Shown: positions 1 to 64,000 of the stretch, piece after piece
Position numbering within the stretch: the stretch's first letter is position 1
Layout of the letters: each line of letters starts with the position of its first letter
Origin: Dehalococcoidia bacterium
GTDB taxonomy: Bacteria; Chloroflexota; Dehalococcoidia; Plut-88900
Direction: 5' to 3'
Assembly (NCBI GenBank): GCA_965207225.1
Contig: CBDBLV010000005.1
Coordinates: forward strand, 1,632,001 to 1,696,000
Length of the DNA: 64,000 bases
Notes under the pieces: model-generated
Databases searched by the model: none
Seen by the model: only the letters and a program-made list of their open reading frames with translations
What the model was told of the DNA's origin: nothing
Translations under genes and position numbers: made by a program

Positions 1-244
1 TGAGGCGGGAATTGATCTCAACCAGGGTAGCGTCTTGGGCGGTCATCATCTGGAAGTAGGTGGAGGTCTCCCGGTAAGCCTTGGGTGCGACCCGCGGGCC
101 GATCTGGTCGGGGCTGGAAACGTCGTAAGGAACGCCAAAGATGCCGAACATGCTGGGTGTCAGTTCGTCGATGACGCCCGTGGGTGCCCCGATGAAGGTC
201 ATCAGGCCGCTGGTCTTGGGAATGGGGCCTCTGCGGATGGGCAT
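1..244 (-). CDS. Ureohydrolase (agmatinase/arginase family) protein, N-terminal part; runs off the window edge
   Basis: Not in the ORF track. Manual translation from ATG 244 gives MPIRRGPIPKTSGLMTFIGAPTG...GIFGVPYDVSSPDQIGPRVAPKAYRETS, matching the TF..P / GxPYD / GxRxGP..IR pattern of the three paralogues at 949-3912. Confidence 0.75.
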   Translation of the reverse strand, partial: MPIRRGPIPKTSGLMTFIGAPTGVIDELTPSMFGIFGVPYDVSSPDQIGPRVAPKAYRETSTYFQMMTAQDATLVEINSRL

Positions 245-245
245 A

Positions 246-638
246 TCAGATGCCTACTTCCCTGGAACCGCTAACACCGTTGCCGGTTGCAGAGTCGGGC
301 TTTGGATCTCGTTTTCTTGCCCTGCCGCCTATTTTGACGACTTTGACAAAGGCAGATGTCAGAGAAACTACCAGGGCGTACAGCAAGTCTGTGAAGGACT
401 TAAAGAGCATCATCAGAATAGTTATCAGAAAAGCCACGATAGTAACAGCGAGGGACGTAAACAAAAGGTAGTCACCCAAGGTGTAGGGCAGTGAACGATA
501 AACATCCGTTGTACCCGGCACCAATTCAAGCCTGTCAATCCTCAAGGCGACAGTTATAGCCAAGATGACGTTTAGGACAACTATGAAACCGAGAACCAGA
601 AATAAGATATTCCAGCTAGCGAACCGGGGTGGGGCCAA
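246..638 (-). CDS. Small hypothetical membrane protein (2 predicted TM segments)
   Basis: Hydrophobic stretches; GAGGAG RBS before a TTG start; lower GC than neighbours. Confidence 0.5.
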   Translation of the reverse strand: MAPPRFASWNILFLVLGFIVVLNVILAITVALRIDRLELVPGTTDVYRSLPYTLGDYLLFTSLAVTIVAFLITILMMLFKSFTDLLYALVVSLTSAFVKVVKIGGRARKRDPKPDSATGNGVSGSREVGI

Positions 639-717
639 ATGTGAACTCCTCTTCTGAATGTCCTTTATGTGCCTTTGGACTATCCGCTCTCGGGAGGCCA
701 GGAATTGAAGCGTATTA

Positions 718-930
718 TCAGGTCTTTCGCCAAATTAGATTGAAGAATTTGAGAGCCATAAGCAGGACGGTAAGGAGAAATGCCAGCATGGTGAGTACGG
801 AGGCGAGCAGCAGGGAAATGCCCACGCTGTCGTGGAGCAGGACGTGGAGAATCCAGAGGATGATGCTGGCAACCAGGAACAGAACCTGGGCTGCGAGCAG
901 CTTGAGCCAGGTGAAACCGCTTAACTTCAT
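718..930 (-). CDS. Small hypothetical membrane protein (2 TM)
   Basis: 70 aa, two hydrophobic helices, starts just after the ureohydrolase stop codon. Confidence 0.5.
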   Translation of the reverse strand: MKLSGFTWLKLLAAQVLFLVASIILWILHVLLHDSVGISLLLASVLTMLAFLLTVLLMALKFFNLIWRKT

Positions 931-948
931 ATCGATTCACTGATGTGT

Positions 949-1920
949 TCAATAGACCTCAAAGATTTTGAGGGTGATGAGCTTTATGAGGGCCTCGGCG
1001 GCGAAACGGGGTGTACGGCTGCTGGGGTCGAGGGGTGGGGAGGTCTCGACGAGGTCCATGGAGCCGATGGGGAACTGGGACAGGGGCCCGAGGATCCGGA
1101 AGAGGGTCGAGGCGGTCATAGCTCCCATGGTGACGGAGCCGGTGCCATCGGAGAAGCCAGCGTCTATCACGTCGATGTCGAAGCTCATGTAGATGGTGTC
1201 GCAGCCTCGCATGGCCAGCTCTCCGGCGCGGTAGCCGACGGTCTCGGGACCCATTTCCTCAACGTCTTCGCTGGTGAAGATGGTGCCTCCGTAGCGCCGG
1301 ATAAGCTCGACCTGGTCGAGGTAGCAGGGGCCCTGGATGCCGATGAAGACCATGTTTGCGGGCTCCATGGCATCGAGTTCGGAGATGCGCCGGGCGTTGG
1401 TGCCGTTCATGTACTTGCCGTAGGGGCCGTAGGAATCGGCGAAGTCCAGGTGTCCGTCGATGTGGATGTAGCCGACGCGGGCGTTGGGTCTAAGTCGGCC
1501 CAGGGCCCGGGTGTAGCCAAGGCAGGATGGGTAGCCGACGTAGTGGTCGCCGCCCAGGCAGACGGAGAATCCGCCCCGCATCACCACCTCAGAAACACCG
1601 CCGGCGATACCCTCGGTGGCCTTCATCACGTCGGAGGGGTAGGAGTTGAAGTCTCCGACATCGACGAGGGGGAAATCGTTGGGGCGGATTAGGGTGTGGC
1701 CAGTCGTTACGTCTATGAGGCCCTCGGGGGCGTGGTCGAACTTCTGGGAGACGTTAAGAGAGTGGTGGCGGATGCCCCGAGGGCCGTAGCGTTCGCCGAA
1801 GCGGTCCCGGAGGCTGTGGGGTGCGCCGCTTATGACGGTCATGCCGGGCTGTACGTCGGAGAGGCCGACGAGGGGAGCGCCCATGAAAGTCGGGGCTGAG
1901 GTATGTGCGTAGTCCTGCAT
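949..1920 (-). CDS. Ureohydrolase (agmatinase family), metal ligands intact
   Basis: GGDH, HIDGHLD and SFDIDVID motifs. Confidence 0.9.
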   Translation of the reverse strand: MQDYAHTSAPTFMGAPLVGLSDVQPGMTVISGAPHSLRDRFGERYGPRGIRHHSLNVSQKFDHAPEGLIDVTTGHTLIRPNDFPLVDVGDFNSYPSDVMKATEGIAGGVSEVVMRGGFSVCLGGDHYVGYPSCLGYTRALGRLRPNARVGYIHIDGHLDFADSYGPYGKYMNGTNARRISELDAMEPANMVFIGIQGPCYLDQVELIRRYGGTIFTSEDVEEMGPETVGYRAGELAMRGCDTIYMSFDIDVIDAGFSDGTGSVTMGAMTASTLFRILGPLSQFPIGSMDLVETSPPLDPSSRTPRFAAEALIKLITLKIFEVY

Positions 1921-1933
1921 GGTGTTTGGGGCG

Positions 1934-2917
1934 CTAAGGGTAGGCGAGGGCCTCCCCGGCGAGGAAACGGATGACTATCCAGGCCCCGAGCCGTTGTCCT
2001 GTGGCGGAGACCATGTTGATGGTCGGGTTCATGCCGACGAGGTCAAGGGCCCCGGCCTTCTTGCGGCGAAGGATGTCTACAGCTTTCAGTAGCTCGACGT
2101 TGGTGAGGCCATCGAAGCAGGGGTCGGCGGTGGCGGCGACGATGCCGCCATCCATCACGTCAAAGTCAATGCTGACGTAGACGGAATCACAGCCGTCACC
2201 GGCGATGGCCATAGCCTCTTCGACCACGGGCTGGAGGCCCCGTTGCCGGATGTCGGCGAGGGTGAAGACGGAGAGGTCATTTTCTCGGGCGTAGTCCCAC
2301 TCCTCTCGGCGGACGTAGCCGTTGACGCCCACCCAGACCATGTTCTTCGGGGAAACGGCGCCCGAATCCAGGATGCGTCGGGCGGTGGCGCCGCGCCAGA
2401 CGTCTCCCCAAACGGGATCACTTGACCCGAGGTCGAGGCGGCTGGAAAGCTGGATATAGCCAACGCTGCCGCCCGAGCGTTCGCGCACGGCATCGGCGTA
2501 GCCGAGGCAGAGGGGGTAGGAGATGAAATGGTCGCCGCCGAGGACTACTGGGGTCGCACCCGTGGAGGCTACTTCGTAAAGAGAGCGTCGCAACTCCTTC
2601 TCGGTGCGGGGCCAGTCGAGGGGATAGGCGTTGAAATCGCCGAGGTCGAGGATCTGGGAGCGTCGGGCGCCGCTCATGCGGTCCCCGGTGGTGATTTCGA
2701 CTAGGTCGTTGCGGGAGAAGGCGCCGGCGTAGTAGGAAGCGCTGTCTCGAATGGCCCGGCCTCCGAAGCGCGAGCCGATGCGGGAGGTGCAGGATAGATC
2801 GTAGGAGACGCCGCAGATGGCAACCATGCCCTCTCTGAGGTGCTCAAGGTCCCCGCGGGGCAGGTCCATGAAGGTGGTAATGCCCGGCGTGGAAACGGGT
2901 GCGGATTGCGTAGTCAT
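1934..2917 (-). CDS. Ureohydrolase-family protein, partly degenerate metal site
   Basis: GGDH and SIDFD retained; DxHxD replaced by SSRLD. Start placed at MTTQS to avoid overlap with the upstream gene. Confidence 0.85.
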   Translation of the reverse strand: MTTQSAPVSTPGITTFMDLPRGDLEHLREGMVAICGVSYDLSCTSRIGSRFGGRAIRDSASYYAGAFSRNDLVEITTGDRMSGARRSQILDLGDFNAYPLDWPRTEKELRRSLYEVASTGATPVVLGGDHFISYPLCLGYADAVRERSGGSVGYIQLSSRLDLGSSDPVWGDVWRGATARRILDSGAVSPKNMVWVGVNGYVRREEWDYARENDLSVFTLADIRQRGLQPVVEEAMAIAGDGCDSVYVSIDFDVMDGGIVAATADPCFDGLTNVELLKAVDILRRKKAGALDLVGMNPTINMVSATGQRLGAWIVIRFLAGEALAYP

Positions 2918-2931
2918 CAGGGTGTCGGGGG

Positions 2932-3912
2932 TCAGGCGCCGAAGACCCGGGGGGCGATTAGCTCGATGATGCACTGGGCGGCGAGGCGCTCGGAGCGGCC
3001 CCGGACGTCGAGGCCCGGGGCTACTTCCACCACGTCCAGGGCGGCGATCTCGGAGGAGGTGGACAGGGCGCGCATGAGAGCCAACAGGTCTCTGGGGACG
3101 ACGCCACCGACCACTATATCGGCGGTGCCGGAGGCGTAGCCTGAGTCTACGACACCGATGTCGAGGCTGACGTAAATGGCGTTGCAGCCGTCTCCGGCGA
3201 GGTCAAGGGCTCGTTGGGCAGCGGCCTCGGAGCCCTGTTCTTTCAGGGAGTCGGCGGTGATTACGGTGACTCCCTGGTCTCGGGCGTGGTCCCATTCGCG
3301 GTAGGGTATGTAACCCTGGACGCCGATGCACACGGTGTTCCTGGCCTGGACGTTGCCAGCGTCGAGGATGCGATGGAGGGACGCACCTGTCCAGTCGGGG
3401 CCGTGGGAGGAGTCGGGATTGGCGAGGGAAAGCTGGCCGGATAAACGGATGAGGCCGACATTTTGTCCCAGGCCTTCGGCCAGGCCTCCGACCAAGGGGA
3501 AGGTGATGAAGCGATCGCCGCCGAGGGCCACGGGGAAGCCGCTGGATTTCGAGATACGAGAGAAGGCATCGGTGCAGGCATCAATGACGCCCTGTGAGTC
3601 CAGGGGGGAAGACTGGAGGTCACCGAGGTCTACGAGGGCATTGGTACTGGGGGTGTTGAGAACTCGGCCGGAGATGACGTCGATGAGGGCGCCGGACTGG
3701 GAGGCCTGGAGGTCGTAGATGAAATCTGCGCTGGCTTCGCGGATGGACCTGGGGCCCTGGCGAACGCCCTGCCGGGAGGTGGATGCGCCGTCATAGGGGA
3801 TGCCGACGACGGCGACGGCACCTGGCTGGATGTCGTCGAAGTCGGCTCTCGGGGCACGGGCGAAGGAGTTTATGCCGGCGAACGAGGGTAAGAGGTCTCG
3901 CTGGTAGGGCAC
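2932..3912 (-). CDS. Ureohydrolase-family protein, degenerate metal site
   Basis: GIPYDG and GVRQGP fold motifs present; GGDR, SGQLS and SLDIG replace the ligand motifs. Confidence 0.85.
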   Translation of the reverse strand: MPYQRDLLPSFAGINSFARAPRADFDDIQPGAVAVVGIPYDGASTSRQGVRQGPRSIREASADFIYDLQASQSGALIDVISGRVLNTPSTNALVDLGDLQSSPLDSQGVIDACTDAFSRISKSSGFPVALGGDRFITFPLVGGLAEGLGQNVGLIRLSGQLSLANPDSSHGPDWTGASLHRILDAGNVQARNTVCIGVQGYIPYREWDHARDQGVTVITADSLKEQGSEAAAQRALDLAGDGCNAIYVSLDIGVVDSGYASGTADIVVGGVVPRDLLALMRALSTSSEIAALDVVEVAPGLDVRGRSERLAAQCIIELIAPRVFGA

Positions 3913-3959
3913 GGGGGCCTCCTTTCAGGGGGATTGGATTATAGCATGGGGGTGGGAAA

Positions 3960-4020
3960 GGAACCCTCACCCCCTTTATCCCCCTCTACCTCTAGTTCAA
4001 TACTGGGAAAAAGGGAGGGG
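3960..4020. repeat. Interspersed repeat family A, internally deleted copy
   Basis: GGAACCCTCACCCCCTT.ATCCCCCTCT joined directly to CCTCTAGTTCAATACTGGGA; same flanks as the copies at 22671 and 33707. Confidence 0.75.
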
Positions 4021-4033
4021 GAGAGGTTGTTCG

Positions 4034-4062
4034 TTGACTGGGGTAGGGGGTTTGCCTACACT
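4034..4062 (+). promoter_or_regulatory. Putative sigma70 promoter of the alaS operon
   Basis: TTGACT-17 nt-TACACT. Confidence 0.5.
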
Positions 4063-4125
4063 ACGATAGAATCTTGAAACAGTTTCAACAAAACGCAAGG
4101 GTCCTGGGTTAGAGAAAGAGCAGAT

Positions 4126-6783
4126 TTGAGGAGCGATGAGCTAAGACGGGAATTCCTGTCTTTCTATGAATCCAAGGGACACCTGGTCATACCCAGTTCG
4201 TCCCTCATTCCCATCGGGGATCCGACACTGCTGCTTACGAGCGCGGGGGTGGTGCAGATCAAGCCGTTCTTCACTGGTGAGGCGAAGGCGCCCGCGCCCC
4301 GGATTGCATCTTGCCAGAAGTGTTTCCGGACGACGGACATTGACTCGGTGGGGGATGCGGACCACCTGACATTCTTCGAAATGCTGGGTAATTTCAGCGT
4401 TGCAGACTATTTCAAGAAGGAAGCGATAGAGTGGGCCTGGGAGCTGGTGACGGGGCGGCTGAAGCTGCCGCCGGAGAGGCTGTGGGTAAGCGTTTTCCTG
4501 GATGACGACGAGTCGTACGAATACTGGCGGGGGCTGGGGGTGCCGGAGGAGCGGATGGTGCGGTACGACGAGAGCGAGAACTGGTGGGGGCCTCCTGGGG
4601 ACTCGGGGCCGTGCGGTCCATGCACGGAGATCTACTACGACTTCGGTGAAGAATTGTCGTGCGGCAAGCCCGACTGCGGCCCGGCCTGCGACTGCAACAG
4701 GTTCACGGAGTTTTATAACCTGGTGCTAACCGAATACTACCAGGACACCGAGGGCAACCGGACGCCTTTGCCCAACGGTAACATCGACACGGGCATGGGG
4801 CTAGAACGGACGGCGGCGATCCTGCAAGGCGTGACGAACGTCTATGAGACCGACGGTTTCCAGGCGATCATGGCGAAGGTGTCGGAGGTGACAGGACGGA
4901 GGTATGGGGCGGACCGGGATAGGGACGTGGCGATGCGGGTGCTGGCGGAGCACGGTCGGGGGACGACGTTCCTGGTCTGCGATGGAGTAGTGCCGTCCAA
5001 CGAGGGTCGGGGGTACGTGCTGAGGAGGATATTGCGTCGGGCGGTGACATACGCGAGGAAGTTGGGGGTGCGTAGACCGGTGCTAGTAACTATAGCGGAG
5101 ACGGTCATCGATAATATGAAGGAAGCCTACCCGGACCTGGAGCGGAACCGGGAGTTCGTGCTGAAGGTGATCGAGCAGGAAGAGGACCGTTTCCATGACA
5201 CCCTAGACGCGGGGATGGCTGAACTCAAGGCGATCATGGACGGGCAGTCTCGGGTGGAGGCGGATGGCCACATAACGATAGTCGATGATGAGATCAACCC
5301 CAGCACGGTATTCATGTTGTATGACACTTACGGATTTCCTGCCGAGCTTACACAAGAGTTTGCTGCCGAGCGCGGGTTTCGGGTGAACATGGCCGGATTC
5401 AACAGGGCGATGGAGGCGCAGAGAGCCAGGAGCAGGGCCGCCAAGGGGTTTGGCAGGGACAAGACCGCGGAAGCCTATGCAGCAGCGGGGGTGTGGACTA
5501 CCGAGTTCACGGGTTACGAGAACCTGGTCGGGGATTCGGTGGTTGTGGGGCTGTTGAGGGAGGGGGTGTCGGTGCAGAGGGTGGGAGAGGGTGAAGAGGT
5601 GGAAGTGGTGACTATGGAGACGCCGTTCTACGCCGAGGGCGGAGGCCAGGTCGGGGACAGGGGAGAGATAACAGGCGTGAGCGGGCGATTCTTGGTTGAA
5701 GACACGCAGGCGACTCAGCTTGGGTTCTACGTACACAGGGGGAGGGTAGTGGATGGCGAGATGGGTGTCGGGGAGCCGGTGAAGATGACGGTGGACCCGG
5801 GGCACAGGAGGGAGTCGACGCGGAACCATACAGCTACACACCTGCTGCATGCAGCGTTGAGGCAGGTACTGGGACAGCATGTCCGGCAGGCGGGGTCGCT
5901 GGTTGCGCCGGACAGGCTGAGGTTCGACTTCACGCACCCGGTGGGGTTGGGTCGGGGGGACCTGCAAAGTATCCGGGACCTGGTGAATGACAAGATTCGC
6001 TTGGACTTGTCGGTATCCAATGACTCGGCGCCTTATTCGGAGGCGATTAGCAGGGGGGCGCTGGCGTTCTTCGGGGACAAGTACCCGGACGTCGTGAGGC
6101 TGGTGTCGATGGGCGAGGGTAACGACAGGTTCAGCTTCGAGGTGTGCGGCGGGACGCACGTGGGCCGGACAGGAGAAGTTTGGAACTTCCAGGTTACGGA
6201 TGAAGGGAGCATAGGGTCGGGGCTGAGGAGGATTGAAGCGGTGACCGGGGCGTCGGTGCAGGAACTGCTGGCAAAGCGGTACGACCTGGTCGACGAGATA
6301 TCGGCGCAACTGCAGTCGGCGCCGGATGATATTGCGAAGAAGATAATGTCGTTGATGGAGGAGCTGGAAGCACAACGTAGGAGAGCTGATCGGCTGGAGC
6401 GGGATGCGGGGCGTCGGGAGGCTGAGGACCTGCTGACGCAGGTACAGGACGTTGACGGGGCCAAAGTGGTCGCAGCACGAGTTGACGCCCCGAATATCGA
6501 GACTATGCGGGAGATGGGAGACCTGCTTAAGGCGAAGCTGGGCAGCGTGTTCGTGGTGCTGGGGTCGGTGATCAATGACCGGCCAGCGTTCATAGCAATG
6601 GCCACACCCGACCTGGCGGCAAGGGGATTGCACGCAGGGAATATCGTGAAGCAGGTGGCCAAGGTTGCGGGAGGGGGAGGGGGAGGAAGTGCGGAGATGG
6701 CACAGGCGGGTGGGAAGGACAAGAGCAAGGTGTCGGCGGCGCTGGAGGAGGTGGCGAGGTTGGTTAGAGAGGGTGGGGGGTAA
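4126..6783 (+). CDS. alaS: Alanine--tRNA ligase
   Basis: DPTLLLTSAG, HLTFFEMLGNFS, IDTGMGLER, editing HxxxH and CGGTH, C-terminal GGGGG DHHA1 domain. Confidence 0.98.
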   Translation: MRSDELRREFLSFYESKGHLVIPSSSLIPIGDPTLLLTSAGVVQIKPFFTGEAKAPAPRIASCQKCFRTTDIDSVGDADHLTFFEMLGNFSVADYFKKEAIEWAWELVTGRLKLPPERLWVSVFLDDDESYEYWRGLGVPEERMVRYDESENWWGPPGDSGPCGPCTEIYYDFGEELSCGKPDCGPACDCNRFTEFYNLVLTEYYQDTEGNRTPLPNGNIDTGMGLERTAAILQGVTNVYETDGFQAIMAKVSEVTGRRYGADRDRDVAMRVLAEHGRGTTFLVCDGVVPSNEGRGYVLRRILRRAVTYARKLGVRRPVLVTIAETVIDNMKEAYPDLERNREFVLKVIEQEEDRFHDTLDAGMAELKAIMDGQSRVEADGHITIVDDEINPSTVFMLYDTYGFPAELTQEFAAERGFRVNMAGFNRAMEAQRARSRAAKGFGRDKTAEAYAAAGVWTTEFTGYENLVGDSVVVGLLREGVSVQRVGEGEEVEVVTMETPFYAEGGGQVGDRGEITGVSGRFLVEDTQATQLGFYVHRGRVVDGEMGVGEPVKMTVDPGHRRESTRNHTATHLLHAALRQVLGQHVRQAGSLVAPDRLRFDFTHPVGLGRGDLQSIRDLVNDKIRLDLSVSNDSAPYSEAISRGALAFFGDKYPDVVRLVSMGEGNDRFSFEVCGGTHVGRTGEVWNFQVTDEGSIGSGLRRIEAVTGASVQELLAKRYDLVDEISAQLQSAPDDIAKKIMSLMEELEAQRRRADRLERDAGRREAEDLLTQVQDVDGAKVVAARVDAPNIETMREMGDLLKAKLGSVFVVLGSVINDRPAFIAMATPDLAARGLHAGNIVKQVAKVAGGGGGGSAEMAQAGGKDKSKVSAALEEVARLVREGGG

Positions 6784-6807
6784 GATGTTGGCTGAACAAT
6801 TCACCGT

Positions 6808-6866
6808 CACCCCACCCCTTCCGCTCTTGAGACCCTTCGACTCCGCTCAGGGCGAACGGAATGCCC
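6808..6866. repeat. Interspersed palindromic repeat family B
   Basis: TTCCGCTCTTGAGACCCTTCGACTCCGCTCAGGGCGAACGGAA; near-identical copy at ~44996-45053. Confidence 0.8.
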
Positions 6867-6918
6867 TACACCACGGATTGGACGCGGGTCGGGTGTTGGA
6901 TAAGGTAAAGAGGGCGGA

Positions 6919-7344
6919 ATGCGGTTGATGGGGTTGGACGTGGGGGACGTGAGGATTGGGGTGGCGGTGAGCGATCCGACGGGTGTGGTGGTCGAGCCCA
7001 GGGATGCTGTGAAGGCTGGGACACGGGCGGGAGCCATTGAACAGATAGCTCAGTTAGTTGAGAGTGAAGAGATTGGTCAGGTTGTGGTTGGAATGCCGGT
7101 GTCGCTGGACGGGGGGGTGGGGAGGCAGGGGGAGAAGACGAAGGTGTTTGTGGAGTTGCTTGAAGAGCGGATATCGATTCCGGTGCGGACCTGGGACGAG
7201 AGTTACTCCTCGCTGGCGGCGGATGGGATTATGAGGGAGTCGGGGAGCAGGAAGGGACGGAGGACGGAGAGGCGGGACTCGGTGGCGGCAGCGGTGATAC
7301 TGGAGGAATACCTCAAGGGACGCGTAAGGGCACCGAACCCCTAA
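6919..7344 (+). CDS. ruvX: YqgF/RuvX family nuclease (pre-16S rRNA maturation)
   Basis: GLDVGDVRIGVAVSD, VVGMP, WDE, DSVAAAVIL; typical position after alaS. Confidence 0.95.
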   Translation: MRLMGLDVGDVRIGVAVSDPTGVVVEPRDAVKAGTRAGAIEQIAQLVESEEIGQVVVGMPVSLDGGVGRQGEKTKVFVELLEERISIPVRTWDESYSSLAADGIMRESGSRKGRRTERRDSVAAAVILEEYLKGRVRAPNP

Positions 7345-7361
7345 TCACTGGGTGATGTTCG

Positions 7362-8204
7362 ATGGGCAAGTCTCTAGGAATAATCGGCTACCCATTAGGG
7401 CACTCGATTTCTCCGATTTTCCAGCAGGCGGCATTGGATGCCGAGGGCATCAACGCGACTTACGAAGGCTGGGAGACGGCACCCGAGGACCTGGATAGCC
7501 GGCTGGAGAGCTTTCGGTCGGAGGGGTTTGTCGGGGCGAGCGTGACGATTCCACACAAAGAATCGGTGATGCCTTTACTGGACGACGTGAGTGAGACGGC
7601 AAGGCTGATCGGCAGTGTGAACACGATAGTGCACCGAGATAGCAAACTGTCTGGGCACAATACGGATGCGCCAGGCTTCCTGCGAGGGTTGAAAGAGCAA
7701 GGCGGTTTCGATCCGAAAGGGAAGGATGTTGTTGTAGTGGGGACAGGAGGGGCGGGTCGGGCTGTGGTATTCGGGCTGGCGGGGGAAGGGGTATCGTCGA
7801 TGATGCTGGTGAACCGGACGTTGAGTCGGGCGGAGAGGCTGGGGGAGGAGGTGTCGCAAGCGTTTCCGGCGTTGAGGTTGTCGGTGGAAGGGGAGATACC
7901 CGAAGGCGCTGAGTATGATTTGCTGGTGAATGGGACGTCTGTGGGGATGAGGCACACGGCGATGGAGGATGCGTCGCCCGTGCCACGGGAGCGGCTCGTG
8001 CCGGGGTCGCTGGTCTACGACCTGATATATAATCCTGAGGAGACGGCGCTGCTGAAGCTGGCTAAAGAGGTCGGGGCGAAGACCCTGGGTGGACTGCCGA
8101 TGCTGGTGTTCCAGGGGGCCGAGGCTTTCGAGCTGTGGTTTGGGCGCCGGGCCCCGGTGGAGGCGATGTTCAAGGCGGCACGAGAAGCGATGGCAAATAG
8201 ATGA
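7362..8204 (+). CDS. aroE: Shikimate dehydrogenase
   Basis: GYPLGHSISP, VTIPHK, GHNTD, GTGGAGRA, DLIYNP. Confidence 0.95.
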   Translation: MGKSLGIIGYPLGHSISPIFQQAALDAEGINATYEGWETAPEDLDSRLESFRSEGFVGASVTIPHKESVMPLLDDVSETARLIGSVNTIVHRDSKLSGHNTDAPGFLRGLKEQGGFDPKGKDVVVVGTGGAGRAVVFGLAGEGVSSMMLVNRTLSRAERLGEEVSQAFPALRLSVEGEIPEGAEYDLLVNGTSVGMRHTAMEDASPVPRERLVPGSLVYDLIYNPEETALLKLAKEVGAKTLGGLPMLVFQGAEAFELWFGRRAPVEAMFKAAREAMANR

Positions 8205-9391
8205 GTAATATCAGGTTCCTGACCAGCGGAGAGTCCCACGGACAGGGGCTCTCAATCATTATTGAGGGAATCCCCGCGGGGATAGCCGTGGACGAGGACT
8301 ACATCCGGGTAGACCTGGCGCGCCGTCAGAAGGGGTACGGGCGGGGGGGCCGGATGCAGATAGAGAAGGACAGGGCGCTTATTAAGTCGGGGGTGAGGCA
8401 CGGGGTCACGCTGGGGAGTCCAATCGGGATGTGGATAGAGAACAGGGACTGGGAGAACTGGCAGGAGGTGATGGCGGTGGAGGAGGTGAACGGGCAGGTG
8501 AAGAAGGTGACCCGGCTGAGGCCCGGCCACGCAGACATGCCCGGTATCCTGAAGTACAAGCAGGACGATGTCCGAAACATCCTTGAAAGGGCCAGCGCCC
8601 GGGAGACGGCGGCGCGGGTAGCTGTAGGGGCGGTGTGCAGGAAGCTGCTTGGGGAACTGGGCATTGCAATACATAGCAACACGCTGTCTATCGGGGGGCA
8701 CGAAGTCAGCAAACCGATGCCGGAGGACTGGGGGGTCGTGGAGGAGTCGGTGGTGCGGTGCCACGAGCCGGACGTCGAGGCGAAGATGATTGCGGCGATA
8801 GATGCTGCGAAGGAGTCGGGGGACACGGTGGGCGGGGTGTTCCAGGTGGTGGCTTCGGGGGTGCCGATAGGCATCGGGAGCCACGTACACTGGGACAGGA
8901 AGCTGGATGCCAACCTGGCGCAGGCGATGATGAGCATAAACGCTGTGAAGGGAGTGGAGGTGGGGCCGGGGTTCGAGCAGGCGCAGATGCTGGGGTCCCA
9001 GGTACACGACGTAATCGAGCCGTTCGACGGGCGCCGGGGGCGGACGTGGAAACGGATATCGAATCGGGCGGGGGGAATCGAGGGGGGGATGAGCAACGGT
9101 GAGGATATCGTGGTGCGGGTGGCGATAAAGCCGATATCGACGCTGGCAAAGCCTTTGCCGTCGGTGGACCTGGTCACGGGAGAGAAGATCCAGGCGCACT
9201 ATGAACGGAGCGACGTTTGCCAGGCGCCACCGGGAGGAATTGTGGGCGAGGCTATGATGGCTATAGTCCTGGCGGATGCAGTGATGGAGAAGTTCGGGGG
9301 GGACCACATCGAAGAGACTGTGCGGAACATGAAGTCGTACGTGGAGACGGTGGAAGGGCCCGTAGAAGCCGGAGCCTCAGTCGACTCCTAG
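8201..9391 (+). CDS. aroC: Chorismate synthase
   Basis: GESHG, RPGHAD, RASARETAAR, GGIEGGMSNG. Confidence 0.98.
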   Translation: MSNIRFLTSGESHGQGLSIIIEGIPAGIAVDEDYIRVDLARRQKGYGRGGRMQIEKDRALIKSGVRHGVTLGSPIGMWIENRDWENWQEVMAVEEVNGQVKKVTRLRPGHADMPGILKYKQDDVRNILERASARETAARVAVGAVCRKLLGELGIAIHSNTLSIGGHEVSKPMPEDWGVVEESVVRCHEPDVEAKMIAAIDAAKESGDTVGGVFQVVASGVPIGIGSHVHWDRKLDANLAQAMMSINAVKGVEVGPGFEQAQMLGSQVHDVIEPFDGRRGRTWKRISNRAGGIEGGMSNGEDIVVRVAIKPISTLAKPLPSVDLVTGEKIQAHYERSDVCQAPPGGIVGEAMMAIVLADAVMEKFGGDHIEETVRNMKSYVETVEGPVEAGASVDS

Positions 9392-9458
9392 ATCGGCCCC
9401 GACTACAGATGTGACCCATATCAACTGTTAGATTCGTTTATGTTGATAGTAGTCACTC

Positions 9459-11207
9459 ATGAATAACCGGCAACATACAAAAATCGGGGACTGGAACGTG
9501 TACCTGATCGGGTTTTCGGGGAGCGGGAAGTCGGCGATAGGGCGTCGGCTGGCGCGGAGGCTGCGTAGGCAGCACCTGGACATGGACGATGAGATCGCGG
9601 CTCGGGCGGGGGCGCCGGTCCCGGAGATATTCAGGCAGGAAGGGGAGCAGGGGTTCAGGGCCAGGGAGAGGGGTTTGCTGGAGGAGATCAGTGGAAGGAA
9701 GCGGCTGATAGTGTCGACGGGGGGTGGGGTGCCGCTGGACCCCGACAACCGGGCGGCGATGGCCGCGAGTGGGGTGGTGGTCTGCCTAGAAGCCAAGCCA
9801 GATTTCCTGTTCGGGAGGCTGAAGAGGCACCTGGGGAACGAGTCCAAGGGGCAGGTCCGGCCGCTGCTGGAGGGGGACGACCCGAAGAAGAGGATCGAGG
9901 CGCTCAAGGAATACCGCCAGCGGTTCTACGCGACTGCCGACTGGACCGTACACACCGATGATCTTACTTCGGACGAAGTCGTGCGGGAAGTGATCAGGGG
10001 GGTGAGGTATGGGCAGCGGAAGTTTGACAGGGACAAGGCACATACAACCGTGTTCCCGCCGGTTGAGGTGAGGGGACGAGAGGCTAATGCGCCGTACTGC
10101 CGAGACATGGGTGCGTCGTTCGTTGTGGAGACGCCCGGGGGCCGGTACCCGGTGTTTGTCGGGTGGGGGAACCTGTCGGAGATAGGGCAGCGGATGCGCA
10201 ACCTGGGATTGTCTGGGAAGGCGGCAGTGATTGCCGATGCGGGGGTGTTCGACATTCACGGGGAGAAGACCCTGGCGTCTCTGACAGCGGCAGGGTTTGA
10301 GGCTTCGGCTTACTCCGTGCCGTCGGGCGAGAGGAGCAAGTCAGAAGAGGCGCTTTCCAGCATGTACGACTGGATGGTTGAGCAAAGGCTGGAGCGAGGC
10401 AGCTCGGTGGTGGCGCTGGGAGGTGGGGTGGCGGGAGACCTGGCCGGCTACGCTGCGGCGACGTTCCTGAGGGGCGTCCCACTGGTACACGCCCCGACAA
10501 GCCTGCTGGCGATGACGGACTCGGCGATCGGGGGGAAGGTGGCTATAAACCACCCTCGTGCGAAGAACCTGATAGGGGCTTTCTACCAGCCGAGGCTGGT
10601 GCTTTCGGACGTGGAGACGCTGGGAACGCTGCCGCCTCGGGAGCTGGCGTCGGGGTGGGCGGAGACGATAAAGCACGGGATGATCATGGACCCGGACTTG
10701 CTGGACACGCTGGAGCGGGACATGGACAGGGTGCTGGCCCTGGACCCGGAGATGACCACGGAGATAGTGAAACGAAGTTCAGGGCTGAAGGGTAAGGTCG
10801 TGGGGGGGGACGAGAAGGAAGCCGGGTGGCGGATGATACTGAACTTCGGGCACACGATAGGGCATGCGCTGGAGGCGGCCACTGAGTACGGCGAACTCCT
10901 GCACGGGGAAGCGGTGTCTATTGGGATGATAGGAGCGGCAAGGCTGAGCCAGAAGCATGCGGGCCTGGGAGATGAGGCCGTGATCCGGATGTCGAACTTG
11001 CTGAAGGGATTTGGGCTGCCGTTCTCAATGCCTGAGCTTGACCCGGAGAGGCTGATAGAAGCGATGTTCCTGGATAAGAAGGTCCGGGGTAAAGCGATTC
11101 GCTGGGTGTTGCTGGAGGATGTCGGGAAGCCGGTGATCCGGGACGATATACCGATGGAGTCGGTGAGAGAGGTGTTGGCGGGGCTCGCGACAAGAGACAA
11201 TTCCTAG
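9459..11207 (+). CDS. aroB: Shikimate kinase / 3-dehydroquinate synthase fusion
   Basis: N-terminal GFSGSGKS P-loop, STGGG and RPLL; C-terminal GGGVAGD, DSAIGGK, KNLIGAF, LNFGHTIGHALE. Confidence 0.93.
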   Translation: MNNRQHTKIGDWNVYLIGFSGSGKSAIGRRLARRLRRQHLDMDDEIAARAGAPVPEIFRQEGEQGFRARERGLLEEISGRKRLIVSTGGGVPLDPDNRAAMAASGVVVCLEAKPDFLFGRLKRHLGNESKGQVRPLLEGDDPKKRIEALKEYRQRFYATADWTVHTDDLTSDEVVREVIRGVRYGQRKFDRDKAHTTVFPPVEVRGREANAPYCRDMGASFVVETPGGRYPVFVGWGNLSEIGQRMRNLGLSGKAAVIADAGVFDIHGEKTLASLTAAGFEASAYSVPSGERSKSEEALSSMYDWMVEQRLERGSSVVALGGGVAGDLAGYAAATFLRGVPLVHAPTSLLAMTDSAIGGKVAINHPRAKNLIGAFYQPRLVLSDVETLGTLPPRELASGWAETIKHGMIMDPDLLDTLERDMDRVLALDPEMTTEIVKRSSGLKGKVVGGDEKEAGWRMILNFGHTIGHALEAATEYGELLHGEAVSIGMIGAARLSQKHAGLGDEAVIRMSNLLKGFGLPFSMPELDPERLIEAMFLDKKVRGKAIRWVLLEDVGKPVIRDDIPMESVREVLAGLATRDNS

Positions 11208-11220
11208 GAGGCCAAACTTA

Positions 11221-12954
11221 ATGTCACTGAGCAGCAAATTAAGGGTCAGCAAGGACGAGGTGGTCGCGGAGAACGGCGTTGTGGCAGCAAATCATGCCCT
11301 GTCCTCGGAGGCGGGGCTGGAGATGTTGAAGGCTGGTGGGAATGCCGTGGATGCGGCGGTGGCGACGGGAGTCGTGGCGTGCGTTGTGGAGCCGATGATG
11401 ACCAGCATTGGCGGGTGCGGGTTCATGCTGATACACCTGGCGGGCGAAGGGAAGTCTGTAGTAATAGAGTTCAGCCCCCGGGCCCCAGGGGCGGCGACTC
11501 TCGACATGTATACGGTGACGGAGTCGGCGATCATGGACATCGGGCTGCAGAGCGTAGCCAACGGCGAGAACATAATCGGCCCGAAGTCGGCAACCGTACC
11601 CGGATCGATTGCGGGGTTCTGCATGGCGCACAGCAGGTACGGGTCTCTGCCGCTGGAGCAGGTGCTGGAGCCGGCCATCCACATGGCGGAAGAGGGTTTC
11701 GAGGTGGACTGGTATACGGCGGCTTCGATATCCGACGAAATGGAGAGGCTGGTCAGGTATCCGGGCATATCGGGGCTGCTGTTGAACAGGGGATTTCCGC
11801 CGACAGTCGGGTCTAGGCTGGTCCAGAGGGAGTTGGGTCAGACGCTGAGGGCAATTGCGAAGTCGGGACGGGATGCGTTCTACAAGGGAGAGATTGCAGA
11901 GGCGATTGTCAAGGAGGTGCAGTCGGGCGGGGGCGTATTGTCGATGGAAGACATGGGGAGGTACGAGGCGGAGGAGGTGGAACCGGTCTCGGTGTCGTAC
12001 AGGGGGCACACGTTGCTCGGGGCGAGGGCGGTGAACGGCGGCACGACGGGGATGGAGACGCTTTCGATATTGAACAACATAGATCTCGGGGCGCGGGGGC
12101 ACAACAGTGTGGAGGCATTGCACCTTTTTATAGAGGCGACCCGGCACGCGTTTGCGGACCGGTACCGGTTCCTCGGGGACCCGGAGTACGTTTCGGTGCC
12201 GTTGAAGGGGCTGCTTTCCACGGGATACGGGGCTGCGCTGGCGGCGGAGATGGACCGGGTGAACGCCCGGCTGGAGGCCGAGGGGGACACCCCGCCTTGG
12301 CTGGCCTACGCGGACACGGCCATCCACGACCCGTGGGCCTTCGACCCGGGACAGGACGGCGCAGGCTACTCGATGTCGGGGCCTTCGCCGAAGTCGAGTA
12401 CGACACACCTGAGCGTGATAGACAAGGACCGGAATATGGTGTCCTGCACGCATACGATGGTGAACAGCTTCGGGTCGATGACCGCGTGTCGGGGGACGGG
12501 TGTGATACTGGCGGATGGCATGCTGTGGTTCAACCCGAGCCCCGGGCGTGCGAACTCGATAACGGGTTGGAAGAGGCCGCTGGTGAATATGTCGCCCATG
12601 CTGGTCCTGAAGGATGGTAAGCCGCTGATGACGGTCGGGGCGCCGGGAGGGCGGAAGATCATCAATGCGGTGACACAGGTTGTGATGAACGTGGTGGACT
12701 TCGGGATGGGGATGCAGGACGCGATAGCGGCTCCGAGGATCGATGCCAGCGGCCTGGATACCGCGTACCACGAGGCCATTGACCCGGATACGGTGGAGGC
12801 GTTGAAGGCGCGAGGACACCGGATGGTGATAGGGCCGGAGGACTATGCGAACCATAGCTTTGCGCGGCCCACCGGGGTGCTGGTAGACGAGGAGTCGGGG
12901 AGGTTGAGGGGAGGGGTGGACCTGCTGCGCCGTGCGGAGGCGAGGGGGTACTAG
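11221..12954 (+). CDS. ggt: Gamma-glutamyltransferase family protein
   Basis: GGNAVDAAVA, TTHLSVID autocleavage Thr, GAPGG. Confidence 0.92.
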   Translation: MSLSSKLRVSKDEVVAENGVVAANHALSSEAGLEMLKAGGNAVDAAVATGVVACVVEPMMTSIGGCGFMLIHLAGEGKSVVIEFSPRAPGAATLDMYTVTESAIMDIGLQSVANGENIIGPKSATVPGSIAGFCMAHSRYGSLPLEQVLEPAIHMAEEGFEVDWYTAASISDEMERLVRYPGISGLLLNRGFPPTVGSRLVQRELGQTLRAIAKSGRDAFYKGEIAEAIVKEVQSGGGVLSMEDMGRYEAEEVEPVSVSYRGHTLLGARAVNGGTTGMETLSILNNIDLGARGHNSVEALHLFIEATRHAFADRYRFLGDPEYVSVPLKGLLSTGYGAALAAEMDRVNARLEAEGDTPPWLAYADTAIHDPWAFDPGQDGAGYSMSGPSPKSSTTHLSVIDKDRNMVSCTHTMVNSFGSMTACRGTGVILADGMLWFNPSPGRANSITGWKRPLVNMSPMLVLKDGKPLMTVGAPGGRKIINAVTQVVMNVVDFGMGMQDAIAAPRIDASGLDTAYHEAIDPDTVEALKARGHRMVIGPEDYANHSFARPTGVLVDEESGRLRGGVDLLRRAEARGY

Positions 12955-13026
12955 GCAGAGAGCCTCGGGAGTCTGATATAGTAGCGGGCCGAGGGTCTAC
13001 AAGAGTCTGAGAGACGGGGAGTCGAC

Positions 13027-14220
13027 ATGCGCTTCGACAGCAACATCTATTACCACGAGGTCGAGCAGTACCCGGCGGATAAGCTGACGCAGGAGTGGAA
13101 GGAGACCGCGCTTCTTTACGACCAGACCGACTTCACGGGTGTCTGGGTGGGCGAGCACCACTTCTGGTACAGCGGGTGGCCGGTGGCGGCGCCGAACCCC
13201 GTGCAAGTGTGCACTTTCTTCGCGGGGCTGACGGAGCGGATCAGGGTCGGGCAGACGGCGTGCATACTGCCGGACTGGAACCCGATCAGGCTGGCGGAAG
13301 AGCTGGCGATGCTGGACAACATGTGCAAGGGTCGGCTGGACGTGGGCATAGCTAGGGGCACGGACAGCACAGCGAGCATCCAGTTCAACGTCAATGCCAA
13401 CCGTCGGGACCGGGAGACCAACTACGCACTGTTCAGCGAGACGCTGGACATATTGCTTAAGGCCTGGGGTGAGGGCGCGTTCAGCCACGAGGGCCGGTTC
13501 TACACGTACCCGGTGCCGGGGTGGAAGGAGAAGGACCCAGAGATCTACTCAGGGGACCCGACCCACTTTGCGGAGGACGGCGAGTTGATAGGCCTCCACG
13601 TGATGCCGAAGCCGTACCAGAAGCCCCGGCCTCCGATCTACCAGGCCGCGGACAGCACAAGCTCATACACGTTTGCGGGGAGTCGGGGGATATGCACGAC
13701 AACGGTGGGCAGGACGTTCGAAGGGGTGAGGGAAGCTTGGTATGCGTACCAGGAAGCAGCGACTAATGCGTCGGGGCAGGATATCCAGTTTGCGAGGACG
13801 CCGGACGGGTTGAGCCTTAACGTTATGAGGCTTACGCACGTGGCGGAGACGCAGGAGCAGGCTGAGAAGGAGGCGAGGGCGGGGGTCAATGCGTTCTTCC
13901 GGGCTGCGGTTGGTGTCAACGACCGATGGGGTCGGAAGGGATCGGTGGCGGAGGGCGAGGAACTGACGGACGACGACCTGAACATGGACTGGTTCGACTT
14001 TGCGCAGAAGAAGGAGATTATCTGGGTCGGGTCTCCGGATTACGTGGCGGAGAAGATTGCGCACCTGCAGGAGGACCTGGACTGCCAGCACGTGACCCTA
14101 TGGCCTAACCCCGGGTTCGTGCCCTTCTCTACGGTATATCACAGCCTGGAACTGTTCAACGAGCGGGTGATTCCGCAGTTTGCGCGGGCGGGGAGTCGGG
14201 CCCCTGTGGCGGCTTCGTAG
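13027..14220 (+). CDS. Luciferase-like (LLM) flavin-dependent monooxygenase
   Basis: WVGEHHF, PIRLAEELAMLD..GRLDVGIARG, PKPYQKPRPP. Confidence 0.9.
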   Translation: MRFDSNIYYHEVEQYPADKLTQEWKETALLYDQTDFTGVWVGEHHFWYSGWPVAAPNPVQVCTFFAGLTERIRVGQTACILPDWNPIRLAEELAMLDNMCKGRLDVGIARGTDSTASIQFNVNANRRDRETNYALFSETLDILLKAWGEGAFSHEGRFYTYPVPGWKEKDPEIYSGDPTHFAEDGELIGLHVMPKPYQKPRPPIYQAADSTSSYTFAGSRGICTTTVGRTFEGVREAWYAYQEAATNASGQDIQFARTPDGLSLNVMRLTHVAETQEQAEKEARAGVNAFFRAAVGVNDRWGRKGSVAEGEELTDDDLNMDWFDFAQKKEIIWVGSPDYVAEKIAHLQEDLDCQHVTLWPNPGFVPFSTVYHSLELFNERVIPQFARAGSRAPVAAS

Positions 14221-14247
14221 GGTCTTTCGCCAACAACGCTTGAATAC

Positions 14248-14288
14248 AAGCGCCGTACGCTATTGGAGCGTACGGCGCTTCAATTTTG
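14248..14288 (+). terminator. Intrinsic terminator hairpin
   Basis: AAGCGCCGTACGC / GCGTACGGCGCTT 13-bp stem followed by CAATTTT, downstream of the LLM gene. Confidence 0.65.
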
Positions 14289-14317
14289 TAGCAGCTTGAA
14301 CGGTCGTGGGTCTCACT

Positions 14318-14470
14318 CCGCTCATATCCTTCGACAGAGCTCAGGACATGCTTCGAGTGGCCTCAGCATAAGCGCCCCCTCCCACAAGGAAATATGATGA
14401 GTGTATATGCCTAGAAGTCTGCGGTGAGCAGGCAGGCATTTGAGATCCCTCGCGGGGCCTCGGGATGAGA
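14318..14470. repeat. Repeat family B and family C copies
   Basis: CCGCTCAT...CTTCGAGTGGCCTCAGCATAAGCG (cf. 23513, 35768) and GAGATCCCTCGCGGGGCCTCGGGATGA (cf. 30713, 33896, 33974). Confidence 0.7.
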
Positions 14471-14488
14471 CAAAGATTTGTGGGGGGG

Positions 14489-14764
14489 TTAGCCGCCGGC
14501 TACGGCGGGGACGATGCTGACTTCGTCGCCGCTGCTGACGGTGGTGGTTATGCCGTCCTTGAAGCGGATGTCCTCGCCGTTGACGTAGACGTTCACGAAG
14601 CGGTGGAGTTCCCCACTATCAGCGACGAGTCGGGCCTTGATCCCAGGGTGCTGTGCATCGAGCGAGTCGATACACTCCCTGATGTTCGTCCCTTCAACGG
14701 TGGCGCTGCTCTCTCCGTTGGTCATGCGACGAAGGGGGGTAGGGATCTTAAGGCTGACGCTCAT
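14489..14764 (-). CDS. MoaD/ThiS/CysO ubiquitin-like sulfur carrier
   Basis: IPTPLR, FVNVYVNGEDIR, C-terminal AVAGG. Confidence 0.93.
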   Translation of the reverse strand: MSVSLKIPTPLRRMTNGESSATVEGTNIRECIDSLDAQHPGIKARLVADSGELHRFVNVYVNGEDIRFKDGITTTVSSGDEVSIVPAVAGG

Positions 14765-14806
14765 TTAGGGGACCTCCTGAGTTCTTTTCCGCAAATCCGT
14801 ATGAAA

Positions 14807-15049
14807 TTAACCTTCTACAATGTCTCCGACAATGGGGTCGACGCGGACGCCGCTTTCGGCCACCCAGGCAAGGCCGCTGTTGATCTGCTCTTCCTCACCT
14901 TCGAGTTCGAGGATAACCCAGCCCTGCGTGGCGGTGACATCCGCCCGGCGGATGTTGGTGACGACATCGAAGTTCTTGCCGAGGCCGTAGATGACGGGCT
15001 CGGTGACGAGCTCGGTGGGGAAGGTGAATTTGGCTTTCATCTTGACCAT
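14807..15049 (-). CDS. NIL domain protein
   Basis: FP..LVTEPVIY, VVTNIRRADV, GWVILELEG. Confidence 0.85.
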   Translation of the reverse strand: MVKMKAKFTFPTELVTEPVIYGLGKNFDVVTNIRRADVTATQGWVILELEGEEEQINSGLAWVAESGVRVDPIVGDIVEG

Positions 15050-15072
15050 CTCCCTGATCCTTCCAAATCCGG

Positions 15073-16323
15073 CTAGGCGATAGCGGTGGCCCGGATGCCG
15101 TTCCCCCGGGCCTCCAGGGCGTCTTCGAAAGAGCTGATGGTAGGTTCAACCATGACAGGGTCCACAATGTCGCTGACGGGCTCCTGGGTCTTGAGACCCG
15201 AGCCGGTGATGTAGGCGACGGTGAGGTCGTTGCGCTTGATGACACCGGCCTCAGCGAGCTTCTTGAGCCCGGCGATGGTAACACCGCCTGCGGTCTCGGC
15301 GAAGATGCCTTCGGTACGGCCGAGAAGGGTCATTCCTTCGACAACCTCGGGGTCGGTAGCAGCGACACCGGCGCCGTCGGTCTCCTTGATGGTCTTGAGG
15401 GCATAGTAGCCGTCTGCCGGGTTGCCGATTGCAAGGGACTTAGCGAGGGTGTTAGGCCTGACGGGCTTGATGTCCATGCGACCGTCTTCGTAGGCGGTGA
15501 TGATGGGAGAGCAGCCTCGGGCCTGGGCAACGGCCATCTTGGTGTGCGGCACGTCGGAGAGGCCGACCTGGGCGAACTCGTTCATGCCCTTCCAAATCTT
15601 TGTGTAAAGGGATCCGGAGGCAGCGGGCACGACGGCCCAGTCGGGGCAGCGCCAGCCCAGCTGTTCGACGACCTCGAAGCCGAGGGTCTTGGAGCCCTCC
15701 GAGTAATAGGGGCGCATGTTGATGTTGGCGAAGGCCCAGTAGTACTTGTCGGCGAGTTCACTGCAAAGGCGATTGACCTCGTCATAGTTGCCCTTGACCG
15801 CCACGAGGGTCGGGCCGTAGACGGCGGCGGAGAGGACCTTGCCTCGCTCCAGGTCGGCGGGGATGAAAACGTAAGCCTTGAGGCCGGCCCGGGCGGCGTG
15901 GGCTGCAACGCTGCCGGCGAGGTTGCCGGTGGAGGCGCAGGCGAAGGTGTCAAAGCCGAACTCCCGGGCCTTGGTGGATGCGACCCCGACGACCCGGTCC
16001 TTGAAGGAGTGAGATGGGTTGCCGCAATCGTTCTTGATGTAAAGGTTGTCGAGGCCCAGCTCCCGGCCAAGGTTGTCGGCTTTCAGTAGGGGGGTAAGTC
16101 CGGTGCCCAGGTCAACGACGTTGCCGTTGACGGGCAGAAGGTCCTTGTAACGCCACATGGTAAGGGGCCCGGCCTCGACGCTCTCGCGGTTGAGAGTTCG
16201 GGCCACGGCGGCGTAGTCGTAGACGACTTCGACGGGGCCGAAGCACCATTCGCAAACGTTCATGGGGTCAAGGGGGTATTCCTTGCCACATTCCTTGCAG
16301 CGAAGCGCAATGGCGTTAGACAT
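15073..16323 (-). CDS. thrC: Threonine synthase-like PLP enzyme
   Basis: N-terminal CxxC..CxxC, NPSHSFKDR, ASTGN, TGSGLK. Confidence 0.88.
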   Translation of the reverse strand: MSNAIALRCKECGKEYPLDPMNVCEWCFGPVEVVYDYAAVARTLNRESVEAGPLTMWRYKDLLPVNGNVVDLGTGLTPLLKADNLGRELGLDNLYIKNDCGNPSHSFKDRVVGVASTKAREFGFDTFACASTGNLAGSVAAHAARAGLKAYVFIPADLERGKVLSAAVYGPTLVAVKGNYDEVNRLCSELADKYYWAFANINMRPYYSEGSKTLGFEVVEQLGWRCPDWAVVPAASGSLYTKIWKGMNEFAQVGLSDVPHTKMAVAQARGCSPIITAYEDGRMDIKPVRPNTLAKSLAIGNPADGYYALKTIKETDGAGVAATDPEVVEGMTLLGRTEGIFAETAGGVTIAGLKKLAEAGVIKRNDLTVAYITGSGLKTQEPVSDIVDPVMVEPTISSFEDALEARGNGIRATAIA

Positions 16324-16445
16324 GCTGGCCTTCTGGCGAACCTGGTGAATAAGGGGCGTTAGGGAGAAACTCTTCCCGGATGGTCTTTGAATTACAGGTT
16401 AAAATCCGCGCTAGATGCTAGCAAGGGGCAGGGGTAGTGTCAAGG

Positions 16446-16482
16446 AAAAACAGTCACGGGCAGGCTTCACGCCTGCCCGTGA
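16446..16482 (-). terminator. Intrinsic terminator after hsp20
   Basis: TCACGGGCAGGC / GCCTGCCCGTGA stem followed by a T-run on the minus strand. Confidence 0.7.
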
Positions 16483-16509
16483 TGGGCAACTGGGTCCAAG
16501 GGTCCGGGA

Positions 16510-16965
16510 TTAACCGGCCTTGATCTCAATGGTCTTGGCCTGAGGCTTGACCTCCGGAACCCGGGGCAAGGTGAGGGTGAGGACGCCGTTTTCGAATCGG
16601 GCCTCTACGCTGTCATCCTGCAAGTCTTTGGGAAGGGCGAGGCTGCGGTAGAAAGAGCCTGAGTGGCGCTCGCGGATTACGTACCCCTCCTTCTCGGTCT
16701 CCTCGACGGGATTGACCTGTCCCTCAATGGTGAGGCGGTTGTCCTCGATGGTAACGTTCACGTCCTCGGGCTTGACGCCCGGTAGAGAGGCCTGGATGAC
16801 GACCTGCTTTTCATCGGCGGTTACGTCGATGGGCATGGGGTTGTCCCGCCTTAGTTGGGAGGTGTAGCCGTGGAATCCCCAGAAGGGGTCGTCCCAAAAG
16901 CGGTCCATGAGCCTTTTCATGCCGTTGAATCCTGCGAACGGGTCTCGCTTCACTATTGCGTTCAT
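16510..16965 (-). CDS. Hsp20/alpha-crystallin small heat shock protein
   Basis: LPGVKPEDV, ERHSGSFYRS, FENGVLTLTLP, C-terminal IEI; AAGGAGG RBS. Confidence 0.96.
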   Translation of the reverse strand: MNAIVKRDPFAGFNGMKRLMDRFWDDPFWGFHGYTSQLRRDNPMPIDVTADEKQVVIQASLPGVKPEDVNVTIEDNRLTIEGQVNPVEETEKEGYVIRERHSGSFYRSLALPKDLQDDSVEARFENGVLTLTLPRVPEVKPQAKTIEIKAG

Positions 16966-17037
16966 ATAGTTCCTCCTTGTAACTGGTTCCTGATGCCTGT
17001 CCTGTGCCTGGGGCCTAGGGATCCCGGGCCGGGTTTC

Positions 17038-17151
17038 CTAGAAGTACCTGATGCCGATTCCCGTGACCTGAGCGACGTCCCCGAGAATGCTCATGAGTGT
17101 CTGGAGGGGCTGCCGACGAGCGGATGTTCGAGCGGTCCTCTTGATGGCCAT
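17038..17151 (-). CDS. Candidate 37-aa small protein upstream of hsp20
   Basis: AAAGGAG RBS before ATG; MAIKRTARTSARRQPLQTLMSILGDVAQVTGIGIRYF. Confidence 0.5.
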   Translation of the reverse strand: MAIKRTARTSARRQPLQTLMSILGDVAQVTGIGIRYF

Positions 17152-17167
17152 GTGGGCTCTCCTTTCT

Positions 17168-17304
17168 ACAACAGCGTTGTCAACTATGGTGATATCATAA
17201 GACCCAACAAATGCATTGTCAAGAACATCAGCAATAAGTATGCCAAATACTTCATGTATTAATATAACAATAGCATTGACATATCTGCAGGCAAACACTA
17301 ACAT
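17168..17304. promoter_or_regulatory. Divergent heat-shock promoter region with three ACAA-N5-TTG(T/A)CA boxes
   Basis: Minus strand TTGACA-17-TATGAT (from 17222); plus strand TTGACA-17-TAACAT (from 17276); boxes at 17168, 17207, 17267. Confidence 0.6.
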
Positions 17305-17338
17305 ATAAGCGTCCCAGGAGATCCGAGGGGCAAACTGA

Positions 17339-18247
17339 ATGGCAAAGCGCAGTTACTACGAAATCCTGGGCGTCAAGAAAGATGCCACGCAAGAAGAGCT
17401 CCGACGCGCCTTCAGGAAGTTGGCCCGGGAACATCATCCGGACGTGAATCCGGGAGTCGCGGATGCCTCGGAGAAGTTCAAGGAGATAAACGAGGCGTAT
17501 CAGACGCTTTCAGACCCGGAGGCGCGGAAGGAATATGACGAGGGTGGCCGGGTGTTCCGGGGTGGAGGTTGGAGCGGAGGAGACGGGTTCACGCGGACGT
17601 GGTCATTCTCAACCGGCGAGGCCGGGCCGTCGGGCTTCGGGTTTGGAGGGGAGCCGTTGGATGAGATATTGCAAGGGATTCTCGGACGAAGGGGCGGAGG
17701 CCCGAGCCCCTTTGCAAGGTCTGCACCCCGGGAGCATACGCTGGACGTCAGCCTGGAGGAGGCATACCGGGGAACGACTCGACTGGTGGAGATGTCGGGG
17801 ATGGATGGGAAGAAGCGAAGGCTGGAGGTCAAGGTGCCGGCGGGTGTTTGGACGGGTTTTCGGATGTCGGTTGACCCGGACAAGGGTCGGCCCGGGGCAG
17901 GACAGGGTGAAATCATTTTCTCGATCAGCGTGCTTCCCCACGACAGGTATAGGAGGGTGGGGAATGACATTCACGTGGAGACCCCCGTGTCCCTGTACGA
18001 CGCCATGCTCGGAGGGGAAGTGAAGGTGCAGACGTTAAAGGGTTCGGTGGCGCTGAAGCTGCCGCAGGGGACTCAAAATGGGCAGAGCTTCCGGCTGAAG
18101 GGTCGAGGGATGCCCGTTTACGGGGGGTTGGGGGTGGGGGACGCGTATGCGACGGTGAAGGTGATGCTCCCGACCGACCTCTCACAAAGAGAATCGGAAC
18201 TCGTTATTGAACTAAAGGAAATGAGAGACCGAAGGGGGTCCAAGTGA
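17339..18247 (+). CDS. DnaJ class B / CbpA-like co-chaperone (no zinc finger)
   Basis: J-domain with HPD, G/F-rich region, DnaJ C-terminal domain. Confidence 0.93.
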
Positions 18248-18612
18248 ACCGATACAGCGAATCGGAGCCGCTTTATGGCATTAGCGTGGCGGCGCGAATG
18301 GTGGGTGTACACGTCCAAACATTGCGCTACTACGAGAGAGCTGGACTGATAAAGCCCTCCCGGTCCGGGGGCAATACGCGCTTCTACTCGGACAGGGATG
18401 TGGCGCATTTGCAGAGGATAAGGTCCTTGATTGACGACCTGGGGGTGAACCTTGCGGGGGTGGATGTGATTATGAGGATGTCAGAGCGGATGCTGGAGAT
18501 GCAGAAAGAGTTGACAGCGCTAAAGGAAGAGCTGAACCAGCTGATGTCCGGGTCCCGGGGCACGGGGAACCGGGTGACACGAGTCCAGGATTCAGGGAGT
18601 AAGAGATGGTAA
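18244..18612 (+). CDS. hspR: MerR-family heat-shock repressor HspR-like
   Basis: [30 protein letters not shown]; lies between dnaJ and clp. Confidence 0.88.
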
Positions 18613-21053
18613 TGAGACCTGACAGATACACGGAACAGGCCCAGGAGGTCTTGCGGACCTCCCAGGCCTTGGTAAACGAGATGCGCCACACCCAGTGGGA
18701 CGTTGAACACTTGGTGCTAGCCATGCTGGAGCAGGAAGGCGGCCTGGCGCCTGAAATTCTGGAGAAGCTGGGCACTGCCCCTCACGGGGTGGCGAAAAGA
18801 TTCAGGCAGGAACTGAAAAAAACACCTACGGTCGCCTACGCTGGTCAGAATATTTACATAACTCCTCGCATTTCGAAACTGCAGGAACGGGCAGTAGCGG
18901 AGATGACCCGTTTGAGGGACGATTTCATTGGAATCGACCACCTACTGGTGGCTGCGGTGGAGGAAAAGGAGGGGGACGCACCGGTCATCTTCCGGGAGTT
19001 TGGCATCGAGAAGGAGAAGGTGTACCAGGCGCTGCAGGAGATCCGGGGCACGAGCAGGGTCGCCGACCCCCGGGCAGAAAGCCGGTACCAGTCCCTACAG
19101 AAATACAGCACGGACCTGACGGCGCTGGCCCGGGAGGGTACGCTGGACCCGGTTATCGGGCGGGAGGTGGAGATCAGGCGAGTGATGCAAATCCTGACGC
19201 GCCGGACCAAGAACAATCCCGTCGTCATAGGAGAGGCGGGTGTTGGAAAGACGGCCATCGCCGAGGGGCTGGCCCAGCTGATAACCGCAGGGGATGTTCC
19301 GGAATCGCTGAAGGGGCGTCGGGTGATATCGCTGGACATGGGGTCGATGGTGGCGGGGAGCAAGTTTCGCGGGGAGTTCGAAGAGCGGCTGAAAGCGGTA
19401 ATGGAGGAGATCCGGAAGGCGCGGGGGGAGATCATCCTGTTCATAGACGAGATACACCAGGTGGTCGGGGCAGGGAGCGCAGAAGGCGCAATAGATGCGA
19501 GCACGTTGCTGAAGCCGGCGCTGTCCCGGGGCGAATTGCAGTGCATCGGCGCGACGACGATGGATGAGTACCGCAAGAACATCGAGAGGGACGCCGCCCT
19601 GGCGAGACGTTTTCAACCTGTGCTAGTCGAGGAACCGTCAGTTGAGGACACGATTGAGATTCTGAGAGGGTTGAAGCCGAGATACGAGGCCCATCACAGG
19701 ATCACCATCGCGGACTCGGCGTTGACGGCGGCGGCGAGGCTGAGCCGTCGTTACATCTCCGATCGGTGCCTGCCGGACAAGGCGATAGATCTGATAGACG
19801 AAGCCTCGAGTAAACTGAGAATCGACCTGGAGGGGGCGCCAGAAGAGGTCAAGGAGATGGAAAAGGAAGTGCAGCACCTGTCCGACCGGGAAGAAAGCGC
19901 ATCCCAGCGGGAAGACTTCCAGAGGGCTGCCGAGATCAAGTCTGAGAGGCTGGTCCTGGAGGAACGCTACCAGAAGGCCCGGAACGAATGGCTCACCAGC
20001 GAAAAGCTCGACGGAACGGTAGACGAGGAGGACATTGCGGAAACGGTGGCCCTGATGACCGGTATCCCCGTGTCCCGGATGCTGGAAGGTGAAGCCGAGC
20101 GGCTTCTTCACATGGACAAGAGGCTGAAAGAGAGGGTGATCGGCCAGGACGAGGCGATCGAGGCGGTATCCGAGGCGATCAGGAGGGCGCGGGCAGGACT
20201 GAAAGACCCGAAGCGGCCGATAGGGAGTTTCATATTCCTCGGGCCGACGGGAGTGGGGAAGACGGAACTAGCCCGAGCCCTGACGGAGTACCTGTTCGAC
20301 GATGAAGAAGCGATGGTACGAATCGATATGTCCGAGTACATGGACAAGCACACGGTCTCCCGGATGATCGGGGCGCCACCGGGATACATCGGGTTCGACG
20401 ACGGGGGCCAGCTGACGGAAGCGGTACGGAGACGACCCTACAGGGTGCTGCTGTTCGACGAAATCGAAAAGGCCCACCCGGACGTGTTCAACGTTTTGCT
20501 GCAGCTGCTCGAGGACGGCAGGTTGACGGACGGCCAGGGGCGCACGGTGAACTTCGCGAACACCGTGGTGATAATGACGAGCAACCTAGGGACGTCCCGA
20601 TTCCAGGAGGACCCGGTCGGGTTCCTGAGACAGGGCTCCTCCGAGGCAGACGATGCCGACATCAAGCGGAACGTGGAGCGGTCTCTGAGACAGGCCTTCA
20701 GGCCAGAGTTCCTGAACCGGATAGACGAGACCGTTATCTTCAAGTCGCTGGGCAGGGAAGAGATGGTCCAGATAGTGGACTTGCTGGTCGCGGAGGTGCA
20801 GGAGCGGCTGTCCGACCGGGAGATCACGATAGAGTTGACGCAGGAAGCCAAGGAATGGATTGCGGACAAGGGATACGATCCGCAGTTCGGGGCCCGGCCG
20901 CTGCGCAGGACGGTGCAAAGATACGTCGAAACACCGCTTGCGCGAAAGGTGCTGACCGGCGAGATCGGGAAGGGCGGCAGCGTCAGGATCGACGAGAGCG
21001 ACGGTGAGATCGTGTTCGACAGGTCGGCAGTGCAGGCGGAACTTCTGGTATAG
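18606..21053 (+). CDS. Clp AAA+ chaperone (ClpC/ClpB family, short UVR-type middle domain)
   Basis: Clp N-domain, GEAGVGKT and GPTGVGKT Walker A motifs, GAPPGY, GARPLRR. Confidence 0.95.
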
Positions 21054-21179
21054 GTCTGCAGGGGCGAAAGGCTTGGGGCCCGGCGGATGGGATGTCCGCC
21101 GGGCCCTTGATTTGCCTGTGATATCATCGTCGGGTGGAGGGGCGGAGACACAGCTTCCGGAGTTAGGAGAAATTCAACG

Positions 21180-22322
21180 ATGACACCAGGCAACGATGCC
21201 TCGGGGGTGTACAGCGCTCTCGGGATCAGGACGATTATCAACGCGACCGGCACTACGACCCTTTACGGCGGCACCAAGACCAGGCCCGAGGTAATAGACG
21301 AGATGGCGCGCTCGGCGAGGGTGATGGTGAACCTTGACGACCTGAACCGGGCGGCCGGAAAGATAATCGCTGAAGTTACGGGGGCGGAGGCGGGGCTGGT
21401 TACGAACGGAGCGGCAGCGGGCCTTGTATTGCAGGCGGCGGCATGCCTCGCGGGGTCGGACCCGGTGAAGATGGCCCAACTGCCGGACACGAGCGGTATG
21501 AAGAACGAGTTCATCATCCAGAGGTGCCACAGGTTCCCGTACGACCAGGCGTACCGGGTGGCGGGGGCCAAGCTGGTGGAGATCGGAGATGGGCGAAGGT
21601 GTGCTCCGTGGCAACTGGAGGCGGCGTTTACGGAGAACACGGCGGCGGTGGCCTATCTTCACGCTAACTTCGTGTCCAAGCGGGCGATACCCCTGGACCA
21701 GGTCTGCGAAATAGCCCACGCCCGGGGGGTGCCGGTGATAGTAGACGGGGCGTCGATGCTGCCGCCCCGGGAGAACCTGCGGAAGTACATCGCCGAGGGT
21801 GCAGACATGGTGATATTCAGCGGAGGCAAGGGGGTCAAGGGGCCGCAGGGGTCGGGGATACTGGCGGGGCGGGCGGACCTGATAGACGCTGCTTTCGGGC
21901 ACGCCAGCCCGCACCAGTTCATCGGCAGGCCGATGAAGGTGGCCAAGGAAGAGGTGATGGGCCTGCTGGCTGCCCTGCAGATATTCGTAGAAGAGGACGA
22001 GGAGGAGGAGAACGAAAGGTACCGGGTGATGATGCAGAGGGTGGTGGATGCGCTCATCGAGGTGCCGGGCCTGCACGTCCAGCTGGAGCACGACGGGTAC
22101 GACTTCACGGTGCCCTCGGCGCGGATCAACTTCACGGAGGACTGGGCGGGCCCGACTCCCAGGGAGGTCTTCGACGCCATGGCCTCGGGGCCGGAGCCGA
22201 TTTACCTGAGCGACCTGGGTGACCCCGACGACTTGACGGTGGTCCCGACGAACCTCGATGACGCAGAAGTCGAGAGGGTGATTGTGAAGCTCCGGGAGGT
22301 GCTGATGGGGGGTAGGGGGTGA
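21180..22322 (+). CDS. SelA-like PLP-dependent enzyme (DgaE-type)
   Basis: IINATG.TT.YGG, VPVIVDGA, FSGGKGVKGPQ, IGRPMKVAKEE. Confidence 0.85.
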   Translation: MTPGNDASGVYSALGIRTIINATGTTTLYGGTKTRPEVIDEMARSARVMVNLDDLNRAAGKIIAEVTGAEAGLVTNGAAAGLVLQAAACLAGSDPVKMAQLPDTSGMKNEFIIQRCHRFPYDQAYRVAGAKLVEIGDGRRCAPWQLEAAFTENTAAVAYLHANFVSKRAIPLDQVCEIAHARGVPVIVDGASMLPPRENLRKYIAEGADMVIFSGGKGVKGPQGSGILAGRADLIDAAFGHASPHQFIGRPMKVAKEEVMGLLAALQIFVEEDEEEENERYRVMMQRVVDALIEVPGLHVQLEHDGYDFTVPSARINFTEDWAGPTPREVFDAMASGPEPIYLSDLGDPDDLTVVPTNLDDAEVERVIVKLREVLMGGRG

Positions 22323-22340
22323 GGGTGTTGTGGTGGTCGA

Positions 22341-22423
22341 TGATTGAAGGTAGATTGAAGTTGATTGAGTTTGATTGAAGAATGATTGAACGTTGATTGA
22401 ACTCGTAGCTGGTTTGCTTGAAT
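22341..22423 (+). repeat. Phased GATTGA tandem array
   Basis: GATTGA at 22342, 22353, 22363, 22373, 22384, 22395; GCTTGA at 22416. Confidence 0.8.
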
Positions 22424-22519
22424 GACGACTAAAGGGATTAGGGGGAATTTCGCGTGGCGCAGGGGACAAGGGGGAGAGGCAGCAGGGCCACACGAGACGG
22501 ATTGACGAATCTCGGCCCC

Positions 22520-22600
22520 CCACTCGCACTTCGAGAGCCTCAGCACGAGCGGCCCAGCCCCCGGGCATGGGTTCCCGATCGGGGTCGAGAATGACGAAGG
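22520..22600. repeat. Repeat family B and C copies
   Basis: CTTCGAGAGCCTCAGCACGAGCGGCCC and GGGTTCCCGATCGGGGTCGAGAATGACG (cf. 44089, 45069). Confidence 0.7.
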
Positions 22601-22670
22601 GGAGGGGGCGGGTTTTTGATTGTTTTGCGATTTCAGGCATTGGTTTGATTGTTTAAGAAACGGGGAGGGC

Positions 22671-22800
22671 GGAACCCTCACCCCCTTGATCCCCCTCTCC
22701 CTCAGGGCCATTGAGGGAGAGGGGGAGACAAAAACAGAGGCATGCACATGCGCCTTGGCGCATGTGCATGCCTCTAGTTCAATACTGGGAAGAGAGGAGG
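22671..22800. repeat. Repeat family A, full copy with two hairpins
   Basis: CCCCCTCTCCCTCA / TGAGGGAGAGGGGG hairpin plus a perfect 19-bp-arm palindrome at 22736-22775. Confidence 0.8.
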
Positions 22801-22861
22801 GGAAGGTTGGGTTGTTCGGGTGTTGGGTCTGGGTTTGCATTTTGTCTGTTGGGTTGTGGGT

Positions 22862-23307
22862 GGCGATGGAAGACACTTTCTGGACTTTGCCCCTGTTCCT
22901 ATCCAGGCAGCTTGTAGGTGTCCTGGGGTCGGGGGACACCTGCCGCCGGCAATTGCTATGCCTCCACGTACTAAGTACGGGCTGCAAGCCAAACAGGCCG
23001 CGAGCAATCGCCAGCTTCCTCGTACCAAGCAAGTACGGGCCGCAAGGCCACTTACGCCGGTGAGTTCAACGGCCAGGCCCAGCTCCCTGAGGGAGCGGCA
23101 GCATTGGGCTGCCGTCGGAACGGCTATGACATGCCCTGCCGCCAGAGCGCATCTAGGCGCTCGGCCCGCCTCAAACGACGTCGAAAGGACTCGCAGGGGG
23201 GCCAGCCCGACCCTCACGTATGGGAGGGGAAGCCAAGGCCTCGACCCTCATGCACTGAGGGGGAGGCCGGACGGGAACGGTGTAGACCAGAGCGTCTATC
23301 CATCGCC
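22862..23307 (+). ncRNA. Candidate large structured RNA (or ssDNA element), family unknown
   Basis: 5' GGCGATGGAAGAC..TCTGG pairs with 3' CCAGA..GTCTATCCATCGCC; about ten internal hairpins, GCAA tetraloops, G-U pairs favour the plus strand. Confidence 0.5.
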
Positions 23308-23315
23308 TAGATGAT

Positions 23316-23368
23316 CAGGGAAGGGGCACGGGACCCGGGTGGGGTCGGGTGGGCTTCCCTGGGTTTTT
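23316..23368 (+). terminator. Terminator-like hairpin after the structured element
   Basis: CAGGGAAG / CTTCCCTG stem followed by GGTTTTT. Confidence 0.45.
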
Positions 23369-23415
23369 GGTTCCTCCCTTGATGATGTGAGTTAGTGTTC
23401 GATCGAATGCAGGAT

Positions 23416-23444
23416 ATGATAGTATGATCGGACAGGTGTGTCAA
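23416..23444 (-). promoter_or_regulatory. Near-consensus sigma70 promoter pointing at the structured element
   Basis: TTGACA-17 nt-TATCAT on the minus strand. Confidence 0.55.
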
Positions 23445-23512
23445 GAGCAAATGTGCGGCTTTGAGGGGTGAGGGGTAACATACGTGACGAATTGGCAAGG
23501 CGTGGGCATCCC

Positions 23513-23650
23513 CCCGCTCATACTTCGAGTGGCCTCAGCATGAGCGGCCCCGCCCCAGGACGACCCGCCGGTCGCCCCTACGGGGAGGGGACTGGACACC
23601 CCGCACTACCACCTCCCTGGATTCCCCCCGACTCCTCGGGAATGACGAAG
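23513..23650. repeat. Repeat family B and C copies
   Basis: CCGCTCATACTTCGAGTGGCCTCAGCATGAGCGG and GGATTCCC...GGGAATGACG. Confidence 0.7.
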
Positions 23651-23835
23651 GGGAGAGGGGAGGGATTCACGCCATAGGCGCATTTTCGACCCGGTCGCGG
23701 TCGGGAATGATGGGGAGGAGGGGGGTGGGGGGCTATGCTATAATCGGGGGGACAGGCGGAGACCATTCCCATAGGCGCGATCCTCTTTTCCCGCTGATCA
23801 AGCGATAACTTAATCTGTTTCGAGGGAGTGACGGG

Positions 23836-24777
23836 GTGAGAGATGAACTCAAAATCTTCACCGGCAATGCCCACCCGCAACTAGCCGAGGATATCTGCAA
23901 GTACCTCGGCATCAACCTCGGACAGATAGAAGTCTTCGAGTTCAAGAACGAAAACATATTCGTCCGCATCCAGGAGAACATCCGGGAGAGGGACGTTTTC
24001 CTGGTCCAGCCCGTAGTATCCCCGGTCAACAACAACCTGATGGAGCTGTTGATCATGATAGATGCGGCGAAACGGGCGTCGGCGGGGCGGATTACGGCGG
24101 TGGTGCCGTATTATGGATACGGGCGTACGGACAAGAAAGACCAGCCCCGGGTTCCGATAACGGCCAGGCTCGTTGCCGACCTGATCACGGTGGCGGGCGC
24201 CGACCGGCTGCTAACCGTGGACCTGCACGCCGGCCAGATACAGGGGTTCTTCAACATCCCGGTGGATGAATTGACGGCACTTCCCATTATTACCGGCTAT
24301 TTCGAGGAGAAGGCGCTGGATGACGTGGTTGTGGTGGCGACGGACGTCGGGATAGCGAAGAAGGCCCGAGACATGGCGGAAAGGCTGGATGCGCCGCTGG
24401 CGATCATCGAGAAGAGGCGGGTCGGGAACGGGAATCCGGCGGAGAGCCTGAACGTTATAGGAGAGGTCCGGGGCAAGACGGCGATCACCTTCGATGACGA
24501 GATTGATACGGGAGGCTCCCTGGTCTCGGCGATTGATGCGCTGAAGGCCATGGGCGCCGAGGACGTATATTCAAGCTGCACCCACCCGATTTTCTCCGGG
24601 GATGCCACAACCGCTCTTGCAGACACCAGTGTCAAGGAATTCGTAGTGACCGATACGGTGCCCGTGCCCCAGGGCAAGAGGAACGGAAAGGTGACCTGCC
24701 TGTCCATGGCGCCGTTGCTGGGAGAGGCGATAAGGCGGATCCACGGCGGGGAGTCGGTGGGGGCCTTGTTCGGGTGA
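23836..24777 (+). CDS. prs: Ribose-phosphate pyrophosphokinase
   Basis: NLMELLIMIDA, PYYGYGR, DLHAGQIQGFF, DDEIDTGGS. Confidence 0.97.
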   Translation: MRDELKIFTGNAHPQLAEDICKYLGINLGQIEVFEFKNENIFVRIQENIRERDVFLVQPVVSPVNNNLMELLIMIDAAKRASAGRITAVVPYYGYGRTDKKDQPRVPITARLVADLITVAGADRLLTVDLHAGQIQGFFNIPVDELTALPIITGYFEEKALDDVVVVATDVGIAKKARDMAERLDAPLAIIEKRRVGNGNPAESLNVIGEVRGKTAITFDDEIDTGGSLVSAIDALKAMGAEDVYSSCTHPIFSGDATTALADTSVKEFVVTDTVPVPQGKRNGKVTCLSMAPLLGEAIRRIHGGESVGALFG

Positions 24778-24787
24778 AGGCCGGTAG

Positions 24788-27436
24788 ATGCTTAAATGGT
24801 TGTCAAAACTGGCAGGGGACAGCAACGAGGCGGACTTACGAAGATTTCAGCCGGTGGTGGAGGCGATCAACGGGCTTGAGCCCGAGCTAGAGAGCCTGGA
24901 AGACCACCAGCTGAAGGCTAAAACGGAAGAGTTCAGGGCCCGCCTTGAGGAAGGGGAGTCCCTGGACTTTTTGCTTCCCGAGGCCTTTGCGCTGGTAAGG
25001 GAAGCGGCCAAGCGCACCCTGGGACAGCGTCACTTCGACGTGCAGCTGATGGGCGGTATGGCGTTGCACGCCGGCAAGATCGCCGAGATGAAGACGGGCG
25101 AGGGGAAGACTCTGGTGTCGACGCTGGCGGCATACCTGAACGCACTAGAGGGGAGGGGTGTCCACTTAGTCACGGTGAACGACTACCTGGCGCGTAGGGA
25201 CTGCCAGTGGATGGGCCCGATTTATCACCTATTGGGCCTGACGGTGTGCTGCCTTCAGCATGAGAATGCCTTCCAGTTTTCGCCGGGCTCAGGGGAAGGG
25301 GCGTACGAGAGTCTGGAGTCGGTAGCAAGGCGAGACGCCTACGGCGCCGACATAACATACGGGACCAACAACGAATTCGGGTTTGACTACCTGCGGGACA
25401 ACATGGCCGGAGACCTATCGCGGACGGTGCAGGGGGAGCGGGCCTACGCGATCGTCGACGAGGTGGACAACATCCTGATAGACGAGGCCCGAACACCCCT
25501 GATCATAAGCGGACAGGCGGACGAGTCGACGAAGCTGTACACGACCTTCGCTCAGCTGGCGCCGCGGCTCAAGCGGGAGTCGGACTATACGGTTGACGAG
25601 CAGCACAAGTCGGTGGCGCTCACGCCGGTCGGGTATGCCAAGGTCGAGAGAGCCCTGAACATCGACAACCTGTACGACCCGAAGTACTACGCCCTGACTC
25701 ACTACCTGGACAACGCGCTGAAGGCGCACGTCTTCTTCGTGCGGGACAAGGACTACGTGGTGAGGGACGGGGAGGCGACGATAGTAGACGAGTTCACGGG
25801 CAGGATGATGCCTGGGAGACGGTACTCGGACGGGCTTCACCAGGCGATAGAAGCCAAGGAGAAGCTGGAGATCCGTCGGGAGAGCGTGACCCTGGCCAGC
25901 ATCACCCTACAGAACTACTTCCGGCTGTACGAGAAGCTGTCCGGTATGACGGGAACGGCGATCACCGAGGCGGAGGAGTTCTACAAGATATACAAGCTGG
26001 ACGTGGTGGTAATTCCGACCCATAAGGAGATGATCAGGGACGACATGGCGGACCTGATCTTCAAGTCGGAGAAGGGTAAGTTCGATGCGCTGGTGTCGGA
26101 CCTGAAGGAGCTCAATGAGTTGGGGAGGCCGGTGCTAGTCGGCACTACTTCGGTTGAGAAATCGGAGGGCCTTAGCCAGAAGCTGATGCGGTCAGGAATA
26201 CGGCACGAGGTGTTGAATGCCAAGCACCACGAACGGGAGGCGGGGATAGTGTCGCAGGCGGGCCGGATTGGGGCGGTGACGGTGGCGACTAACATGGCAG
26301 GCCGGGGGACTGACATCATTCTCGGGGGGAACCCCGAGGGCCGGAACGAGGGCGAATGGGAGGAGGAACACCGCAAAGTCGTGGAGATGGGTGGGCTGCA
26401 CATAATCGGGACGGACAGGCACGAGTCGCGAAGGATAGACAACCAGCTGAGGGGTCGGGCGGGGCGGCAAGGGGACCCGGGGAGCAGCCGGTTCTACATC
26501 TCGGTGGAAGACGAACTGATGCGCCGGTTCGGGGGGGACAAGATAAAGACGGTGATGGGATGGGCGGGGCTGGATGAGTCGACGCCCATGGAGCATTCGT
26601 GGATCACGAAGTCGGTGGAGAATGCCCAGAAGAAAGTAGAGGGCATCAACTTCGACATCCGCAAACGGCTGGTCGAATACGACGACGTGGCGAACAACCA
26701 GAGGGACGTCATATATGAACAGAGACGGAAGGTGCTGGAGGGTGAAGACGTAAACGAGGTCATACAAGGCATGGTAGAGGCGGAGATCACGGAGACGGTA
26801 TACCGCCACCTGAAGGACGAACACGGGGACGAATGGGACCTGGAAGGGCTGCTGCCGGCGATAGAGTTGCTACTTCCCCTGCCCCCGGATGCCGACACTG
26901 GGGAATTGGGGCAGCTCCATCGGGACGAGGTGGTGAGCTTCTTCCTCGAGCATGCCGACAAGCGATACAAGGACATTGCGGACAAGCTGGGAGAGCAGGG
27001 TATGCGGGCCCTGGAGCGGCACGTGATGCTCAGGACTATCGATACGCACTGGATGGACCACCTGACGGCGATGGAGAATTCGCGGCAGAGCATAGGGCTG
27101 GAAGCCTACGGGCAGAGGGACCCGCTGGTAGCGTACAAGCGGCGCAGTCACTTGATGTTCGAAGAGCTCACGGCAAGGATCCGGATGGGGATAGTGCGCA
27201 CGCTGTTCAGAGTCGACGTTCGGGAGCGGGCGAGGGCGCAAGTTACCGCCGCACCAGCGACGACCTCCAACGGGCATGGGCAGGCGAATGGAGCCACGGC
27301 AAGTGCATCAAGGGCCGCGGGCCAAGGGAAGGTGAGGTCGAGGGACAAGGCGAAGGCCGTGGTGGGTAAGGTCGGGAGGAATGCGCCGTGCCCCTGCGGA
27401 AGCGGCCAGAAGTACAAGCGATGCCACGGGGCCTGA
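24788..27436 (+). CDS. secA: Protein translocase subunit SecA
   Basis: [36 protein letters not shown]-terminal SEC-C motif [13 protein letters not shown]. Confidence 0.98.
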
Positions 27437-27442
27437 AGAGAC

Positions 27443-29188
27443 ATGGACAACGGCCAGATAGCAGCAATCTTCAACAACATCGGCGACCTTCTTGATCTGA
27501 AGGGCGAGGTGGTCTTCAAGACGCGCGCCTACAAGAAGGCGGCAAGGGCCATAGAGCACCATCCGACGGAGCTTTCGAGGATCTATCGGGAAGAGGGAGA
27601 GGAGGGGTTGAGCAAGGTCCCGAGTGTCGGGTCGGCGATTAACAAGAAGGTGCAGGAACTGCTTTCGACGGGAAAGCTGGAGTACTACGAGAAGCTGAAA
27701 GCGGAGTTCCCGGATGGCGTGGTGGAACTGAAGGACGTTCCGGGTGTCGGGCCGAAGACGGCGTTGAAGATAAGTCGGGACCTGGGGGTGAGGGACCTGG
27801 CGGGGCTGGAAGCGGCGTTGAAGGAAGGGGCGGTGGCGGCATTGCCGGGCCTGGGGGAGAAGGCGGCGGCAAACATATTGCGGCACCTGCAGACTCTGAG
27901 GACGAAGGACAGGCGGATCTCCCTGGGTCGGGCGATTTCGGTGTACGGAGATGTGGCGTCGGCATTGAGAGGCGTTCCGGGGCTGCACAGGCTGGAGGCG
28001 GCGGGGAGTCTACGGAGGCGTCGGGAGACGATTGGTGATATCGACTTGATGGGTACGGCGGAGGACCCGGAGCCCGTGCTTCGGGCGCTTACGGAATTGC
28101 CACAGGTGGCGGAGGTGCTGGTGCACGGGCCGAAGAAGGTGAGCGTTCTGCTGGATAGGGGAATCCAGGTAGACCTGAGGATAGTCGAAGAGAAGGTGTA
28201 TGGGTCGTTGATCCAGTATTTCACGGGGAGCCAGCAGCACAATGTCCTGCTCCGTGAGAGGGCCCGACGCCAGGGCCTAAGCATCAACGAGTATGGGATC
28301 ACGAATCTGGAGTCGGGGGAGGTGGAGGAGTTTGCGGACGAGGAGTCGCTGTATGAACGGCTGGGTTTGCAGTACATCCCGCCGGAGCTCCGGGAGGGCC
28401 AGCACGAGATTGAGAGGGCGGCGGAGGGATCGATTCCGACATTGGTGGAGACCGGTAACATCAGGGGAGACCTGCACGCGCACACGAACGAGAGCGACGG
28501 TCGGGACACGCTGATGGAAATGGCGCTGGCGGCCCGGGAGGTGGGACTGGAATACCTGGCTATCACGGACCACTCATCGGGGCGGGGGATTGCGAACGGG
28601 CTGAGCAACGAGCGGCTGCTGGAGCACATCGCCAATATCAGGGCGCTGAACGAGGACCTGGACGGGATAGAGTTCTTGACAGGTTCCGAGGTGGACATAA
28701 GGTCGGATGGGAGCCTTGATTACCCGGATGAAATTCTGGACCAGTTGGATGTGGTAGTGGCGTCGGTGCATTCGGCGATGGGGCAGGCGGAGGACGTGAT
28801 GACGGAGCGGATCATCAAGGCTATGCGGAACCCGAGGGTCCACGTTCTCGGGCACCCGACGTGTCGTTTAATCGGGGAGCGGGAGCCGGTGCAGATGGAC
28901 GTGGAGGCGATACTACAGGCGGCTCGGGAGACGGGAACGGTGATGGAGATAGACGCACAGCCCGGTCGGCTTGACCTGAAGGACAAGCATATTCACAGGG
29001 CTCGGGAGTTGGGGGTGGGGCTGGTCATTGACTCGGACTCCCATGCGACGGAGCAATTCGGGAACATCGGGCTGGGGGTGTCGATGGCGAGGCGGGGGTG
29101 GTGCGAGGCGAAGGATATTCTGAACACGTTGCCTCTGGAAGAGTTCAGGGCTGCATTGAAGAGCAGAAGGGCGGCGAGGGTCGGGTGA
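27443..29188 (+). CDS. polX: DNA polymerase X with PHP domain
   Basis: HhH GVGPK, GSLRR..GDID, YFTGS, PHP motifs DLHAHT, TDHS, DSH. Confidence 0.95.
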   Translation: MDNGQIAAIFNNIGDLLDLKGEVVFKTRAYKKAARAIEHHPTELSRIYREEGEEGLSKVPSVGSAINKKVQELLSTGKLEYYEKLKAEFPDGVVELKDVPGVGPKTALKISRDLGVRDLAGLEAALKEGAVAALPGLGEKAAANILRHLQTLRTKDRRISLGRAISVYGDVASALRGVPGLHRLEAAGSLRRRRETIGDIDLMGTAEDPEPVLRALTELPQVAEVLVHGPKKVSVLLDRGIQVDLRIVEEKVYGSLIQYFTGSQQHNVLLRERARRQGLSINEYGITNLESGEVEEFADEESLYERLGLQYIPPELREGQHEIERAAEGSIPTLVETGNIRGDLHAHTNESDGRDTLMEMALAAREVGLEYLAITDHSSGRGIANGLSNERLLEHIANIRALNEDLDGIEFLTGSEVDIRSDGSLDYPDEILDQLDVVVASVHSAMGQAEDVMTERIIKAMRNPRVHVLGHPTCRLIGEREPVQMDVEAILQAARETGTVMEIDAQPGRLDLKDKHIHRARELGVGLVIDSDSHATEQFGNIGLGVSMARRGWCEAKDILNTLPLEEFRAALKSRRAARVG

Positions 29189-29967
29189 CGACGGTAGGCG
29201 ACAACGAACGAGTTGCGGCCGACGATCTTGAGGGCGAGGACATTGGGTCGCCGTTCAATGGGTCGGGGATGTCAGAGGAGGGAGTGCTGGCAGCGGAGGG
29301 TGCCATAGCGCACCTGCGGGAGTCGATAGCAGGAGGAAAGCACTGGTACCCGTCACTGTTGGAGGCGATTGGGATGTGGGCGGCGCCGGAGGAGGTGTAC
29401 CGGGGTGAGCCGCTGTGCTACCTGATAGCAGGAGAAGCGTTTGACTGGCTGCTCCTAGCCCGACGCCTTTGCGACAGTGTGAACGGCGTGATCCCCCAAG
29501 GAGAGATGAGAAGACTCCTGGAAAATGGCCAGGCTCCCGTAGATATCAGCGATGAGGAGTTCAAGAGGCTGGTGGGCGGGCAGAAGCACGGGGCGTTGCT
29601 GAACTACTGGTACGGCGTCGAGGTGGAGGGAGCGCTGGTTGAGGCGTTGGGGCAGTCGATCAGAAAGGAACGGACGGCTGCTGGGCTGGCCTCCAAGAGG
29701 GATGTGTCCGACCTGGCCTTTAAGAGGGCTTACGGGAGCAGCAGGGCGGCGCTGCTGGAAGAGTTCGGGAGGGGTCGGGAGGGGGGCGTTGGGGACAAGC
29801 TGTCGGGGACGGAGGCCAAGGAGTTCATCTACTGGCTGTTCAAGTACAGGCTGGCGAACCATGACAAGGCGAAGGTGGCGAGTGATACGAAGCGGGGGTT
29901 GCAGTACCTGAACAGGAAAGCTGCGAAGAGGACGGCGGCGCGGGCAGCGTCGAGCGCTAGGCGTTAG
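29185..29967 (+). CDS. Hypothetical protein
   Basis: GTG start overlapping the polX stop (GTGA); host-like codon use; no family recognised. Confidence 0.7.
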   Translation: MTTVGDNERVAADDLEGEDIGSPFNGSGMSEEGVLAAEGAIAHLRESIAGGKHWYPSLLEAIGMWAAPEEVYRGEPLCYLIAGEAFDWLLLARRLCDSVNGVIPQGEMRRLLENGQAPVDISDEEFKRLVGGQKHGALLNYWYGVEVEGALVEALGQSIRKERTAAGLASKRDVSDLAFKRAYGSSRAALLEEFGRGREGGVGDKLSGTEAKEFIYWLFKYRLANHDKAKVASDTKRGLQYLNRKAAKRTAARAASSARR

Positions 29968-30707
29968 CGGCCTCTTCCACTGCGGATCTTTTCGGCGTTC
30001 TTCAGGGCCTCCCGGCGACTTAATGGGCTGATCCTGTCTTCATTGCGGGCTATGTAAGCCTCCACGGTGTCGAGGTCGGTCCAGGCGAGGGAGCGTAGGG
30101 CCCAGCCGATGCCCTTGCGGATGAAGAAGTCGGGGTCCGGGAGGTTGGGGTCTATGCAGTCGAAGAGGAGGGAGAGGTCAGTCTGATCCTTGCGGTTGAG
30201 CTGGCAGATGATGGAGGAGCGTCGTTTCCACTTGTCGGGGTCACGGCTCCAGGAGCGCATTTCACGGGCCATCTCCTCGGGATATTGCTCCAGGAGTTCA
30301 CGGAGTCGGTGGGAGGCTATGCCGTCGACGTAGTCCCACCAGGCTCCGGTAACTACAAGCTCTTCGAAGAGGGGAAGGGTGTCCAGGGTGCGGAAGGGCT
30401 CGTAGGGCTTGGCTCCGGCAAGCTCCAGGGCGGCGTATCGCTCTTCCCGGTACTCGGCGTTTCTCCATAAGTCCAGGAGGGCATTCTGCCAGACGCCCTT
30501 GTCGTCGATGGGATGTTTGCGGAAGAGGTCTTTACAGAGACGGCGGAGGAGGGGCGTCTGGACGCCGCGGTAGGGCATCTCCGACTTCATGTAGCGCTTC
30601 ATGCCCTCGGCCTTGGTCGGGTCAGCGTTGTCGGTGAGGGCTTGGTGGAGGGCGGTGACTAAGGGGTGGGGATGGGATGGTAGGCTATGAGGTTGGTGAG
30701 TGGGCAA
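29964..30707 (-). CDS. DNA alkylation repair protein (AlkD-like)
   Basis: YREER, WWDYVD, FFIRKGIGWALR, LSRREALK; start uncertain. Confidence 0.9.
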   Translation of the reverse strand: MPTHQPHSLPSHPHPLVTALHQALTDNADPTKAEGMKRYMKSEMPYRGVQTPLLRRLCKDLFRKHPIDDKGVWQNALLDLWRNAEYREERYAALELAGAKPYEPFRTLDTLPLFEELVVTGAWWDYVDGIASHRLRELLEQYPEEMAREMRSWSRDPDKWKRRSSIICQLNRKDQTDLSLLFDCIDPNLPDPDFFIRKGIGWALRSLAWTDLDTVEAYIARNEDRISPLSRREALKNAEKIRSGRGR

Positions 30708-30712
30708 GTCCT

Positions 30713-30840
30713 AGACTCCTCGCGGGGCCTCGGAATGACAGGGGAGGGGGTTGGGTGGGGTCAGATGAAGTTGCAGAATCATGGGGCGTGGGCCACCCGT
30801 CAGCTCGACCCTTCGATTTTCTTCAGGATGAGCGGCCCTG
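30713..30840. repeat. Repeat family C and B copies
   Basis: AGACTCCTCGCGGGGCCTCGGAATGAC and CCCTTCGA....TCAGGATGAGCGG. Confidence 0.6.
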
Positions 30841-30902
30841 CCCCGGAGACGGGGAGCGGGAAATCGTGTATGGATAGGCCTGGCAACTGTAGAAGCGGGC
30901 GG

Positions 30903-31970
30903 CTAGTTTGCGGAGGGGAGGCCGTACATGCGGCGGGTGTTGTCGGCGAGGATGCCTTTCTTGGCGCTGAAGCTGAGGTCTTCGCGGGTCCAGAACTGCA
31001 TTACATTGTCGGGGTATTCGTTGTCCCAGTGGGGCCAGTCTGAGGCGTAGAAAAGGGCGTTTTCGCCGAGGATGTCTACGACCTGGGGGATGAGGTCTTC
31101 CGAGGGCTCGGCGTGGAAGAAGACGTTGTCGGACTTGATGTACTCGCTGGGAGGGTTCTTGCAGTCGACGGCTTCCCGGTGGCCTCGCTTCTCCCACTCC
31201 TCGTCCATGCGGTTCATGAAGAAGGGCACCCAGGTGCAGCCCGTCTCCAGGTAGCCTACCCTAAGATTGGGGAACCTTTCGAAGATGCCCTCGTAGGTCA
31301 TGTGGACAAGCTGGAGCATGTTGGACATGGGGAAGGAGGCGGTGTGCTTCTGGATGAACTTGTTGAAGCGCATGTATTCGGGGGTGCTGCCGTGGACGGC
31401 GACCAGGCAGTCGAGGCTCTGGGCCTCTTCGTAGAAGGGGTCGTACATCCTGGCCCCGAGACCACCGAAGCCGTGGGCCGGAACCGTCACCCCGGAGAAG
31501 CCGAGCTCGGTGATGGTGCGCTTCATCTCCTTGATAGACGAGTCTACGTCGAGCAAAGGCATGAGGGAGACGGCCCTGAGCCGGGGACTTACCGAGAGCC
31601 ACTCGTCGGCGAGGTAGGAGTTGTAGGCGCGGCAAAGGGCGGACATGTAGTCGGGATCGAAGATGTCGCCGTAACCGAGGAGGTTGGTCGGGAAGAGGAC
31701 GGTGGTGTCCATGTTGCCCCATTCGAGGGCCTCGATCCAGTCGCTGGGGAATGGGTAGCCCGCTGGCCCGACGCTGCCCTTGGTGCCGCCCATTGTCGTA
31801 TCGACGAAGCTCTGCCCGCTGAGGCTGCTGGCATGGCCGACGCGGCCCTGCTTGTCGGGGATGCCCTGCCAGAGGTTGGCGTTGTACGGGGCCTCCATGT
31901 AGTCCCGGATGCGGGTAGTGTCCTCCGCGATGTGACCATCGGCGTCCATGACCTTAAAGGGCAGTTCCAT
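30903..31970 (-). CDS. Amidohydrolase_2 family metal-dependent hydrolase/decarboxylase
   Basis: DADGH, FERFPNLR...ETGCTW, YASDWPHWD. Confidence 0.9.
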   Translation of the reverse strand: MELPFKVMDADGHIAEDTTRIRDYMEAPYNANLWQGIPDKQGRVGHASSLSGQSFVDTTMGGTKGSVGPAGYPFPSDWIEALEWGNMDTTVLFPTNLLGYGDIFDPDYMSALCRAYNSYLADEWLSVSPRLRAVSLMPLLDVDSSIKEMKRTITELGFSGVTVPAHGFGGLGARMYDPFYEEAQSLDCLVAVHGSTPEYMRFNKFIQKHTASFPMSNMLQLVHMTYEGIFERFPNLRVGYLETGCTWVPFFMNRMDEEWEKRGHREAVDCKNPPSEYIKSDNVFFHAEPSEDLIPQVVDILGENALFYASDWPHWDNEYPDNVMQFWTREDLSFSAKKGILADNTRRMYGLPSAN

Positions 31971-32042
31971 GATCGACCTCCTCCACTAAAGTCACCTGAG
32001 GCCTGTTCGGACTAATGGTCGCTGTGGACCCGAGCTATGCAG

Positions 32043-33491
32043 TTAGTGGGCGCCGTTGCTGCCGTTGACCCTGACTATGGAGGTGGGCGGGGACTTGTGG
32101 AAGGAGATGGAGGCGTCCTTGCCAAGGCGGTTTTCGGCCTCGGCGATGGCGTCCTCGACGGTGTGGAAGGGCTCGAATCCTAGTTGTCGGGCGACATCGA
32201 AGTCGGTGGCGCCGGCGAGGAACATGCCGGAGAGGTGCCGGGAGGGGGCGCCGCGGGTGTTCCACATGAAGAAGGGGTGGGCGCCGTGGAAGCCGTAGCC
32301 GTAGCGGTACTTGTGGATGAACTCGGGGCGGTGGGCGAAGTCGTCGGAAAAGAGGTTCCAGAGCTCGTAGGGGTCGAGGGTCACGGGGAGGAGGCGCTCG
32401 TAGAACTCCCGGTAGGAGGGGTGGTGGATGTCGTCGAACTGGTTCTTGCAGGGATGGCTGAGGATGATGATGCCTCCCGGCCGGATCAGGGGCTGGTTCT
32501 GGAACATTGAGTAGGTGTACTCGAAGCCCTGATCAGTGACGAGAAGGGGGTTGATGAAGGAGTTGTGGGCGTAGGAAGTCTTGCTGGTCACGCCATAGAG
32601 GCCGATGTCGCTCTGGCCGTCCACGTCGAGGACCTGGAGGGAGCTGAGGGCGTCGAGGGTGTGGACGTGGACATCGGGGGTGTGGCCGGCGAAGACAGCG
32701 GTAACTTCATAGGGCTCCGTGGATGTGACCACTGACTCGATGCTGAATATGCGGCGGCCCTTTTCGGCCAGGTGGTCTTCGATGATCTTGCCCTGCTCCC
32801 AGACGAGCTTGTGGAAGGAGGAGATCTTGGGGTCCATGACGGACTTCCCAGAGGCGAAGGGGAAGGGTCGGTGGTGATGGCGGATGCTGCGGAAGGTGCC
32901 GAGGCCCACGGCCACCGACTTCCAGCCGCCGCTGAAGGGGATCTGGGTCAGGTTGAGGTAGATGAGGAGGTCGGAATCGGTGACGGCGCGGTTGACCTCG
33001 ACCTCAAAGCCGCGGTGGGTCTCGCCGAGGAAGATGAGCTCGTCGGGGTTTTCGGCGTCGTGGCAGCGGAGGCGCTGGGCGGGCCATAAGACGCTGATGC
33101 GCTCTCCGACGATGGGGGCGAGCTCGGAGCGGGTCCACTTGCGGTGGAGGGCGTTGGCGCAGAGGAGGAGGATGTCGGCAAGCTCGACGCCGGCCTTCTG
33201 AAGCTCTTCGAGGAGGACGCTGATGGCGACCTGCCGGAAGTCGACGCCCCTGGTCTGAACGCCGCCGGGGTCGTCGAAGGCGATGGTGACCTTGGCGCCC
33301 TTGCCCACGAGCTTGTGAAGGGGGTCATGGGCGATGGGGTTGGCGATGGCCCCCCTGATGGCGGCTTCGAGATCGGGGACGGGCTTGGCGGAAGAGTTGC
33401 CGTTGGCCTTGATTACCCGGGTCCGCTCCGGGAGATCGACGTCGATCCAGTGGTCGCCGTACCAGAGCTGTTCCTTGATGGTGGATGGCAT
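32043..33491 (-). CDS. Lactate racemase (LarA/DUF2088) domain protein
   Basis: KVTIAFDD, ANALHRK, CHDAE, GGWKSVAVG; start at MPSTIK after an AAGGAG RBS. Confidence 0.8.
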   Translation of the reverse strand: MPSTIKEQLWYGDHWIDVDLPERTRVIKANGNSSAKPVPDLEAAIRGAIANPIAHDPLHKLVGKGAKVTIAFDDPGGVQTRGVDFRQVAISVLLEELQKAGVELADILLLCANALHRKWTRSELAPIVGERISVLWPAQRLRCHDAENPDELIFLGETHRGFEVEVNRAVTDSDLLIYLNLTQIPFSGGWKSVAVGLGTFRSIRHHHRPFPFASGKSVMDPKISSFHKLVWEQGKIIEDHLAEKGRRIFSIESVVTSTEPYEVTAVFAGHTPDVHVHTLDALSSLQVLDVDGQSDIGLYGVTSKTSYAHNSFINPLLVTDQGFEYTYSMFQNQPLIRPGGIIILSHPCKNQFDDIHHPSYREFYERLLPVTLDPYELWNLFSDDFAHRPEFIHKYRYGYGFHGAHPFFMWNTRGAPSRHLSGMFLAGATDFDVARQLGFEPFHTVEDAIAEAENRLGKDASISFHKSPPTSIVRVNGSNGAH

Positions 33492-33706
33492 TGCGGTCTC
33501 CTTGGGTGGGGGTGTCGTGTTGGGGGGAGTATACAACACGGGGGGATGGAGAGAACGCCATCAAACAGAGGCGGCGAGGCGCTTGGATATGGGGGGAGGG
33601 GGTGGGGGGTTATTGGTTAGCGGGTTGTTTCCTTTCTATACGTGGGCCCCTCGGGAGGGTGACCGGGGATCGTCCCTACGGAGGGGGGACACCCCCGGCC
33701 CCACCG

Positions 33707-33837
33707 GGGAACCCTCCCCCCTTGATCCCCCTCTCCCTTAGGGCCTTTAAGGGAGAGGGAGAGAGAAGAACAGAGGCAGAGGTTGGCGCTCCAGCGCCAA
33801 CCTCTGCCTCTAGTTCAGTACTGGGGAGAGGGGAGGG
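33707..33837. repeat. Repeat family A, full copy
   Basis: Same flanks as 22671; perfect 19-bp-arm palindrome at 33772-33811. Confidence 0.8.
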
Positions 33838-33895
33838 AATGACGGAGGGGAAAGGAGTGGAATGCGGAGAGGATGTGGGAAGAGGGCTGTTGTGA

Positions 33896-34000
33896 GAAAT
33901 CCCTTGCGGGGCATCGGGATGATATGGCCGGAGGTGGGCCGATATGGTCAGAGGTGACTGGTTAACGGTCGTGAGAGATCCCTCGCGGGGCATCGGGATG
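33896..34000. repeat. Two repeat family C copies
   Basis: GA(A/G)ATCCCT(T/C)GCGGGGCATCGGGATG occurs twice. Confidence 0.7.
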
Positions 34001-34032
34001 GGAAGGGGGGGTGGGTGAGGTCTGTCAACCAG

Positions 34033-34365
34033 TCACTCAGCGTACGCCTCGGCGATGATGCGGCGAAGGTGCGATGCATCTTCTGGGGAAAGGCGGTCGA
34101 TGCGACGTCCCAAGCGCCGCTTGCTTATGGTGCGAATTTGGTCAACAGCAATCTCCGCGTCCTTTCCCCCGCACCGCACTTGCAAACGGCCACGCCAGCC
34201 TGGATGCAGCCTGGAAGTGAGAGGACAGACGACCACCGTTTCGAGGAACCGGTTCATCTCATCACGGCTAACCACTGCCACGGGCCTAGTCTTGTGGACC
34301 TCACGGCCCACAGTCGGGTCCAGGTCGGCAATATAGATGCCATATCGCCGAGGAAAAGAGGCCAT
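34033..34365 (-). CDS. PemK/MazF family toxin
   Basis: LDPTVGRE..KTRP.AVVS, VCPLTS, DQIRTISK.RL. Confidence 0.93.
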   Translation of the reverse strand: MASFPRRYGIYIADLDPTVGREVHKTRPVAVVSRDEMNRFLETVVVCPLTSRLHPGWRGRLQVRCGGKDAEIAVDQIRTISKRRLGRRIDRLSPEDASHLRRIIAEAYAE

Positions 34366-34601
34366 CAGTCCAGGCCGTCGGCTATGGCGACATCGAAGTC
34401 GCTCCAGTCCTCCGCTTCAACAGCCATTGCCCTAGAGGTCTCTTCCCAGGACAGATTATGGGTGTCCTTGCCGCGCAAGACCACGCTTTCTTCCAGCTCT
34501 TCAAGGGTCAGGATACCGGCCCATCCGTACTTGTCCAGCAGAGCCTTGGGAAGACGGATGCCTTTGGAGTTGCCGATGCGAATAAGCTTCGTTTCTCGCA
34601 T
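34365..34601 (-). CDS. AbrB/MazE family antitoxin
   Basis: IRIGNSKGIRLPK; overlaps the toxin start. Confidence 0.9.
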   Translation of the reverse strand: MRETKLIRIGNSKGIRLPKALLDKYGWAGILTLEELEESVVLRGKDTHNLSWEETSRAMAVEAEDWSDFDVAIADGLD

Positions 34602-34618
34602 GTAATTATGGTAATTAC
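34602..34618. promoter_or_regulatory. Putative TA autoregulatory operator
   Basis: GTAATTA-tgg-TAATTAC inverted repeat abutting the antitoxin start. Confidence 0.55.
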
Positions 34619-34716
34619 CTATGCTTGCGAGTGTCAAGGCTGTCTCCGGACACCCCGCGTCCGGGGATGGATGACTGACAGGAGTGGGGAATGATGGGAG
34701 AGTTAGAGAGGAGGGA

Positions 34717-35721
34717 TCAGGTGACGAGGGGGAGGACGTGTTCAGCGAAGTACTGGATTGTTTCGTCGACCGTGGGGCCGGGAACTTCGGGGATGTGCTG
34801 GGGGGCGAGGATGATTTCGTCGAGGCCTTCAACCGTAGAAAGCTGCTTGATGCAGGCGATGGCGTCTTCTTTGTCGCCGCCGAGGGCGAAGCGGTCAATG
34901 TACTTGCCGGGGATACGGAATTCTTCGATGACGTAGGAGCGGGAGTGTCGGGAGGGGTTGTAATTGGCCTTGAGCTTCTCGATTAAGGGCAGGTCTTCTT
35001 CGTCGAAGAGGTCAGGGTTGGACATGTTGATAATGACGCCGACAGGGCCGTTCAGCTTCCACCGGGCGACATCCCGGTCGGGGCCCAGGCTGGTCTGGAG
35101 CCAGCAGGATAGGCTGGTATCTTCGGGTCGCTTGCCTACTTCCGCGGCCGCTTCCTTGAACATGTTGACGCCTGTGGCCATGCTAGCCGGGTTTCGTTCC
35201 CTGAGGATGATTGCGCCGTCGGCCATGCGGCCCGAGGCCCGGGTGAGCCGGGGGCCGGTGGCGGCAACGTAGATGGGGACGTTGGTCGGGCCATTCAGCC
35301 AACCGAGCTTGCCCCTGCCTCCTTCGTCGAATTCTACCTCTTCATTCTGGAGGAGGCCCTTGACCTGGTCGATGTAGGTTTCCAGTCGGGAGATGGAGAC
35401 GGGACGTCGGCCGATGGACCGGACGCCGCTGTCGCCGGTGCTGATGCCGGCGCGGATACGGCCCGTGGCGATTTCGTTGAGGGAGGCGAAGGCGCTGGCG
35501 GTGACGCTGGCGTGTCGGGTGGAGGGCATAGTGACGCCGACGCCCAGGGTGATGCGGGAGGTACTGAGGGCACAGGCGGTCATCTCGACGTAGACCTCAC
35601 GGCAGATGCGCTGGAGGTCGCCGAACCAGACGGTGTCGAAGCCGAGGGCCTCGATTTTCTGGACGCGTTCGACGATCCGGGGCATGGGTTGGTTGCCGAA
35701 GACGCTGACGGCGAATTTCAT
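34717..35721 (-). CDS. LLM-class (Mer-like, possibly F420-dependent) oxidoreductase
   Basis: GFDTVWFGD, TRHASVTASAFASLNE, PIYVAATGP. Confidence 0.88.
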   Translation of the reverse strand: MKFAVSVFGNQPMPRIVERVQKIEALGFDTVWFGDLQRICREVYVEMTACALSTSRITLGVGVTMPSTRHASVTASAFASLNEIATGRIRAGISTGDSGVRSIGRRPVSISRLETYIDQVKGLLQNEEVEFDEGGRGKLGWLNGPTNVPIYVAATGPRLTRASGRMADGAIILRERNPASMATGVNMFKEAAAEVGKRPEDTSLSCWLQTSLGPDRDVARWKLNGPVGVIINMSNPDLFDEEDLPLIEKLKANYNPSRHSRSYVIEEFRIPGKYIDRFALGGDKEDAIACIKQLSTVEGLDEIILAPQHIPEVPGPTVDETIQYFAEHVLPLVT

Positions 35722-35767
35722 GGGTTAGACCTCATCGTGGCTACTTGTAACATCCTTGCTCCACCCC

Positions 35768-35903
35768 CCGCTCATACTTCGAGGGCCTCAGCACGAGCGG
35801 CCCCGCGGCCTGGGGAGGGGAATCACCCTCACCCTAGCCCTCTCCCCTCAAGGGAGAGGGAATAGGACACCCCGCCCCAGCCCGGTGTTCTTGGGAATGA
35901 CGG
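35768..35903. repeat. Cluster of family B, short family A-like and C repeats
   Basis: CCGCTCATACTTCGAGGGCCTCAGCACGAGCGG; TCACCCTCACCCTAGCCCTCTCCCCTCAAGGGAGAGGG. Confidence 0.75.
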
Positions 35904-35917
35904 TTCAATGGAATGGG

Positions 35918-38617
35918 TTATTGGCTGAGTTCTGAGAGGCGTTGGAGGAGGTTGGACTCTTCTTCTTGCCAGCCGGTGAGTCGGGAGCGCTCTTTCTCTA
36001 CGACGTTGGCCGGGGCCTTGGATAGGAACTGTTCGTTGGAGAGTCGGGACTGGACCTGGCCGATGCGTTTGCGGAGGTCTTCTAGGGAGGACTCGAGGCG
36101 CTGGCGTTCCCCGGCGAAGTCGAAGAGGCCGGCGAGGGGGAGGAATACGCGGGTGGCTTTTTCGACGACCATAATGGAGTTTTCGGGTTGTGGGGCGTCG
36201 GCGGGACGGGCCTCGACTGTGCAGACGGCGAGGTTTTCGAGGAAGGAGCGTCCACCGGCGCCTAGGGTCTCGCCGTCAAGCAGGACGGCGGGGACTTTCT
36301 TTCCTGCCTCGACCTTGCGCTCGGCGCGGACGTTGCGGACGCCGCGGACGAGGGACATGAGAAGGTCGGCCCACTCCTCGGCCTCTGGGTTGATGGCAGA
36401 GGGGTCGGGAGTGGGGTAGGGGGCGATCATTGTGGAGTCGGGGCGGTCTGGGGAGTCGGGCATACGCTGGATGAGGCTCTGCCAGATTTCTTCGGTGATG
36501 AAGGGCATGAAGGGGTGGAGGAGTCGGAGGGAGGACTCCAGGACGTGGGCGAGGACCGGGGCGGGGGAGGGGGAGTCGGAATTGTCTCGGAGGCGGACCT
36601 TGGCGATTTCGATATACCAGTCGCAGAACTCGTTCCAGATGAAATCGTGGACGTATTCCTGGGCGTCGCCTAGTCGGAAGGAGGTGAGGGCACGGGTGAC
36701 GTCTTCGATGGTGCGGTTGAGTCGGCTGAGAATCCAGCGGTCTTCTATGGGGAGGGAGATAGGAGAGGAGTCACCCTCACCCTGACCCTCTCCCATCAAG
36801 GGAGAGGGGAGGGAGGACTGGTCTAGGATGGAGATTACGTATCGGGAGGCGTTCCAGAGCTTGTTGGTGAAGTTGCGGCTGGAGCGGATCTTGGCCTGAC
36901 TGAGCCGGCTGTCGTTGCCGGGAGCGGTGCCGACGGTGAGGGCAAAGCGGAGGGCGTCGGCGCCGTGTTCGTCGATAATGTCCAAGGGGTTGAGGACGTT
37001 GCCCTTGACTTTGCTCATCTTCTCGCCGTGCTCATCCTGGATGAGGCCATGGAGGTAGACGGTGTGGAAGGGGATGTCGTCCATGTTCTGGATGCCCATC
37101 ATGATCATGCGGGCGACCCAGAAGAAGAGGATGTCGTAGCCGGTCTCGAGGACAGAGCCGGGGTAGAAGTAGCGGAGGTCTTCGGTGTCGTCGGGCCAGC
37201 CGAGGGTAGAGTGGGGCCAGAGGCCGGAGCTGAACCAGGTGTCCAGGACGTCGGGGTCCTGGCGGATGTTGGTGGAGGGGCAGGCTTCACAGGTGGTCGG
37301 GTCTTCGAGGGATACGGTGAGATGGTCGCAGCCGTCGCAGTACCAGACGGGGATGCGGTGGCCCCACCAGAGCTGGCGGCTGATGCACCAGTCCCGGATG
37401 TTGTCCATCCAGTTGAGGTAGACCTTGGTGAAGCGGTCGGGAACTATGCGTATGCGGCCCTCGGTGACGGCTCGGGCGGCGGCGTCGGCCATGGGAGCGA
37501 CCTTGACGAACCACTGTTTGCCGACGGTCGGGTCAACGACAGTGTTGCAGCGCTGGCAGTGGCCGACGGAGTGAGTTAGGGGTTCGACCTTTTCGAGGAG
37601 GCCGTCGGATTCCAGGTCTTCGAGGATCCGGGTGCGGCACTCGGCGACAGACATGCCCTGGTATTGGGGGCCTGCGGCGTCGGTCATGGTGGACTGGGGG
37701 CCGATGACGGTGATCAGGGGCAAATCGTGGCGTTGGGCGATATCGAAGTCGTTGGGGTCGTGGGCGGGTGTGACTTTGACGGCGCCCGTGCCGAACTCGA
37801 GGTCTACGACGGAGTCCGTGATGACGGGGACGGGTCGGTTGAGGCGTGGGAGCAGCACGTCGTGTCCGACCAAGTCTGCGAAGCGTTCATCGTCGGGATT
37901 GACGGCGACGGCGGTGTCGCCGAGGAGGGTCTCGGGGCGGGTGGTGGCGACGGTGAGGTGGCGGGTCGGGTCCAGGGAGTGGGGATAACGGATGTAGTAG
38001 AGCTTGCTATCGACTTCCTGGTGGATTACTTCGAGGTCTGAGAGGGCGGTGGAGCAGCGGGGGCACCAGTTGATGATGCGCTCGCCGCGGTAGATGAGGC
38101 CCTTGTTGTAGAGGTTGACGAAGGTGGTGCGGACGGCCCGGCTGGGGCCCTCGTCGAGGGTGAAGCGTTCTCGGGACCAGTCGCAGGAGGCGCCGAGTCG
38201 CTTGTGCTGCTCGGCGATGGTGCGTCCGTATTGCCGGACCCACTGCCAGACCCTTTCGACGAAGGCCTCCCGGCCGATTTCCTGCCGGGTCTTGCCCTCC
38301 TTGACGAGTTGGCGTTCGACGACGACCTGGGTGGCGATGCCTGCGTGGTCGGAGCCCGGGAGCCAGAGGGTGGGGTCGCCCATCATGCGGTGCCAGCGGA
38401 TGAGGGCGTCTTCGGCGGCGGCGGTGAGGGCGTGGCCGAGGTGGAGTTCACCGGTGACGTTGGGCGGGGGCATGATGATGACAAAGGGCTGCTTGCCCTC
38501 CTGTATGCGAGGCTTGAAGTAGCCTTTGTCCATCCAGGACTTGTAGATGCGGCCTTCGACCTCTGAGGGGTCGTATACCTTGGGGATACGGGCGAGATTT
38601 TCAGTGCGCGTTGTCAT
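35918..38617 (-). CDS. valS: Valine--tRNA ligase
   Basis: PPPNVTGELHLGH, DWCISRQLWWGH, KMSK, C-terminal coiled coil. Confidence 0.98.
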   Translation of the reverse strand: MTTRTENLARIPKVYDPSEVEGRIYKSWMDKGYFKPRIQEGKQPFVIIMPPPNVTGELHLGHALTAAAEDALIRWHRMMGDPTLWLPGSDHAGIATQVVVERQLVKEGKTRQEIGREAFVERVWQWVRQYGRTIAEQHKRLGASCDWSRERFTLDEGPSRAVRTTFVNLYNKGLIYRGERIINWCPRCSTALSDLEVIHQEVDSKLYYIRYPHSLDPTRHLTVATTRPETLLGDTAVAVNPDDERFADLVGHDVLLPRLNRPVPVITDSVVDLEFGTGAVKVTPAHDPNDFDIAQRHDLPLITVIGPQSTMTDAAGPQYQGMSVAECRTRILEDLESDGLLEKVEPLTHSVGHCQRCNTVVDPTVGKQWFVKVAPMADAAARAVTEGRIRIVPDRFTKVYLNWMDNIRDWCISRQLWWGHRIPVWYCDGCDHLTVSLEDPTTCEACPSTNIRQDPDVLDTWFSSGLWPHSTLGWPDDTEDLRYFYPGSVLETGYDILFFWVARMIMMGIQNMDDIPFHTVYLHGLIQDEHGEKMSKVKGNVLNPLDIIDEHGADALRFALTVGTAPGNDSRLSQAKIRSSRNFTNKLWNASRYVISILDQSSLPSPLMGEGQGEGDSSPISLPIEDRWILSRLNRTIEDVTRALTSFRLGDAQEYVHDFIWNEFCDWYIEIAKVRLRDNSDSPSPAPVLAHVLESSLRLLHPFMPFITEEIWQSLIQRMPDSPDRPDSTMIAPYPTPDPSAINPEAEEWADLLMSLVRGVRNVRAERKVEAGKKVPAVLLDGETLGAGGRSFLENLAVCTVEARPADAPQPENSIMVVEKATRVFLPLAGLFDFAGERQRLESSLEDLRKRIGQVQSRLSNEQFLSKAPANVVEKERSRLTGWQEEESNLLQRLSELSQ
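36771..36809. repeat. Palindromic repeat inside the valS coding sequence
   Basis: Nearly identical to intergenic 35823-35861; encodes PSPLMGEGQGEG. Confidence 0.8.
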
Positions 38618-38675
38618 GGTTGGGGTGTCGGGGGGAGGGCGGACTTTTCGGGACTTGCAAGCACGGTGTGGGTCG

Positions 38676-38705
38676 ATTCTAACTTTGAGGGGAATGGGGA
38701 GTCAA
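38676..38705 (-). promoter_or_regulatory. Putative valS promoter
   Basis: TTGACT-18 nt-TAGAAT on the minus strand. Confidence 0.5.
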
Positions 38706-39229
38706 TTGGAGGGGAGGGTGCGCCGCGTCACGCGGCATAGGATACCCGACTCACTCGGGAGGGACTCGGAGGAAGTCCCTGGGTCAACCGACCTACCTTG
38801 AGGCGAAAGCCGAGGGGGAAAACAGCATGTCGGTAAAGCGGCTACGGCCCCAAAGCGTTGTAGGGCCGGTTCCGCAAGACCCGCGCGATATGGTGAAGGC
38901 TTGATTGCTTGAACCCCAGTCTCCAGTTGGTGAAAATCGCCACCCGCCGGTAGAACGCTTGTAACCCGGCGCCGCTCATCGCATGGATGTGTCCTGTCAA
39001 TCCGTGCACCTCCGATGAGCGGGCAATGACCCATGCGGTCAATTCAAGGAGACGAACGGGGCACCTACAGTCGCGCTAGAACGTCCTATGCTGACGGAAC
39101 GCGGGATCGCCTAAGGGACGCGAGTCCTATGGTGACGGAGCCTCCGTAGTAGTCCGAGGACGGGAAAGCCGTCCACATGGCGAAGGGAGGCAGGTGTCAA
39201 ACCGAAACTCAGAAAAGGAGGTGCGCGAG

Positions 39230-41020
39230 ATGCGCAACGCCGAAACCATACTGGGAATCATTCGCGACAGAGGTACACGGGGACTGCCCGTGAACGACCT
39301 TTACCGCCAACTTTGGAACCCGAACCTGTACCTGACGGCCTACGGGCGTATCGCCAAGAACGACGGTGCGCTCACCCCAGGCGCAACACCGGAGACCGCA
39401 GACGGGATGAAGATGGACGACATCCACGCGATCATCGAGGCCCTCCGCTTCGAGCGCTACCGATGGACTCCGGCCCGCCGCGTATACATCCCGAAAGCCA
39501 ACGGGAAGCGGCGGCCACTCGGACTCCCAACGTGGTCGGACAAAGTGCTGCAAGAAGTTATGCGTCTCCTACTGGAGGCGTACTACGAACCGCAGTTCAG
39601 CGACCGGTCGCACGGCTTCCGGCCCAACCGTGGATGCCACACGGCGTTCACGGAGATAACCCGCACCTGGACAGGCACGACATGGTTCATCGAAGGAGAT
39701 ATCGCCGGTTGCTTCGACAACATCGACCATAAGGTGTTGCTGGAAATACTAGGCGAGAACATCCAGGACAACCGTTTCCTGCGGCTTGTTTCCAACCTCC
39801 TTGGGGCTGGCTACCTTGAGGACTGGAAGCTCAACGCCACCTACAGTGGCACACCTCAGGGAAGTGTGGTGAGTCCCATACTCGCCAACGTCTACCTAGA
39901 CCGGTTGGACAGGTTCGCGGAGGACGTGCTCTTGCCCGAATACAACCGTGGCACCGGACGACGGAAGAACCCGCAGTATCAAAGGGTTTCCAAACGAGTT
40001 ATGCGTCTACGGCAATCTGGCCATGCAAAGGAAGCGGCGGAACTTCGCCCACTCCTGCGCACCATGCCCAGCCACGACACCCATGACCCGGCCTACCGCC
40101 GTCTCCGGTACACACGGTACGCCGACGACTTTCTACTCGGTTTTGCGGGGCCAAAGAACGAGGCCGATGAGATCAAGGCCCGGCTAGGCAAGTTCCTGCA
40201 AGATAACCTCAAGCTGGAGCTATCCGACGCTAAAACCCTGGTCACCCACGGCCGCACTGAGGCAGCACGGTTCCTCGGCTACGAGGTCGTCGTTCAGGGG
40301 AGCAAAGACAGGCTCGACGCCAGTGGCCGCCGATCGGTCAATGGTATCATCGGGCTGCGCGTTCCCCAAGACGTCGTACGCGCCAAGAGCGCCGCCTACA
40401 TGCGTAACGGCAAACCAATCCACCTTGGAATACGAATTCATGACTCGCTTTACAGCATCGTGGAACAGTACCAGGCGGAGTACCGGGGTGTCGTCAACTA
40501 CTACCGGCGTGCAACCAACCTGGGCGCACTAAGCCATCTCCGTTGGGTCATGGAAATGTCACTTGCCAAGACACTCGCGGCAAAGCTGAAGATCAGCGTG
40601 CCACAGGTGTTCAAGCGGTACAAAACTACGATTCAGACTGACAAAGGGCCTCGCAAGGTCCTGATGGTGAAAGTGGCCGAGCCGGGCGAAAAGACGCTGG
40701 TGACGTACTGGGGCGGGGTTTCGCTTGCGCGGGACAACGCGGCAACCCTGGTCGATAAACACCCCCCGATACTCAATAGTCGGACGGAACTCGAACAGCG
40801 CCTGCGGGCCAACGTCTGCGAGCTTTGCGGCTCAACGGTGAAGGTCCAGGTGCACCACGTACGAGCGCTGAAAGACTTGCGAAAGAAGGGACGGGCCAAG
40901 CCGCCCGTTTGGGTGGAGGTCATGGCAGCACGGCGTCGCAAGACGCTCGTGGCCTGTGCGTCATGCCACGCGGACATCCACGCCGGACGCCCGCTGAAGC
41001 AGAACGAACAGGCAGCCTGA
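39230..41020 (+). CDS. ltrA: Group II intron reverse transcriptase/maturase with C-terminal HNH-type domain
   Basis: RPLGLP, SHGFRP, GDIAGCFD, GTPQGS, RYADD, CELCG..HH..CxxCH; AAGGAGGT RBS. Confidence 0.96.
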   Translation: MRNAETILGIIRDRGTRGLPVNDLYRQLWNPNLYLTAYGRIAKNDGALTPGATPETADGMKMDDIHAIIEALRFERYRWTPARRVYIPKANGKRRPLGLPTWSDKVLQEVMRLLLEAYYEPQFSDRSHGFRPNRGCHTAFTEITRTWTGTTWFIEGDIAGCFDNIDHKVLLEILGENIQDNRFLRLVSNLLGAGYLEDWKLNATYSGTPQGSVVSPILANVYLDRLDRFAEDVLLPEYNRGTGRRKNPQYQRVSKRVMRLRQSGHAKEAAELRPLLRTMPSHDTHDPAYRRLRYTRYADDFLLGFAGPKNEADEIKARLGKFLQDNLKLELSDAKTLVTHGRTEAARFLGYEVVVQGSKDRLDASGRRSVNGIIGLRVPQDVVRAKSAAYMRNGKPIHLGIRIHDSLYSIVEQYQAEYRGVVNYYRRATNLGALSHLRWVMEMSLAKTLAAKLKISVPQVFKRYKTTIQTDKGPRKVLMVKVAEPGEKTLVTYWGGVSLARDNAATLVDKHPPILNSRTELEQRLRANVCELCGSTVKVQVHHVRALKDLRKKGRAKPPVWVEVMAARRRKTLVACASCHADIHAGRPLKQNEQAA

Positions 41021-41152
41021 GTACCAACCGTTGCAACAGATAGGTAGTGTTCCAACCGTGAAACGCCCAAACACCTTCCGTTCCCAACGGGGCCGGTGGT
41101 AGACTGGGACACGGCAGACCTTCCCTCGAAACAGCACTGGAGGTTCCGGAGC

Positions 41153-41653
41153 GTGGATACAAAACTCGTCTTCGTGATCCCGACCTTGGTCGGACTCCTC
41201 CTTGCATTCAGCTTGGCTTGCAGTGATGCAAAACAAGACCCTGTGCTTGCTCGGGAGCAGGTTGAACTGGACAGGCATCGTGACATGTGGGAGCAAACCC
41301 GCGCCCATGACTACACGTATGAGTACAGCGTACTCTGCGAGTGCCCGGATCACGCCAGCAAGACCGTCAAGGTCACTGTACTGGACGGGGACATAGAGTC
41401 AGTCGAAAGCGTAGGGTTCGTCGAGTCCGCCATCTATACAAAATCTGGTGGGCCAATGACAGAACTACCCCGCTACCACACCATCGACCGCTTTTTCGAC
41501 GTGATCCAAGAAGCCATTACCGGTGAGGCCGACCAACTTACCGTCAGCTACGACAGTGAGTTCGGGTACCCAACGAAAGTCGAGATTGACTACACCGTCA
41601 ATGCGATAGACGACGAGTATACCCTCAAGGTCAAAGCTTACTCGCCTCACTGA
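41153..41653 (+). CDS. Lipoprotein, DUF6174-like, inside intron domain IV
   Basis: GGAGGT RBS; signal peptide ending LAFSLA-C; W....DYTYEY...CEC, TIDRFF, YD.EFGYP, DDE. Confidence 0.75.
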   Translation: MDTKLVFVIPTLVGLLLAFSLACSDAKQDPVLAREQVELDRHRDMWEQTRAHDYTYEYSVLCECPDHASKTVKVTVLDGDIESVESVGFVESAIYTKSGGPMTELPRYHTIDRFFDVIQEAITGEADQLTVSYDSEFGYPTKVEIDYTVNAIDDEYTLKVKAYSPH

Positions 41654-42076
41654 ACAGGCTCACACGAGCCTGGCCCCTACGATGCGGACGGTGCCACCGG
41701 CACCTCACCACAGACGCTACCTCCTGTAACGACACCGGAGAGCCGGATGACGCGAAAGTGTCACGTCCGGTTCGGAGGGGGGCCGACGGAAAAGTGCTCC
41801 ATTAGCGCGGAGTAACTCGCCGGCGGCCTACCCGACACTTGTAGGGTGAGCGGCAGTTTCTCAGGGGAGGCGCGGGCCAAGAGCCTTGCGAAATACCCGG
41901 GCATCGAGGGAGCGGCGTGAATGTGCGGTATATGGCACCGTGTTCATTGGCCCACGTGCGTGATTGACGCCCAGCTCAAGAAGGACCAACCATAGCTACG
42001 ATGCGCGTGGGCGCCGTGAATCATGGCGCGAAATATCATGGATCCGGTTAGAGCTTCCTCTACCGTCAGCTTGAGG

Positions 42077-42400
42077 TTACTCCTCTCCTACCTCGGAGAA
42101 GTTGGTGATGGCAACTTCGCCTTCTGGAAACTCGGCGACGATCTTCAGTTTCCCGCCTACTGCCTCAATGTAGGACCGCAAGCTGGATACGTACACATCG
42201 GCCCGCTGCTCCAGCTTGGAAACTGCGGGTTGGTTCACATTCAGCATCTTGGCCATGTCTCGCTGGGTTAGCGCCAGCGCCCGGCGAAGCTCGTGCAGCG
42301 GCATCTCGGCGAGCAACTCCCTCTTAAGGTCGTCGATGCGCCGCCGGCGCTCCGGCGTGAAATCGCTGGTCAGTTCGCTAAATGGATGGCGTCCACTCAT
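42077..42400 (-). CDS. XRE/HigA-type HTH antitoxin
   Basis: LTQRDMA.MLNVNQPAVSKLEQRAD..VSSLRSYIEAVGG. Confidence 0.9.
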   Translation of the reverse strand: MSGRHPFSELTSDFTPERRRRIDDLKRELLAEMPLHELRRALALTQRDMAKMLNVNQPAVSKLEQRADVYVSSLRSYIEAVGGKLKIVAEFPEGEVAITNFSEVGEE

Positions 42401-42759
42401 TTGATCAGTCCTTCCTTTCGAAGCTCTTCAAGATGTTCATCGTAGAGGGCGTCGGCCACGGGCACGTACTCCTCATAGAACCGGTCGTTGCCTGTCTTGT
42501 CGCCTCCGATGAGCAGAATCGACGTTCGCCTGGGGTCGAAGGCGTAGAAGACTCGAAGGGGCCTGCCGGCACTCTGCGTTCGAAGCTCGCGCATAACACC
42601 GTGCCGAGAGCCGGTGATGTCTGAGGAGTAGGAGTATGGCAGGTTGGGGCCGTGCTCCATCAGCAACTCGACTCTGGCGGCTACTGCATCCTGCTGGTTC
42701 TCCGAAAGTTCCTGCCACCACCGCCTGAACTCATCCGTGTATTCGACCTCCCAAGGCAT
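42397..42759 (-). CDS. RelE/HigB (Gp49-like) toxin
   Basis: WEVEYTDEF, MRELR, RVFYAFDPRR..ILLIGGDK; toxin precedes antitoxin. Confidence 0.9.
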   Translation of the reverse strand: MPWEVEYTDEFRRWWQELSENQQDAVAARVELLMEHGPNLPYSYSSDITGSRHGVMRELRTQSAGRPLRVFYAFDPRRTSILLIGGDKTGNDRFYEEYVPVADALYDEHLEELRKEGLIK

Positions 42760-42768
42760 GAGCCATTA

Positions 42769-42786
42769 TATTCCAAAAAGGGAATA
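42769..42786. promoter_or_regulatory. Putative TA operator
   Basis: TATTCC-N6-GGAATA immediately upstream of the toxin gene. Confidence 0.45.
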
Positions 42787-42923
42787 ATATTAAAGCTGCC
42801 ATCCGGTATCCAGACGGCGGGAACAGGTCGTGGTTGGGCCTCGAATAGGCTCCTCTCAGGGCAAGCGTGGAACAGCAGTCTTGAGAGTTATCAGAGTACC
42901 TTAGAAGGGCTGGTGAGGCGTGC

Positions 42924-43889
42924 TCAGGAAGGCAGCTCACCCCGGACGGTGCGGCGGTCCCGGTTGTCGAAGTAGGCGCATTCCGATAGAAGGTCGCCGT
43001 TCTGCGCGCCGGCTTCCGAGATTTCGATGTGCTGTCGGGTCAGGGGCCTGTAGGGGAAGGCCCCATGTCCGTACTGTTCCTCGGCGAATTGCAGCGTCTT
43101 TGCACGCTCCAGATCATAATGCGACTCTGCATCGACAAAGCGCATTACGTAGGCTGCACGCTTGGGAAGAGGCCCCTCGCCGAGCATGATGCTGCGATGG
43201 ACAACGTTTTTGTTGAACAGAAGGGCGTCGCCGGGCTGGAAATCATCTTCGACCTGGTGGGCCTCGAGAACTTCAAGCATGGTCGGCGAATTGAGGATGC
43301 CGTTGCGCAGCTTGAAATAATCAAGCACGGTCGTCCTGACCCCGGCTCGCTCCTTGGTCTCCATTGTCGAAACTATGACCGGCTCCAACCGGTAAGCAAA
43401 ATAGCCTGATATTACATTTTCGGGGACGTAGGCCATGCCGCCCCGCTGTCCCCCGGGGTCCACGGGATGCAGGGGCGCCCACAGCGTATAGGCAGGCTCT
43501 TCGGCGAACTGATAACCGAAACTCTGCATTCCCACGTGCCAGGGGAACCCCTTGCTGACATTCTTTTCGAGTTCAAAGCACATTTCGAATGTCAAGAAGA
43601 GATCGTGTCCGACCAGACTTGTAAGAGAGCGACGGAAATAGGGCCTTTCCAGCAACTCATACACATCGGTCTTTTCGGCCTCGAAGTCATAGGTGGAACG
43701 GTTGAAAATCGCGTTGGTCTGAAGCTGTCCGCTGCCACCACCCGCCATTTCGCCTTCAACTCGGTTTAACAGGGTGTTGACTACCTCGGGATTGTAAAAC
43801 CCATCAAGCTTGACGAAGCCGTTGCGCTGGAATTGATCTTTGTGCTCGTCGGTGACGAGGAATTTGTTGTCGAAGGGATGACTGTTCAT
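42924..43889 (-). CDS. Fe(II)/2-oxoglutarate oxygenase, PhyH-like fold, HxG halogenase-type motif
   Basis: F..NGFVKL, PWHVG (H118, G120), TLWAPL, PGDALLF...VVHRS (H231), R244, R250. Confidence 0.75.
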   Translation of the reverse strand: MNSHPFDNKFLVTDEHKDQFQRNGFVKLDGFYNPEVVNTLLNRVEGEMAGGGSGQLQTNAIFNRSTYDFEAEKTDVYELLERPYFRRSLTSLVGHDLFLTFEMCFELEKNVSKGFPWHVGMQSFGYQFAEEPAYTLWAPLHPVDPGGQRGGMAYVPENVISGYFAYRLEPVIVSTMETKERAGVRTTVLDYFKLRNGILNSPTMLEVLEAHQVEDDFQPGDALLFNKNVVHRSIMLGEGPLPKRAAYVMRFVDAESHYDLERAKTLQFAEEQYGHGAFPYRPLTRQHIEISEAGAQNGDLLSECAYFDNRDRRTVRGELPS

Positions 43890-44088
43890 ATCTTGGTCCT
43901 CCCAACAGGCTCTTCATGAATTTCGGGTTCGAGAACAATCTTAGCACGGGAGGCCGTTGATTTAGTACGGTCGGGTGGAGAAGAGTGAGTCAAACGGGCA
44001 TGAGATAGAAGAGCCGCGCCGGATAGGCAGTACGCGAGCCCCTCCATTCGACCCTTCGAGGCCATAAGGTTGAGCGGTCTCCCGGGAT

Positions 44089-44118
44089 GGATTCCCGATC
44101 GGAGTCGGGAATGACGGA
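44089..44118. repeat. Repeat family C copy
   Basis: GGATTCCCGATCGGAGTCGGGAATGACGG. Confidence 0.7.
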
Positions 44119-44158
44119 TGGGGTGATAGGGGGGCCGATGATGTGCCCAAAGGGGCTC

Positions 44159-44947
44159 CTACCTGCCCTTGAAGTCGGGGGGGCGTTTCTCCAGCCAGGC
44201 CCTGACGCCTTCCTGGACGTCCTCACTCTGGGCGGCGATGATGCTGATTACATCCTCCAGCCGACCTGCCTCCCGGACGCCGTCAAGCAGGCTGCGGTAG
44301 GAGACTTCCTTGATACCGCGGACGGCCAGGGGGCCGTTGCTGTTGATCTTTCGGGCCATCTCCTCCGCCTTCTCCATGAGCTGGTCATGGGGGACGACGT
44401 GGTTTACGAAACCCCACTGCTCGGCCTGCTGAGCTGTGACGTGATTGCCGGTTAGAAGGAACTCCAGGGCCCTGCCGAAGGACATGTGGGCCCGAGCCCT
44501 GACGGTGCCCCACCAGGTGGTGACTATGCCCAGCTCCACCTCCGGCAGGCCGAATACTGCCCTCTCGGAGGCGATGCGTATGTCGCAGTCCATGGCAAAG
44601 ACCACACCTCCCCCCATCACCCACCCGTTGATGGCGGCGATTATGGGCTTCCAGACGCCCAGTTCTTCGGAAGGGCGCAGGGGTCTCGGGTCGCCGCCGA
44701 AGGGGTTACCCTTGTGGGCGCCGGTGTCGTGGTGGGAACGCATCTCTTTGAGGTCGGCGCCCGAGCAGAAGGAGCGGTCGCCGGCGCCGGTGAGGATGGC
44801 GGCCCAGGCGTCGTCATCGTCTCGAAATCGCGTCCAGACCTCGTTCCACATCCGGGACATCTCGTTGTTGATGGCGTTGAGGGAGCGGGGTCTGTTCAGC
44901 GTGACATGAGCGATCTTGTCCTTTACTTCGTATTCGATGACGGCCAT
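44159..44947 (-). CDS. Enoyl-CoA hydratase/isomerase family protein
   Basis: LNRP..LNA, FCSGADL, KPIIAAING..MGGG, FGLPEV. Confidence 0.93.
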   Translation of the reverse strand: MAVIEYEVKDKIAHVTLNRPRSLNAINNEMSRMWNEVWTRFRDDDDAWAAILTGAGDRSFCSGADLKEMRSHHDTGAHKGNPFGGDPRPLRPSEELGVWKPIIAAINGWVMGGGVVFAMDCDIRIASERAVFGLPEVELGIVTTWWGTVRARAHMSFGRALEFLLTGNHVTAQQAEQWGFVNHVVPHDQLMEKAEEMARKINSNGPLAVRGIKEVSYRSLLDGVREAGRLEDVISIIAAQSEDVQEGVRAWLEKRPPDFKGR

Positions 44948-44995
44948 ATTTTCCTCCTAAAGAGATTTGTGTAACTCCGCGACAGGTGAGGAAGA

Positions 44996-45098
44996 CACCC
45001 CACCCATTCCGCTCTTGAGACCCTTCGACTCTGCTCAGGGCGAGCGGAATGCCTCACCCCCATGAGACGGGTTCCCGATCGGAGTCGGGGAAGACAGT
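44996..45098. repeat. Repeat family B and C copies
   Basis: Matches the copies at 6808-6866 and 44089-44118. Confidence 0.75.
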
Positions 45099-45114
45099 TG
45101 TGCAAAGGTCTCTC

Positions 45115-46587
45115 CTAGGGATAGTAAAGGTCATTAGCGGCTTTCTGGAGGTCGGCCCTGAAGTCGGGGTGGGCGACGGCTATAAGTTCTCGGGCCCTTT
45201 CCCTGATGGTCTTGCCAAGGAGCTGGGCCACTCCGTACTCGGTGACTATGGTGTCGGCGAAGGAACGGGGGACGGTTATCACGGCGCCCTCCGGGTGCTG
45301 GGGGACGATGCGGGACACCTTACCTCCTGCCGCCGTGGAGCGCAGGAGGGTGATGGCCCTGCCGCCCTTGGAAATTACGGCGCCCATGTGAAGCTCGGGC
45401 TGGCCCCCGGTCCCGGTCCACTGCCGGCCTCCAATGCTCTCCGAGTTGATCTGCCCCGAGAAATCAATGGAGATAGCGTTGTTCATTGCGATGTAGTTGT
45501 CGTGAGAAGAGACCGTGTTGATGTTCACCACGTATTCGGCGTCCCGAAGCTCGATGCGAGGGTTGTTGTGGGCCAAAGGCACTTCCTCGGGGGCGCACCC
45601 CGTCAAGGCGGTGAACACGGCCCTACGGGGGTTGACGGTCTTGCGTTCGCTGTTGATGACTCCTCTTTCGATAAGCTCGACGATGCCTGGGGCGGTCATC
45701 TCCGAGTGCCAGCCGAGGTCTCGCTTCTGGTCGAAGGCGCCCAGTCGGGGCAGGTGGGCGCTGGGCGTTCCAACGCCGACCTGAATGGTGTCCCCATCCC
45801 TGACCAGCTCGGCTACATTCTCCGATATCTTCCGGTCTTCCTCGCCGGGGGTCGACGCCTTCAGAAAAAGCCTGACAAACTCCCTTATTTCTTTCACCGT
45901 ACCGCCGCACAAGCGCGGCAGGTTATCGTACCTGGCGTTCCCGCTCATCTGGCCCAGGAGCGGCTCCAACTCCCTACGAACCAGCGGGTCTTCAATGTTG
46001 GAGACCATCTCTTCCGATTCTTCCAGGGTCAGTTCAGGAGGAATGAACTCGGCGAAGCGGTCGATTTCGGAGACGTGTATGTAGTTGTCGCCGTAGGTGC
46101 GTATGAGAGATCCATCGACCTGGGCAATGACTAGCCGGGCGTGTTTGGCGAAGCTGCGCTTGTTCCACAGGGACTTGCCGAAACTGCAGTACCCTTCGTC
46201 GTCGGGAGGCGAACACGAGACCAGGGTCACGTCCAGCCTGGGGCCTCGATTGGGTTCCCTGTACGGCTGAAGGTCGGTGGTGAATATTGCGGGAGCAAAA
46301 TCTATACGGTGTTCGTAATAGGCCGGCCGAACAATGGGGCCAAGGAACATGGAGGGGCTGTACCTGAATGACCCCTCGAAATCGGCAGAAAGCCAGCCAG
46401 GGTCGTAGTGGGGAGCGACGTCAAATATGCGTATATCGTCAAACCGCTGGTGGTTTGAAACGAGCGCATCCATCAGTGCGGTGGGCTTCGGGTCCAGGCT
46501 GATGGCGATGTTGTCGCCGGGGCTGACCAGGGCCACGGCTTCGTCGGCTGTGACGGTGTTTTTCCGGTAGTGTTCTTGCCAGTCCAT
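45115..46587 (-). CDS. Acetyl-CoA hydrolase / 4-hydroxybutyrate CoA-transferase family protein
   Basis: SPPDDEGYCSFG, DGDTIQVGVG, HSEM, GTGGQ, IVTEYGVA, IAVAHPDFR. Confidence 0.9.
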   Translation of the reverse strand: MDWQEHYRKNTVTADEAVALVSPGDNIAISLDPKPTALMDALVSNHQRFDDIRIFDVAPHYDPGWLSADFEGSFRYSPSMFLGPIVRPAYYEHRIDFAPAIFTTDLQPYREPNRGPRLDVTLVSCSPPDDEGYCSFGKSLWNKRSFAKHARLVIAQVDGSLIRTYGDNYIHVSEIDRFAEFIPPELTLEESEEMVSNIEDPLVRRELEPLLGQMSGNARYDNLPRLCGGTVKEIREFVRLFLKASTPGEEDRKISENVAELVRDGDTIQVGVGTPSAHLPRLGAFDQKRDLGWHSEMTAPGIVELIERGVINSERKTVNPRRAVFTALTGCAPEEVPLAHNNPRIELRDAEYVVNINTVSSHDNYIAMNNAISIDFSGQINSESIGGRQWTGTGGQPELHMGAVISKGGRAITLLRSTAAGGKVSRIVPQHPEGAVITVPRSFADTIVTEYGVAQLLGKTIRERARELIAVAHPDFRADLQKAANDLYYP

Positions 46588-46837
46588 TGAGATATTTTCA
46601 TTGCAATGGAAATAAGCGGGGCAGGGGGAGTCTAAGATTTGTGCTGAGACGCGGTCAAGGAGTCGGGCAGCGGGGGCTTGACAATTGCCGGGCAAAGGCA
46701 GCAGACGGCTTTCTGAAGGACGGACAGCAATGCCGACGCATAAGCGCTTGATCATCGCCTGGTTTTTCGTTCCGTCGGGCTGAGCGGCGCCGTTTCCTGG
46801 TGCCGCGTAGGCGCGGGCAACTGGCAGAGTCGGCGCA

Positions 46838-46859
46838 AGTGCAATAAACTAATTGCACT
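46838..46859. promoter_or_regulatory. Putative metal-regulator operator
   Basis: AGTGCAAT-N6-ATTGCACT perfect inverted repeat just upstream of the ABC operon. Confidence 0.55.
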
Positions 46860-46890
46860 ATTGCTCACAAATGCGATGATGGAGATTCGA

Positions 46891-47952
46891 TTGGCTAACT
46901 TGACGAACAGGATTCGAAATAAAGGCTGGGTAGGACTTCTATCTCTATCGTTAGCTGTGATCCTGGTCCTGGGCGCGTGTTCAGAGTCGGGGGTGGAGGA
47001 GGGGGATGCGGAGCCGACGGCGACTTCTGTGCCCACGCCGAACGCGGCCCCGGCCGTCGAGCCTACGCCTACGTCTGAACCCGAACCAACGTCGACACAT
47101 GAGGCCATGCTGGGGCAGTACCCCTTACAGATTACGGACATGCTGGGCAGGCCGGTGGAAATAGCGGCGAAGCCGGTTCGGATAGCAAGCATCAGCCCTA
47201 CGGCTACGGAGATGCTGTACGCCGCCGGTGGGACGGCGGTGGCCCGAGACTCTAGCTCCACGTATCCTGAGGAAGTGGTCGGGCTTCCGGAGCTGGGGGG
47301 GGCATACTCGCCGAGCTTTGAGGCGATTGCGGCCCAACGCCCGGACCTGATACTGATCGAGGCTCTGAGCCAGGGTCGGTTCCTGGAGCCGCTGTCACAA
47401 CTGGGGACGCCGGTGGTGGCCGTTCGGGCGGCTTCGCTGGAGGACATAACAACGGGAATCAAGCTCCTGGGTACGGTCATTGGGAACGAAGAAGGGGCTG
47501 AGCAGGCGGCGGAGGCCCTGTCGGCGAGGGTGGCATCGGCCGTTGAGAACACTACAGGCGGCAAGAGTGCGTTGGTACTGATCTCGGACGCGGACAGGAA
47601 CCTGTACGTTGCGAAGCCGCAGTCGTACCCCGGGGCCATAACAGCGATGCTGCAACTGTCGAACCCGGCGGAAGACCTGCCGGACAGCGGGACGTTCCCG
47701 GGCTTTGCGCAGGTGTCGGTGGAGCAGCTGCTGACCATGGACCCTGACTTCCTGTTCACGATTACCCCCGCGCCGGAACCCGCCCCCCGACTTTCGACGA
47801 TGCTGCCCCGTTTCCCCGGATTCTCAGGCCTCCGAGCAATCACAAGCGGCCAGCTGCATGAAATCGACCACGTAATCTTCCTGCGCAACCAAGGGCCGCG
47901 CATAGCCGAGGCGGTGGAGGCGATGGCAGAAATCGTAGGAAGCGCCCAGTAA
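46891..47952 (+). CDS. ABC transporter substrate-binding lipoprotein (Fe-siderophore/heme/cobalamin class)
   Basis: LGAC lipobox, Pro/Thr linker, RIASISP..TEML, PDLIL; start uncertain. Confidence 0.9.
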   Translation: MANLTNRIRNKGWVGLLSLSLAVILVLGACSESGVEEGDAEPTATSVPTPNAAPAVEPTPTSEPEPTSTHEAMLGQYPLQITDMLGRPVEIAAKPVRIASISPTATEMLYAAGGTAVARDSSSTYPEEVVGLPELGGAYSPSFEAIAAQRPDLILIEALSQGRFLEPLSQLGTPVVAVRAASLEDITTGIKLLGTVIGNEEGAEQAAEALSARVASAVENTTGGKSALVLISDADRNLYVAKPQSYPGAITAMLQLSNPAEDLPDSGTFPGFAQVSVEQLLTMDPDFLFTITPAPEPAPRLSTMLPRFPGFSGLRAITSGQLHEIDHVIFLRNQGPRIAEAVEAMAEIVGSAQ

Positions 47953-48930
47953 TTGAGGCGTCCGGCCCTTGTATTGGCGGGTCTCGGGGTTGCGCTGCTT
48001 GCGGGATGCGTGGTTGGGGTCGCATTTGGAACTGCTGAACTCAGGGTAGCCGAAGTCTTTGGGGCCCTGTTCTCTGATAGCGGAGACCCGACTGCGGATA
48101 TCATAGTACGGTCGATCCGTCTACCGAGGGTAGTGGCGGCGTTGCTGGCAGGGGCCTGTTTTGGGGTGTCGGGTGCACTGATCCAGAGCGCCACCCGGAA
48201 CCCGTTGGGAGATCCCCAGCTATTCGGGCTGGGGGGCGGGGCATCAATAGTACAGGCCCTGGCGTTGGCGGGGGTCTTTGGTGTCGGGCCTTGGGGGCTG
48301 ACCTCACTTTCGGTGGCTGCCGCTACTGTGGGTGCGATCCTGATATTCCTGCTGGCTTCCCGGGAAACCCTGACGCCGGCCCGACTTGCGCTGATTGGCG
48401 TTTCCATCGGGGCGCTTACACTGGCGATTGCAGCGGCGATCCTGACTCATTCACGGGTATTCAGCTTGCAGGCGCTGGCACTGTTCAGCGGGAGCATGGC
48501 GAATCGGGGGTGGGGAGACGTAACGCCGGCGCTTCCCTACCTGGCTCTCGGGCTTGGGCTGGCCGTGTTGGCGGCTGGTCGGCTGAACCTGCTGGTACTC
48601 GGGGACCGGCTGGCGTGGCAACTAGGGGCCAACCCGGGGCACAGCCGGCTGACGGCCCTCGTAGCGGCGGGAGTTGTGGCGGGAGCCGGGGTCAGTCTGG
48701 CGGGGGTGGTCGGGTTCGTGGGCCTGTTCACTCCTCACGTGGTGAGACTGCTGGTGGGCAACGACGCCCGTACGGTTACTGCAATATCCGTGCCCGCAGG
48801 GGCCCTGGTGGTGCTGTATGCAGACCAGATTGCGAGGTTGGCTCTGATGCCCGCCGAAGTGCCGGTTGGGCTGGTGACAACGGTTCTAGGAGCGCCGCTG
48901 ATGATTTGGGTGGCGAGGAGGCTGCAGTGA
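47953..48930 (+). CDS. FecCD/BtuC family permease
   Basis: RLPR, Q...RNPLGDP, GFVGL..PH, EVPVG. Confidence 0.92.
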   Translation: MRRPALVLAGLGVALLAGCVVGVAFGTAELRVAEVFGALFSDSGDPTADIIVRSIRLPRVVAALLAGACFGVSGALIQSATRNPLGDPQLFGLGGGASIVQALALAGVFGVGPWGLTSLSVAAATVGAILIFLLASRETLTPARLALIGVSIGALTLAIAAAILTHSRVFSLQALALFSGSMANRGWGDVTPALPYLALGLGLAVLAAGRLNLLVLGDRLAWQLGANPGHSRLTALVAAGVVAGAGVSLAGVVGFVGLFTPHVVRLLVGNDARTVTAISVPAGALVVLYADQIARLALMPAEVPVGLVTTVLGAPLMIWVARRLQ

Positions 48931-49655
48931 GTCGGGGGAGGGATGGCAGCTTGAAGTTCAGGATAGTGCTGGAGGACGTTCACTTCTCATACGGCGAAAG
49001 GGCGGCTTTGAAGGGCGTATCGGCGTCCGTGCGAGCAGGAGAATTCGTCTGCCTCTTGGGGCCGAACGGCGCCGGCAAGTCGACGCTGGCACGGCTGATT
49101 GCGGGTGAGTTGTCGCCGACGGAAGGTCGGGTCTACGCGGGCTCGGGGGACGAATCGGGCGGGCAAAGCGAGTTAAGACGGCACATCGCATACCTGCCGC
49201 AGGACCTACAGGACCCGCCCTTCGTAAGCTACAGGGAACTGGTGACCCTGGGGCGGTTCAGGCCGGAACGCAGTCTCGGGTGGAGGGTGAGCGCGGAGGA
49301 CAAGGAGATCGTGCAGGAGTGCCTCGCGCGATGTCTTGCGGACTCGTTTGCGGACCGTCCCTTCGACCAACTGTCTGGAGGGGAAAAGCAGCGGGTCTGG
49401 CTATCGTTCTGTCTTGCCCAGCAACGGGAATTCTTGATTCTTGACGAGTCCCTGCAAAAGGTCGATTATTCCAAGAAAAGCATCTTCTTTCGGATGCTGG
49501 CCGACCTCGCCTCGGACGGCAAGGGCGTGATTCTGATAACCCACGACCTGCAGATGGCGGAACGGTACGGCCAGAGAATGCTGGCGCTGAGGAACGGGGA
49601 GCTGGCCTACGACGGGCCTCCGGGCGAGGAGATTTACTCGCTGATGGAAGACTAA
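48927..49655 (+). CDS. ABC transporter ATP-binding protein
   Basis: GPNGAGKST, LSGGEKQR, ILDE, ITHD; GTG overlaps the permease stop. Confidence 0.92.
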   Translation: MSRGRDGSLKFRIVLEDVHFSYGERAALKGVSASVRAGEFVCLLGPNGAGKSTLARLIAGELSPTEGRVYAGSGDESGGQSELRRHIAYLPQDLQDPPFVSYRELVTLGRFRPERSLGWRVSAEDKEIVQECLARCLADSFADRPFDQLSGGEKQRVWLSFCLAQQREFLILDESLQKVDYSKKSIFFRMLADLASDGKGVILITHDLQMAERYGQRMLALRNGELAYDGPPGEEIYSLMED

Positions 49656-49761
49656 TCGCTAGTTGATTTGACGGGTGGGCAGTGTCGACGCCGCGTGCAG
49701 TCTCCTCCCGCAGGGGACCAGGTGGGCGATGTTACAATGACGGGCAAGGGGACTTGTATAA

Positions 49762-50760
49762 ATGAGAAAGCTGAAATTCGGGGCTTGTATATTTGCGCAG
49801 AAGCCGCTGCCGGAGGTAGTGAAATCGGCGCAACTGGCGGAGCGCCTGGGATTTGACAGCTTCTGGATAGCCGATTCTCAGCTTCTTTGCCGTGAGTTGT
49901 ATGTGACTCTCACCGCCTGCGCCCTGGGCACGAGCACGATAAAGCTCGGGGCGGGGGTAACGGCGCCCTATACACGGCACGTGAGCGTCACGGCGGGGGC
50001 GTTTGCTTCCTTGAACGAGCTTGCGCCGGGTCGGGTGATCCTGGGGGTGAGCACTGGGAACAGCCTGGTCAGGACCATAGGGCGGAGGCCGGCGCGGATC
50101 GCTGAACTGGAGGAATATGTCGGGAAGCTGACGGAACTGCTGAACAACCGGGACACGGAGTTCGACAGTGGGGTGAAGGGTGGCATCTCGTGGCTGGAAG
50201 AGCCCACAGGCATCCCCATCTATGTCGCGGCCACGGGCCCGAAGATGATAAAGGCGGCAACGAGGGCCAGTTCCAACGTGATATTGATGGCGGGGTCGGG
50301 GCCGAGGTTCGTGCATGAGGGGATGGACAAGGCCATTGCGGGGCTGGGGGAGGCGGGGCGGGAGGTGTTGGGGGCGGACGTGATCATGTGGGTACCGTTT
50401 GCGATTGCAGGGGATGGCGCCGCGGCCCGGGAGACCGTTTCGAAGCATGTGGCGGGACTGCTTTCCAGGGTGAACCCGGACCTGTTTGATCCGGAAGACA
50501 GGGAAGCAATCGAACGGATAAGAAAGGGATTCTCTCCGTATCCGCACGATCCTAATGCGCCGAAGAATGCAGGCGGTGTGCCGGACAAGTTCATAGAGCA
50601 GTTGGCCCTTGCGGGAACTCCCGAAGAAGTGAGGGAGCAGGTGGAGAGGATGGCGGAGGTATCTGGGTTCGATACGATTGTGCTCAATACTCAAGCAAGC
50701 GCAGACCTTGATGAGTCTTTGAGGTTGTTCGCAGAGGGCGTAATCGCACCCTTGGGTTAA
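49762..50760 (+). CDS. LLM-class (Mer-like) oxidoreductase
   Basis: GFDSFWIADSQ, TRHVSVTAGAFASLNE, PIYVAATGP; paralogue of 34717-35721. Confidence 0.88.
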   Translation: MRKLKFGACIFAQKPLPEVVKSAQLAERLGFDSFWIADSQLLCRELYVTLTACALGTSTIKLGAGVTAPYTRHVSVTAGAFASLNELAPGRVILGVSTGNSLVRTIGRRPARIAELEEYVGKLTELLNNRDTEFDSGVKGGISWLEEPTGIPIYVAATGPKMIKAATRASSNVILMAGSGPRFVHEGMDKAIAGLGEAGREVLGADVIMWVPFAIAGDGAAARETVSKHVAGLLSRVNPDLFDPEDREAIERIRKGFSPYPHDPNAPKNAGGVPDKFIEQLALAGTPEEVREQVERMAEVSGFDTIVLNTQASADLDESLRLFAEGVIAPLG

Positions 50761-50782
50761 TCGCAGCCTGTACGGAGAGAGA

Positions 50783-51724
50783 ATGGCTGAAAGAGTGTTG
50801 GTGACGGGTGGGGCGGGGTTCATCGGGTCGCATGTTGTGGATGCGATGCTGGGGGAGGGGTATGAAGTTGTAGTCGTGGACAACCTGGAGTCGGGGGGAA
50901 GGGAAAACGTCAACTCGGATGTTGAGGTGCTGGAGACCGATCTCCGGGACCCGGCGCTGTCACAGGTATTCCAGGAACACAGACCACGGTATGTATGTCA
51001 CCTTGCGGCGCAGGCGAGCATTACGAAGTCGATTCGCGGGCCCCTGGTGGATGCGGACGCCAACATCATCGGGTCTCTGAATGTGCTTGAAGAGTGCCGT
51101 AAGAATGAGGTGAAGAAGATCCTATTCTCGTCGAGCGGAGGGGCAATGTATGGTGAACCCGTCACCCTGCCGTGTGACGAGGAACATCCCGTTCGGCCTC
51201 TCTCCCCGTATGGTGCAGCAAAGGCGGCGTTGGAGCTTTATCTGCCCATTTATCGGAGCCTGTACGGCTTGCAATACAGCGCGTTGAGGTATGCCAACGT
51301 ATACGGGCCCCGACAGAGCCCCTTAGGAGAGGCGGGAGTCGTAGCCATATTCGCAGGTCGGATGCTGGATGGCGAGCCGGTGTTCATCAACGGGTCAGGG
51401 GAGCAGGAGCGAGACTTCGTGTACGTGGAAGACATCGCCCGTGCGAACGTTGCGGCCCTGGCTGCCGGAGACGATGAGGCATTCAACCTGGGGTCGGGGG
51501 TGGGGACTTCGGTCAATGAGATATTCAGTCGACTAAGCAGGTTGACAGGCTACGGCCTTGAGCCGGAACACAGGCCGCAACCCGATGGAGAAGTGTTCAA
51601 AATAGTCCTCAATGCGGAGAAAGCGCGAAATGTGCTGGGATGGGAGCCTCGGGTGTGTTTGGAAGAGGGTTTGAGCAGGACCGTAGAGTCGTTGCAGGAC
51701 AGCCCGCAGAAGGTGGAGAGTTGA
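50783..51724 (+). CDS. NAD-dependent epimerase/dehydratase (UDP-glucose 4-epimerase-like)
   Basis: TGGAGFIG, YGAAK, YANVYGPRQ, RDFVYV. Confidence 0.92.
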   Translation: MAERVLVTGGAGFIGSHVVDAMLGEGYEVVVVDNLESGGRENVNSDVEVLETDLRDPALSQVFQEHRPRYVCHLAAQASITKSIRGPLVDADANIIGSLNVLEECRKNEVKKILFSSSGGAMYGEPVTLPCDEEHPVRPLSPYGAAKAALELYLPIYRSLYGLQYSALRYANVYGPRQSPLGEAGVVAIFAGRMLDGEPVFINGSGEQERDFVYVEDIARANVAALAAGDDEAFNLGSGVGTSVNEIFSRLSRLTGYGLEPEHRPQPDGEVFKIVLNAEKARNVLGWEPRVCLEEGLSRTVESLQDSPQKVES

Positions 51725-53736
51725 GCATCAGGTACAGGTATTCTAAGTGGGACGGGACGCAGGAGCCGTTCAGGGCGTCGGCGGAGGAACTGCTGGACGA
51801 GCTGACCAAGGACATTCTCGCCTACGGAGACCTGCAGTCGGCGATGCAGCGGCTGGTGGAGCGAGGAATGCAAACGCGACAGGGGATGCGGATGCAGGGG
51901 CTGCGGGACCTGATTGATCAACTCCGTCGTGAGAAAGAAAAGCAACTCAAGCAATACGACCTCGAGTCGATGATGGACGATCTGAAGGAGACGCTCGACA
52001 AGATCGTGAGGATGGAGAGGGAGGAGCTTGAGAAGCGGCTGGATGAGGCCCGGGGGTCGGGGGAGGGCGAGGACTCTCCAGAAGAGATGAGGGAGATGCT
52101 GGAGAGGATGGTCCAGAAAAAGATGGACCAGCTGGACAACCTTCCGGAGAGTGTGGGCGGGACGTTCAAGGAGCTGATGGACTATGAGTTCTTCGATGAG
52201 GAGGCCCGGGAGGAGTTCCAAAAGCTACTGGACATGCTCAGGCAGAAGATGCTGGACCCCTACGCCCGGGACCTGGCGGAGCGGATGCAGAACATGGGCC
52301 CCGGGGAGATGGATGCGATAAAGCAGATGCTCTCCGATCTGAACGAAATGCTGGAACGGCAAAGGATGGGGCTCGACCCCGGCTATGACGAATTCAAGCA
52401 GAGGTATAGGCGGGCATTCCCTGACATGCCCGATACCCTGGAGGAGTTCGTCGAGGACCTGCAGAGACGGATATCGCAGATGCGGTCCTTGATGAACAGC
52501 CTATCGGACGAAGCGCGGGAGTCTCTCGAGCAGATGATGCAATCCCAGATGACGGACCCCGAGCTGGCTGACTTAATGGCCAGCCTCGCCGAGAACCTGG
52601 AGGCCCTCCACCCGACGCGGCGGAGGATGAGTGGCTACCCGTTCGAAGGGGAGGAGGAGTTGAGCTGGGATGAAGCGATGCAGCTGATGTCCAAGATGCA
52701 GGACATGGAGGAGCTGGAGGCGCAGATACGTCGGGCGCAGGCGAGTCGAGGGCTGGAGGGGATAGACATGGAGAAGCTGCGGGAGGTGCTGGGCGAGGAG
52801 GCGGAAGAGGATGTGGAGGCGCTCAGGCAACTGGTGAGGGAGATGGAGGAAGCGGGATACCTGCGCTTCAAGGACGGGCGCATGGAACTTACACCCAAGG
52901 GCCACCGGCGGATAGGACAGAAGGCGCTGAGGGACATATTTGGGCACATGAAGAAGGACCGTCGGGCGGCGCACGAGGTGAGGAGGACAGGAATCGGGGT
53001 GGAGGACGTGCAGGAGAGCAAGCGCTACGAGTTTGGAGACCCGTTCCGTTTGAATATCCCCAGGACGGTGCTCAATGCCGTTGAGAGATCGGGTGCGGGG
53101 ACGCCGGTGCGGATGATTCCCGATGACCTGGAGATCTACAAGCCCGAACACCAGACCCGGAGCGCGACCGTGCTACTGCTGGACCAGAGCCGGTCGATGG
53201 ACATGAGCGGGGACTTCTTCGGGGCCAAGAAGGTAGCCCTCGCATTGCACAGCCTGATATCAGGGCAGTTTCCAAAGGATGACCTTCACATAATCGGGTT
53301 TTCGCTAATGGCGGAGGAGATCAAGGCTCGGGACCTGCCGGAGGCGGGCGCCAGCGACAGTGCGCCGGGCACGAACATGCACCATGCGCTGCAATTGGCC
53401 CGGGAGTACCTGGCCAAGCGCAAGTGCGAGAACAAACAGATCATCATGATCACGGACGGGGAGCCGACGGCCCACATGGAGCAGGACTACCCGTATTTCG
53501 CCTGGCCCCCGAGCATGGCAACGGTGCAGGCTACGCTCCAGGAAGTGAAACGCTGCACCAAGGACGGGATAATCATCAACGTATTCATGCTGGACACGAG
53601 CTACTATCTAATCGATTTCATGGAGCACGTGACGAAGATAAACCGGGGTCGGGCGTTCTTCACGACGGCTGACAGGCTGGGCGAGTACATCCTGGTTGAC
53701 TACATCAACCACAAGAGGACTCGGATCCGGCCGTAG
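51721..53736 (+). CDS. von Willebrand factor A domain protein with long helical N-terminal region
   Basis: RYRYSKWDGTQ N-terminus, MIDAS DQSRSM, GTNM, ITDGEP. Confidence 0.88.
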   Translation: MSIRYRYSKWDGTQEPFRASAEELLDELTKDILAYGDLQSAMQRLVERGMQTRQGMRMQGLRDLIDQLRREKEKQLKQYDLESMMDDLKETLDKIVRMEREELEKRLDEARGSGEGEDSPEEMREMLERMVQKKMDQLDNLPESVGGTFKELMDYEFFDEEAREEFQKLLDMLRQKMLDPYARDLAERMQNMGPGEMDAIKQMLSDLNEMLERQRMGLDPGYDEFKQRYRRAFPDMPDTLEEFVEDLQRRISQMRSLMNSLSDEARESLEQMMQSQMTDPELADLMASLAENLEALHPTRRRMSGYPFEGEEELSWDEAMQLMSKMQDMEELEAQIRRAQASRGLEGIDMEKLREVLGEEAEEDVEALRQLVREMEEAGYLRFKDGRMELTPKGHRRIGQKALRDIFGHMKKDRRAAHEVRRTGIGVEDVQESKRYEFGDPFRLNIPRTVLNAVERSGAGTPVRMIPDDLEIYKPEHQTRSATVLLLDQSRSMDMSGDFFGAKKVALALHSLISGQFPKDDLHIIGFSLMAEEIKARDLPEAGASDSAPGTNMHHALQLAREYLAKRKCENKQIIMITDGEPTAHMEQDYPYFAWPPSMATVQATLQEVKRCTKDGIIINVFMLDTSYYLIDFMEHVTKINRGRAFFTTADRLGEYILVDYINHKRTRIRP

Positions 53737-53745
53737 GGGGAGGGG

Positions 53746-54129
53746 TCAGGAGATGCCGAGGTCCCGGGCTGTTGAACGGAGTTTCCTGTCGAGTGTGGCC
53801 AGAGGCGTGCCGAGGGTCTGGGCCAGGTGGAGGTAGCTGGCGTCATAGGCGGTGAGTCCGGTGTCGAGGGCTAGTTGCAGGGTTTCTTCGAAGTCAACTT
53901 CTTTTCAGCTAATCACTGTGCTGAGTGCTACATTCAGCGCTTCAAATATGCCGATTCGCTCGGAAGGATTCTGATTTGCTTTCTTCCAGGCAATGTTGGT
54001 GACCTCAAAGGTCAAGAGGTGTGGAGCGTAGAATTCGTACCCTTCCACGAGTGCTAATGCTTCGTCTGCATTTAATTCATCGAAAGCAATAGCGGCGAAT
54101 ACGGATGAGTCAACGACTATGGCCGGCAT
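53746..54129 (-). pseudogene. VapC/PIN toxin interrupted by an in-frame TGA
   Basis: IVVDSS...STVIS*KEVDF...LTAYDASYLHLA...LATLD; TGA at 53905-53907; 128 codons overall. Confidence 0.8.
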
Positions 54130-54352
54130 CTCTATCTTCCCTAATCATTTGAGTTGCTTCATTCGTTCTACGAAGGTTCAATCGCTTGATTTCTTCATAT
54201 GCCTCTTTAATCGTCAAACGCCTGGGCAATAGAGTCTCCTCAAGGATTGAAAGCAATTCACCTTGAATGGAACGATGGTTGCGTTTTGCTCGATCTCTTA
54301 ATCTCTGCGCTAAGGGGTCAGGAACATTTCGGATGGAAAGATTAACTGTCAT
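54110..54352 (-). CDS. FitA/Arc-like ribbon-helix-helix antitoxin
   Basis: LSIRNVPD..AQRLR.RA.RNHRSIQGE, C-terminal IREDRD. Confidence 0.88.
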   Translation of the reverse strand: MTVNLSIRNVPDPLAQRLRDRAKRNHRSIQGELLSILEETLLPRRLTIKEAYEEIKRLNLRRTNEATQMIREDRDAGHSR

Positions 54353-54407
54353 AACTACTCCACTTTACTGCCAGAATGCATATATTTTAGCATCAAAGCT
54401 GCTTCAA

Positions 54408-54436
54408 ATGAAAGGGCCCGCCATTTGGCGGGCCCC
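54408..54436 (-). terminator. Intrinsic terminator after the HesB-like gene
   Basis: GGGCCCGCC / GGCGGGCCC stem followed by TTTC on the minus strand. Confidence 0.6.
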
Positions 54437-54466
54437 AATTTGTTTCTGTCGAATGTAGGTCGGGGG

Positions 54467-54808
54467 TTAGCCGCCCCGGCCGCAGGCGCAGTTGCCGCCA
54501 CAACCTCCTCCACCACCGCCCTGGAAGTTGGGGTTGTTGACCGTGAAACCGGAGCGTTCGAGGGTCTCAATGTAGTCGATTTGCGAACCCTCAAGCATCG
54601 GGGCGCTTTCGGGGTCAAAGACGACGGTGAGGCCATCCTGCTCTACGGTCATGTCCTCTGCAGAGATGTCGTTGTCCAGGGACATCATGTACTGCGGCCC
54701 CCCGCAGCCCATGCCTGCAATCATCACCCGGAGGGAGATTTCTTCCTCTTCCTGCTCGGCGATGAATTCCTTAACCTTTTCGAGAGCGATGGGAGTTAGG
54801 CTTACCAT
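54467..54808 (-). CDS. HesB/IscA Fe-S cluster assembly accessory protein
   Basis: LRV...GCGG.QY, IDY.....GF...NPN, C-terminal CGGNCAC. Confidence 0.9.
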   Translation of the reverse strand: MVSLTPIALEKVKEFIAEQEEEEISLRVMIAGMGCGGPQYMMSLDNDISAEDMTVEQDGLTVVFDPESAPMLEGSQIDYIETLERSGFTVNNPNFQGGGGGGCGGNCACGRGG

Positions 54809-54962
54809 GTGGTTCTCCTAGAGGGCGTTCTAACCGGACGTTTGGGATAGGTTACCGCGAGGGCGGTTGGGGGTCAAGAGTCGGGCGCAACGCCGGAAGA
54901 GGAAACGGGTACTGATATAGTATTCCGGAAATCGGCCGGGCCCGGACTATTGGAGGGATTCC

Positions 54963-56141
54963 ATGACCATGCAATTGGACAGTGAATACGAAAAAGGCAG
55001 ACCGGCGATGACAGCATTGCGAAGGGATATCCACTGCCACCCGGAGCTGTCATTCAAGGAAGTTAGGACGGCGGCGCTGGTAGCCGAGAAGTTGTTGGAG
55101 CTAGGGCTGGAGGTGAGGACGGGTGTCGGCAAAACAGGGGTCACGGGGCTGCTGAAGGGTGGGTCTCCGGGAAAGACCCTGCTTATCAGGGCAGACATGG
55201 ATGCCTTGCCAATTGAAGAATCCAATGGCTTGGCCTTCCGGTCACGGGAGCCGGGGGTGATGCATGCCTGAGGTCACGATGGGCACGTAGCCGTGGCTAT
55301 GTCAGTTGCATCGGTACTGACGGGAGTGAAGGATGATATTAAGGGCAACGTGAAGTTTGCCTTCCAGCCGGCGGAGGAGACCGCGGGAGGTGCGCTAGGG
55401 ATGATCGAAGCGGGGGCGTTGGAGGACCCCAAGGTGGATGCCACTATCGCCCTGCACATTATCAACACGTTGGAGACAGGCAAGGTCGGGGTGCGGGTGG
55501 GCGGGATGTTCGCCAGCGTTGACGAGTTCACCATCAGGATCAAGGGGCGCGGGGGTCACGCGGCACATCCAGAGTCGTTGGTTGACCCGGTGCTTGTTGC
55601 GGGGCAGGCCGTAAGTGCGCTTCACCATATAGTGGGTCGGAATGTGGGGGCGCAGGATTCGGCGGTGCTGAGCATCGGAATGATAAGGGGTGGGACAGCA
55701 TTCAACATCATCCCCGAGGAGGTGGAGTTGAAAGGGACGGTGAGGGCATTCGATGACGGGACTCGAGACAGGGTAATGAGTCGTATTGAAGAAGTGCTGG
55801 CAGGGATAACCGCCGCGGCGGGTGCGACCTACGAATTCGAGGACATCTACCAGAGTCCAGTTGTCATGAACGAGGCAGAAATCACGGACTTAGTCCGTCA
55901 GGCAGCGGAACGGGCCATTGGCGCCGAGAACGTGATTGAGTGCGAACCGACCATGGGCGGCGATGACCAGGCGTATTTCCAGAAGGAAGTGCCAGGTTGC
56001 TACTTCATTGTCGGGGGTGGGGATGAGGGCGCGGGATACGGGCCCCATCACAGCGCGACATTCGGGTTTGACGAGCGGGCGCTAGAGGTCGGGCTCCGGG
56101 TAATGACGGAGGCGGCGTTAGAGTATCTGGGTCGGGGGTAG
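54963..56141 (+). CDS. M20D amidohydrolase, probable selenoprotein (in-frame TGA at 55269)
   Basis: Two ORFs in the same frame join as RADMDAL...MHA*GHDGH...FQPAEE...GGHAA.P; the TGA occupies the Cys of MHACGHD. Confidence 0.85.
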
Positions 56142-56258
56142 GGGACCAGGAACCCCAACTAAGCTCCAAAAGGAGTTGTATTCTTGTAATGCTTTGGTAC
56201 AAACAATGCTATATGTGTTGCCAAAACGCACACAAACGGCAATAATTGGGAAATAGCC

Positions 56259-56540
56259 TTGAGATTTGATTGGAGCGAGGAGAAAAACCACAGGCTCATC
56301 AGGCAAAGGGGAGTCTCATTTGACAGTGTCGTCGCATCCATAGAAGGTGGCCGAGTCTTGGATGTTGCAAGGCACAGTAATCAGGATCGCTATCCGGGGC
56401 AGTGGATGTATGTCGTTGAGATTAATGACTATATTCACATGGTGCCCTTTGTTGTCCAGGACGATGGGTCCCATTTTCTTAAGACCATTATCCCCAATAG
56501 CAGATTAACGAGAGAATATAGAAGGAGGAGACAGCCTTGA
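56259..56540 (+). CDS. BrnT-like toxin
   Basis: FDWSEEKN...RGVSF, Y...VPFV, FLKTIIP. Confidence 0.85.
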   Translation: MRFDWSEEKNHRLIRQRGVSFDSVVASIEGGRVLDVARHSNQDRYPGQWMYVVEINDYIHMVPFVVQDDGSHFLKTIIPNSRLTREYRRRRQP

Positions 56541-56842
56541 ATGAAAGTCTGGATAGGGAAGAAATGGAAATCCTAGAGCAATACGAAAGAGGGGAATTTA
56601 AATCAGTACCCAATATGGAGCAGGCGATAGAATGGGCCAGAGAGGCAGCACGCAACACATTAAAGAAGACCAAACGGGTGAATCTTCGCGTAACGGAGCG
56701 TGACTTTGATCTAGCCCACGCGCGGGCGCGGGAGGAAGGGATTCCGTATCAGACACTGCTTTCCAGCGTGATTCACAAGTATTTGCGTGGTCGGCTGGTT
56801 GAGAAACCGAGGTCTGAAGTCGGGGTTAGGGAGATGATGTGA
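56537..56842 (+). CDS. CopG/BrnA-like antitoxin
   Basis: KRVNLR, A.EEGIPYQTL.SS..HKY. Confidence 0.85.
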   Translation: MNESLDREEMEILEQYERGEFKSVPNMEQAIEWAREAARNTLKKTKRVNLRVTERDFDLAHARAREEGIPYQTLLSSVIHKYLRGRLVEKPRSEVGVREMM

Positions 56843-56909
56843 GATCACATACCCTCCATAAGGCTGTCATTGGGTTGATAGCCCTACGCCTAAGGCTTAT
56901 AGTTGAGCT

Positions 56910-57149
56910 TTGGAATACGAATGGGATGAGGTCAAATGCCTAGCTAATCTCAAAAAGCACCATGTGGACTTTTACGCAGTCTATGGGTTTGACTGGAATA
57001 CGGCGACTGTCAGCTACAGCCAACGTGAGGGTGAGTCCCGATGGACGGCTACGGTATACGCAGGTGATCTGTTCATCTTTCTGGTGTTCACGATAAGGGA
57101 CAACAAGATTCGGGTGATCAGCATCCGCAAGGCGAAATTGGAAGAGTAG
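56910..57149 (+). CDS. BrnT family toxin
   Basis: YEWDE.K...NLKKH..DF, VFT.R...IRVISIRKA. Confidence 0.8.
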   Translation: MEYEWDEVKCLANLKKHHVDFYAVYGFDWNTATVSYSQREGESRWTATVYAGDLFIFLVFTIRDNKIRVISIRKAKLEE

Positions 57150-57150
57150 G

Positions 57151-57495
57151 ATGAAGATTCGGGAGACTAAGCCTAACAAGATCAAGTTGGATCCTGCTGA
57201 TGTAGATAGTTACCGGCAGAAGATAGAAGAACTCGCGGCATTGGAATTGGATTTCGTGGAGGTAAAGGCCATTTATGGCGAGGACGTAGCCATTGACGTT
57301 GGCATTGCCCGAGACCCTGACTGCCCGGAACTAACCGCAGAAGAAATTGCTCAAATGCGCCCCGCCATTGAAGTTGTTCCGGAGATAGTGATGGCATACC
57401 GACGAGGCGAGCTAAGAATCCGACCAGACCTATTGGCGAAAAGAGACAATGGTGGAATGGAAGCTGGACGGCCAACGGAGGTGAGGCGTGACTAA
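57151..57495 (+). CDS. Putative BrnA-related antitoxin / hypothetical protein
   Basis: Directly follows BrnT; DPDCPELT...MRP motif. Confidence 0.55.
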   Translation: MKIRETKPNKIKLDPADVDSYRQKIEELAALELDFVEVKAIYGEDVAIDVGIARDPDCPELTAEEIAQMRPAIEVVPEIVMAYRRGELRIRPDLLAKRDNGGMEAGRPTEVRRD

Positions 57496-58471
57496 GAAGC
57501 TGTTGGTTGGAACGGATGCTGGGCTCCTCATCCTAGAAAGGGAAAACGGCTCCTGGGCCAAGTCCGCCGAATCACTGGAAGGCAAGTGGGTGCAGAAACT
57601 GGAGATCGATGCCTCTGGGAGGATGTATGCGGGAATTACGCATGATGGTGTGTACTGGGCGGACTCGGCGTCGGGCCCCTGGACTCAGGGTTTAGAGGGA
57701 GACATCAGGGGCCTGGGTGTCTCTCCTCATCAGTCGGGCATGGTTTTTGCCGGTACGGAGCCGGCAGCAGTGTTCAGGAGCCGGGACGGGGGGGAGAGCT
57801 GGCTTGAAATGGAGGCCGTGAAGGCACTGCCCAACTATTCGACATGGTCTTTCCCAGCCCCTCCGTTCATCTCCCATGTGCGGACATTCGACTTTGATCC
57901 CGTCGAGCCGGCAACCGTGTATGCGGGGGTGGAGGTCGGGGGGCTGATCCGCAGCAAAGATGGCGGGGAGACATGGGAGCATTACGGTGAGGGCATATAC
58001 GAAGATATCCACTATCTTCTATCGCACCCCAGCGATGCCAAGGTCATGTACTCGACCACGGGCGATGGATTTTACCGCTCAACGGACGGGGCCCGGAACT
58101 GGGAGCACATACAGGACGGCATGGAGAACCCCTACACTCATCCCATCATCTTCGACAGCCGGGACCCGAACATTCTTTACATAGGATCGGCGATAGACAA
58201 TCCCAGCACCTTCGGGAGGCCGGAAGGCGCTGCGGCGCGCATATACAGGAGCAGGGATGCGGGGTCGACGTGGGAGAGGCTCGGGAACGGGCTGCCGGAC
58301 AGGCTTCACGGGATGGTGAGGGGGTTGGTGTCGGACCCTGGGGTGTCAGGCGGGTTGTATGCGGGTACGACGGACGGGGAACTGTTCGCCAGCGAGAACG
58401 AGGGAGACAGCTGGGAGCTGATCGCAGACGGGCTTCCGGCAATATGGGTGATCAAGGTGCCCTCTAATTGA
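57488..58471 (+). CDS. BNR/Asp-box beta-propeller protein
   Basis: Repeated SxDGGxxW Asp-boxes, AGTEP, AGVEVGG. Confidence 0.88.
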   Translation: MTKKLLVGTDAGLLILERENGSWAKSAESLEGKWVQKLEIDASGRMYAGITHDGVYWADSASGPWTQGLEGDIRGLGVSPHQSGMVFAGTEPAAVFRSRDGGESWLEMEAVKALPNYSTWSFPAPPFISHVRTFDFDPVEPATVYAGVEVGGLIRSKDGGETWEHYGEGIYEDIHYLLSHPSDAKVMYSTTGDGFYRSTDGARNWEHIQDGMENPYTHPIIFDSRDPNILYIGSAIDNPSTFGRPEGAAARIYRSRDAGSTWERLGNGLPDRLHGMVRGLVSDPGVSGGLYAGTTDGELFASENEGDSWELIADGLPAIWVIKVPSN

Positions 58472-58518
58472 GTCAAAGAACCAAAAGGTAATGTCCGAGA
58501 GTTGAGGAGCAAGCCGAA

Positions 58519-60000
58519 ATGGCACAACAGGCACTGGTAGGCAGCATAAGGGCCCCGGACTTCCCGAGGGATATAGACTGGCTGAACGTCGGGCGTTCTC
58601 TGAGCATGGAGGACTTCAAGGGCAAGATAGTCATTCTGGACTTCTGGACCTACTGCTGAGTCAACTGCATGCACGTATTTCCGCAGTTGCGGAAACTGGA
58701 AGAGAAATATCGGGACGAGCTGGTGGTGGTCGGGGTCCATTCGGCGAAGTTCACCACCGAGAAGGAAACGGCGAACATCGAAAAGGCGATACGTCGCTTC
58801 GAGCTGGAACACCCGGTGGTCAACGACAAAGACTTCCGGGTGTGGAGCCAGTACTCGGCGCGTGCGTGGCCGACCCTCTATGTGATCGACCCCGAGGGCA
58901 ACATCCTCGGGCGACATGAAGGTGAGATAACCTTTGGGGCTTTCGACAGGGTTATCAGCGACATGATCACCGAGTTCGAGGCCCGGGGCACGTTAGACCG
59001 GTCACCGATTCCCGGCTTCTACGAGCACAAGAAAGAAGGAGGCATACTCTCCTTCCCCAGCAAGATCATCTCGAATGAAGCTGGGTCCCGACTTTTCGTG
59101 TCGGACTCCAACCACAACCGTATTCTGTCCATCTCGATGGATGGCCAGATTTTGGACGTAATCGGTGGAGAGGAGTCCGGGCTGGAGGACGGAAACTTTG
59201 CAGACGCCCAGTTCAACCATCCCCACGGGCTGGCCATTTCGGGAAAGAACCTCTACGTGGCGGATACGGAGAACCACTGCATACGTCGAGTGGACCTGCA
59301 GACCCGAACGGTCGAGACGATAGCCGGGACCGGAGAACAAGCGCGCATGTTCCATGATGGTGGAGTTGGAGAGGTTGCCCTGAACTCGCCCTGGGACCTG
59401 ACCTGCCAGGACGGGATGCTCTACATTGCCATGGCGGGCTTCCACCAGCTGTGGGTGATGCACCTGGAATCAGGGTACGTGGGGCCTTTCGCCGGGAGCG
59501 GCAGGGAGGGGATCCGAGATGGGTCTCTGCGCAACTCGATGCTGGCCCAGCCTACGGGAATCGACACTGACGGTGACACCATCTACTTCGCAGACAGCGA
59601 GACCAGCGCCGTTCGGACGGCTACGAGAGGGGAGTCGGGGCAGGTGAGCACGCTGGTGGGCACCGGACTGTTCGACTTCGGAGACAGGGACGGGGTCGGA
59701 GACCGTGCACTTCTCCAGCACGTGCAGGGAATCTGCTGGCACGATGGCATGCTCTACGTCACGGATACCTACAACAACAAGGTCAAGCGGATCGACCCCT
59801 TGACCCGGGCTGTGGTCAGCTTTACGGGGTTGGGGGATACGGGCTTCGAGGATGGGTTATCCAAAGAGGCCCTGTTCTACGAACCCGAGGGTCTCGCTAT
59901 CGCTGACGGCAAGATGTACATCGCCGACACCAATAACCACGCCATCAGGGTTGCGGCTCTGTCCACGGGCACGGTGTCGACCCTGAAAATCAAGGAATAA
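58519..60000 (+). CDS. Thioredoxin-like plus NHL-repeat protein, probable selenoprotein (in-frame TGA at 58657)
   Basis: MAQQALVGSIRAPDFP...WLN...GKIVILDFWTYC*VNCMH continues in frame into the listed ORF; GAGGAG RBS; NHL repeats. Confidence 0.88.
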
Positions 60001-60061
60001 GTCAGGACTTTCGATAAGACTACCGGCAACGCAGGGTAAGGACCCACGCAAGGAGGAGCCA

Positions 60062-61339
60062 ATGGCGGCCAAGACTAGAAAGCTGGGGAGAGGAGTGAGC
60101 ATCATTGGCGGAGGCATGTCCAAGTTCGGGGCCTTTGCCGACAAGACGACCCGTGACCTCTTCGGGGAGGCCTACTCCGAGGCCGTTGGTTCCGTCAGCA
60201 AGGGCTTGGACCCCGAGGCCATTGAGGCCCTCTACGTGGGCAACTTCTCCGCTGACCTTTTCGAGGGGCAGGGACACCTGGGACACCTGATGGCCGACTG
60301 GGTCGGCCTCGCCCCGAGGCCCGCGACACGGGTGGAGGGAGCCTGCGCAAGCAGCGGGCTGGCCTTTCGTGAGGGGATCATGGCCGTTGCATCGGGTATG
60401 TACGACATGGTGCTGGTCGGAGGTGTGGAGAAGATGACCTCGCTGGCCACGGAGGAGGTGCAGGACGCCTTGGCCGCCGCCAGCGATGTGCCGATGGAGC
60501 TGGACCAGGCGCAGTTCACATTCCCGGGCCTTTATGCAGCCATGGGCTCGGCGTACCTGGACAGGCACGGCGCCACCCGAGAGCACCTGATGCACGTTGC
60601 GATCAAGAACCATCGCAACGGCGCCCTGAACCCGAAGGCGCAGTTCAATGTTTCGATAGCCGACTTCATGGAAAGGCGCAAGGCCAGCGCGGCCAAGCGA
60701 GGCAGGCCGGTGCCCGAGTGGGAAGACGAGTTTGACTTCCTGAATGACGCCCGGGCCAATCCCCAGGTCGCGTGGCCCCTTCACCTCTTCGACTGCTCGC
60801 CGGTTACCGACGGAGCTAGCTGCATTATCCTGGCCGCGGAGGAGGTGGCCCGGGAGTACACGGACGACGTGGTAAACGTGGTGGCGAGCGCACAGGCCAG
60901 CGCGGGCCCAATTGCAACATGGGCCGGGGACATAACCTCCATACCGTCCGCCAGGATCGCCGCACATCAAGCGTACGAGATGGCGGGCATCAAGCCCAGC
61001 GACCTGGATATGGCGGAGGTGCACGACTGCTTCACCATCGCGGAGATCATTGGAATTGAAGACCTGGGCTTGTTCGAGCCCGGCAAGGGCGCATTTGCTG
61101 CCGCCGAAGGCCAGACGTCTCGTGAGGCGCCATGCTCGGTCAACGTGTCTGGCGGGCTGAAGTCCAAGGGGCACCCGGTCGGGGCGACGGGAACCGGGCA
61201 GATCCTAGAAGTGTGGACGCAGCTTACGGAGCGAGCCGGAGACCGTCAACTGAAGGACAAGGACCTGAGCCTGGGCCTGACCCACAATGTCGGGGGCACG
61301 GGCGGGACCTGCGCCGTCCACATCCTGGAGCGGAGGTAG
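60062..61339 (+). CDS. Thiolase-family protein (SCP-x / archaeal type)
   Basis: EGACASSG, EVHDCF, GGLKSKGHPVGATG, HNVGG. Confidence 0.92.
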   Translation: MAAKTRKLGRGVSIIGGGMSKFGAFADKTTRDLFGEAYSEAVGSVSKGLDPEAIEALYVGNFSADLFEGQGHLGHLMADWVGLAPRPATRVEGACASSGLAFREGIMAVASGMYDMVLVGGVEKMTSLATEEVQDALAAASDVPMELDQAQFTFPGLYAAMGSAYLDRHGATREHLMHVAIKNHRNGALNPKAQFNVSIADFMERRKASAAKRGRPVPEWEDEFDFLNDARANPQVAWPLHLFDCSPVTDGASCIILAAEEVAREYTDDVVNVVASAQASAGPIATWAGDITSIPSARIAAHQAYEMAGIKPSDLDMAEVHDCFTIAEIIGIEDLGLFEPGKGAFAAAEGQTSREAPCSVNVSGGLKSKGHPVGATGTGQILEVWTQLTERAGDRQLKDKDLSLGLTHNVGGTGGTCAVHILERR

Positions 61340-61341
61340 AC

Positions 61342-61758
61342 ATGGAGGCGAGCGATTTCACGATTTCCACCTATAAGCAGAACATTTCCGAAGGCAAGCT
61401 GGTCGCGGGTCGCTGTGATAAGTGTGACGTCCTGTACCTTCCCCCCAGACCCGTCTGCCCCCAGTGCCACGGGACCGACATGGGCTGGCAGGAGCTGAGC
61501 GGCAAGGGTAAGGTGGTCGGATATTCCTCAATCACCATCGTGCCGACAGGGATGGCAGCAAAGGGGTACGGCCGAGATAAGCCATACTGGTCGGCGGTGG
61601 TCCAGACCGAGGAAGGCCCGGGCATCACGGCGATGCTGGAGGGAGTCGATGCTTCGGACCCGAGCGCGGTGTCGGTCGGGATGCCGGTGGTTGCAGGGTT
61701 CAACCAGGAGGGGGAAGGCGAAGAGGCCAGGGTGAGCCTGGTCTTCCGACCTGCCTGA
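61342..61758 (+). CDS. DUF35 Zn-ribbon / OB-fold thiolase partner
   Basis: CDKC...PPRPVCPQC, LSGKGKV, VGMPV. Confidence 0.9.
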   Translation: MEASDFTISTYKQNISEGKLVAGRCDKCDVLYLPPRPVCPQCHGTDMGWQELSGKGKVVGYSSITIVPTGMAAKGYGRDKPYWSAVVQTEEGPGITAMLEGVDASDPSAVSVGMPVVAGFNQEGEGEEARVSLVFRPA

Positions 61759-61803
61759 GCAAGTTCTACACTAGACATAAGCAAGAAAAAATTGACCAGA
61801 ACA

Positions 61804-61838
61804 GGGGCGCTCGTTGCACAGGCGAGCGCCTCGTCTTG
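61804..61838 (+). terminator. Possible terminator hairpin
   Basis: GGGGCGCTCG / CGAGCGCCTC stem. Confidence 0.35.
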
Positions 61839-61862
61839 TCAGAAATTCTATCGGAGACATAG

Positions 61863-63138
61863 ATGAGTGAAGGAAGCAGGAAGACAACCCTGCCATTGAG
61901 GGAGGTAGGGGAGAGGAGGCTGGAGGACTACGCGGAGGTGGCGGGGCGGGGGGCGGTGGAGGAGATTCGGGGGCTTGCGGCGAGGCTGAATGGCAAGAGA
62001 GTCCTGCACTTGAACTCTTCGCCGAGAGGCGGGGGCGTTGCAGATATCTTCGAGGCGTTGATACCGCTCTTGAACGACGTGGGTGTCGAAGCGGAGTGGC
62101 GGACTATCAAGGGAGAGCCGTCTTTCTTCGACGTGACCAAGAGCATGCACAACAGCCTGCAGGGGAAACGCACGGAGTGGACGGGAGAGATGTGGGATAC
62201 CTGGCTGGACTACAACCGCAAGAATGCCCGAGACCTCTTCCCCGACTACGACATCATCTTCGTCCACGATCCCCAACCTGCGCCACTGCTGCACTTCATT
62301 GATGGCCGGTCCGGTGCGGATACCAGGTGGATCTGGCGCTGCCACATCGACCTGACGGACGCCCAACCCGACGTCTGGGCCAACCTACAGAAGTACATCA
62401 GCCTCTATGACGCAGCCGAGTTCAGCATGGAGGACTTCATAATCAAGGGGTACGAGGGGCCGATGCCCCGGGTGTCCGCGCCGGGGATCGACCCGTTGGA
62501 CCAGAAGAACGTGCCCCTGAGCTGCGAGGAGGCGGCTCGGATGCTGGGGCGGTTTGGGGTGGACGCGGAAAGACCGATCATGGCGCAGGTGTCGAGGTTT
62601 GACCCCTGGAAAGACCCGTTGGGGGTGGTAGATGCCTATAGGATAGTCAAGGAGCAGGTTCCGGAAATCCAGCTAATCATGATCGGGCCGACCGCTGCCG
62701 ATGATCCCGAGGGACTTGGCTTTTTCGAAAAGACCGCCCGACGCGCCGGTGAGGACCCGGACGTGCACTTGATTACCAATTTCAAGGGGATGTCAGATAG
62801 GGAAGTCAATGCAGTCCAGACTCTCGCGAGCGTGATGGTGCAGAAGTCGTCCAGGGAAGGCTTCGGGCTGAGCGCTACGGGGTCGCTGTGGCACGGAAAG
62901 CCGGTTATAGCGGGTCGGGCGGGGGGGGGTGAAACTTCAGGTATTGGACGGCGAGACGGGGTTCCTGATCGATTCAACAGCTGAGTGTGCCGACAGGGCG
63001 CTATCCCTTCTTCGGGACCAAAATTTGGCTGAAGAAATGGGGTGCAAGGCTCGGGAGCAGGTGCGCGAGAATTTCCTGATTACACGGGTGCTCAGGGACA
63101 ATCTGCTGCTTTACCGTCAGGTATTGGGCATTGCCTAA
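61863..63138 (+). CDS. treT: Trehalose synthase (TreT-like GT4 glycosyltransferase), frameshifted at a G9 run
   Basis: GGGVA, HDPQP, WRCHID, SRFDPWK, EGFGL; C-terminus VKLQVLDGETGFL continues in the next frame after 62921-62929. Confidence 0.8.
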
Positions 63139-63165
63139 AACACAAGTCTCGAGGGGGAGTTTCGA

Positions 63166-64000
63166 ATGAACCCAAGAAAGCGGTCGGTGGAATCAATGTG
63201 CGCTTCGGCGGGGAGGGACGTGGAGTCGGTGACCAGGCCCCTCATGGCGCCCATCTACCAGGGCTCGGTGTTCGAGGTAGAGAGCCTGGAGCAGTTGGAC
63301 GACATCTATGCTGGTGTAGAAGACGGGTTTATCTACACCCGAGACGGCAACCCGAACGTCCAGACCCTTGAAAATGTCGTCGCCGAATTGGAAAACGCTG
63401 ACGATGCCGTGGCCTTTGCGTCTGGGATGGGGGCAATCGGGAACACGCTGCTGTCTATGGTCGAGGAGGGGGATACGGTGCTGGCCGGGGACGTGCTATA
63501 CGGCGGGACCAACCTGCTCCTGAGAGGGCACCTGTCAAAGCTCGGGGTGGGGGTCGAGTTCGTGGACGTGACGGACCTGGGCCTTGTGGAAAAGGCCCTG
63601 GAGTCGGGGCCCAAGGTGATGTTGGTTGAGTCGATTACCAACCCCTTACTCCGGGTCACGGATATTGAGGAAATAGCCAAGCTCGCGTCAACGGAGGGGA
63701 CTCGAGTGGTGGTAGACAACACGCTGGCTACACCCCTTCTGATGCGGCCTCTGGACCTGGGCGCCGACGTGACGATACACAGCGCTACGAAGCTGCTGGC
63801 TGGACACTCGGACGTGATGGGCGGGGTTGCGGCGGGTCGGTTCGAGACAATGGCGGCGACCAGGGAGTCGAACAGGGTATGGGGAAGCACACTGGACCCC
63901 TTTGCGGCGTGGCTTGTCGTAAGGGGAATCCGGACGCTTCCCTTGCGCGTGGCCCGAGTTTGCGAAAACGCCATGCGGGTCGCCGACTATCTTTCAGAAC
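63166..64000 (+). CDS. Cys/Met metabolism PLP enzyme (cystathionine gamma-synthase/lyase family), truncated by the window end
   Basis: PIYQGS, YTRDGNP, FASGMGA, ESITNP, VDNT, HSATKLLAGHSD. Confidence 0.9.
   Translation, partial: MNPRKRSVESMCASAGRDVESVTRPLMAPIYQGSVFEVESLEQLDDIYAGVEDGFIYTRDGNPNVQTLENVVAELENADDAVAFASGMGAIGNTLLSMVEEGDTVLAGDVLYGGTNLLLRGHLSKLGVGVEFVDVTDLGLVEKALESGPKVMLVESITNPLLRVTDIEEIAKLASTEGTRVVVDNTLATPLLMRPLDLGADVTIHSATKLLAGHSDVMGGVAAGRFETMAATRESNRVWGSTLDPFAAWLVVRGIRTLPLRVARVCENAMRVADYLSE

What the first reader, a model, noticed from the sequence alone, without database searches (positions are those of the whole stretch)
22862..23307. Unrecognised ~446-nt multi-hairpin element closed by a long-range helix
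The ends pair (GGCGATGGA-AGAC..TCTGG with CCAGA..GTCT-A-TCCATCGCC, then CTGTTCCTATCC with GGACGGGAACGG). Inside are about ten hairpins, including GCGA-GCAA-TCGC and GGCC-GCAA-GGCC, and a duplicated two-hairpin module CGTAC..GTACG-GGC.GCAA..CC (22967-22990, 23021-23049). A terminator-like hairpin follows. I see no RNase P, tmRNA, SRP, 6S or intron hallmarks. Inference: a novel large ncRNA, or a folded ssDNA signal from a mobile element.
Basis: partly seen in the sequence, partly recalled or inferred. Interest (0 to 1): 0.7.

Follow-up and report, generated by a model that had tools for sequence, protein, structure and literature searches.

The report
Promoter-driven structured RNA repeat cassette
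The folded 446-base stretch is real, but it is one interchangeable "body" of a repeated, promoter-carrying non-coding RNA cassette found 20-52 times per genome in a single uncultured Dehalococcoidia genus, most likely read from the opposite strand to the one first assumed.

Summary
Window 22862-23307 folds far better than shuffles on both strands (z -5.6 and -7.3), is closed by the helices described, and matches no Rfam family.

It is not a lone RNA gene. It is one of at least 16 body types (173-546 nt), all clamped by the same helix (GGCGATGGA...TCCATCGCC). The bodies sit in a shared scaffold that recurs 20-52 times in each of the 9 genomes of one Dehalococcoidia genus. The scaffold's junction motif occurs 0-1 times in each of 392 other genomes of the class.

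The scaffold carries a conserved sigma-70 promoter on the minus strand, pointing into the body (at least 9 of 12 consensus bases in 96 of 113 loci). After it come an AGGAGG motif with no start codon, a hairpin, the body, and a C-rich, G-poor tail. In 26 of 31 loci the next gene runs the same way as this promoter. Metatranscriptome contigs cover the body.

The ten copies of this body type show almost no covariation (1 of 140 pairs); their differences lie in loops. Elements are present or absent, and differ in type, at orthologous sites. Function is unknown. The closest analogues are mosaic repeats such as pneumococcal BOX elements.

The parts
23416..23444 (-). Sigma-70-type promoter firing into the element: TTGACA (23444-23439), 17-nt spacer, TATCAT (23421-23416).
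   Evidence: 11 of 12 consensus bases, and the only promoter-like site in 22400-23850 (shuffles average 0.4); a site at the equivalent position scores at least 9 of 12 in 96 of 113 family loci, against 4 of 113 on the plus strand of the same tails and 3 of 113 in shuffled tails. Coordinates checked.
23379..23468 (-). Tail module holding the promoter, the presumed transcription start (about 23409) and the palindrome TTCGATCGAA (23398-23407). Family similarity ends at about 23468 (...GCGGCTTTGAGGGG).
   Evidence: the tail is conserved in several sequence subtypes across 34 G000 loci and ends at TTTTGGGG-like letters..
23373..23378 (-). Shine-Dalgarno-like GGGAGG in the 5' leader with no start codon after it (AGGAGG in most copies).
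   Evidence: 32 of 34 G000 loci chosen by the hairpin and T-run alone carry AGGAGG here. This copy has GGGAGG; the 16S rRNA 3' end is ...GGATCACCTCCTTTCT. The absence of ATG, GTG or TTG in the following bases was read from the sequence.
23316..23370 (-). Scaffold hairpin CAGGGAAG...CTTCCCTG (23316-23361) with an adjoining T-run (A-run on the minus strand). On the plus strand it looks like an intrinsic terminator; on the minus strand it is a 5' stem-loop. Other copies carry a 100-180-nt structured insert in its loop.
   Evidence: (linker lengths 43-196 nt).
22862..23307 (-). The reported element, here called the D-type body: a multi-hairpin domain clamped by P1 (22862-22874 with 23294-23307) and P2 (22893-22904 with 23269-23280).
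   Evidence: Folds. Ten full copies in three genomes. Stems are conserved and loops vary. No Rfam match.
22805..22861 (-). The U module: a C/A-rich, G-poor, unpaired 3' tail on the minus strand (G/T-rich on the plus strand). Candidate Rho loading site.
   Evidence: shared module; 113 tails average C 40%, G 13%, A 39%, U 8%; unpaired in the fold of the whole minus-strand transcript. Rho is encoded in the genome.
22736..22775 (-). Intrinsic terminator on the minus strand: a 19-bp stem followed by GTTTTTG. It would end the minus-strand RNA before the convergent upstream gene.
   Evidence: modules of the same kind, with different stems that still pair, follow the tail in several other copies.
22324..23727 (.). 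A 1.4-kb composite of repeat modules that includes the element. It is absent from the orthologous site in six congeners.
   Evidence: in G001, G002, G003, G004, G006 and G007 the stop codon of the upstream gene abuts the prs promoter. G008 carries a D-type element here and G005 a shorter relative.

Best explanation
The 446-nt stretch is the variable, helix-clamped body of one copy of a genus-specific modular repeat. Each copy is a self-contained non-coding transcription unit read from the minus strand of this window.

In RNA sense the unit runs as follows:
- a sigma-70 promoter (23444-23416);
- a leader of about 35 nt with a perfect or near-perfect Shine-Dalgarno-like AGGAGG and no start codon;
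- a scaffold hairpin (23361-23316);
- the P1/P2-clamped body (23307-22862);
- a C-rich, G-poor, unpaired tail of about 57 nt (22861-22805);
- in this copy, an intrinsic terminator (22775-22736).

Shown: the modular architecture, the copy numbers and their restriction to one genus, the conserved promoter, the orientation bias relative to neighbouring genes, presence or absence and type differences at orthologous sites, conserved stems with variable loops, and RNA-library contigs over the body.

Inferred:
1. The AGGAGG motif binds 30S subunits and shields the 5' end from RNase J, in the manner of STAB-SD.
2. P1 clamps a stable structured domain.
3. The C-rich tail loads Rho to end the untranslated transcript where no hairpin terminator follows. 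Otherwise transcription reads on into the next gene, which is usually co-directional.
4. Copies spread and exchange bodies, hairpin inserts and tails by recombination between the shared modules.

Whether the RNA serves the host or only the element is open.
For: Family and range. There are two full copies in G000, four in G008 and four in G005, and only the termini match elsewhere in the genus. The junction motif TCCATCGCC-N4-12-GGGAAGG occurs 20-52 times in each of 9 of 9 genus genomes and 0-1 times in each of 392 other Dehalococcoidia genomes. The terminator-side pattern gave 91 stretches, and all 80 listed lie in Dehalococcoidia MAG records.

Modules. Of 120 loci, 113 could be parsed. They fall into 16 clusters of bodies, 173-546 nt long, all in one orientation: 0 minus-strand HSPs longer than 60 nt against 2101 plus-strand HSPs. 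The same D-type body sits with different hairpin variants and different tail subtypes.

Strand. The minus-strand promoter scores at least 9 of 12 in 96 of 113 loci, with its -10 end 38-46 nt from the T-run in 109 of 113. The plus-strand control scores that high in 4 of 113 and shuffles in 3 of 113. The window's own site scores 11 of 12. AGGAGG is present in 32 of 34 loci and is complementary to the 16S 3' end. The tail averages C 40% and G 13%. RNase J and Rho are both encoded.

Orientation. The gene on the tail-distal (U) side is co-directional with the promoter in 26 of 31 G000 loci. Of those 26 ORFs, 25 have Pfam families, all diverse housekeeping genes.

Structure. The whole minus-strand transcript folds at z -8.2. 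In the D-type, 34 of 280 paired columns vary against 101 of 182 unpaired columns. A sister body type has 9 of 98 pairs with compensatory changes, against 4.2 +/- 1.3 in shuffles (0 of 500 as high).

RNA. Contigs from three metatranscriptome runs of one study cover 22922-23337 at word depth of about 47-51. Their variant letters match the G005-like copies, and their loose ends lead into other family members.
Against: No stranded reads were available, so the strand rests on promoter logic alone. The RNA-run contigs show neither strand nor ends, and DNA carry-over cannot be excluded.

The structural tests do not pick a strand. In helices shared by both strands, G-U-compatible cells number 38 on the plus strand and 55 on the minus strand. 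GNRA loops favour the plus strand (18 against 3), while UNCG loops favour the minus strand (16 against 0). The plus strand has the better MFE in 95 of 111 bodies.

Within the D-type itself only 1 of 140 pairs shows a compensatory change. The paired-versus-unpaired contrast uses a structure derived from the same alignment, which is partly circular.

This window's copy is one of the 5 of 31 loci that are convergent with the neighbouring gene. The gene calls behind the 26 of 31 count came from a crude GC3 filter, and of the 5 convergent ORFs only the window's was checked against Pfam.

The STAB-SD-like and Rho-loading roles are inferred from sequence composition only.
Confidence: 0.55

Rival explanations
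1. Selfish mosaic DNA repeat (MITE-, BIME- or BOX-like). On this view the hairpins matter as DNA, or are by-products of nested insertions of small palindromic modules, and transcription is incidental and without function.
For: The family is multi-copy and confined to one genus. Modules are mosaic and nested, including hairpin inserts and REP-like units. Sites differ in occupancy: the prs site is empty in six congeners, and six loci filled in other species look empty in G000, one of them cleanly (L052, a 768-nt insert). Different family members occupy the same orthologous site in 11 of 15 pairs. Mismatches in stems show no strand bias, as expected for DNA-level palindromes or for recent neutral change. 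Croucher et al. 2011 reached this conclusion for pneumococcal BOX, RUP and SPRITE repeats (PMC3049150, abstract read).
Against: A strong promoter, the AGGAGG motif and the C-rich tail are kept at fixed positions in nearly all copies, across tail subtypes whose spacers differ. That is hard to explain if the RNA is irrelevant. The ends of the unit are not inverted repeats, and no target duplication is visible at the one clean junction. No autonomous partner was found: in G000 every upstream-module hit lies in the same repeat unit as a hairpin-module hit, and the units span at most 728 nt. Helices pairing across about 400 nt (P1, P2) need a single strand to form.
Confidence: 0.22
2. Mobile promoter-plus-leader cassette acting in cis. 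The minus-strand promoter and the stabilised structured leader drive or tune the co-directional downstream gene.
For: The next gene is co-directional in 26 of 31 loci. In 15 of those 26, no terminator-like hairpin was found within 330 nt after the clamp. The downstream genes include recA, nusA, leuS, a GlnRS/GluRS-type synthetase, ribF, lgt, FBPase, moaA, katG and speH.
Against: The host genes keep their own promoters between the tail and the start codon. Six congeners do without any insert upstream of prs. The C-rich tail and, in several copies, a hairpin terminator would end transcription before the gene. This window's copy faces a convergent gene. The orientation bias can equally come from selection against antisense read-through.
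Confidence: 0.13
3. Plus-strand large ncRNA. It would run from the G/T-rich upstream module through the body to the hairpin and T-run terminator, with GNRA tetraloops.
For: GCGA-GCAA-TCGC is invariant in all 10 copies. GNRA loops number 18 on the plus strand and 3 on the minus strand across the family, and the plus-strand MFE is better in 95 of 111 bodies. The hairpin plus T-run reads as an intrinsic terminator on the plus strand.
Against: No plus-strand promoter-like site was found upstream in the window. In 26 of 31 loci a plus-strand transcript would have to start inside, and antisense to, the neighbouring gene. The GGCC-GCAA-GGCC loop is not conserved. For this body type the minus strand folds better. 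Conserved letters continue about 100 nt past the 'terminator' and contain the minus-strand promoter.
Confidence: 0.06
4. Guide or partner RNA of a mobile-element enzyme: TnpB/IscB omega-RNA, IS110 bridge RNA, retron msr-msd, or a Y RNA bound by Ro.
For: The element is multi-copy and has a conserved closing helix around a variable interior. The genome encodes four reverse-transcriptase ORFs.
Against: No match in G000 to the TnpB zinc-ribbon domain, the Y1 transposase, the IS110 DEDD transposase or TROVE/Ro. No Rfam match to HEARO or to any other family. The nearest RT match (RVT_1; window about 39488-40288) is roughly 16 kb away and lies 1.5 kb upstream of a group II intron domain V-VI match. 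The genome is 92.3% complete, so absence is not proven.
Confidence: 0.04

Closest known systems
Pneumococcal BOX (with RUP and SPRITE) interspersed repeats
   Same: Modular build from shared end modules and variable middle modules. Restricted to one species or genus. Extensive predicted secondary structure. Intergenic, transcribed with neighbouring genes, and with a slow turnover of insertion sites. (Croucher et al. 2011, PMC3049150; abstract read.)
   Different: These units are much larger (about 0.5-0.9 kb). Each carries its own conserved sigma-70 promoter, an AGGAGG motif and a C-rich tail. The middle is one of at least 16 complex multi-hairpin bodies clamped by one invariant helix.
MITEs and enterobacterial BIME/REP mosaics (features recalled, not taken from a call)
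   Same: Non-coding, multi-copy, intergenic, with mosaic and nested module combinations and presence/absence polymorphism.
   Different: There are no terminal inverted repeats at the ends of the unit, and no target duplication at the clean junction. No RAYT/Y1 gene was found. The inverted repeat (P1) is internal, and the body always keeps one orientation relative to the scaffold.
Large ornate bacterial ncRNAs (OLE, ROOL, GOLLD, HEARO, raiA), all represented in Rfam (family names recalled)
   Same: Several hundred nucleotides long, multi-hairpin, closed by long-range helices, and without coding capacity.
   Different: No Rfam model matches. Those RNAs are defined by strong covariation and usually occur once or a few times per genome. 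Here there are 20-52 copies with interchangeable bodies and little covariation within this body type.
STAB-SD 5' stabiliser of Bacillus mRNAs
   Same: A Shine-Dalgarno-like sequence near the 5' end that starts no ORF. RNase J is encoded in this genome. Sources: the title of Agaisse and Lereclus 1996 was seen only in the reference list of PMC7509114. The abstract start of PMC5737220, seen in a search listing, says that ribosomes at a strong SD block RNase J1.
   Different: The resemblance rests on sequence only and no stability data exist. Here the motif heads a non-coding structured RNA, not an mRNA.

Membership tests
Any Rfam 15 family | A covariance-model match at or above the family's gathering score. 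| tested here: not met
   (whole window): the only match is Intron_gpII at 41738-41836. (22600-23500, E<=10): nothing near a gathering score on the element. (14 other body types): only flanking tRNAs and two chance hits to miRNA precursor families.
MITE | Terminal inverted repeats at the element's ends. | tested here: not met
   The unit's ends (about GGTTGTTCGG... on the left and ...TTTTGGGG on the right) are not reverse complements. The 11-15-bp inverted repeat (P1) is internal.
MITE | A target-site duplication flanking the insert. | tested here: inconclusive
   Only one clean filled/empty pair was found (L052 against G000 C5:305038-305049). The insertion lies between a run of C and a run of A (RNA sense), and both junctions are ambiguous. 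No clear duplication is visible.
MITE | An autonomous relative with the same ends that encodes a transposase. | tested here: not met
   In G000 every upstream-module hit lies in the same repeat unit as a hairpin-module hit, and the units span at most 728 nt. Other genomes were not searched for this.
Mosaic interspersed repeats (BOX/BIME type) | Built from a small set of modules in varying combinations, high copy number, and narrow taxonomic range. | tested here: met
   (modules and their combinations). (20-52 copies in each of 9 of 9 genus genomes, 0-1 in each of 392 others).
IS200/IS605 derivatives (PATE, TnpB omega-RNA) | A Y1 transposase and/or TnpB in the genome, and subterminal ssDNA hairpins. 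| tested here: not met
   PF01797 and PF07282: 0 matches in G000, while the control genomes gave matches. The genome is 92.3% complete.
IS110 bridge RNA | An adjacent IS110 DEDD recombinase. | tested here: not met
   PF01548: 0 matches in G000.
Retron msr-msd | A reverse-transcriptase gene immediately downstream of an ncRNA bracketed by inverted repeats. | tested here: not met
   Four RT ORFs in G000, none next to the element. The one in the window starts about 16 kb away and lies 1.5 kb upstream of a group II intron domain V-VI match.
Y RNA | A Ro/Rsr (TROVE) protein that binds the closing helix. | tested here: not met
   PF05731: 0 matches in G000.
STAB-SD-like 5' stabiliser (works like, not a membership claim) | An SD complementary to the 16S 3' end, near the 5' end, with no start codon at initiation distance. 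| tested here: met
   32 of 34 loci; 16S 3' end; no ATG, GTG or TTG follows. The stabilising effect itself cannot be tested with these tools.
Rho-dependent terminator (rut site; works like) | An untranslated, C-rich, G-poor, unstructured RNA stretch of about 60 nt or more, with Rho present. | tested here: met
   C 40%, G 13%; 83 of 113 tails have C>=35% and G<=15%; unpaired in the fold. Rho is encoded. Actual termination cannot be tested here.
Protein-coding gene | A conserved reading frame. | tested here: not met
   Gaps of 1 and 2 nt are scattered through the 10-copy alignment. The three ORFs overlapping the element have no Pfam family.

The most novel reading that the evidence does not exclude
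A genus-wide system of 20-52 promoter-driven RNAs per genome. Each displays one of at least 16 interchangeable ornate domains on a constant scaffold: a 5' ribosome-binding-like stabiliser, the P1 clamp, and a Rho-loading tail. The bodies would be swapped between loci by recombination and would act in trans, for example as a repertoire of structured decoys or scaffolds for proteins or phage factors. That would be a new class of cassette-type structured RNA rather than junk repeats.
Probability: 0.2. Interest if true: 0.85.

Novelty: new variant of a known kind. Interest (0 to 1): 0.58.

Why it matters
If the minus-strand RNAs are real and functional, this would be an unusual case. A bacterial genus would be investing in dozens of independently promoted non-coding RNAs of 0.6-0.9 kb, with bodies drawn from a repertoire of complex folds on a constant scaffold.

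Even on the selfish-repeat reading, it is a clear example of a mosaic repeat that carries its own promoter, a ribosome-binding-like 5' motif and a Rho-type tail. That would matter for annotating and interpreting transcription in Dehalococcoidia genomes assembled from metagenomes.

It is also a practical warning. A striking fold with a z-score below -5 and no Rfam match need not be a single-copy RNA gene on the strand that looks best.

Tried and rejected
Strand tests from structure
- The G-U versus A-C test in helices shared by both strands gave 38 against 55 and was inconclusive.
- Tetraloop counts and MFE comparisons contradicted each other.

Searches that found nothing useful
- Plasmid collection: no match to the element, and an unrelated Ralstonia hit to a flank.
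- Metagenome contigs: 0 matches both for a D-type-specific 20-mer and for the family's 24-mer.
- Viral contigs: the junction motif gave more than 120 stretches. None of the 80 fetched carries the family's hairpin module. Five carry a one-mismatch P1-like word in unrelated contexts. I read these as chance hits.
- Papers: two literature searches for such repeats in Dehalococcoidia or Chloroflexi returned nothing relevant (listings only). My statement that the family is not in print rests on those two searches and on Rfam.

A second scaffold with the same clamp
- Seven G000 copies of a second scaffold have AAGGAG followed by ATG in 6 of 7 (read by eye). The frame into the body is not kept and body lengths differ by non-multiples of 3, so I rejected coding. 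The script crashed after the first copy.

Element ends from orthologous sites
- Attempts at the leuS and ribF loci were swamped by repeat hits. They showed only that orthologous homology stops where the upstream module begins.
- Five other apparently empty sites in G000 were found. The three I inspected (L076, L078, L079) carry 19-53 nt of unrelated sequence and gave no clean junction. L063 and L066 were not inspected.

RNA-run coverage
- Parts of the unit without cover in the RNA runs (22664-22909 and from 23402 on) are not evidence of absence. The contigs break at shared modules and come from a relative about 90% identical.

Full report
**Observation**

P1 pairs GGCGATGGAAGAC (22862-22874) with GTCTATCCATCGCC (23294-23307). 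P2 pairs CTGTTCCTATCC (22893-22904) with GGACGGGAACGG (23269-23280). Between them lie about a dozen hairpins.

Both strands fold far better than dinucleotide shuffles. The plus strand gives -226.1 against -185.6 +/- 7.2 kcal/mol (z -5.6). The minus strand gives -237.0 against -191.3 +/- 6.3 (z -7.3). In both cases 0 of 100 shuffles fold as well.

Rfam 15 has no family for the element, either at gathering score or at E<=10. ORFs overlapping it have no Pfam family. The ten aligned copies differ by scattered 1- and 2-nt gaps, so it is not coding.

**Not a lone gene**

The query has a second copy in the same genome (94% identical), four copies in G008 (91-93%) and four in G005 (86-87%). In the other six congeners only its first 39 nt or so and last 44 nt or so recur. 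Nothing was found in 32 genomes outside the genus.

Aligning copies with their flanks showed that conservation runs beyond the 446 nt on both sides. Dissecting the own genome gave a modular unit. Written on the plus strand it is:
- a G/T-rich module U of about 57 nt;
- a body closed by GGCGATGGA...TCCATCGCC;
- a short linker;
- a hairpin CAGGGAAG...CTTCCCTG followed by a T-run, often with a structured insert of 100-180 nt in its loop;
- the motif TTCCTCCTT;
- a tail of about 100 nt that comes in several sequence subtypes and ends at TTTTGGGG-like letters.

Of 120 loci (80 from congeners plus 40 pattern hits in G000, a few of them false), 113 could be parsed. Their bodies fall into 16 similarity clusters, 173-546 nt long. 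They always have the same orientation relative to the scaffold: 0 minus-strand HSPs longer than 60 nt against 2101 plus-strand HSPs. The reported element, which I call the D-type, is a minor type.

The same D-type body is found with different hairpin variants and different tails. A shorter type in G005 and a 432-nt type in G007 share only P1 and P2 with it. A second scaffold with the same clamp occurs seven times in G000.

**Range**

The record titles of the genome-contig hits name uncultured Dehalococcoidia MAGs.

The junction motif TCCATCGCC-N4-12-GGGAAGG occurs 36 times in G000 and 20-52 times in each of the eight congeners. It occurs 0-1 times in each of 392 other Dehalococcoidia genomes: 19 have a single hit, and the reversed control pattern gives a similar background. 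The three other genera of the same family each have 0. One of the 392 genomes, G243, is flagged as unpublished; it contributes only one chance match to that tally.

Metagenome contigs gave no match. Matches in viral contigs were chance hits. Fourteen representatives of other body types have no Rfam family.

**Which strand**

The only sigma-70-like site in 22400-23850 lies on the minus strand, downstream of the supposed terminator and pointing into the element: TTGACA-17-TATCAT at 23444-23416, 11 of 12 consensus bases.

Across the family a site scoring at least 9 of 12 sits at the same place in 96 of 113 loci. Its -10 end lies 38-46 nt from the T-run in 109 of 113. This holds even though the tail subtypes differ in their spacer sequences. 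The plus strand of the same tails reaches 9 of 12 in 4 of 113 loci, and shuffled tails in 3 of 113.

Read on the minus strand, the unit looks like a transcription unit:
- a promoter;
- a leader with AGGAGG, present in 32 of 34 loci chosen without reference to it, complementary to the 16S 3' end ...CACCTCCTTTCT, and not followed by a start codon;
- a 5' hairpin;
- the clamped body;
- a tail that averages C 40%, G 13%, A 39%, U 8% over 113 copies and is unpaired in the fold of the whole 680-nt transcript (-313.8 kcal/mol, z -8.2).

In this window a 19-bp minus-strand terminator follows at 22775-22736. RNase J and Rho are both encoded in the genome.

Independent support that the promoter is active comes from gene orientation. 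In 26 of 31 G000 loci the gene beyond the tail runs in the same direction as the promoter; I calculate a one-sided binomial probability of about 1e-4. Those genes are unrelated housekeeping genes, including recA, nusA, leuS, ribF, lgt, FBPase, moaA, katG and speH. Of the 26 ORFs, 25 have Pfam families, and the 26th call overlies a tRNA-like sequence. The gene calls came from a GC3 filter, and of the five convergent ORFs only the window's own was checked against Pfam.

Structure does not decide the strand. G-U-compatible mismatches in strand-shared helices number 38 on the plus strand and 55 on the minus strand. GNRA loops favour the plus strand, UNCG loops favour the minus strand, and most bodies, though not the D-type, have a lower MFE on the plus strand.

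**Is the fold under constraint?**

Among the ten D-type copies (91% mean column identity), the consensus fold has 140 pairs, but only one shows a compensatory change. Differences sit in loops and junctions: 34 of 280 paired columns vary against 101 of 182 unpaired columns. That test is partly circular, because the structure was derived from the same alignment.

A larger sister type (15 sequences) has 9 of 98 pairs with changes on both sides, against 4.2 +/- 1.3 in shuffles (0 of 500 as high). It has 97% paired cells, against 35-48% when the partners are slid by 1-3 columns.

The evidence for a conserved fold is therefore moderate for the family and weak for this body type by covariation alone.

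**Expression**

Contigs from three metatranscriptome runs of one study cover 22922-23337 at word depths of about 47-51. Their variant letters match the G005-type copies. Their loose ends continue into other body types and hairpin variants, so several family members are present in those libraries. Contigs give no strand and no ends, and DNA carry-over cannot be ruled out. I treat this as a weak hint.

**Mobility**

Six congeners have nothing between the stop codon of the upstream PLP-enzyme gene and the prs promoter. G000 has a 1.4-kb composite of repeats there (22324-23727). G008 has a D-type element and G005 a shorter relative.

Among the loci from other species whose two flanks both map in G000, six look empty in G000. 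One of these is clean: L052, a 768-nt insert placed directly after a T-run, with no inverted ends and no clear duplication. Fifteen are filled in G000, but in 11 of the 15 the body type differs between species. In the one case I inspected, the whole unit differs and the surrounding modules are rearranged as well.

The genome has no detectable TnpB, Y1 transposase, IS110 transposase or Ro protein. It has four reverse-transcriptase ORFs; the one in the window lies 1.5 kb upstream of a group II intron domain V-VI match, and none is next to the element.

I infer that copies spread and exchange modules mainly by recombination between shared modules. The primary insertion mechanism is unknown.

**Verdict**

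The unit, the strand and the supposed uniqueness are wrong.

My best reading (0.55) is that this is a minus-strand, promoter-driven non-coding RNA cassette belonging to a genus-specific mosaic repeat family. The roles I propose for its parts are inferred from sequence only: an AGGAGG stabiliser in the manner of STAB-SD, a structural clamp, and a Rho-loading tail.

The rivals are:
- a purely selfish DNA mosaic repeat (0.22);
- a cis-acting promoter and leader cassette (0.13);
- a partner RNA of a mobile-element enzyme (0.04).

The closest described analogues are the pneumococcal BOX, RUP and SPRITE repeats (PMC3049150, abstract read). The present family differs from them in size, in carrying its own promoter, and in its repertoire of clamped bodies.

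Noticed in passing
window 41738-41836 (+), with RT matches at about 39488-40288 (+): A group II intron domain V-VI match (62.8 bits) lies 1.5 kb downstream of a match to the reverse-transcriptase family RVT_1. G000 holds four such RT ORFs in two pairs (586 aa twice, and 641 and 652 aa).
   Followed up: partly
window 22342-22402; also between the repeat and the next gene at about eight other G000 loci (output): Runs of GATTGAA-like heptamers (TTCAATCAA on the other strand) recur just upstream of unrelated genes, often next to the phrase ...CGTCATTCAATCAAA.... This looks like another shared intergenic module, possibly a binding-site array.
   Followed up: no
window 22528-22620 and 23520-23660: REP-like units of the form GGATTCC, a short palindrome, then GGAATGACG flank the element. 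They recur throughout the genome and inside the hairpin inserts of the family, yet no Y1/RAYT gene was detected.
   Followed up: partly
window 22665-22780 (-), with equivalents beside many family copies: A two-hairpin module: CCCCCTCTCCC..GGGAGAGGGGG plus a terminator hairpin. In the terminator the conserved flanks (AACTAGAGGC ... GCCTCTGTT) enclose stems that differ between copies yet still pair. This looks like a mobile terminator module with real covariation.
   Followed up: partly
G000 C3:167328-167681, C3:255807-256154, C5:1189888-1190351, C5:1330718-1331071, C2:179536-179991, C5:1005080-1005543, C5:1737119-1737472: A second scaffold carries the same P1 clamp. On the minus strand it has a TATACT -10 box, then AAGGAG followed by ATG in 6 of 7 copies. 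This opens an Arg-rich reading frame that is not kept into the body.
   Followed up: partly
window 23300-23315, and the same place in many copies: The linker after P1 (CCATCGCC-TGG-ATGG; CCATCGCC-TAG-ATGA in this copy) can form a small alternative hairpin with the P1 strand itself. That would compete with closure of the clamp.
   Followed up: no
window 23728-23760, and G000 C2 about 324250: Host genes downstream of the repeats keep short promoters of their own with TATAAT. In the MFS transporter gene the box sits only 7 nt before the ATG, which suggests leaderless mRNAs in this genus.
   Followed up: no

Follow-up and report, generated by a model that had tools for sequence, protein, structure and literature searches.

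Bacterial group II introns are regarded as minimal and selfish, coding for nothing beyond their own mobility protein, and gene delivery by such introns is, to our knowledge, known only as engineering, in the form of targetrons. The locus described here raises the question whether a natural intron can hold a gene of another kind and carry it to new sites. It lies in a stretch of 64,000 nucleotides from a marine Dehalococcoidia genome (the window), where a lipoprotein gene is found in domain IV (DIV) of a group II intron, behind the gene for the reverse transcriptase (RT). We regard it as probable that this is a complete LtrA-like mobile intron in which a helix-closed side loop of DIV, after the RT stop, holds an independent DUF6174 gene that is carried along. 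A reading made earlier from the sequence alone (the sequence-only reading) had called the element a gene-delivery vehicle. Comparative evidence supports this idea, in that the 3.1-kb unit is absent at the orthologous site of a sister species and the only DUF6174 gene of the genome lies in the intron, but the support is not direct.

Anatomy of the intron and its cargo gene

The whole intron covers 3119 nt on the forward strand (38718..41836), which is about 700 nt above the length of relatives without cargo (about 2400-2450 nt). It starts with GTGCG at 38718 and ends with ...CCUACCCGAC at 41836, where the last letters are GAC, so that both termini agree with the GUGYG and AY ends of group II introns, and the boundaries match the empty orthologous site in the sister species G008. 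Ribozyme domains I-III (38718..39192, +) share 72-80% nucleotide identity with three related introns (L016, L018b and L019). Domains V and VI (DV and DVI; 41738..41836, +) match the Rfam family RF00029 with 62.8 bits (gathering score 40; E 5.7e-10), the sole Rfam match within the 64-kb window, and an unpaired A 7 nt from the 3' end can be read from the sequence as the bulged branch point of DVI. The basal helix of DIV is formed by GGTGTC (39193..39198, +) and its complement GACACC (41731..41736, +), likewise read from the sequence.

The two strands of this helix bracket an open reading frame (ORF) for an IEP (intron-encoded protein) that has RT, maturase (X) and HNH endonuclease (D/En) domains (39230..41020, +). 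The longest version of this frame, 608 amino acids from GTG 39194 (39194-41020), gives Pfam matches to RVT_1 (4.5e-31), Intron_maturas2 (5.2e-14) and AI2M-like_HNH (8e-14) and contains the YADD motif; translation likely starts at ATG 39230, which is preceded by AAAGGAGG. The closest solved protein is LtrA (5g2x) with E 3.4e-115 over residues 35-595, and other RTs follow at 2.6e-36 or weaker. The element is an intact LtrA-like group II intron and, judged by this nearest solved protein, probably of the mitochondrial-like, IIA type. The dN/dS of the RT is 0.24-0.25 when compared with three relatives.

The cargo gene occupies most of the 710 nt between the RT stop (41020) and the 3' strand of the DIV helix. 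The longest ORF (41096-41653, 185 amino acids) belongs to the DUF6174 family (PF19671; E 3.9e-31, 108.3 bits against a cutoff of 23.8), and the gene is best read as a protein of 166 amino acids from the in-frame GTG at 41153 (41153..41653, +), 9 nt behind the Shine-Dalgarno sequence GGAGG (41139..41143, +) read from the sequence. This start yields MDTKLVFVIPTLVGLLLAFSLAC followed by S, a signal peptide that carries a lipobox cysteine. Among 23 aligned DUF6174 family members the lipobox residues L21, A22 and C23 are invariant, the cysteine pair of the cargo is invariant or nearly so, and the cargo retains every residue that is invariant in the family. All 59 cargo homologues contain PF19671. 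In the source genome there is one DUF6174 gene only, the one inside the intron, and the nearest homologues examined elsewhere (58% in G008 and 54% in G005) are ordinary chromosomal genes outside introns. Because of the Pfam and Rfam scores, a chance origin of the intron and of the cargo identity is excluded.

These results confirm what the sequence-only reading had proposed for the anatomy. The ribozyme landmarks (GTGCG, the DIV stem and DV-DVI) lie where it had placed them, the RT frame is open with its YADD and HNH-type domain, and the interval that it had put at about 700 nt holds a full-length, separate DUF6174 gene with its own ribosome binding site (RBS) and lipobox.

Two GC-rich hairpins without a T-run follow the cargo stop (41655..41704, +): CAGGCTC..GAGCCTG at 41655-41672, which is common to the homologous genes of L140 and L135, and GGTGCC-ACC-GGCACC at 41690-41704. 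A terminator scan called no site at these hairpins, and no sigma-70-like promoter was found on the forward strand by a consensus scan. The fold was also tried as a guide to cargo function and set aside: the AlphaFold2 model from the 23-sequence alignment has a mean pLDDT of 60 and a pTM of 0.53, and Foldseek found nothing in the PDB at E <= 0.001 (best TM 0.42).

The insert is closed by the long-range helix AGGTAGTGT/ACGCTACCT. When 41021-41737 is folded, the MFE and the centroid structure alike pair the 5' strand (GTTGCAAC..AGGTAGTGT; 41030..41050, +) with the 3' strand (ACGCTACCT..TGTAAC; 41714..41730, +), and the duplex energy of -33.2 kcal/mol was reached in 0 of 200 shuffles.

Genomic site and related introns

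The intergenic site upstream of valS where the intron sits is an ectopic one. The empty allele for which the sequence-only reading had proposed to search was found in the sister species G008, where the orthologous interval from valS to a TA pair is without the 3.1-kb intron; the search for other copies showed that the genome contains a single full copy. The candidate EBS1 CCTGTCA (38993-38999), part of the loop GTGTCCTGTCA (38989-38999, +), forms five of seven pairs with IBS1 GGGGAGG at this site, where an internal mismatch interrupts the pairing. In the alignment, these loop columns are fully complementary to the 5' exons of L018b, L019 and L020, and to that of L021 apart from one G-U (6-7 of 7 in the relatives). 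The relatives home into mobile-element genes, namely SNF2-type helicase genes.

As a matter of context, a promoter-like site for the divergent valS (TTGACT-18-TAGAAT; 38676..38705, -) is located 12 nt outside the 5' end of the intron and is not part of the element; it comes from a consensus scan only, with one site against a shuffle mean of 1.0.

The distance from the RT stop to the 3' strand of DIV was measured in a census of 84 related introns, each with a downstream DV and an RT no shorter than 540 amino acids. An insert of 338-1008 nt is present in 13 of them, all from Dehalococcoidia genomes, and the distance in the remaining 71 is -32 to +25 nt. The best ORFs of the 13 inserts encode lipoproteins (DUF6174, DUF4377, collagen-like and two unnamed families), small membrane proteins of four families and, in one case, a cytoplasmic protein, and in 11 of the 13 the cargo is in sense orientation. 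The DIV content of close RT homologues, a comparison suggested by the sequence-only reading, is thus an insert of the same type with differing cargo, or none.

The cargo is swapped between closely related introns. In the RT tree, the clade of the intron in the window (n = 7) comprises four introns with three unrelated cargos and three introns without cargo, and the sister introns L020 (with cargo) and L021 (without cargo) occupy the same homing site. L056b is 94% identical to L037 in domains I-III and is found at the same site with a different cargo. On the other hand, L037 and the pair L056a/L092 share one cargo family with 85% nucleotide identity on backbones that are 87-88% identical, and they occupy two different sites in the same helicase gene. 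Such matched divergence of cargo and backbone at different sites is what one would expect of a cargo that moves together with its intron.

The motif GGTAGYGT is present in 10 of the 13 cargo introns. The duplex energy exceeds that of shuffled sequences in three of the 13 modules only (this intron, L060 and L056b), so in the other modules the case for the helix comes from the recurrence of complementary 9-mers, possibly a single inherited motif. Alternative helices read by eye in L009b, L016 and L018a were not above chance (z -1.5, -0.5 and -0.5).

Searches for further cargo introns gave few additions. The strict 3' boundary pattern matched no stretch in metagenome_contigs, and a looser pattern matched two there (L143 and L144) and none in viral_contigs. 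L144 adds one more cargo intron; its ORF has 82 amino acids and no Pfam match, and its RT is frameshifted. L143 has a DinB_2-like ORF ahead of DV and was not counted, as its contig ends before any RT. The region 8796-9747 of L018 was considered as an RT-less intron with cargo only and was rejected, since it has an internal RT deletion and no cargo.

Proposed carriage by the intron and other explanations

If the cargo is carried by the intron as proposed, the intron would be transcribed, and AGGUAGUGU/ACGCUACCU together with GUUGCA/UGUAAC would join the ends of the 700-nt insert. With these ends brought together, DIV and the ribozyme core would still be able to fold. The RT/maturase/HNH protein would then splice the intron with the cargo aboard and reverse-splice the intron RNA into DNA, and the cargo would be co-mobilised by retromobility, being copied as part of the intron RNA. 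Translation of the cargo might proceed via its own RBS, either from the precursor or from the excised intron, and be followed by export and lipidation. The present copy would have arrived as a single unit upstream of valS. It would belong to a set of Dehalococcoidia introns in which one spot, and mostly one helix, serves as a cargo bay for different small genes, chiefly for envelope proteins.

It is unlikely, but deserves consideration, that the cargo is a separate mobile or recombining cassette, either MITE-like or a module of a host site-specific recombinase, with the 9-bp inverted ends GGTAGTGTC/GACACTACC; DIV would then be only a landing site and the intron would have no part in gain or spread. 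Perfect or near-perfect inverted 9-mers border 10 of the 13 inserts, but an RNA helix explains them equally well. Unrelated cargos in closely related backbones at one site would also suit a cassette, as would the identical helix ends with a leader of about 20 nt that recur in two RT clades only about 57% identical. Furthermore, a homologous unit of leader, ORF and hairpin was found in G401 outside any intron; neither an RT nor a DV lies within about 5 kb of it, and transposase genes adjoin it. The ends shared by two clades and the G401 unit thus also fit an exchange of cassettes at the DNA level. However, the G401 copy lacks both the GGTA portion of the 5' end and the 3' end motif, and all complete units seen lie in this intron lineage, at one and the same position in DIV.

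An IS-like insertion with its own ends had been named by the sequence-only reading as a possible source of the cargo, and the insert has no features of this kind apart from the 9-bp inverted ends. The DUF6174 gene is its sole ORF with a Pfam match, no transposase or recombinase ORF was found among the ORFs of any insert examined in the cargo introns, and no direct repeats or target duplication were seen at the insert ends. In the whole genome of 4.03 Mb there is one occurrence of the 5' motif with its leader (TAGGTAGTGT; AGTGTYYCAACNGTG), and it lies within this intron. Nor is the element a twintron, as the window contains one RF00029 match and no second ribozyme.

Returning to the intron as the carrier, it is quite improbable that this copy is a dead end, in which an ectopic landing was combined with a neutral or disabling insertion into DIV and the cargo is passive until it decays, delivering nothing that matters. 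The ectopic intergenic site, the weak IBS1-EBS1 pairing and the single copy would agree with such an end point, and so would the lack of RNA cover. In two metatranscriptome runs (X19 and X20) no contig lies on 40372-41658, leaving the cargo uncovered, and no exon junction was seen. The cover of domains I-III and DV-DVI in these runs is mostly 90-95% alike and therefore comes from related introns. RNA joints that skip DIV (39168>41809, 39186>41736 and 39196>41762) have just 24-30 nt on their sides, and RT-less relatives are their probable source.

There are also broken relatives: the RTs of L017 and L144 are disrupted, and a 5'-truncated fragment is present in G402. The two G402 loci, L140 and L141, had been considered as independent 5'-truncated retrotransposition products, which is ruled out because they share 889 nt including 296 nt past the intron end and so represent one fragment duplicated with its flank.

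Homologous cargos of related introns have dN/dS values of 0.65-1.6, that is, near 1, which may reflect relaxed selection and would be consistent with a dead end. In a cargo family of 197 amino acids, however, the full frame is kept in two of three copies (L037 and L092) at 15% nucleotide divergence; the third, L056a, is open only from residue 31, with an ORF of 168 amino acids that begins inside the signal sequence. Between L056a and L092 the dN of the cargo is 0.076 against a dS of 0.038 for the RT, which points to a protein that evolves rapidly rather than to one in decay. In the window, moreover, the RT is open with all its motifs and a low dN/dS, DV-DVI scores as high as in the relatives, and the cargo has kept its family-invariant residues. 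An insert is retained by 13 independent introns whose RTs are intact.

That the cargo was misassembled into the intron is hardly credible. Introns are repeated sequences across which a metagenome-assembled genome with 8.3% estimated contamination might be joined wrongly, and a chimera had been a concern of the sequence-only reading. However, a short-read-derived contig of 767 nt (X1) spans 40993-41759, and two stretches, 40663-41156 and 41215-41732, are covered by contigs from an independent study (X5), in each case with 0 differences. The passage from the RT end through the cargo to the DIV/DV region is thus bridged by contigs of two studies, and the same architecture is found in 12 other assemblies.

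A broader proposition goes beyond this locus and is put forward tentatively, as a possibility with less than even prospects. One intron lineage of marine or sponge-associated Dehalococcoidia may have evolved a dedicated cargo bay, situated in the conserved, helix-closed DIV loop or, in one relative, in the distal loop of DVI, into which small genes of the host pool, mainly for lipoproteins and membrane proteins, are captured and swapped, and from which they are moved between genomes and mobile elements by retromobility. Acquisition of the cargo might occur by template switching of the RT onto mRNAs, which would explain both the sense orientation in 11 of 13 inserts and the 3' hairpins.

Relation to known systems and implications

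The intron resembles Ll.LtrB/LtrA-type introns in its GUGYG start, DV-DVI, DIV basal helix and DIV-encoded IEP with RT, X and HNH-En domains. It differs from them by a second, unrelated gene with its own RBS in a helix-closed loop between the RT stop and the 3' strand of DIV. The list of variant forms in a 2015 review includes, as a list, no class with an added non-RT gene beside the RT. In the main texts of the openly accessible literature, no account was found of a bacterial group II intron with a natural cargo gene other than an RT.

The closest parallel in placement is the engineered targetron. Statements on cargo in PMC3898094 give the DIVb loop as the best position and report that cargo above 1000 nt sharply reduces efficiency. 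The natural inserts are likewise placed in a peripheral DIV loop, and with 338-1008 nt almost all of them are under this limit of roughly 1 kb. In targetrons the cargo, such as a marker, is located downstream of the IEP or replaces it, whereas the introns described here are natural, keep the IEP in cis and have a recurring closing helix and small envelope-protein cargos.

Group II introns that encode LAGLIDADG proteins, described in fungal mitochondria and Thiomargarita, also have a non-RT ORF inside DIV. There the homing endonuclease replaces the RT and serves mobility, while here the RT is kept and the lipoprotein has no evident role in mobility. Twintrons and introns invaded by IS elements likewise contain extra nested DNA, but the present insert comes without a second ribozyme, transposase, target duplication or other copies.

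By analogy, the system also resembles phage morons and the cassettes of integrons or dif modules, which are small, self-contained accessory genes, often for envelope proteins, that occupy a fixed permissive spot in a mobile element, where the contents are swapped while the borders stay conserved. The carrier in the present case would instead be a ribozyme retroelement, and no integrase, attC-like or dif-like site was identified in the analysis.

If the broader proposition is true, these introns would correspond, among retroelements, to integron cassettes or phage morons, and gene delivery by targetrons would have a precedent in nature. The closing helix would offer a natural answer to the problem of cargo size and folding and therefore a design that can be copied. 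Capture of cargo by the RT would open a testable route by which bacterial retroelements gain cellular genes. The bias towards envelope proteins and the location of the introns in helicase genes of mobile elements hint at a role in surface variation or exclusion, and the cargo may bring some benefit. A natural lineage that keeps its RT and holds exchangeable genes of host type would show that retroelements can act as vectors of accessory genes.

Intron anatomy and the DUF6174 gene

The element at 38718-41836 (+) is 3119 nt long and lies in a genome of 4.03 Mb in five contigs; a sponge metagenome is among the runs containing the window stretch. In DV-DVI, termini and encoded protein it has the features that define a group II intron. 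RF00029 (group II intron DV-DVI) matches at 41738-41836 (+) with 62.8 bits (gathering score 40) and is the sole Rfam match in the 64 kb, the 5' end at 38718 (+) reads GTGCG, and the 3' end at 41836 (+) is ...CCUACCCGAC, where the A 7 nt before the terminus is unpaired. An ORF of 608 amino acids (39194-41020, +), likely starting at the in-frame ATG at 39230 preceded by AAAGGAGG, contains YADD and matches RVT_1, Intron_maturas2 and AI2M-like_HNH. The sequence-only reading was thus correct about the landmarks and the intact RT, and also about the GACACC strand closing DIV (41731-41736, +), which is complementary to GGTGTC at 39193-39198 (+) in the basal helix. The nearest solved protein to the RT is LtrA of Ll.LtrB (E 3.4e-115, residues 35-595), with other RTs at E 2.6e-36 or weaker, and because of this relationship the intron would be assigned as LtrA-like (ML/IIA type).

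The 710 nt from the RT stop (41020) to GACACC hold an ORF at 41096-41653 (+) matching DUF6174 (E 3.9e-31), with an in-frame GTG start at 41153 (+), 9 nt after GGAGG, and the N-terminus MDTKLVFVIPTLVGLLLAFSLAC|S. The lipobox L-A-C, a CxC pair and 14 further positions are invariant when the cargo is aligned with 22 homologues, and PF19671 is present in all 59 cargo homologues found. The separate DUF6174-like ORF with its own RBS and lipobox, proposed for the roughly 700 nt after the RT, is therefore genuine, and it is the sole DUF6174 gene of the genome. A structure model of the protein was of poor quality and matched nothing in a structure search. Two GC-rich hairpins follow the cargo stop, and Rfam and Pfam scans of the insert revealed no transposase, second ribozyme or further Pfam-matching ORF. 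In MFE and centroid folds of 41021-41737 the insert is closed by a helix in which GTTGCAAC..AGGTAGTGT (41030-41050) pairs with ACGCTACCT..TGTAAC (41714-41730); the duplex has an energy of -33.2 kcal/mol, and 0 of 200 shuffles were as good. A promoter scan predicted no promoter on the + strand, and no RNA contigs cover the cargo region.

Insertion site and assembly

An assembly chimera across intron and cargo is unlikely because contigs from two sequencing studies match with 0 differences: one of 767 nt from X1 covers 40993-41759, and those from the independent study X5 cover 40663-41156 and 41215-41732. In the sister species G008 the upstream flank, which includes the start and leader of valS, has 95% identity, and after about 9 nt it continues into a homologue of the downstream flank and a HigB/HigA-like pair (...GTCAATTGGGCGGAGTG CTGGTAGGGTGAGCG... 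in G008 vs ...GTCAATTGGAGGGGAGG|intron|ACTTGTAGGGTGAGCG... in the window). Since these flanks are contiguous without the intron, the empty allele that had been suggested as a check exists in this interval, and the indel is the 3119-nt unit including the cargo.

The window insertion is ectopic and intergenic, and a promoter-like site for the divergent valS lies 12 nt away. The candidate EBS1 CCTGTCA (loop 38989-38999) pairs with exon GGGGAGG at five of seven positions with an internal mismatch, and the same loop columns pair at 6-7 of 7 with the exons in four relatives. Directly downstream on the minus strand are a Gp49/HigB-like toxin gene (42397-42759) and an HTH_37 antitoxin-like gene (42077-42400), with paralogues of the pair on contig 3 (86% nt identity) and contig 4 (78%).

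A search of the window genome for other copies gave no second full copy, and another intron there is 70% identical to that of the window. A 5' intron remnant of 371 nt on contig 4 (836624-836994, loci L003/L011) matches the opening 373 nt of the window intron at 82% identity. Contigs of DNA runs and, at depth 101, of one RNA run connect DIII straight to DIV/DV within window positions 39168-41809, skipping about 2550-2640 nt; these joints, weak evidence with matching sides of just 24-30 nt, suggest that RT-less relatives are abundant in the community.

Inserts in related introns

Related introns were collected from an RT alignment with 546 confirmed relatives in species-representative genomes, from which the top 80 loci were taken and supplemented by the window, its genome's second intron and loci from genomes G004 and G011. 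An nhmmer model was used to place DV-DVI, and the spacing between RT stop and DIV 3' strand was measured. Requiring an RT ORF of at least 540 amino acids, YADD and DV within 1.5 kb left 84 introns, with loci dropped for frameshifted RTs including L034, L017, the second intron of L020 and the first introns of L039 and L080. The distance is -32 to +25 nt in 71 introns (total length about 2400-2450 nt) and 338-1008 nt in 13 (2745-3313 nt), all 13 in Dehalococcoidia-labelled MAGs or the window's genus. The proposed comparison of DIV content among RT homologues has given inserts with various cargos in 13 of the 84, the window included, and none in the remainder.

The lipoprotein cargos are those of the window (DUF6174, +), L060 (DUF4377, E 2e-11), L016 (collagen repeats, E 1.4e-7, opposite strand), L056b (a homologue of the cargo of L017, whose broken RT places it outside the 13) and L037/L056a/L092 (a 197-aa family, whose L056a frame is open from residue 31 onward only, giving 168 aa). 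Small membrane proteins are encoded in L019/L020, L090, L078 and, on the opposite strand, L018a. The cytoplasmic cargo of L009b (L009 7142-7795, -) has 217 amino acids and a sub-threshold DUF429 match (E 0.004). L009b is the second cargo intron of the window genome (contig 5, 1551936-1555178, -, equal to L009 6937-10179, -), about 116 kb upstream of the window intron; its 614-aa RT is 58% identical to the window RT and is followed by a 22-nt tandem duplication, and the ORF occupies the 818-nt gap ahead of DV. A clear Shine-Dalgarno motif precedes about half of the cargo ORFs. Outside the 13, metagenome contig L144 has an 82-aa ORF after a frameshifted RT, and L023, a 4097-bp contig labelled Nonomuraea MAG (RT identity 73%), has a 166-aa lipoprotein ORF and hairpin (2312-2974) in the distal DVI loop, not DIV, with RBS AAGGAG and signal ...AAVCVAC|AG; its 3' exon is the SNF2-helicase homing site also used by L016 and L018b.

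Most relatives, with cargo or none, lie in the conserved GTGKTF, LTGTLLGG and GGFIDTFKD motifs of an SNF2-type helicase gene, as seen in the exon flanks of L016, L018, L037, L039, L053 and L056. At L018 three introns lie within 8 kb of this gene, and a 952-nt derivative (8796-9747) has an internal RT deletion that connects the first 15 residues to the HNH end. At L009 the helicase gene has an ssb gene and a DUF6094 methyltransferase in its vicinity, a neighbourhood that looks like an integrative or conjugative element. A third group II intron of the genome, cargo-free and of another class (572-aa RT with GIIM and HNH), occurs twice: on contig 5 (L009 2554-about 4480, -), directly upstream of a DUF6094 methyltransferase ORF, and on contig 2 (L010 2232-2332, -).

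Ten of the 13 inserts begin with (TA)GGTAGYGTC at most 25 nt from the RT stop, which in L056b is itself part of the motif, and end with GACAYTACC 6-11 nt ahead of the DIV 3' strand (variants GACGCTACC in the window, GATACTACC in L056b and GACACT[A]TCC in L019/L020). The two 9-mers are complementary, the deviations being G-U pairs, one bulge and single mismatches, and the duplex-energy control was better than shuffles in only 3 of 13 inserts. Variant closing helices considered for L009b, L016 and L018a were not above chance in this control. Cargo-less sisters lack the motif, with the RT stop abutting the DIV strand, and the 5' motif with leader occurs once in the window genome, inside the window intron.

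Cargo turnover, origin and comparison with known systems

Cargo introns occupy three places, interleaved with cargo-less ones, in a FastTree phylogeny of the 84 RTs, and in the fully supported window clade (n=7) four carry three unrelated cargos and three none. The sisters L020 (95-aa membrane ORF) and L021 (no insert) share about 91% nucleotide identity and the homing site. L056b and L037 are 94% identical in DI-III at the same site with different lipoproteins, and cargo-less L039 and L053 are found there as well. The 197-aa-family cargo of L037 is 85% identical in nucleotides to that of L056a/L092, at two different helicase gene sites (GTGKTF| and GGFIDTFKD|), and this divergence is matched by the backbones at 88% (RT) and 87% (DI-III), as co-mobilisation predicts. 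The helix motif and a leader of about 20 nt are common to the window clade and the other Dehalococcoidia clade, with RTs about 57% identical, which argues for exchange of modules between intron lineages, or repeated loss.

The dN/dS of the RT is 0.20-0.28 in seven of eight pairs and 0.40 in the eighth (L037/L056b); for the cargos it is 0.65 (L019/L020), 0.67 (L017/L056b) and 1.0-1.6 (197-aa family), and in L056a/L092 cargo dN (0.076) exceeds RT dS (0.038). Relaxed selection may act on the cargos of related introns; the 197-aa family has a full frame in L037 and L092, and the L056a ORF begins at residue 31, inside the signal sequence. The reading preferred from these rates and frames is of mostly retained genes that evolve fast and perhaps diversify.

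A DUF6174 homologue was found in 24 genomes in a 401-genome sample of the class, with no DV nearby at the 19 loci examined. The best are from the same genus (G008, 58%; G005, 54%) and have ordinary genes as neighbours. In G008 chromosomal homologues of the L017/L056b family (E 2e-29 and 9e-20) and of DUF6174 are 830 nt apart (L099 238-666, +; 1495-1956, -), and the cargos may be drawn from one functional neighbourhood. In genome G402 a DUF6174 gene truncated at its 5' end precedes the DIV 3' strand, DV and DVI, without an RT; this fragment has 71% nucleotide identity to positions 2534-3119 of the window intron. Contig 7 has it twice (L140 4491-5083, L141 4588-5180), and the duplication, 889 nt at 97.8% identity, takes in 296 nt of 3' flank. 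The truncated cargo of L140 continues the reading frame of an N-terminal ABC-ATPase fragment, and this fusion accounts for a database protein with the annotation ABC_tran + DUF6174. A 68% homologue in G401 has leader and first hairpin in common with the window cargo, and neither RT nor DV lies within about 5 kb of it. These traces in G402 and G401 indicate that the intron-borne module predates the window copy, and that cassette-like units can occur outside introns too.

The window element lacks the defining features of an IS or MITE, a twintron and a LAGLIDADG intron. The variants covered in the available text of Zimmerly and Semper (2015, PMC4424553) are En-less, degenerate-IEP, LAGLIDADG, ORF-less, group III and trans-splicing introns, altered splice sites, alternative splicing and a twintron; an RT with an unrelated gene in one intron is absent among them. 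Searchable full-text literature, with subscription-only papers and supplements outside it, and the available text of a 2022 survey (PMC8919778) gave no account of cargo genes that occur naturally in group II introns of bacteria. According to Enyeart et al. (2014, PMC3898094), targetrons engineered for gene delivery take cargo best in the DIVb loop, with efficiency dropping sharply for cargo above 1000 nt; the natural inserts, of 338-1008 nt, occupy the equivalent place.

The cargo-bearing intron is real, as its landmarks, DUF6174 match, closing helix, empty site and contig support confirm, and the finding extends beyond a single intron to a lineage in which cargo recurs at one position. The suggestion that the retroelement may act as a gene-delivery vehicle is supported comparatively, by the empty site and by the swapping and absence of cargo in relatives.

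Follow-up and report, generated by a model that had tools for sequence, protein, structure and literature searches.

A predicted selenocysteine at the metal-binding cysteine column of M20D amidohydrolases

We describe a gene that probably encodes an M20D-family amidohydrolase in which UGA at codon 103 is decoded as selenocysteine (Sec) at the position of the family's motif cysteine, guided by a hairpin (probability roughly 0.85). The gene lies in the window, by which we mean the whole 64-kb stretch of DNA that was analysed. Its predicted product is a full-length enzyme of the aminoacylase, carboxypeptidase or dipeptidase type, and the motif cysteine that holds two metals is very probably replaced by Sec. 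[quoted passage not shown] The coordinates of the features are given in Table 1.

Table 1. Features of the M20D gene and of a second TGA-containing gene in the window
Feature	Position	Strand	Description
Shine-Dalgarno-like GGAGGG	54952..54957	+	5 nt upstream of the ATG; read from the sequence
Whole M20D amidohydrolase gene	54963..56141	+	392 codons including putative Sec103, TAG stop (TGA read as U)
N-terminal part	54963..55268	+	102 codons, last residues ...GVMHA; homologous to M20D N-termini
In-frame TGA, proposed Sec codon 103	55269..55271	+	Metal-binding Cys column
C-terminal part	55272..56138	+	289 codons; rest of the invariant active-site columns
Active-site columns	H105 (55275-55277), D106, E138/E139 (55374-55379), H165 (55455-55457), H362/H363 (56046-56051)	+	
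SECIS-like hairpin	55285..55302	+	7-bp stem 55285-55291/55296-55302; 4-nt loop CGUG 55292-55295
Second candidate selenoprotein gene	58519..60000	+	TlpA/ResA-like thioredoxin-fold domain and NHL repeats
TGA of the second gene	58657-58659	+	In C-U-x-x-C motif; hairpin 58678-58695, loop 58685-58688

The gene forms a single M20D frame whose sole internal stop, between 54963 and 56141 on the plus strand, is the TGA at 55269-55271 in the context MHA-U-GHDGH. Under translation table 11 it breaks into two ORFs, one of 102 aa (54963-55271) and one of 282 aa (from GTG 55293 to 56141). When read through, the protein matched PF01546 in a Pfam profile search (residues 74-386, E 3.2e-44) and PF07687, the inserted dimerisation/lid domain (residues 188-280, E 1.5e-13). 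It scored 367.4 bits against TIGR01891, for which the cut-off is 153.75, and covered profile positions 1-366 of 366. Residues 16-386 aligned with PDB 1ysj (E 1.4e-79), and residue 103 paired with the Cys of MHACGHD in 1ysj, 4ewt, 1xmb, 3io1, and 6slf. An earlier note on this DNA had placed the TGA exactly at that Cys and had judged both halves of the gene intact, and these results bear it out on both counts. The sequence matches to solved structures are decisive for the predicted fold of the protein.

Cysteine occupies column 103, within H[AGS]CGHD, in 105 out of 105 full-length homologues. The remaining motif and active-site residues (H101, A102, G104, H105, D106, E138, E139, H165, H362, and H363) are all present, each in a column where one residue accounts for 95% or more of the 141 aligned rows. 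The Cys column is the one with the TGA, so that the motif of the two-metal site would be complete only with Sec, an analogue of Cys, at that position. The same alignment displays a second conserved cysteine in the family, C346. M20D enzymes use metals to hydrolyse N-acyl amino acids, dipeptides or C-terminal residues, and none of the substrate-specific NCBIfam models reached its cut-off for the window's protein (CpsA 374 bits vs 500; DoeB2 277 vs 550). The gene neighbourhood, for which 67 of 112 flanking ORFs at 35 loci were scanned, displayed nothing conserved across clades and gave no clue to the substrate. The window's own clade is the only one with a HesB/IscA-like gene upstream.

A pattern for the TGA-bearing motif was searched in 185,579 species genomes and returned 46 loci, 40 of which are M20D genes with TGA at the motif Cys column. 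By set criteria, 34 of these are intact on both sides of the TGA, L016 is probably intact as well (bringing the count to 35), and a contig end truncates L043. Further lesions were found in four: a frameshift in L003 and in L018, an extra in-frame stop in L007, and a mere remnant at L019. According to their record titles, the 36 intact or cut loci comprise 15 from Chloroflexota/Dehalococcoidia, eight from Planctomycetota, five from Methylomirabilota, two from Ca. Fervidifonticultor, two labelled "uncultured bacterium", and one each from Armatimonadetes, Deltaproteobacteria, Bacteroidia, and Clostridia. The check proposed in the earlier note thus yields homologues sharing this TGA in at least eight named phylum-level groups, so the outcome that the note had named as speaking against its reading did not arise.

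A chance nonsense mutation does not suffice to explain the codon, since 40 homologous loci carry TGA at this column. H108 persists in 39 of these loci even though the search pattern left it free, which indicates that the sequence beyond the TGA is coding. The TGA is retained between M20D genes only 45-50% identical to each other. Purifying selection acts on both halves: among 23 pairs of TGA genes, whose dS reached about 2, dN/dS ranged from 0.058 to 0.473 across the 100 codons that precede the TGA and from 0.039 to 0.375 downstream of it. On the tree, Sec forms are intermixed with Cys forms, a single Sec clade is rejected, and TGA at the Cys column appears in at least five separate lineages.

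In public databases these genes are broken in two, into a 102-aa "hypothetical protein" and a C-terminal fragment of some 280 aa. The 15 closest of the 120 homologues listed are all C-terminal pieces of 269-282 aa, with 72-98% identity to the window's protein. Of 120 short database homologues, 37 end exactly at ...MHA. The N-terminal fragments in 27 database clusters measure exactly 102 aa, consistent with a start at ATG 54963. The full-length Cys forms among the matches listed display no more than 53% identity to the window's protein.

The hairpin that the earlier note had seen after the TGA is also present, lies at a conserved distance, and has covarying pairs. In the window it starts 16 nt after the UGA, and its loop starts 23 nt after the U. 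We defined the hairpin, by criteria fixed after the folds had been seen, as a stem of 6 bp or more whose loop spans 3-7 nt, has a G in its first two bases, and starts 20-30 nt after the U. So defined, it occurs in 35 of 37 TGA genes (the exceptions being L008 and L036), compared to 1446 of 13773 other in-frame positions of TGA genes (10.5%; Fisher p 4e-32). It was found in none of 12 Cys-form genes (Fisher p 1e-9), plasmid-borne controls that are about 40-43% identical to the window's protein, are not its nearest Cys relatives, and were chosen from 40 rows listed of 1323 matching records, favouring G+C-rich and diverse hosts.

The M20D hairpins fall into two helix registers, with the loop either at +23 or at +26 to +28, and comprise 21 distinct arm/loop/arm combinations. 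RNAalifold by itself recovered six pairs in alignment A1 (14 sequences, including the window helix), two of them changed on both sides and none broken, while in alignment A2 (21 sequences) four of seven pairs were changed on both sides. By pair count, 93.4% of the cells in the window-helix alignment are paired. Covariation scores of 0.403 and 0.447 compare with averages of 0.189 and 0.210 after shuffling, and neither score was reached in any of 500 shuffles. Folding energy was set aside as evidence for the hairpin. For the window hairpin it was not significant (z -1.22, with 24 of 200 shuffles folding equally well), for the TGA genes against synonymous-codon resampling it averaged z -0.38 with p<0.05 in only 3 of 37 genes, and the segment after the UGA had a median rank of 18% within its own gene (37 TGA genes). 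Positional and covariation tests were used instead, so that the significance of the hairpin derives from the comparison with other genes only and not from folding energy. Rfam SECIS families gave no match over the whole window at gathering thresholds, and Rfam gave none in 55200-55400 at E up to 10. Taken by its position and covariation, the hairpin appears to be a conserved SECIS-like element.

A second gene with an in-frame TGA lies 3.4 kb downstream of the M20D gene. Of the 120 homologues listed for it, 60 have Cys where the TGA lies (FWTYC-C-INC type), and the other 60 begin immediately downstream. Fragments of this gene were found on contigs of 3,425,268, 3,446,617, and 3,260,108 bases, the same sizes as the contigs carrying the M20D loci L042, L039, and L009. 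A scan of 10 read-through frames for more selenoprotein genes in the window revealed no domain spanning a TGA.

Other explanations of the TGA were weighed against Sec. If the organism read TGA as sense, as genetic codes 4 or 25 do, the frame would simply be open, and nothing beyond that openness speaks for the idea. It is refuted by stop use, as TGA ends 16 of the 40 Pfam-supported ORFs of the window at the expected length; a domain extends across the TGA in only two of the read-through frames checked there, and the record titles place the TGA loci in many phyla. We give reassignment practically no weight. A pseudogene, in which a nonsense mutation turned TGC or TGT into TGA and the downstream ORF is decaying or no longer used, would take a single base change; four of the 40 TGA loci are indeed clearly damaged elsewhere, and gene callers split the M20D gene. 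Yet 35 loci from several phyla have both halves intact, dN/dS stays well below 1 before and after the codon at a dS of up to about 2, the TGA persists between such divergent genes, and compensatory changes keep the hairpin, which together make decay extremely improbable. The gene might instead be split, with translation stopping at the UGA and restarting at a nearby GTG or ATG (55293 in the window) to give two polypeptides that may assemble. Many of the genes do have a start codon 8-11 codons past the TGA, and databases carry both pieces as separate proteins. A restart there, however, would lose G104-H105-D106-x-H108, near-invariant columns (at least 95% one residue in 141 rows) whose H108 persists in all but one of the TGA loci. 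No Shine-Dalgarno sequence precedes 55293, and a break exactly at the Cys codon would not be expected in five or more separate lineages. We regard a split gene as very improbable.

Another idea is that the UGA is read through as another amino acid, either by near-cognate Trp or Cys insertion or by a Cys-charged tRNA-Sec-like tRNA delivered by a SelB-like factor. Mukai and colleagues reportedly described tRNA-Sec-like tRNAs charged with Cys, and a conserved UGA at a Cys column followed by a hairpin cannot separate Sec from SECIS-dependent Cys insertion. The Sec machinery was also not seen within the 64-kb window, where no tRNA genes were found and none of the 59 ORFs scanned contained a SelA, SelB, or SelD domain. 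Against such read-through stands the second UGA, which takes the place of the leading Cys of a CxxC motif, giving the UxxC signature classical for selenoproteins, both in this window and in related genomes. Repeated switches to UGA would moreover have no reason if Cys were inserted, because a plain Cys codon would serve equally. The lineage also includes selenoprotein-rich genomes: two from Dehalococcoidia in BSepDB have 49 and 46 selenoprotein genes (PMC13326102). Insertion of an amino acid other than Sec is therefore, in our judgement, quite improbable, and Sec at position 103 is the reading that we carry forward.

The residues H105, D106, E138/E139, H165, and H362/H363 are presumably metal ligands, as in the structure of ILL2, and from the ILL2 ligand set we also take the bridging Cys to be the motif Cys in the column of residue 103 and not C346. 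The earlier note's description of this Cys as an M20D metal ligand agrees with the alignment of residue 103 to the motif Cys of 6slf. The only explicit literature sentence that we found on a metal-ligand Cys in M20D enzymes concerns CsAga and states that the Cys bridges the two catalytic metal ions. In the window's protein, a selenolate at residue 103 would replace the Cys thiolate in binding and, by analogy to CsAga, in bridging both of these ions. Hydrolysis would proceed as in the Cys enzymes, with the neighbouring glutamate E138 activating a metal-bound water. A selenium ligand may be advantageous at this site by staying deprotonated, by binding more tightly to borderline or soft metals, and by recovering more readily from oxidation than a thiolate.

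No M20 enzyme is included among the 119 prokaryotic selenoprotein families in Table 1 of the 2026 catalogue (PMC13188914), and no earlier report of an M20 or amidohydrolase selenoprotein was found in our literature search or in the accessible parts of the supplements of selenoproteome papers. We lean towards the view that Sec-containing M20D enzymes represent a widespread, repeatedly arisen selenoprotein family absent from current catalogues, in which a selenolate holds, and probably bridges, two metals of a hydrolase. If so, selenium would serve as a genetically encoded ligand in a metalloenzyme that is not a redox enzyme, and a metallohydrolase would join a list of selenoproteins dominated by thiol oxidoreductases. 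Because Sec and Cys forms are mixed across the tree, the costly Sec machinery would have been favoured by selection at a metal-ligand position more than once. This mixing amounts to a natural experiment on the reasons for using selenium at a site without expected redox turnover, and the many natural Sec/Cys orthologue pairs could be used to explore the roles of selenium beyond redox, such as metal affinity and selectivity, ligand pKa, and recovery from oxidation. In practical terms, gene annotation could be put right in genomes of Chloroflexota, Planctomycetota, and Methylomirabilota. M20D aminoacylases are in use for biocatalysis (PMC11511702), and a selenium ligand might alter the metal preference or robustness of such biocatalysts.

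The closest known systems are the Cys-containing M20D enzymes of TIGR01891, such as YxeP (1ysj), the S. aureus peptidase 4ewt, Arabidopsis ILL2 (1xmb), Corynebacterium CsAga (6slf), and Sulfolobus CpsA. The window's protein has both Pfam domains in common with them, aligns over the full length (E 1e-79 to 1e-50), and keeps the invariant motif columns; it differs in that the motif Cys is encoded by UGA and in that it falls below every substrate-specific NCBIfam cut-off. The hairpins resemble the fdhF-type SECIS, a coding-region hairpin just after the UGA with G/U in the apical loop, in that their loops start 23-28 nt after the U, their stems span 6-11 bp, and their small loops have a G in the first two bases, often as GGUC or GUC. 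Unlike that element, they lack an Rfam match and occur in two helix registers. Their loops also appear to fit the bSECISearch model, which places the loop 16-37 nt after the UGA with a G in it. In the second gene of the window, as in TlpA/ResA-like UxxC selenoproteins, the CxxC of a thiol-disulfide oxidoreductase domain reads UxxC, but here the domain is fused to NHL repeats. Several thioredoxin-fold UxxC families are listed in the 2026 catalogue (PMC13188914).

Most families of that catalogue are redox proteins, which sustains the earlier note's remark that a non-redox use in a hydrolase would be unlike most selenoproteins. The few predicted non-redox families in its Table 1 include UshA-like proteins (CxU, CxxU), a CTP synthase C-terminal-related glutamine amidotransferase (GxUxG), and a methylated-DNA-protein-cysteine methyltransferase (PMC13188914). 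Like the M20D protein, they were predicted by bioinformatics to have Sec at a Cys column and are enzymes other than thiol oxidoreductases. Unlike it, they belong to other folds and families, none of them M20, M25, or M40, and the table states no Sec ligand of a two-metal hydrolytic centre. Sec as a metal ligand is described in the 2026 review for the formate dehydrogenase FdhA (Mo/W-Se) and the [NiFeSe] hydrogenases (PMC13188914). As predicted for the M20D enzyme, Sec in these proteins takes the place of a Cys that coordinates the catalytic metal, and Cys orthologues exist. Whereas FdhA and the [NiFeSe] hydrogenases perform redox chemistry at Mo, W, or Ni, the selenolate of the M20D enzyme would sit in a two-metal hydrolase centre whose textbook mechanism has no redox step.

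Once its sole internal stop, the TGA at codon 103, is read through, the M20D gene of the window forms a single frame that runs for 392 codons to a TAG stop. Read with table 11, it falls into a 102-aa ORF (ending in GVMHA) and a 282-aa ORF starting from GTG 55293. GGAGGG lies 5 nt upstream of the initial ATG. The read-through protein matched Peptidase_M20 (PF01546, E 3e-44) and the dimerisation domain PF07687 (E 1.5e-13), and scored 367 bits with the TIGR01891 'amidohydrolase' model (cut-off 153.75). It did not reach the substrate-specific models CpsA (374 against a cut-off of 500) and DoeB2 (277 against 550), and no selenoprotein-specific NCBIfam model was found among the best 25 of its 28 matches. 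It aligned over nearly its full length to the M20D structures 1ysj (E 1.4e-79), 4ewt (1e-73), 1xmb (1.7e-68) and 6slf (1.6e-50). Every one of these has the Cys of MHACGHD opposite codon 103, so the earlier note was correct in placing the TGA exactly at this residue. TGA is otherwise a normal stop in this organism, terminating 16 of the 40 Pfam-supported ORFs of the window.

A DNA pattern encoding M-H-A-TGA-G-H-D, scanned in 185,579 species with one genome per species, returned 46 loci, a lower bound since the pattern catches the exact motif only. Six of them (L005, L006, L013, L025, L032 and L038) were unrelated chance matches. A TGA shared by homologues at this column, which the earlier note had named as one check on its proposal, was found in the other 40 loci, all M20D. 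Both halves had been described as intact; they form one frame in the window, and in 34 of the 40 loci they are likewise open and homologous to the window protein across the TGA. Probably L016 is intact too, its frame being open for 103 codons with an alignment that begins only at residue 37, and L043 is interrupted by a contig end. The four loci with other lesions, which may be true pseudogenes or assembly errors, comprise L003 and L018 (one frameshift each), L007 (an additional in-frame stop 17 codons upstream of the TGA) and L019 on the Acidovorax sacchari chromosome (a remnant of ~100 residues with GHDGQ). As named in database records, the 36 intact or cut loci belong to Chloroflexota/Dehalococcoidia (15), Planctomycetota (8), Methylomirabilota (5), Ca. 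Fervidifonticultor (2), 'uncultured bacterium' (2), and Armatimonadetes, Deltaproteobacteria, Bacteroidia and Clostridia (1 each). Identity to the window protein ranges from 94% in the closest locus, the Dehalococcoidia MAG L042, down to 29% in the Clostridia MAG L036.

Across 23 pairs of TGA genes, whose dS reaches about 2, dN/dS was 0.058-0.473 before the TGA (last 100 codons) and 0.039-0.375 after it, low values that indicate protein-coding constraint on both halves. The two ORFs could also be taken for a split gene, with a restart downstream of the stop. However, the codons that separate the TGA from the next possible start are themselves constrained, which argues against such a restart: at G104, H105, D106 and H108 at least 95% of the 141 aligned rows share one residue, and H108, left free by the search pattern, persists in 39 of the 40 TGA loci. 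It is almost certain that UGA103 is translated and that the gene encodes a functional full-length M20D enzyme.

Public databases hold this gene in pieces. Among the 120 homologues listed from a collection of 5.8 billion proteins, the best 15 (72-98% identity) are 269-282 aa long and cover 68-72% of the query, and all seven of those inspected start a few residues past the TGA position. The remaining 105, none of them above 53% identity, are full-length and have H[AGS]CGHD without exception; no full-length near relative was present among the homologues listed. When the 102-aa N-terminal part was the query, 37 of the 120 short proteins listed ended exactly in MHA, including P0148, P0185 and P0210, which NCBI names 'hypothetical protein [Chloroflexi bacterium]'. 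Sixty of the other 83 are ordinary partial genes in which the Cys motif is present. Annotation thus routinely splits the TGA gene into two fragments.

The hairpin reported to follow the TGA was recovered as a 7-bp stem with a 4-nt loop, which starts 23 nt after the U of UGA. Its folding energy is not special in the window (z -1.22). Over 37 TGA genes, synonymous-codon resampling gave a mean z of -0.38, with p<0.05 in 3 of 37, and the post-UGA window had a median energy rank of 18% within its own gene. Energy by itself is uninformative, while position and shape are informative. A hairpin defined by at least 6 contiguous pairs and a 3-7 nt loop, whose first two bases include G and whose start lies 20-30 nt after the U, occurred in 35 of the 37 TGA genes against 1446 of 13773 other in-frame positions of the same genes (10.5%; Fisher p 4e-32), the definition having been fixed after the folds had been seen. 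It occurred in none of 12 plasmid Cys-form M20D genes (G+C 57-74%; p 1e-9), controls that were chosen from the best 40 of 1323 matching records and are ~40-43% identical to the window protein rather than its nearest Cys relatives.

Among the 35 hairpins there are 21 distinct arm/loop/arm combinations, which fall into two registers, and RNAalifold predicted helices of both registers from the alignments alone. The 14-sequence register (columns 18-23 with 28-33) has 6 pairs, 2 of them changed on both sides and 0 broken; the 21-sequence register (columns 20-26 with 34-40) has 7 pairs, 4 changed on both sides, and 1 broken cell. Paired cells amounted to 93.4% and 82.0%, respectively, by pair count. 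Covariation scored 0.403 and 0.447, whereas the shuffles averaged 0.189 and 0.210 and none of 500 scored as high; the derivation of the tested helices from the same sequences favours them. The covariation scores drop when partners are slid by 1-3 columns. The hairpin as defined is missing in L008 (a Bacteroidia MAG) and L036, the most divergent TGA genes; L036 displays a strong, differently shaped post-UGA fold (rank 6 of 407 own-gene windows, p 0.02 against synonymous resampling). At column 114, 12 of 36 Sec rows (genes with the TGA) have Met, where Cys rows have Ala, Thr or Gly; the ATG of this Met sits within the 3' arm of the helix, consistent with a protein sequence constrained by the RNA. 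In its loop position and G/U-containing loop the hairpin resembles the SECIS of E. coli fdhF and would fit the bSECISearch model.

No tRNA gene was detected within the 64-kb window, and no SelA, SelB or SelD domain among its 59 ORFs scanned. The window encodes a second candidate selenoprotein, a TlpA/ResA-like thioredoxin-fold domain followed by NHL repeats. Its single TGA is at the first Cys of CxxC, giving UxxC, and is followed by a 7-bp hairpin whose loop starts 28 nt after the U. Half of its listed homologues (60 of 120) have Cys at the TGA position, and 60 of 120 begin just past it. This gene indirectly supports Sec decoding in this organism. Its fragments are found in the apparent genomes of L042 (98% identity), L039 and L009, suggesting that the two TGA genes travel together; they appear to co-occur in related Dehalococcoidia genomes. 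Two Dehalococcoidia genomes are in the top ten for selenoprotein genes (49 and 46) in the BSepDB text (PMC13326102). We put the probability that the residue inserted at UGA103 is selenocysteine at about 0.85. The original observation is confirmed, and its interpretation as Sec at the motif Cys supported.

We placed the window and 35 loci with 105 Cys forms in a FastTree tree (141 rows), from which cut and broken loci were excluded and in which the Cys/Sec column was masked. The window fell inside an all-Sec clade of 9 Chloroflexota rows (support 100). This tree needs 13 Sec/Cys changes, at least 6 of them forced by well-supported branches, and an IQ-TREE tree of 27 Sec and 40 Cys rows, obtained by leaving out L036 and thinning at 90% and 70% identity, needs 10, at least 5 forced. 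The column has switched several times or moved between lineages by transfer. As the trees are unrooted and carry long-branch warnings, Sec gains are indistinguishable from losses. The best tree with all Sec rows together was rejected by the AU test (log-likelihood lower by 322, p 1.5e-88). Column 327 (window codon 327, 55941-55943) is Cys in 8 of 36 Sec rows (22%) and 1% of the 105 Cys rows; this may reflect nothing more than common descent, or a thiol that partners the selenol.

Gene neighbours of the M20D gene vary between clades. The divergent upstream HesB/IscA-like gene recurs in three relatives (L014, L035 and L039); this family has Sec forms elsewhere (PMC13188914, main text), and the window copy is a Cys form. 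In the L022/L023 clade a Phd/YefM antitoxin adjoins the gene. The small toxin-antitoxin-like pairs around it in the window consist of a FitA-like RHH antitoxin with a small ORF, BrnT with a downstream ORF, and Gp49/HTH_37. On the + strand G exceeds C almost throughout 1-64000: over 2-kb steps the GC skew is 0.09-0.35, dropping to about 0 only around 40-46 kb, and the cumulative skew rises near-monotonically. Long family-less ORFs antisense to real genes look like by-products of this composition.

Coordinates of features in the window
Feature	Position	Strand	Detail
Three tandem arginase-family paralogues	949-3912	-	323, 346 and 326 aa
Group II intron	39194-41836	+	RT/maturase/HNH ORF and Rfam RF00029 match
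Reverse transcriptase, maturase and HNH ORF of the intron	39194-41020	+
DUF6174 ORF	41096-41653		between intron ORF and RF00029 match
Rfam RF00029 match	41738-41836	+	62.8 bits
Toxin-antitoxin-like pair	42077-42759	-
Toxin-antitoxin-like pair	53905-54352	-
HesB/IscA-like Fe-S assembly gene	54467-54808	-	PF01521
M20D gene	54963-56141	+	ATG at 54963
In-frame TGA, codon 103	55269-55271	+
Hairpin stem	55285-55291 with 55296-55302	+	7 bp
Hairpin loop	55292-55295	+	4 nt
Toxin-antitoxin-like pair	56259-57495	+
Second candidate selenoprotein gene	58519-60000	+
TGA of second gene	58657-58659	+
Hairpin of second gene	58678-58695	+

In Corynebacterium CsAga (6slf) a Cys bridges the two catalytic metal ions. 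Aligned to 6slf, residue 103 pairs with the motif Cys, and C346 is the one other conserved Cys of the family in the 141-row alignment. The columns of U103, H105, E139, H165 and H363 are invariant, and in spacing they match the ligands of ILL2 (1xmb), Cys137, His139, Glu173, His197 and His397. This match supports the motif Cys as a metal ligand, and residue 103 is probably a metal-binding (bridging) one. In the mechanism with most support, SelB with Sec-tRNA would read UGA103, aided by the hairpin, the selenolate would take the place of the thiolate at the two-metal centre, and hydrolysis would proceed via a metal-bound water activated by E138. Selenium may offer a ligand that loses its proton at a lower pH or binds borderline or soft metals more tightly, or it may let an exposed metal ligand recover more easily once oxidised; a case like this last one has been put forward for [NiFeSe] hydrogenases (PMC13188914, main text).

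Table 1 of the 2026 selenoprotein catalogue, with its 119 prokaryotic families, has no M20/M25/M40, amidohydrolase or peptidase family (PMC13188914). These words are also absent from the main text of that review, the main text and part of the supplement of BSepDB (PMC13326102), the main text and supplements of deep-Sep, the main text of the 2022 preprint on eight new families, and the supplements of the 2016 comparative-genomics and 2008 GOS papers. The searchable literature, judged partly by title, yielded no report of an M20/amidohydrolase selenoprotein. We therefore regard the Sec form of M20D as undescribed in searchable sources. Sec is known as a metal ligand in formate dehydrogenase and [NiFeSe] hydrogenase, and predictions of non-redox selenoproteins exist for a few families, among them the UshA-like and CTP-synthase-related ones (PMC13188914, main text). 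Both enzymes share with our proposal for M20D a Sec that binds metal, whereas the M20D centre is a hydrolytic two-metal one. A Sec ligand in a hydrolytic two-metal centre would add a new form to these known Sec ligands and predicted non-redox selenoproteins.
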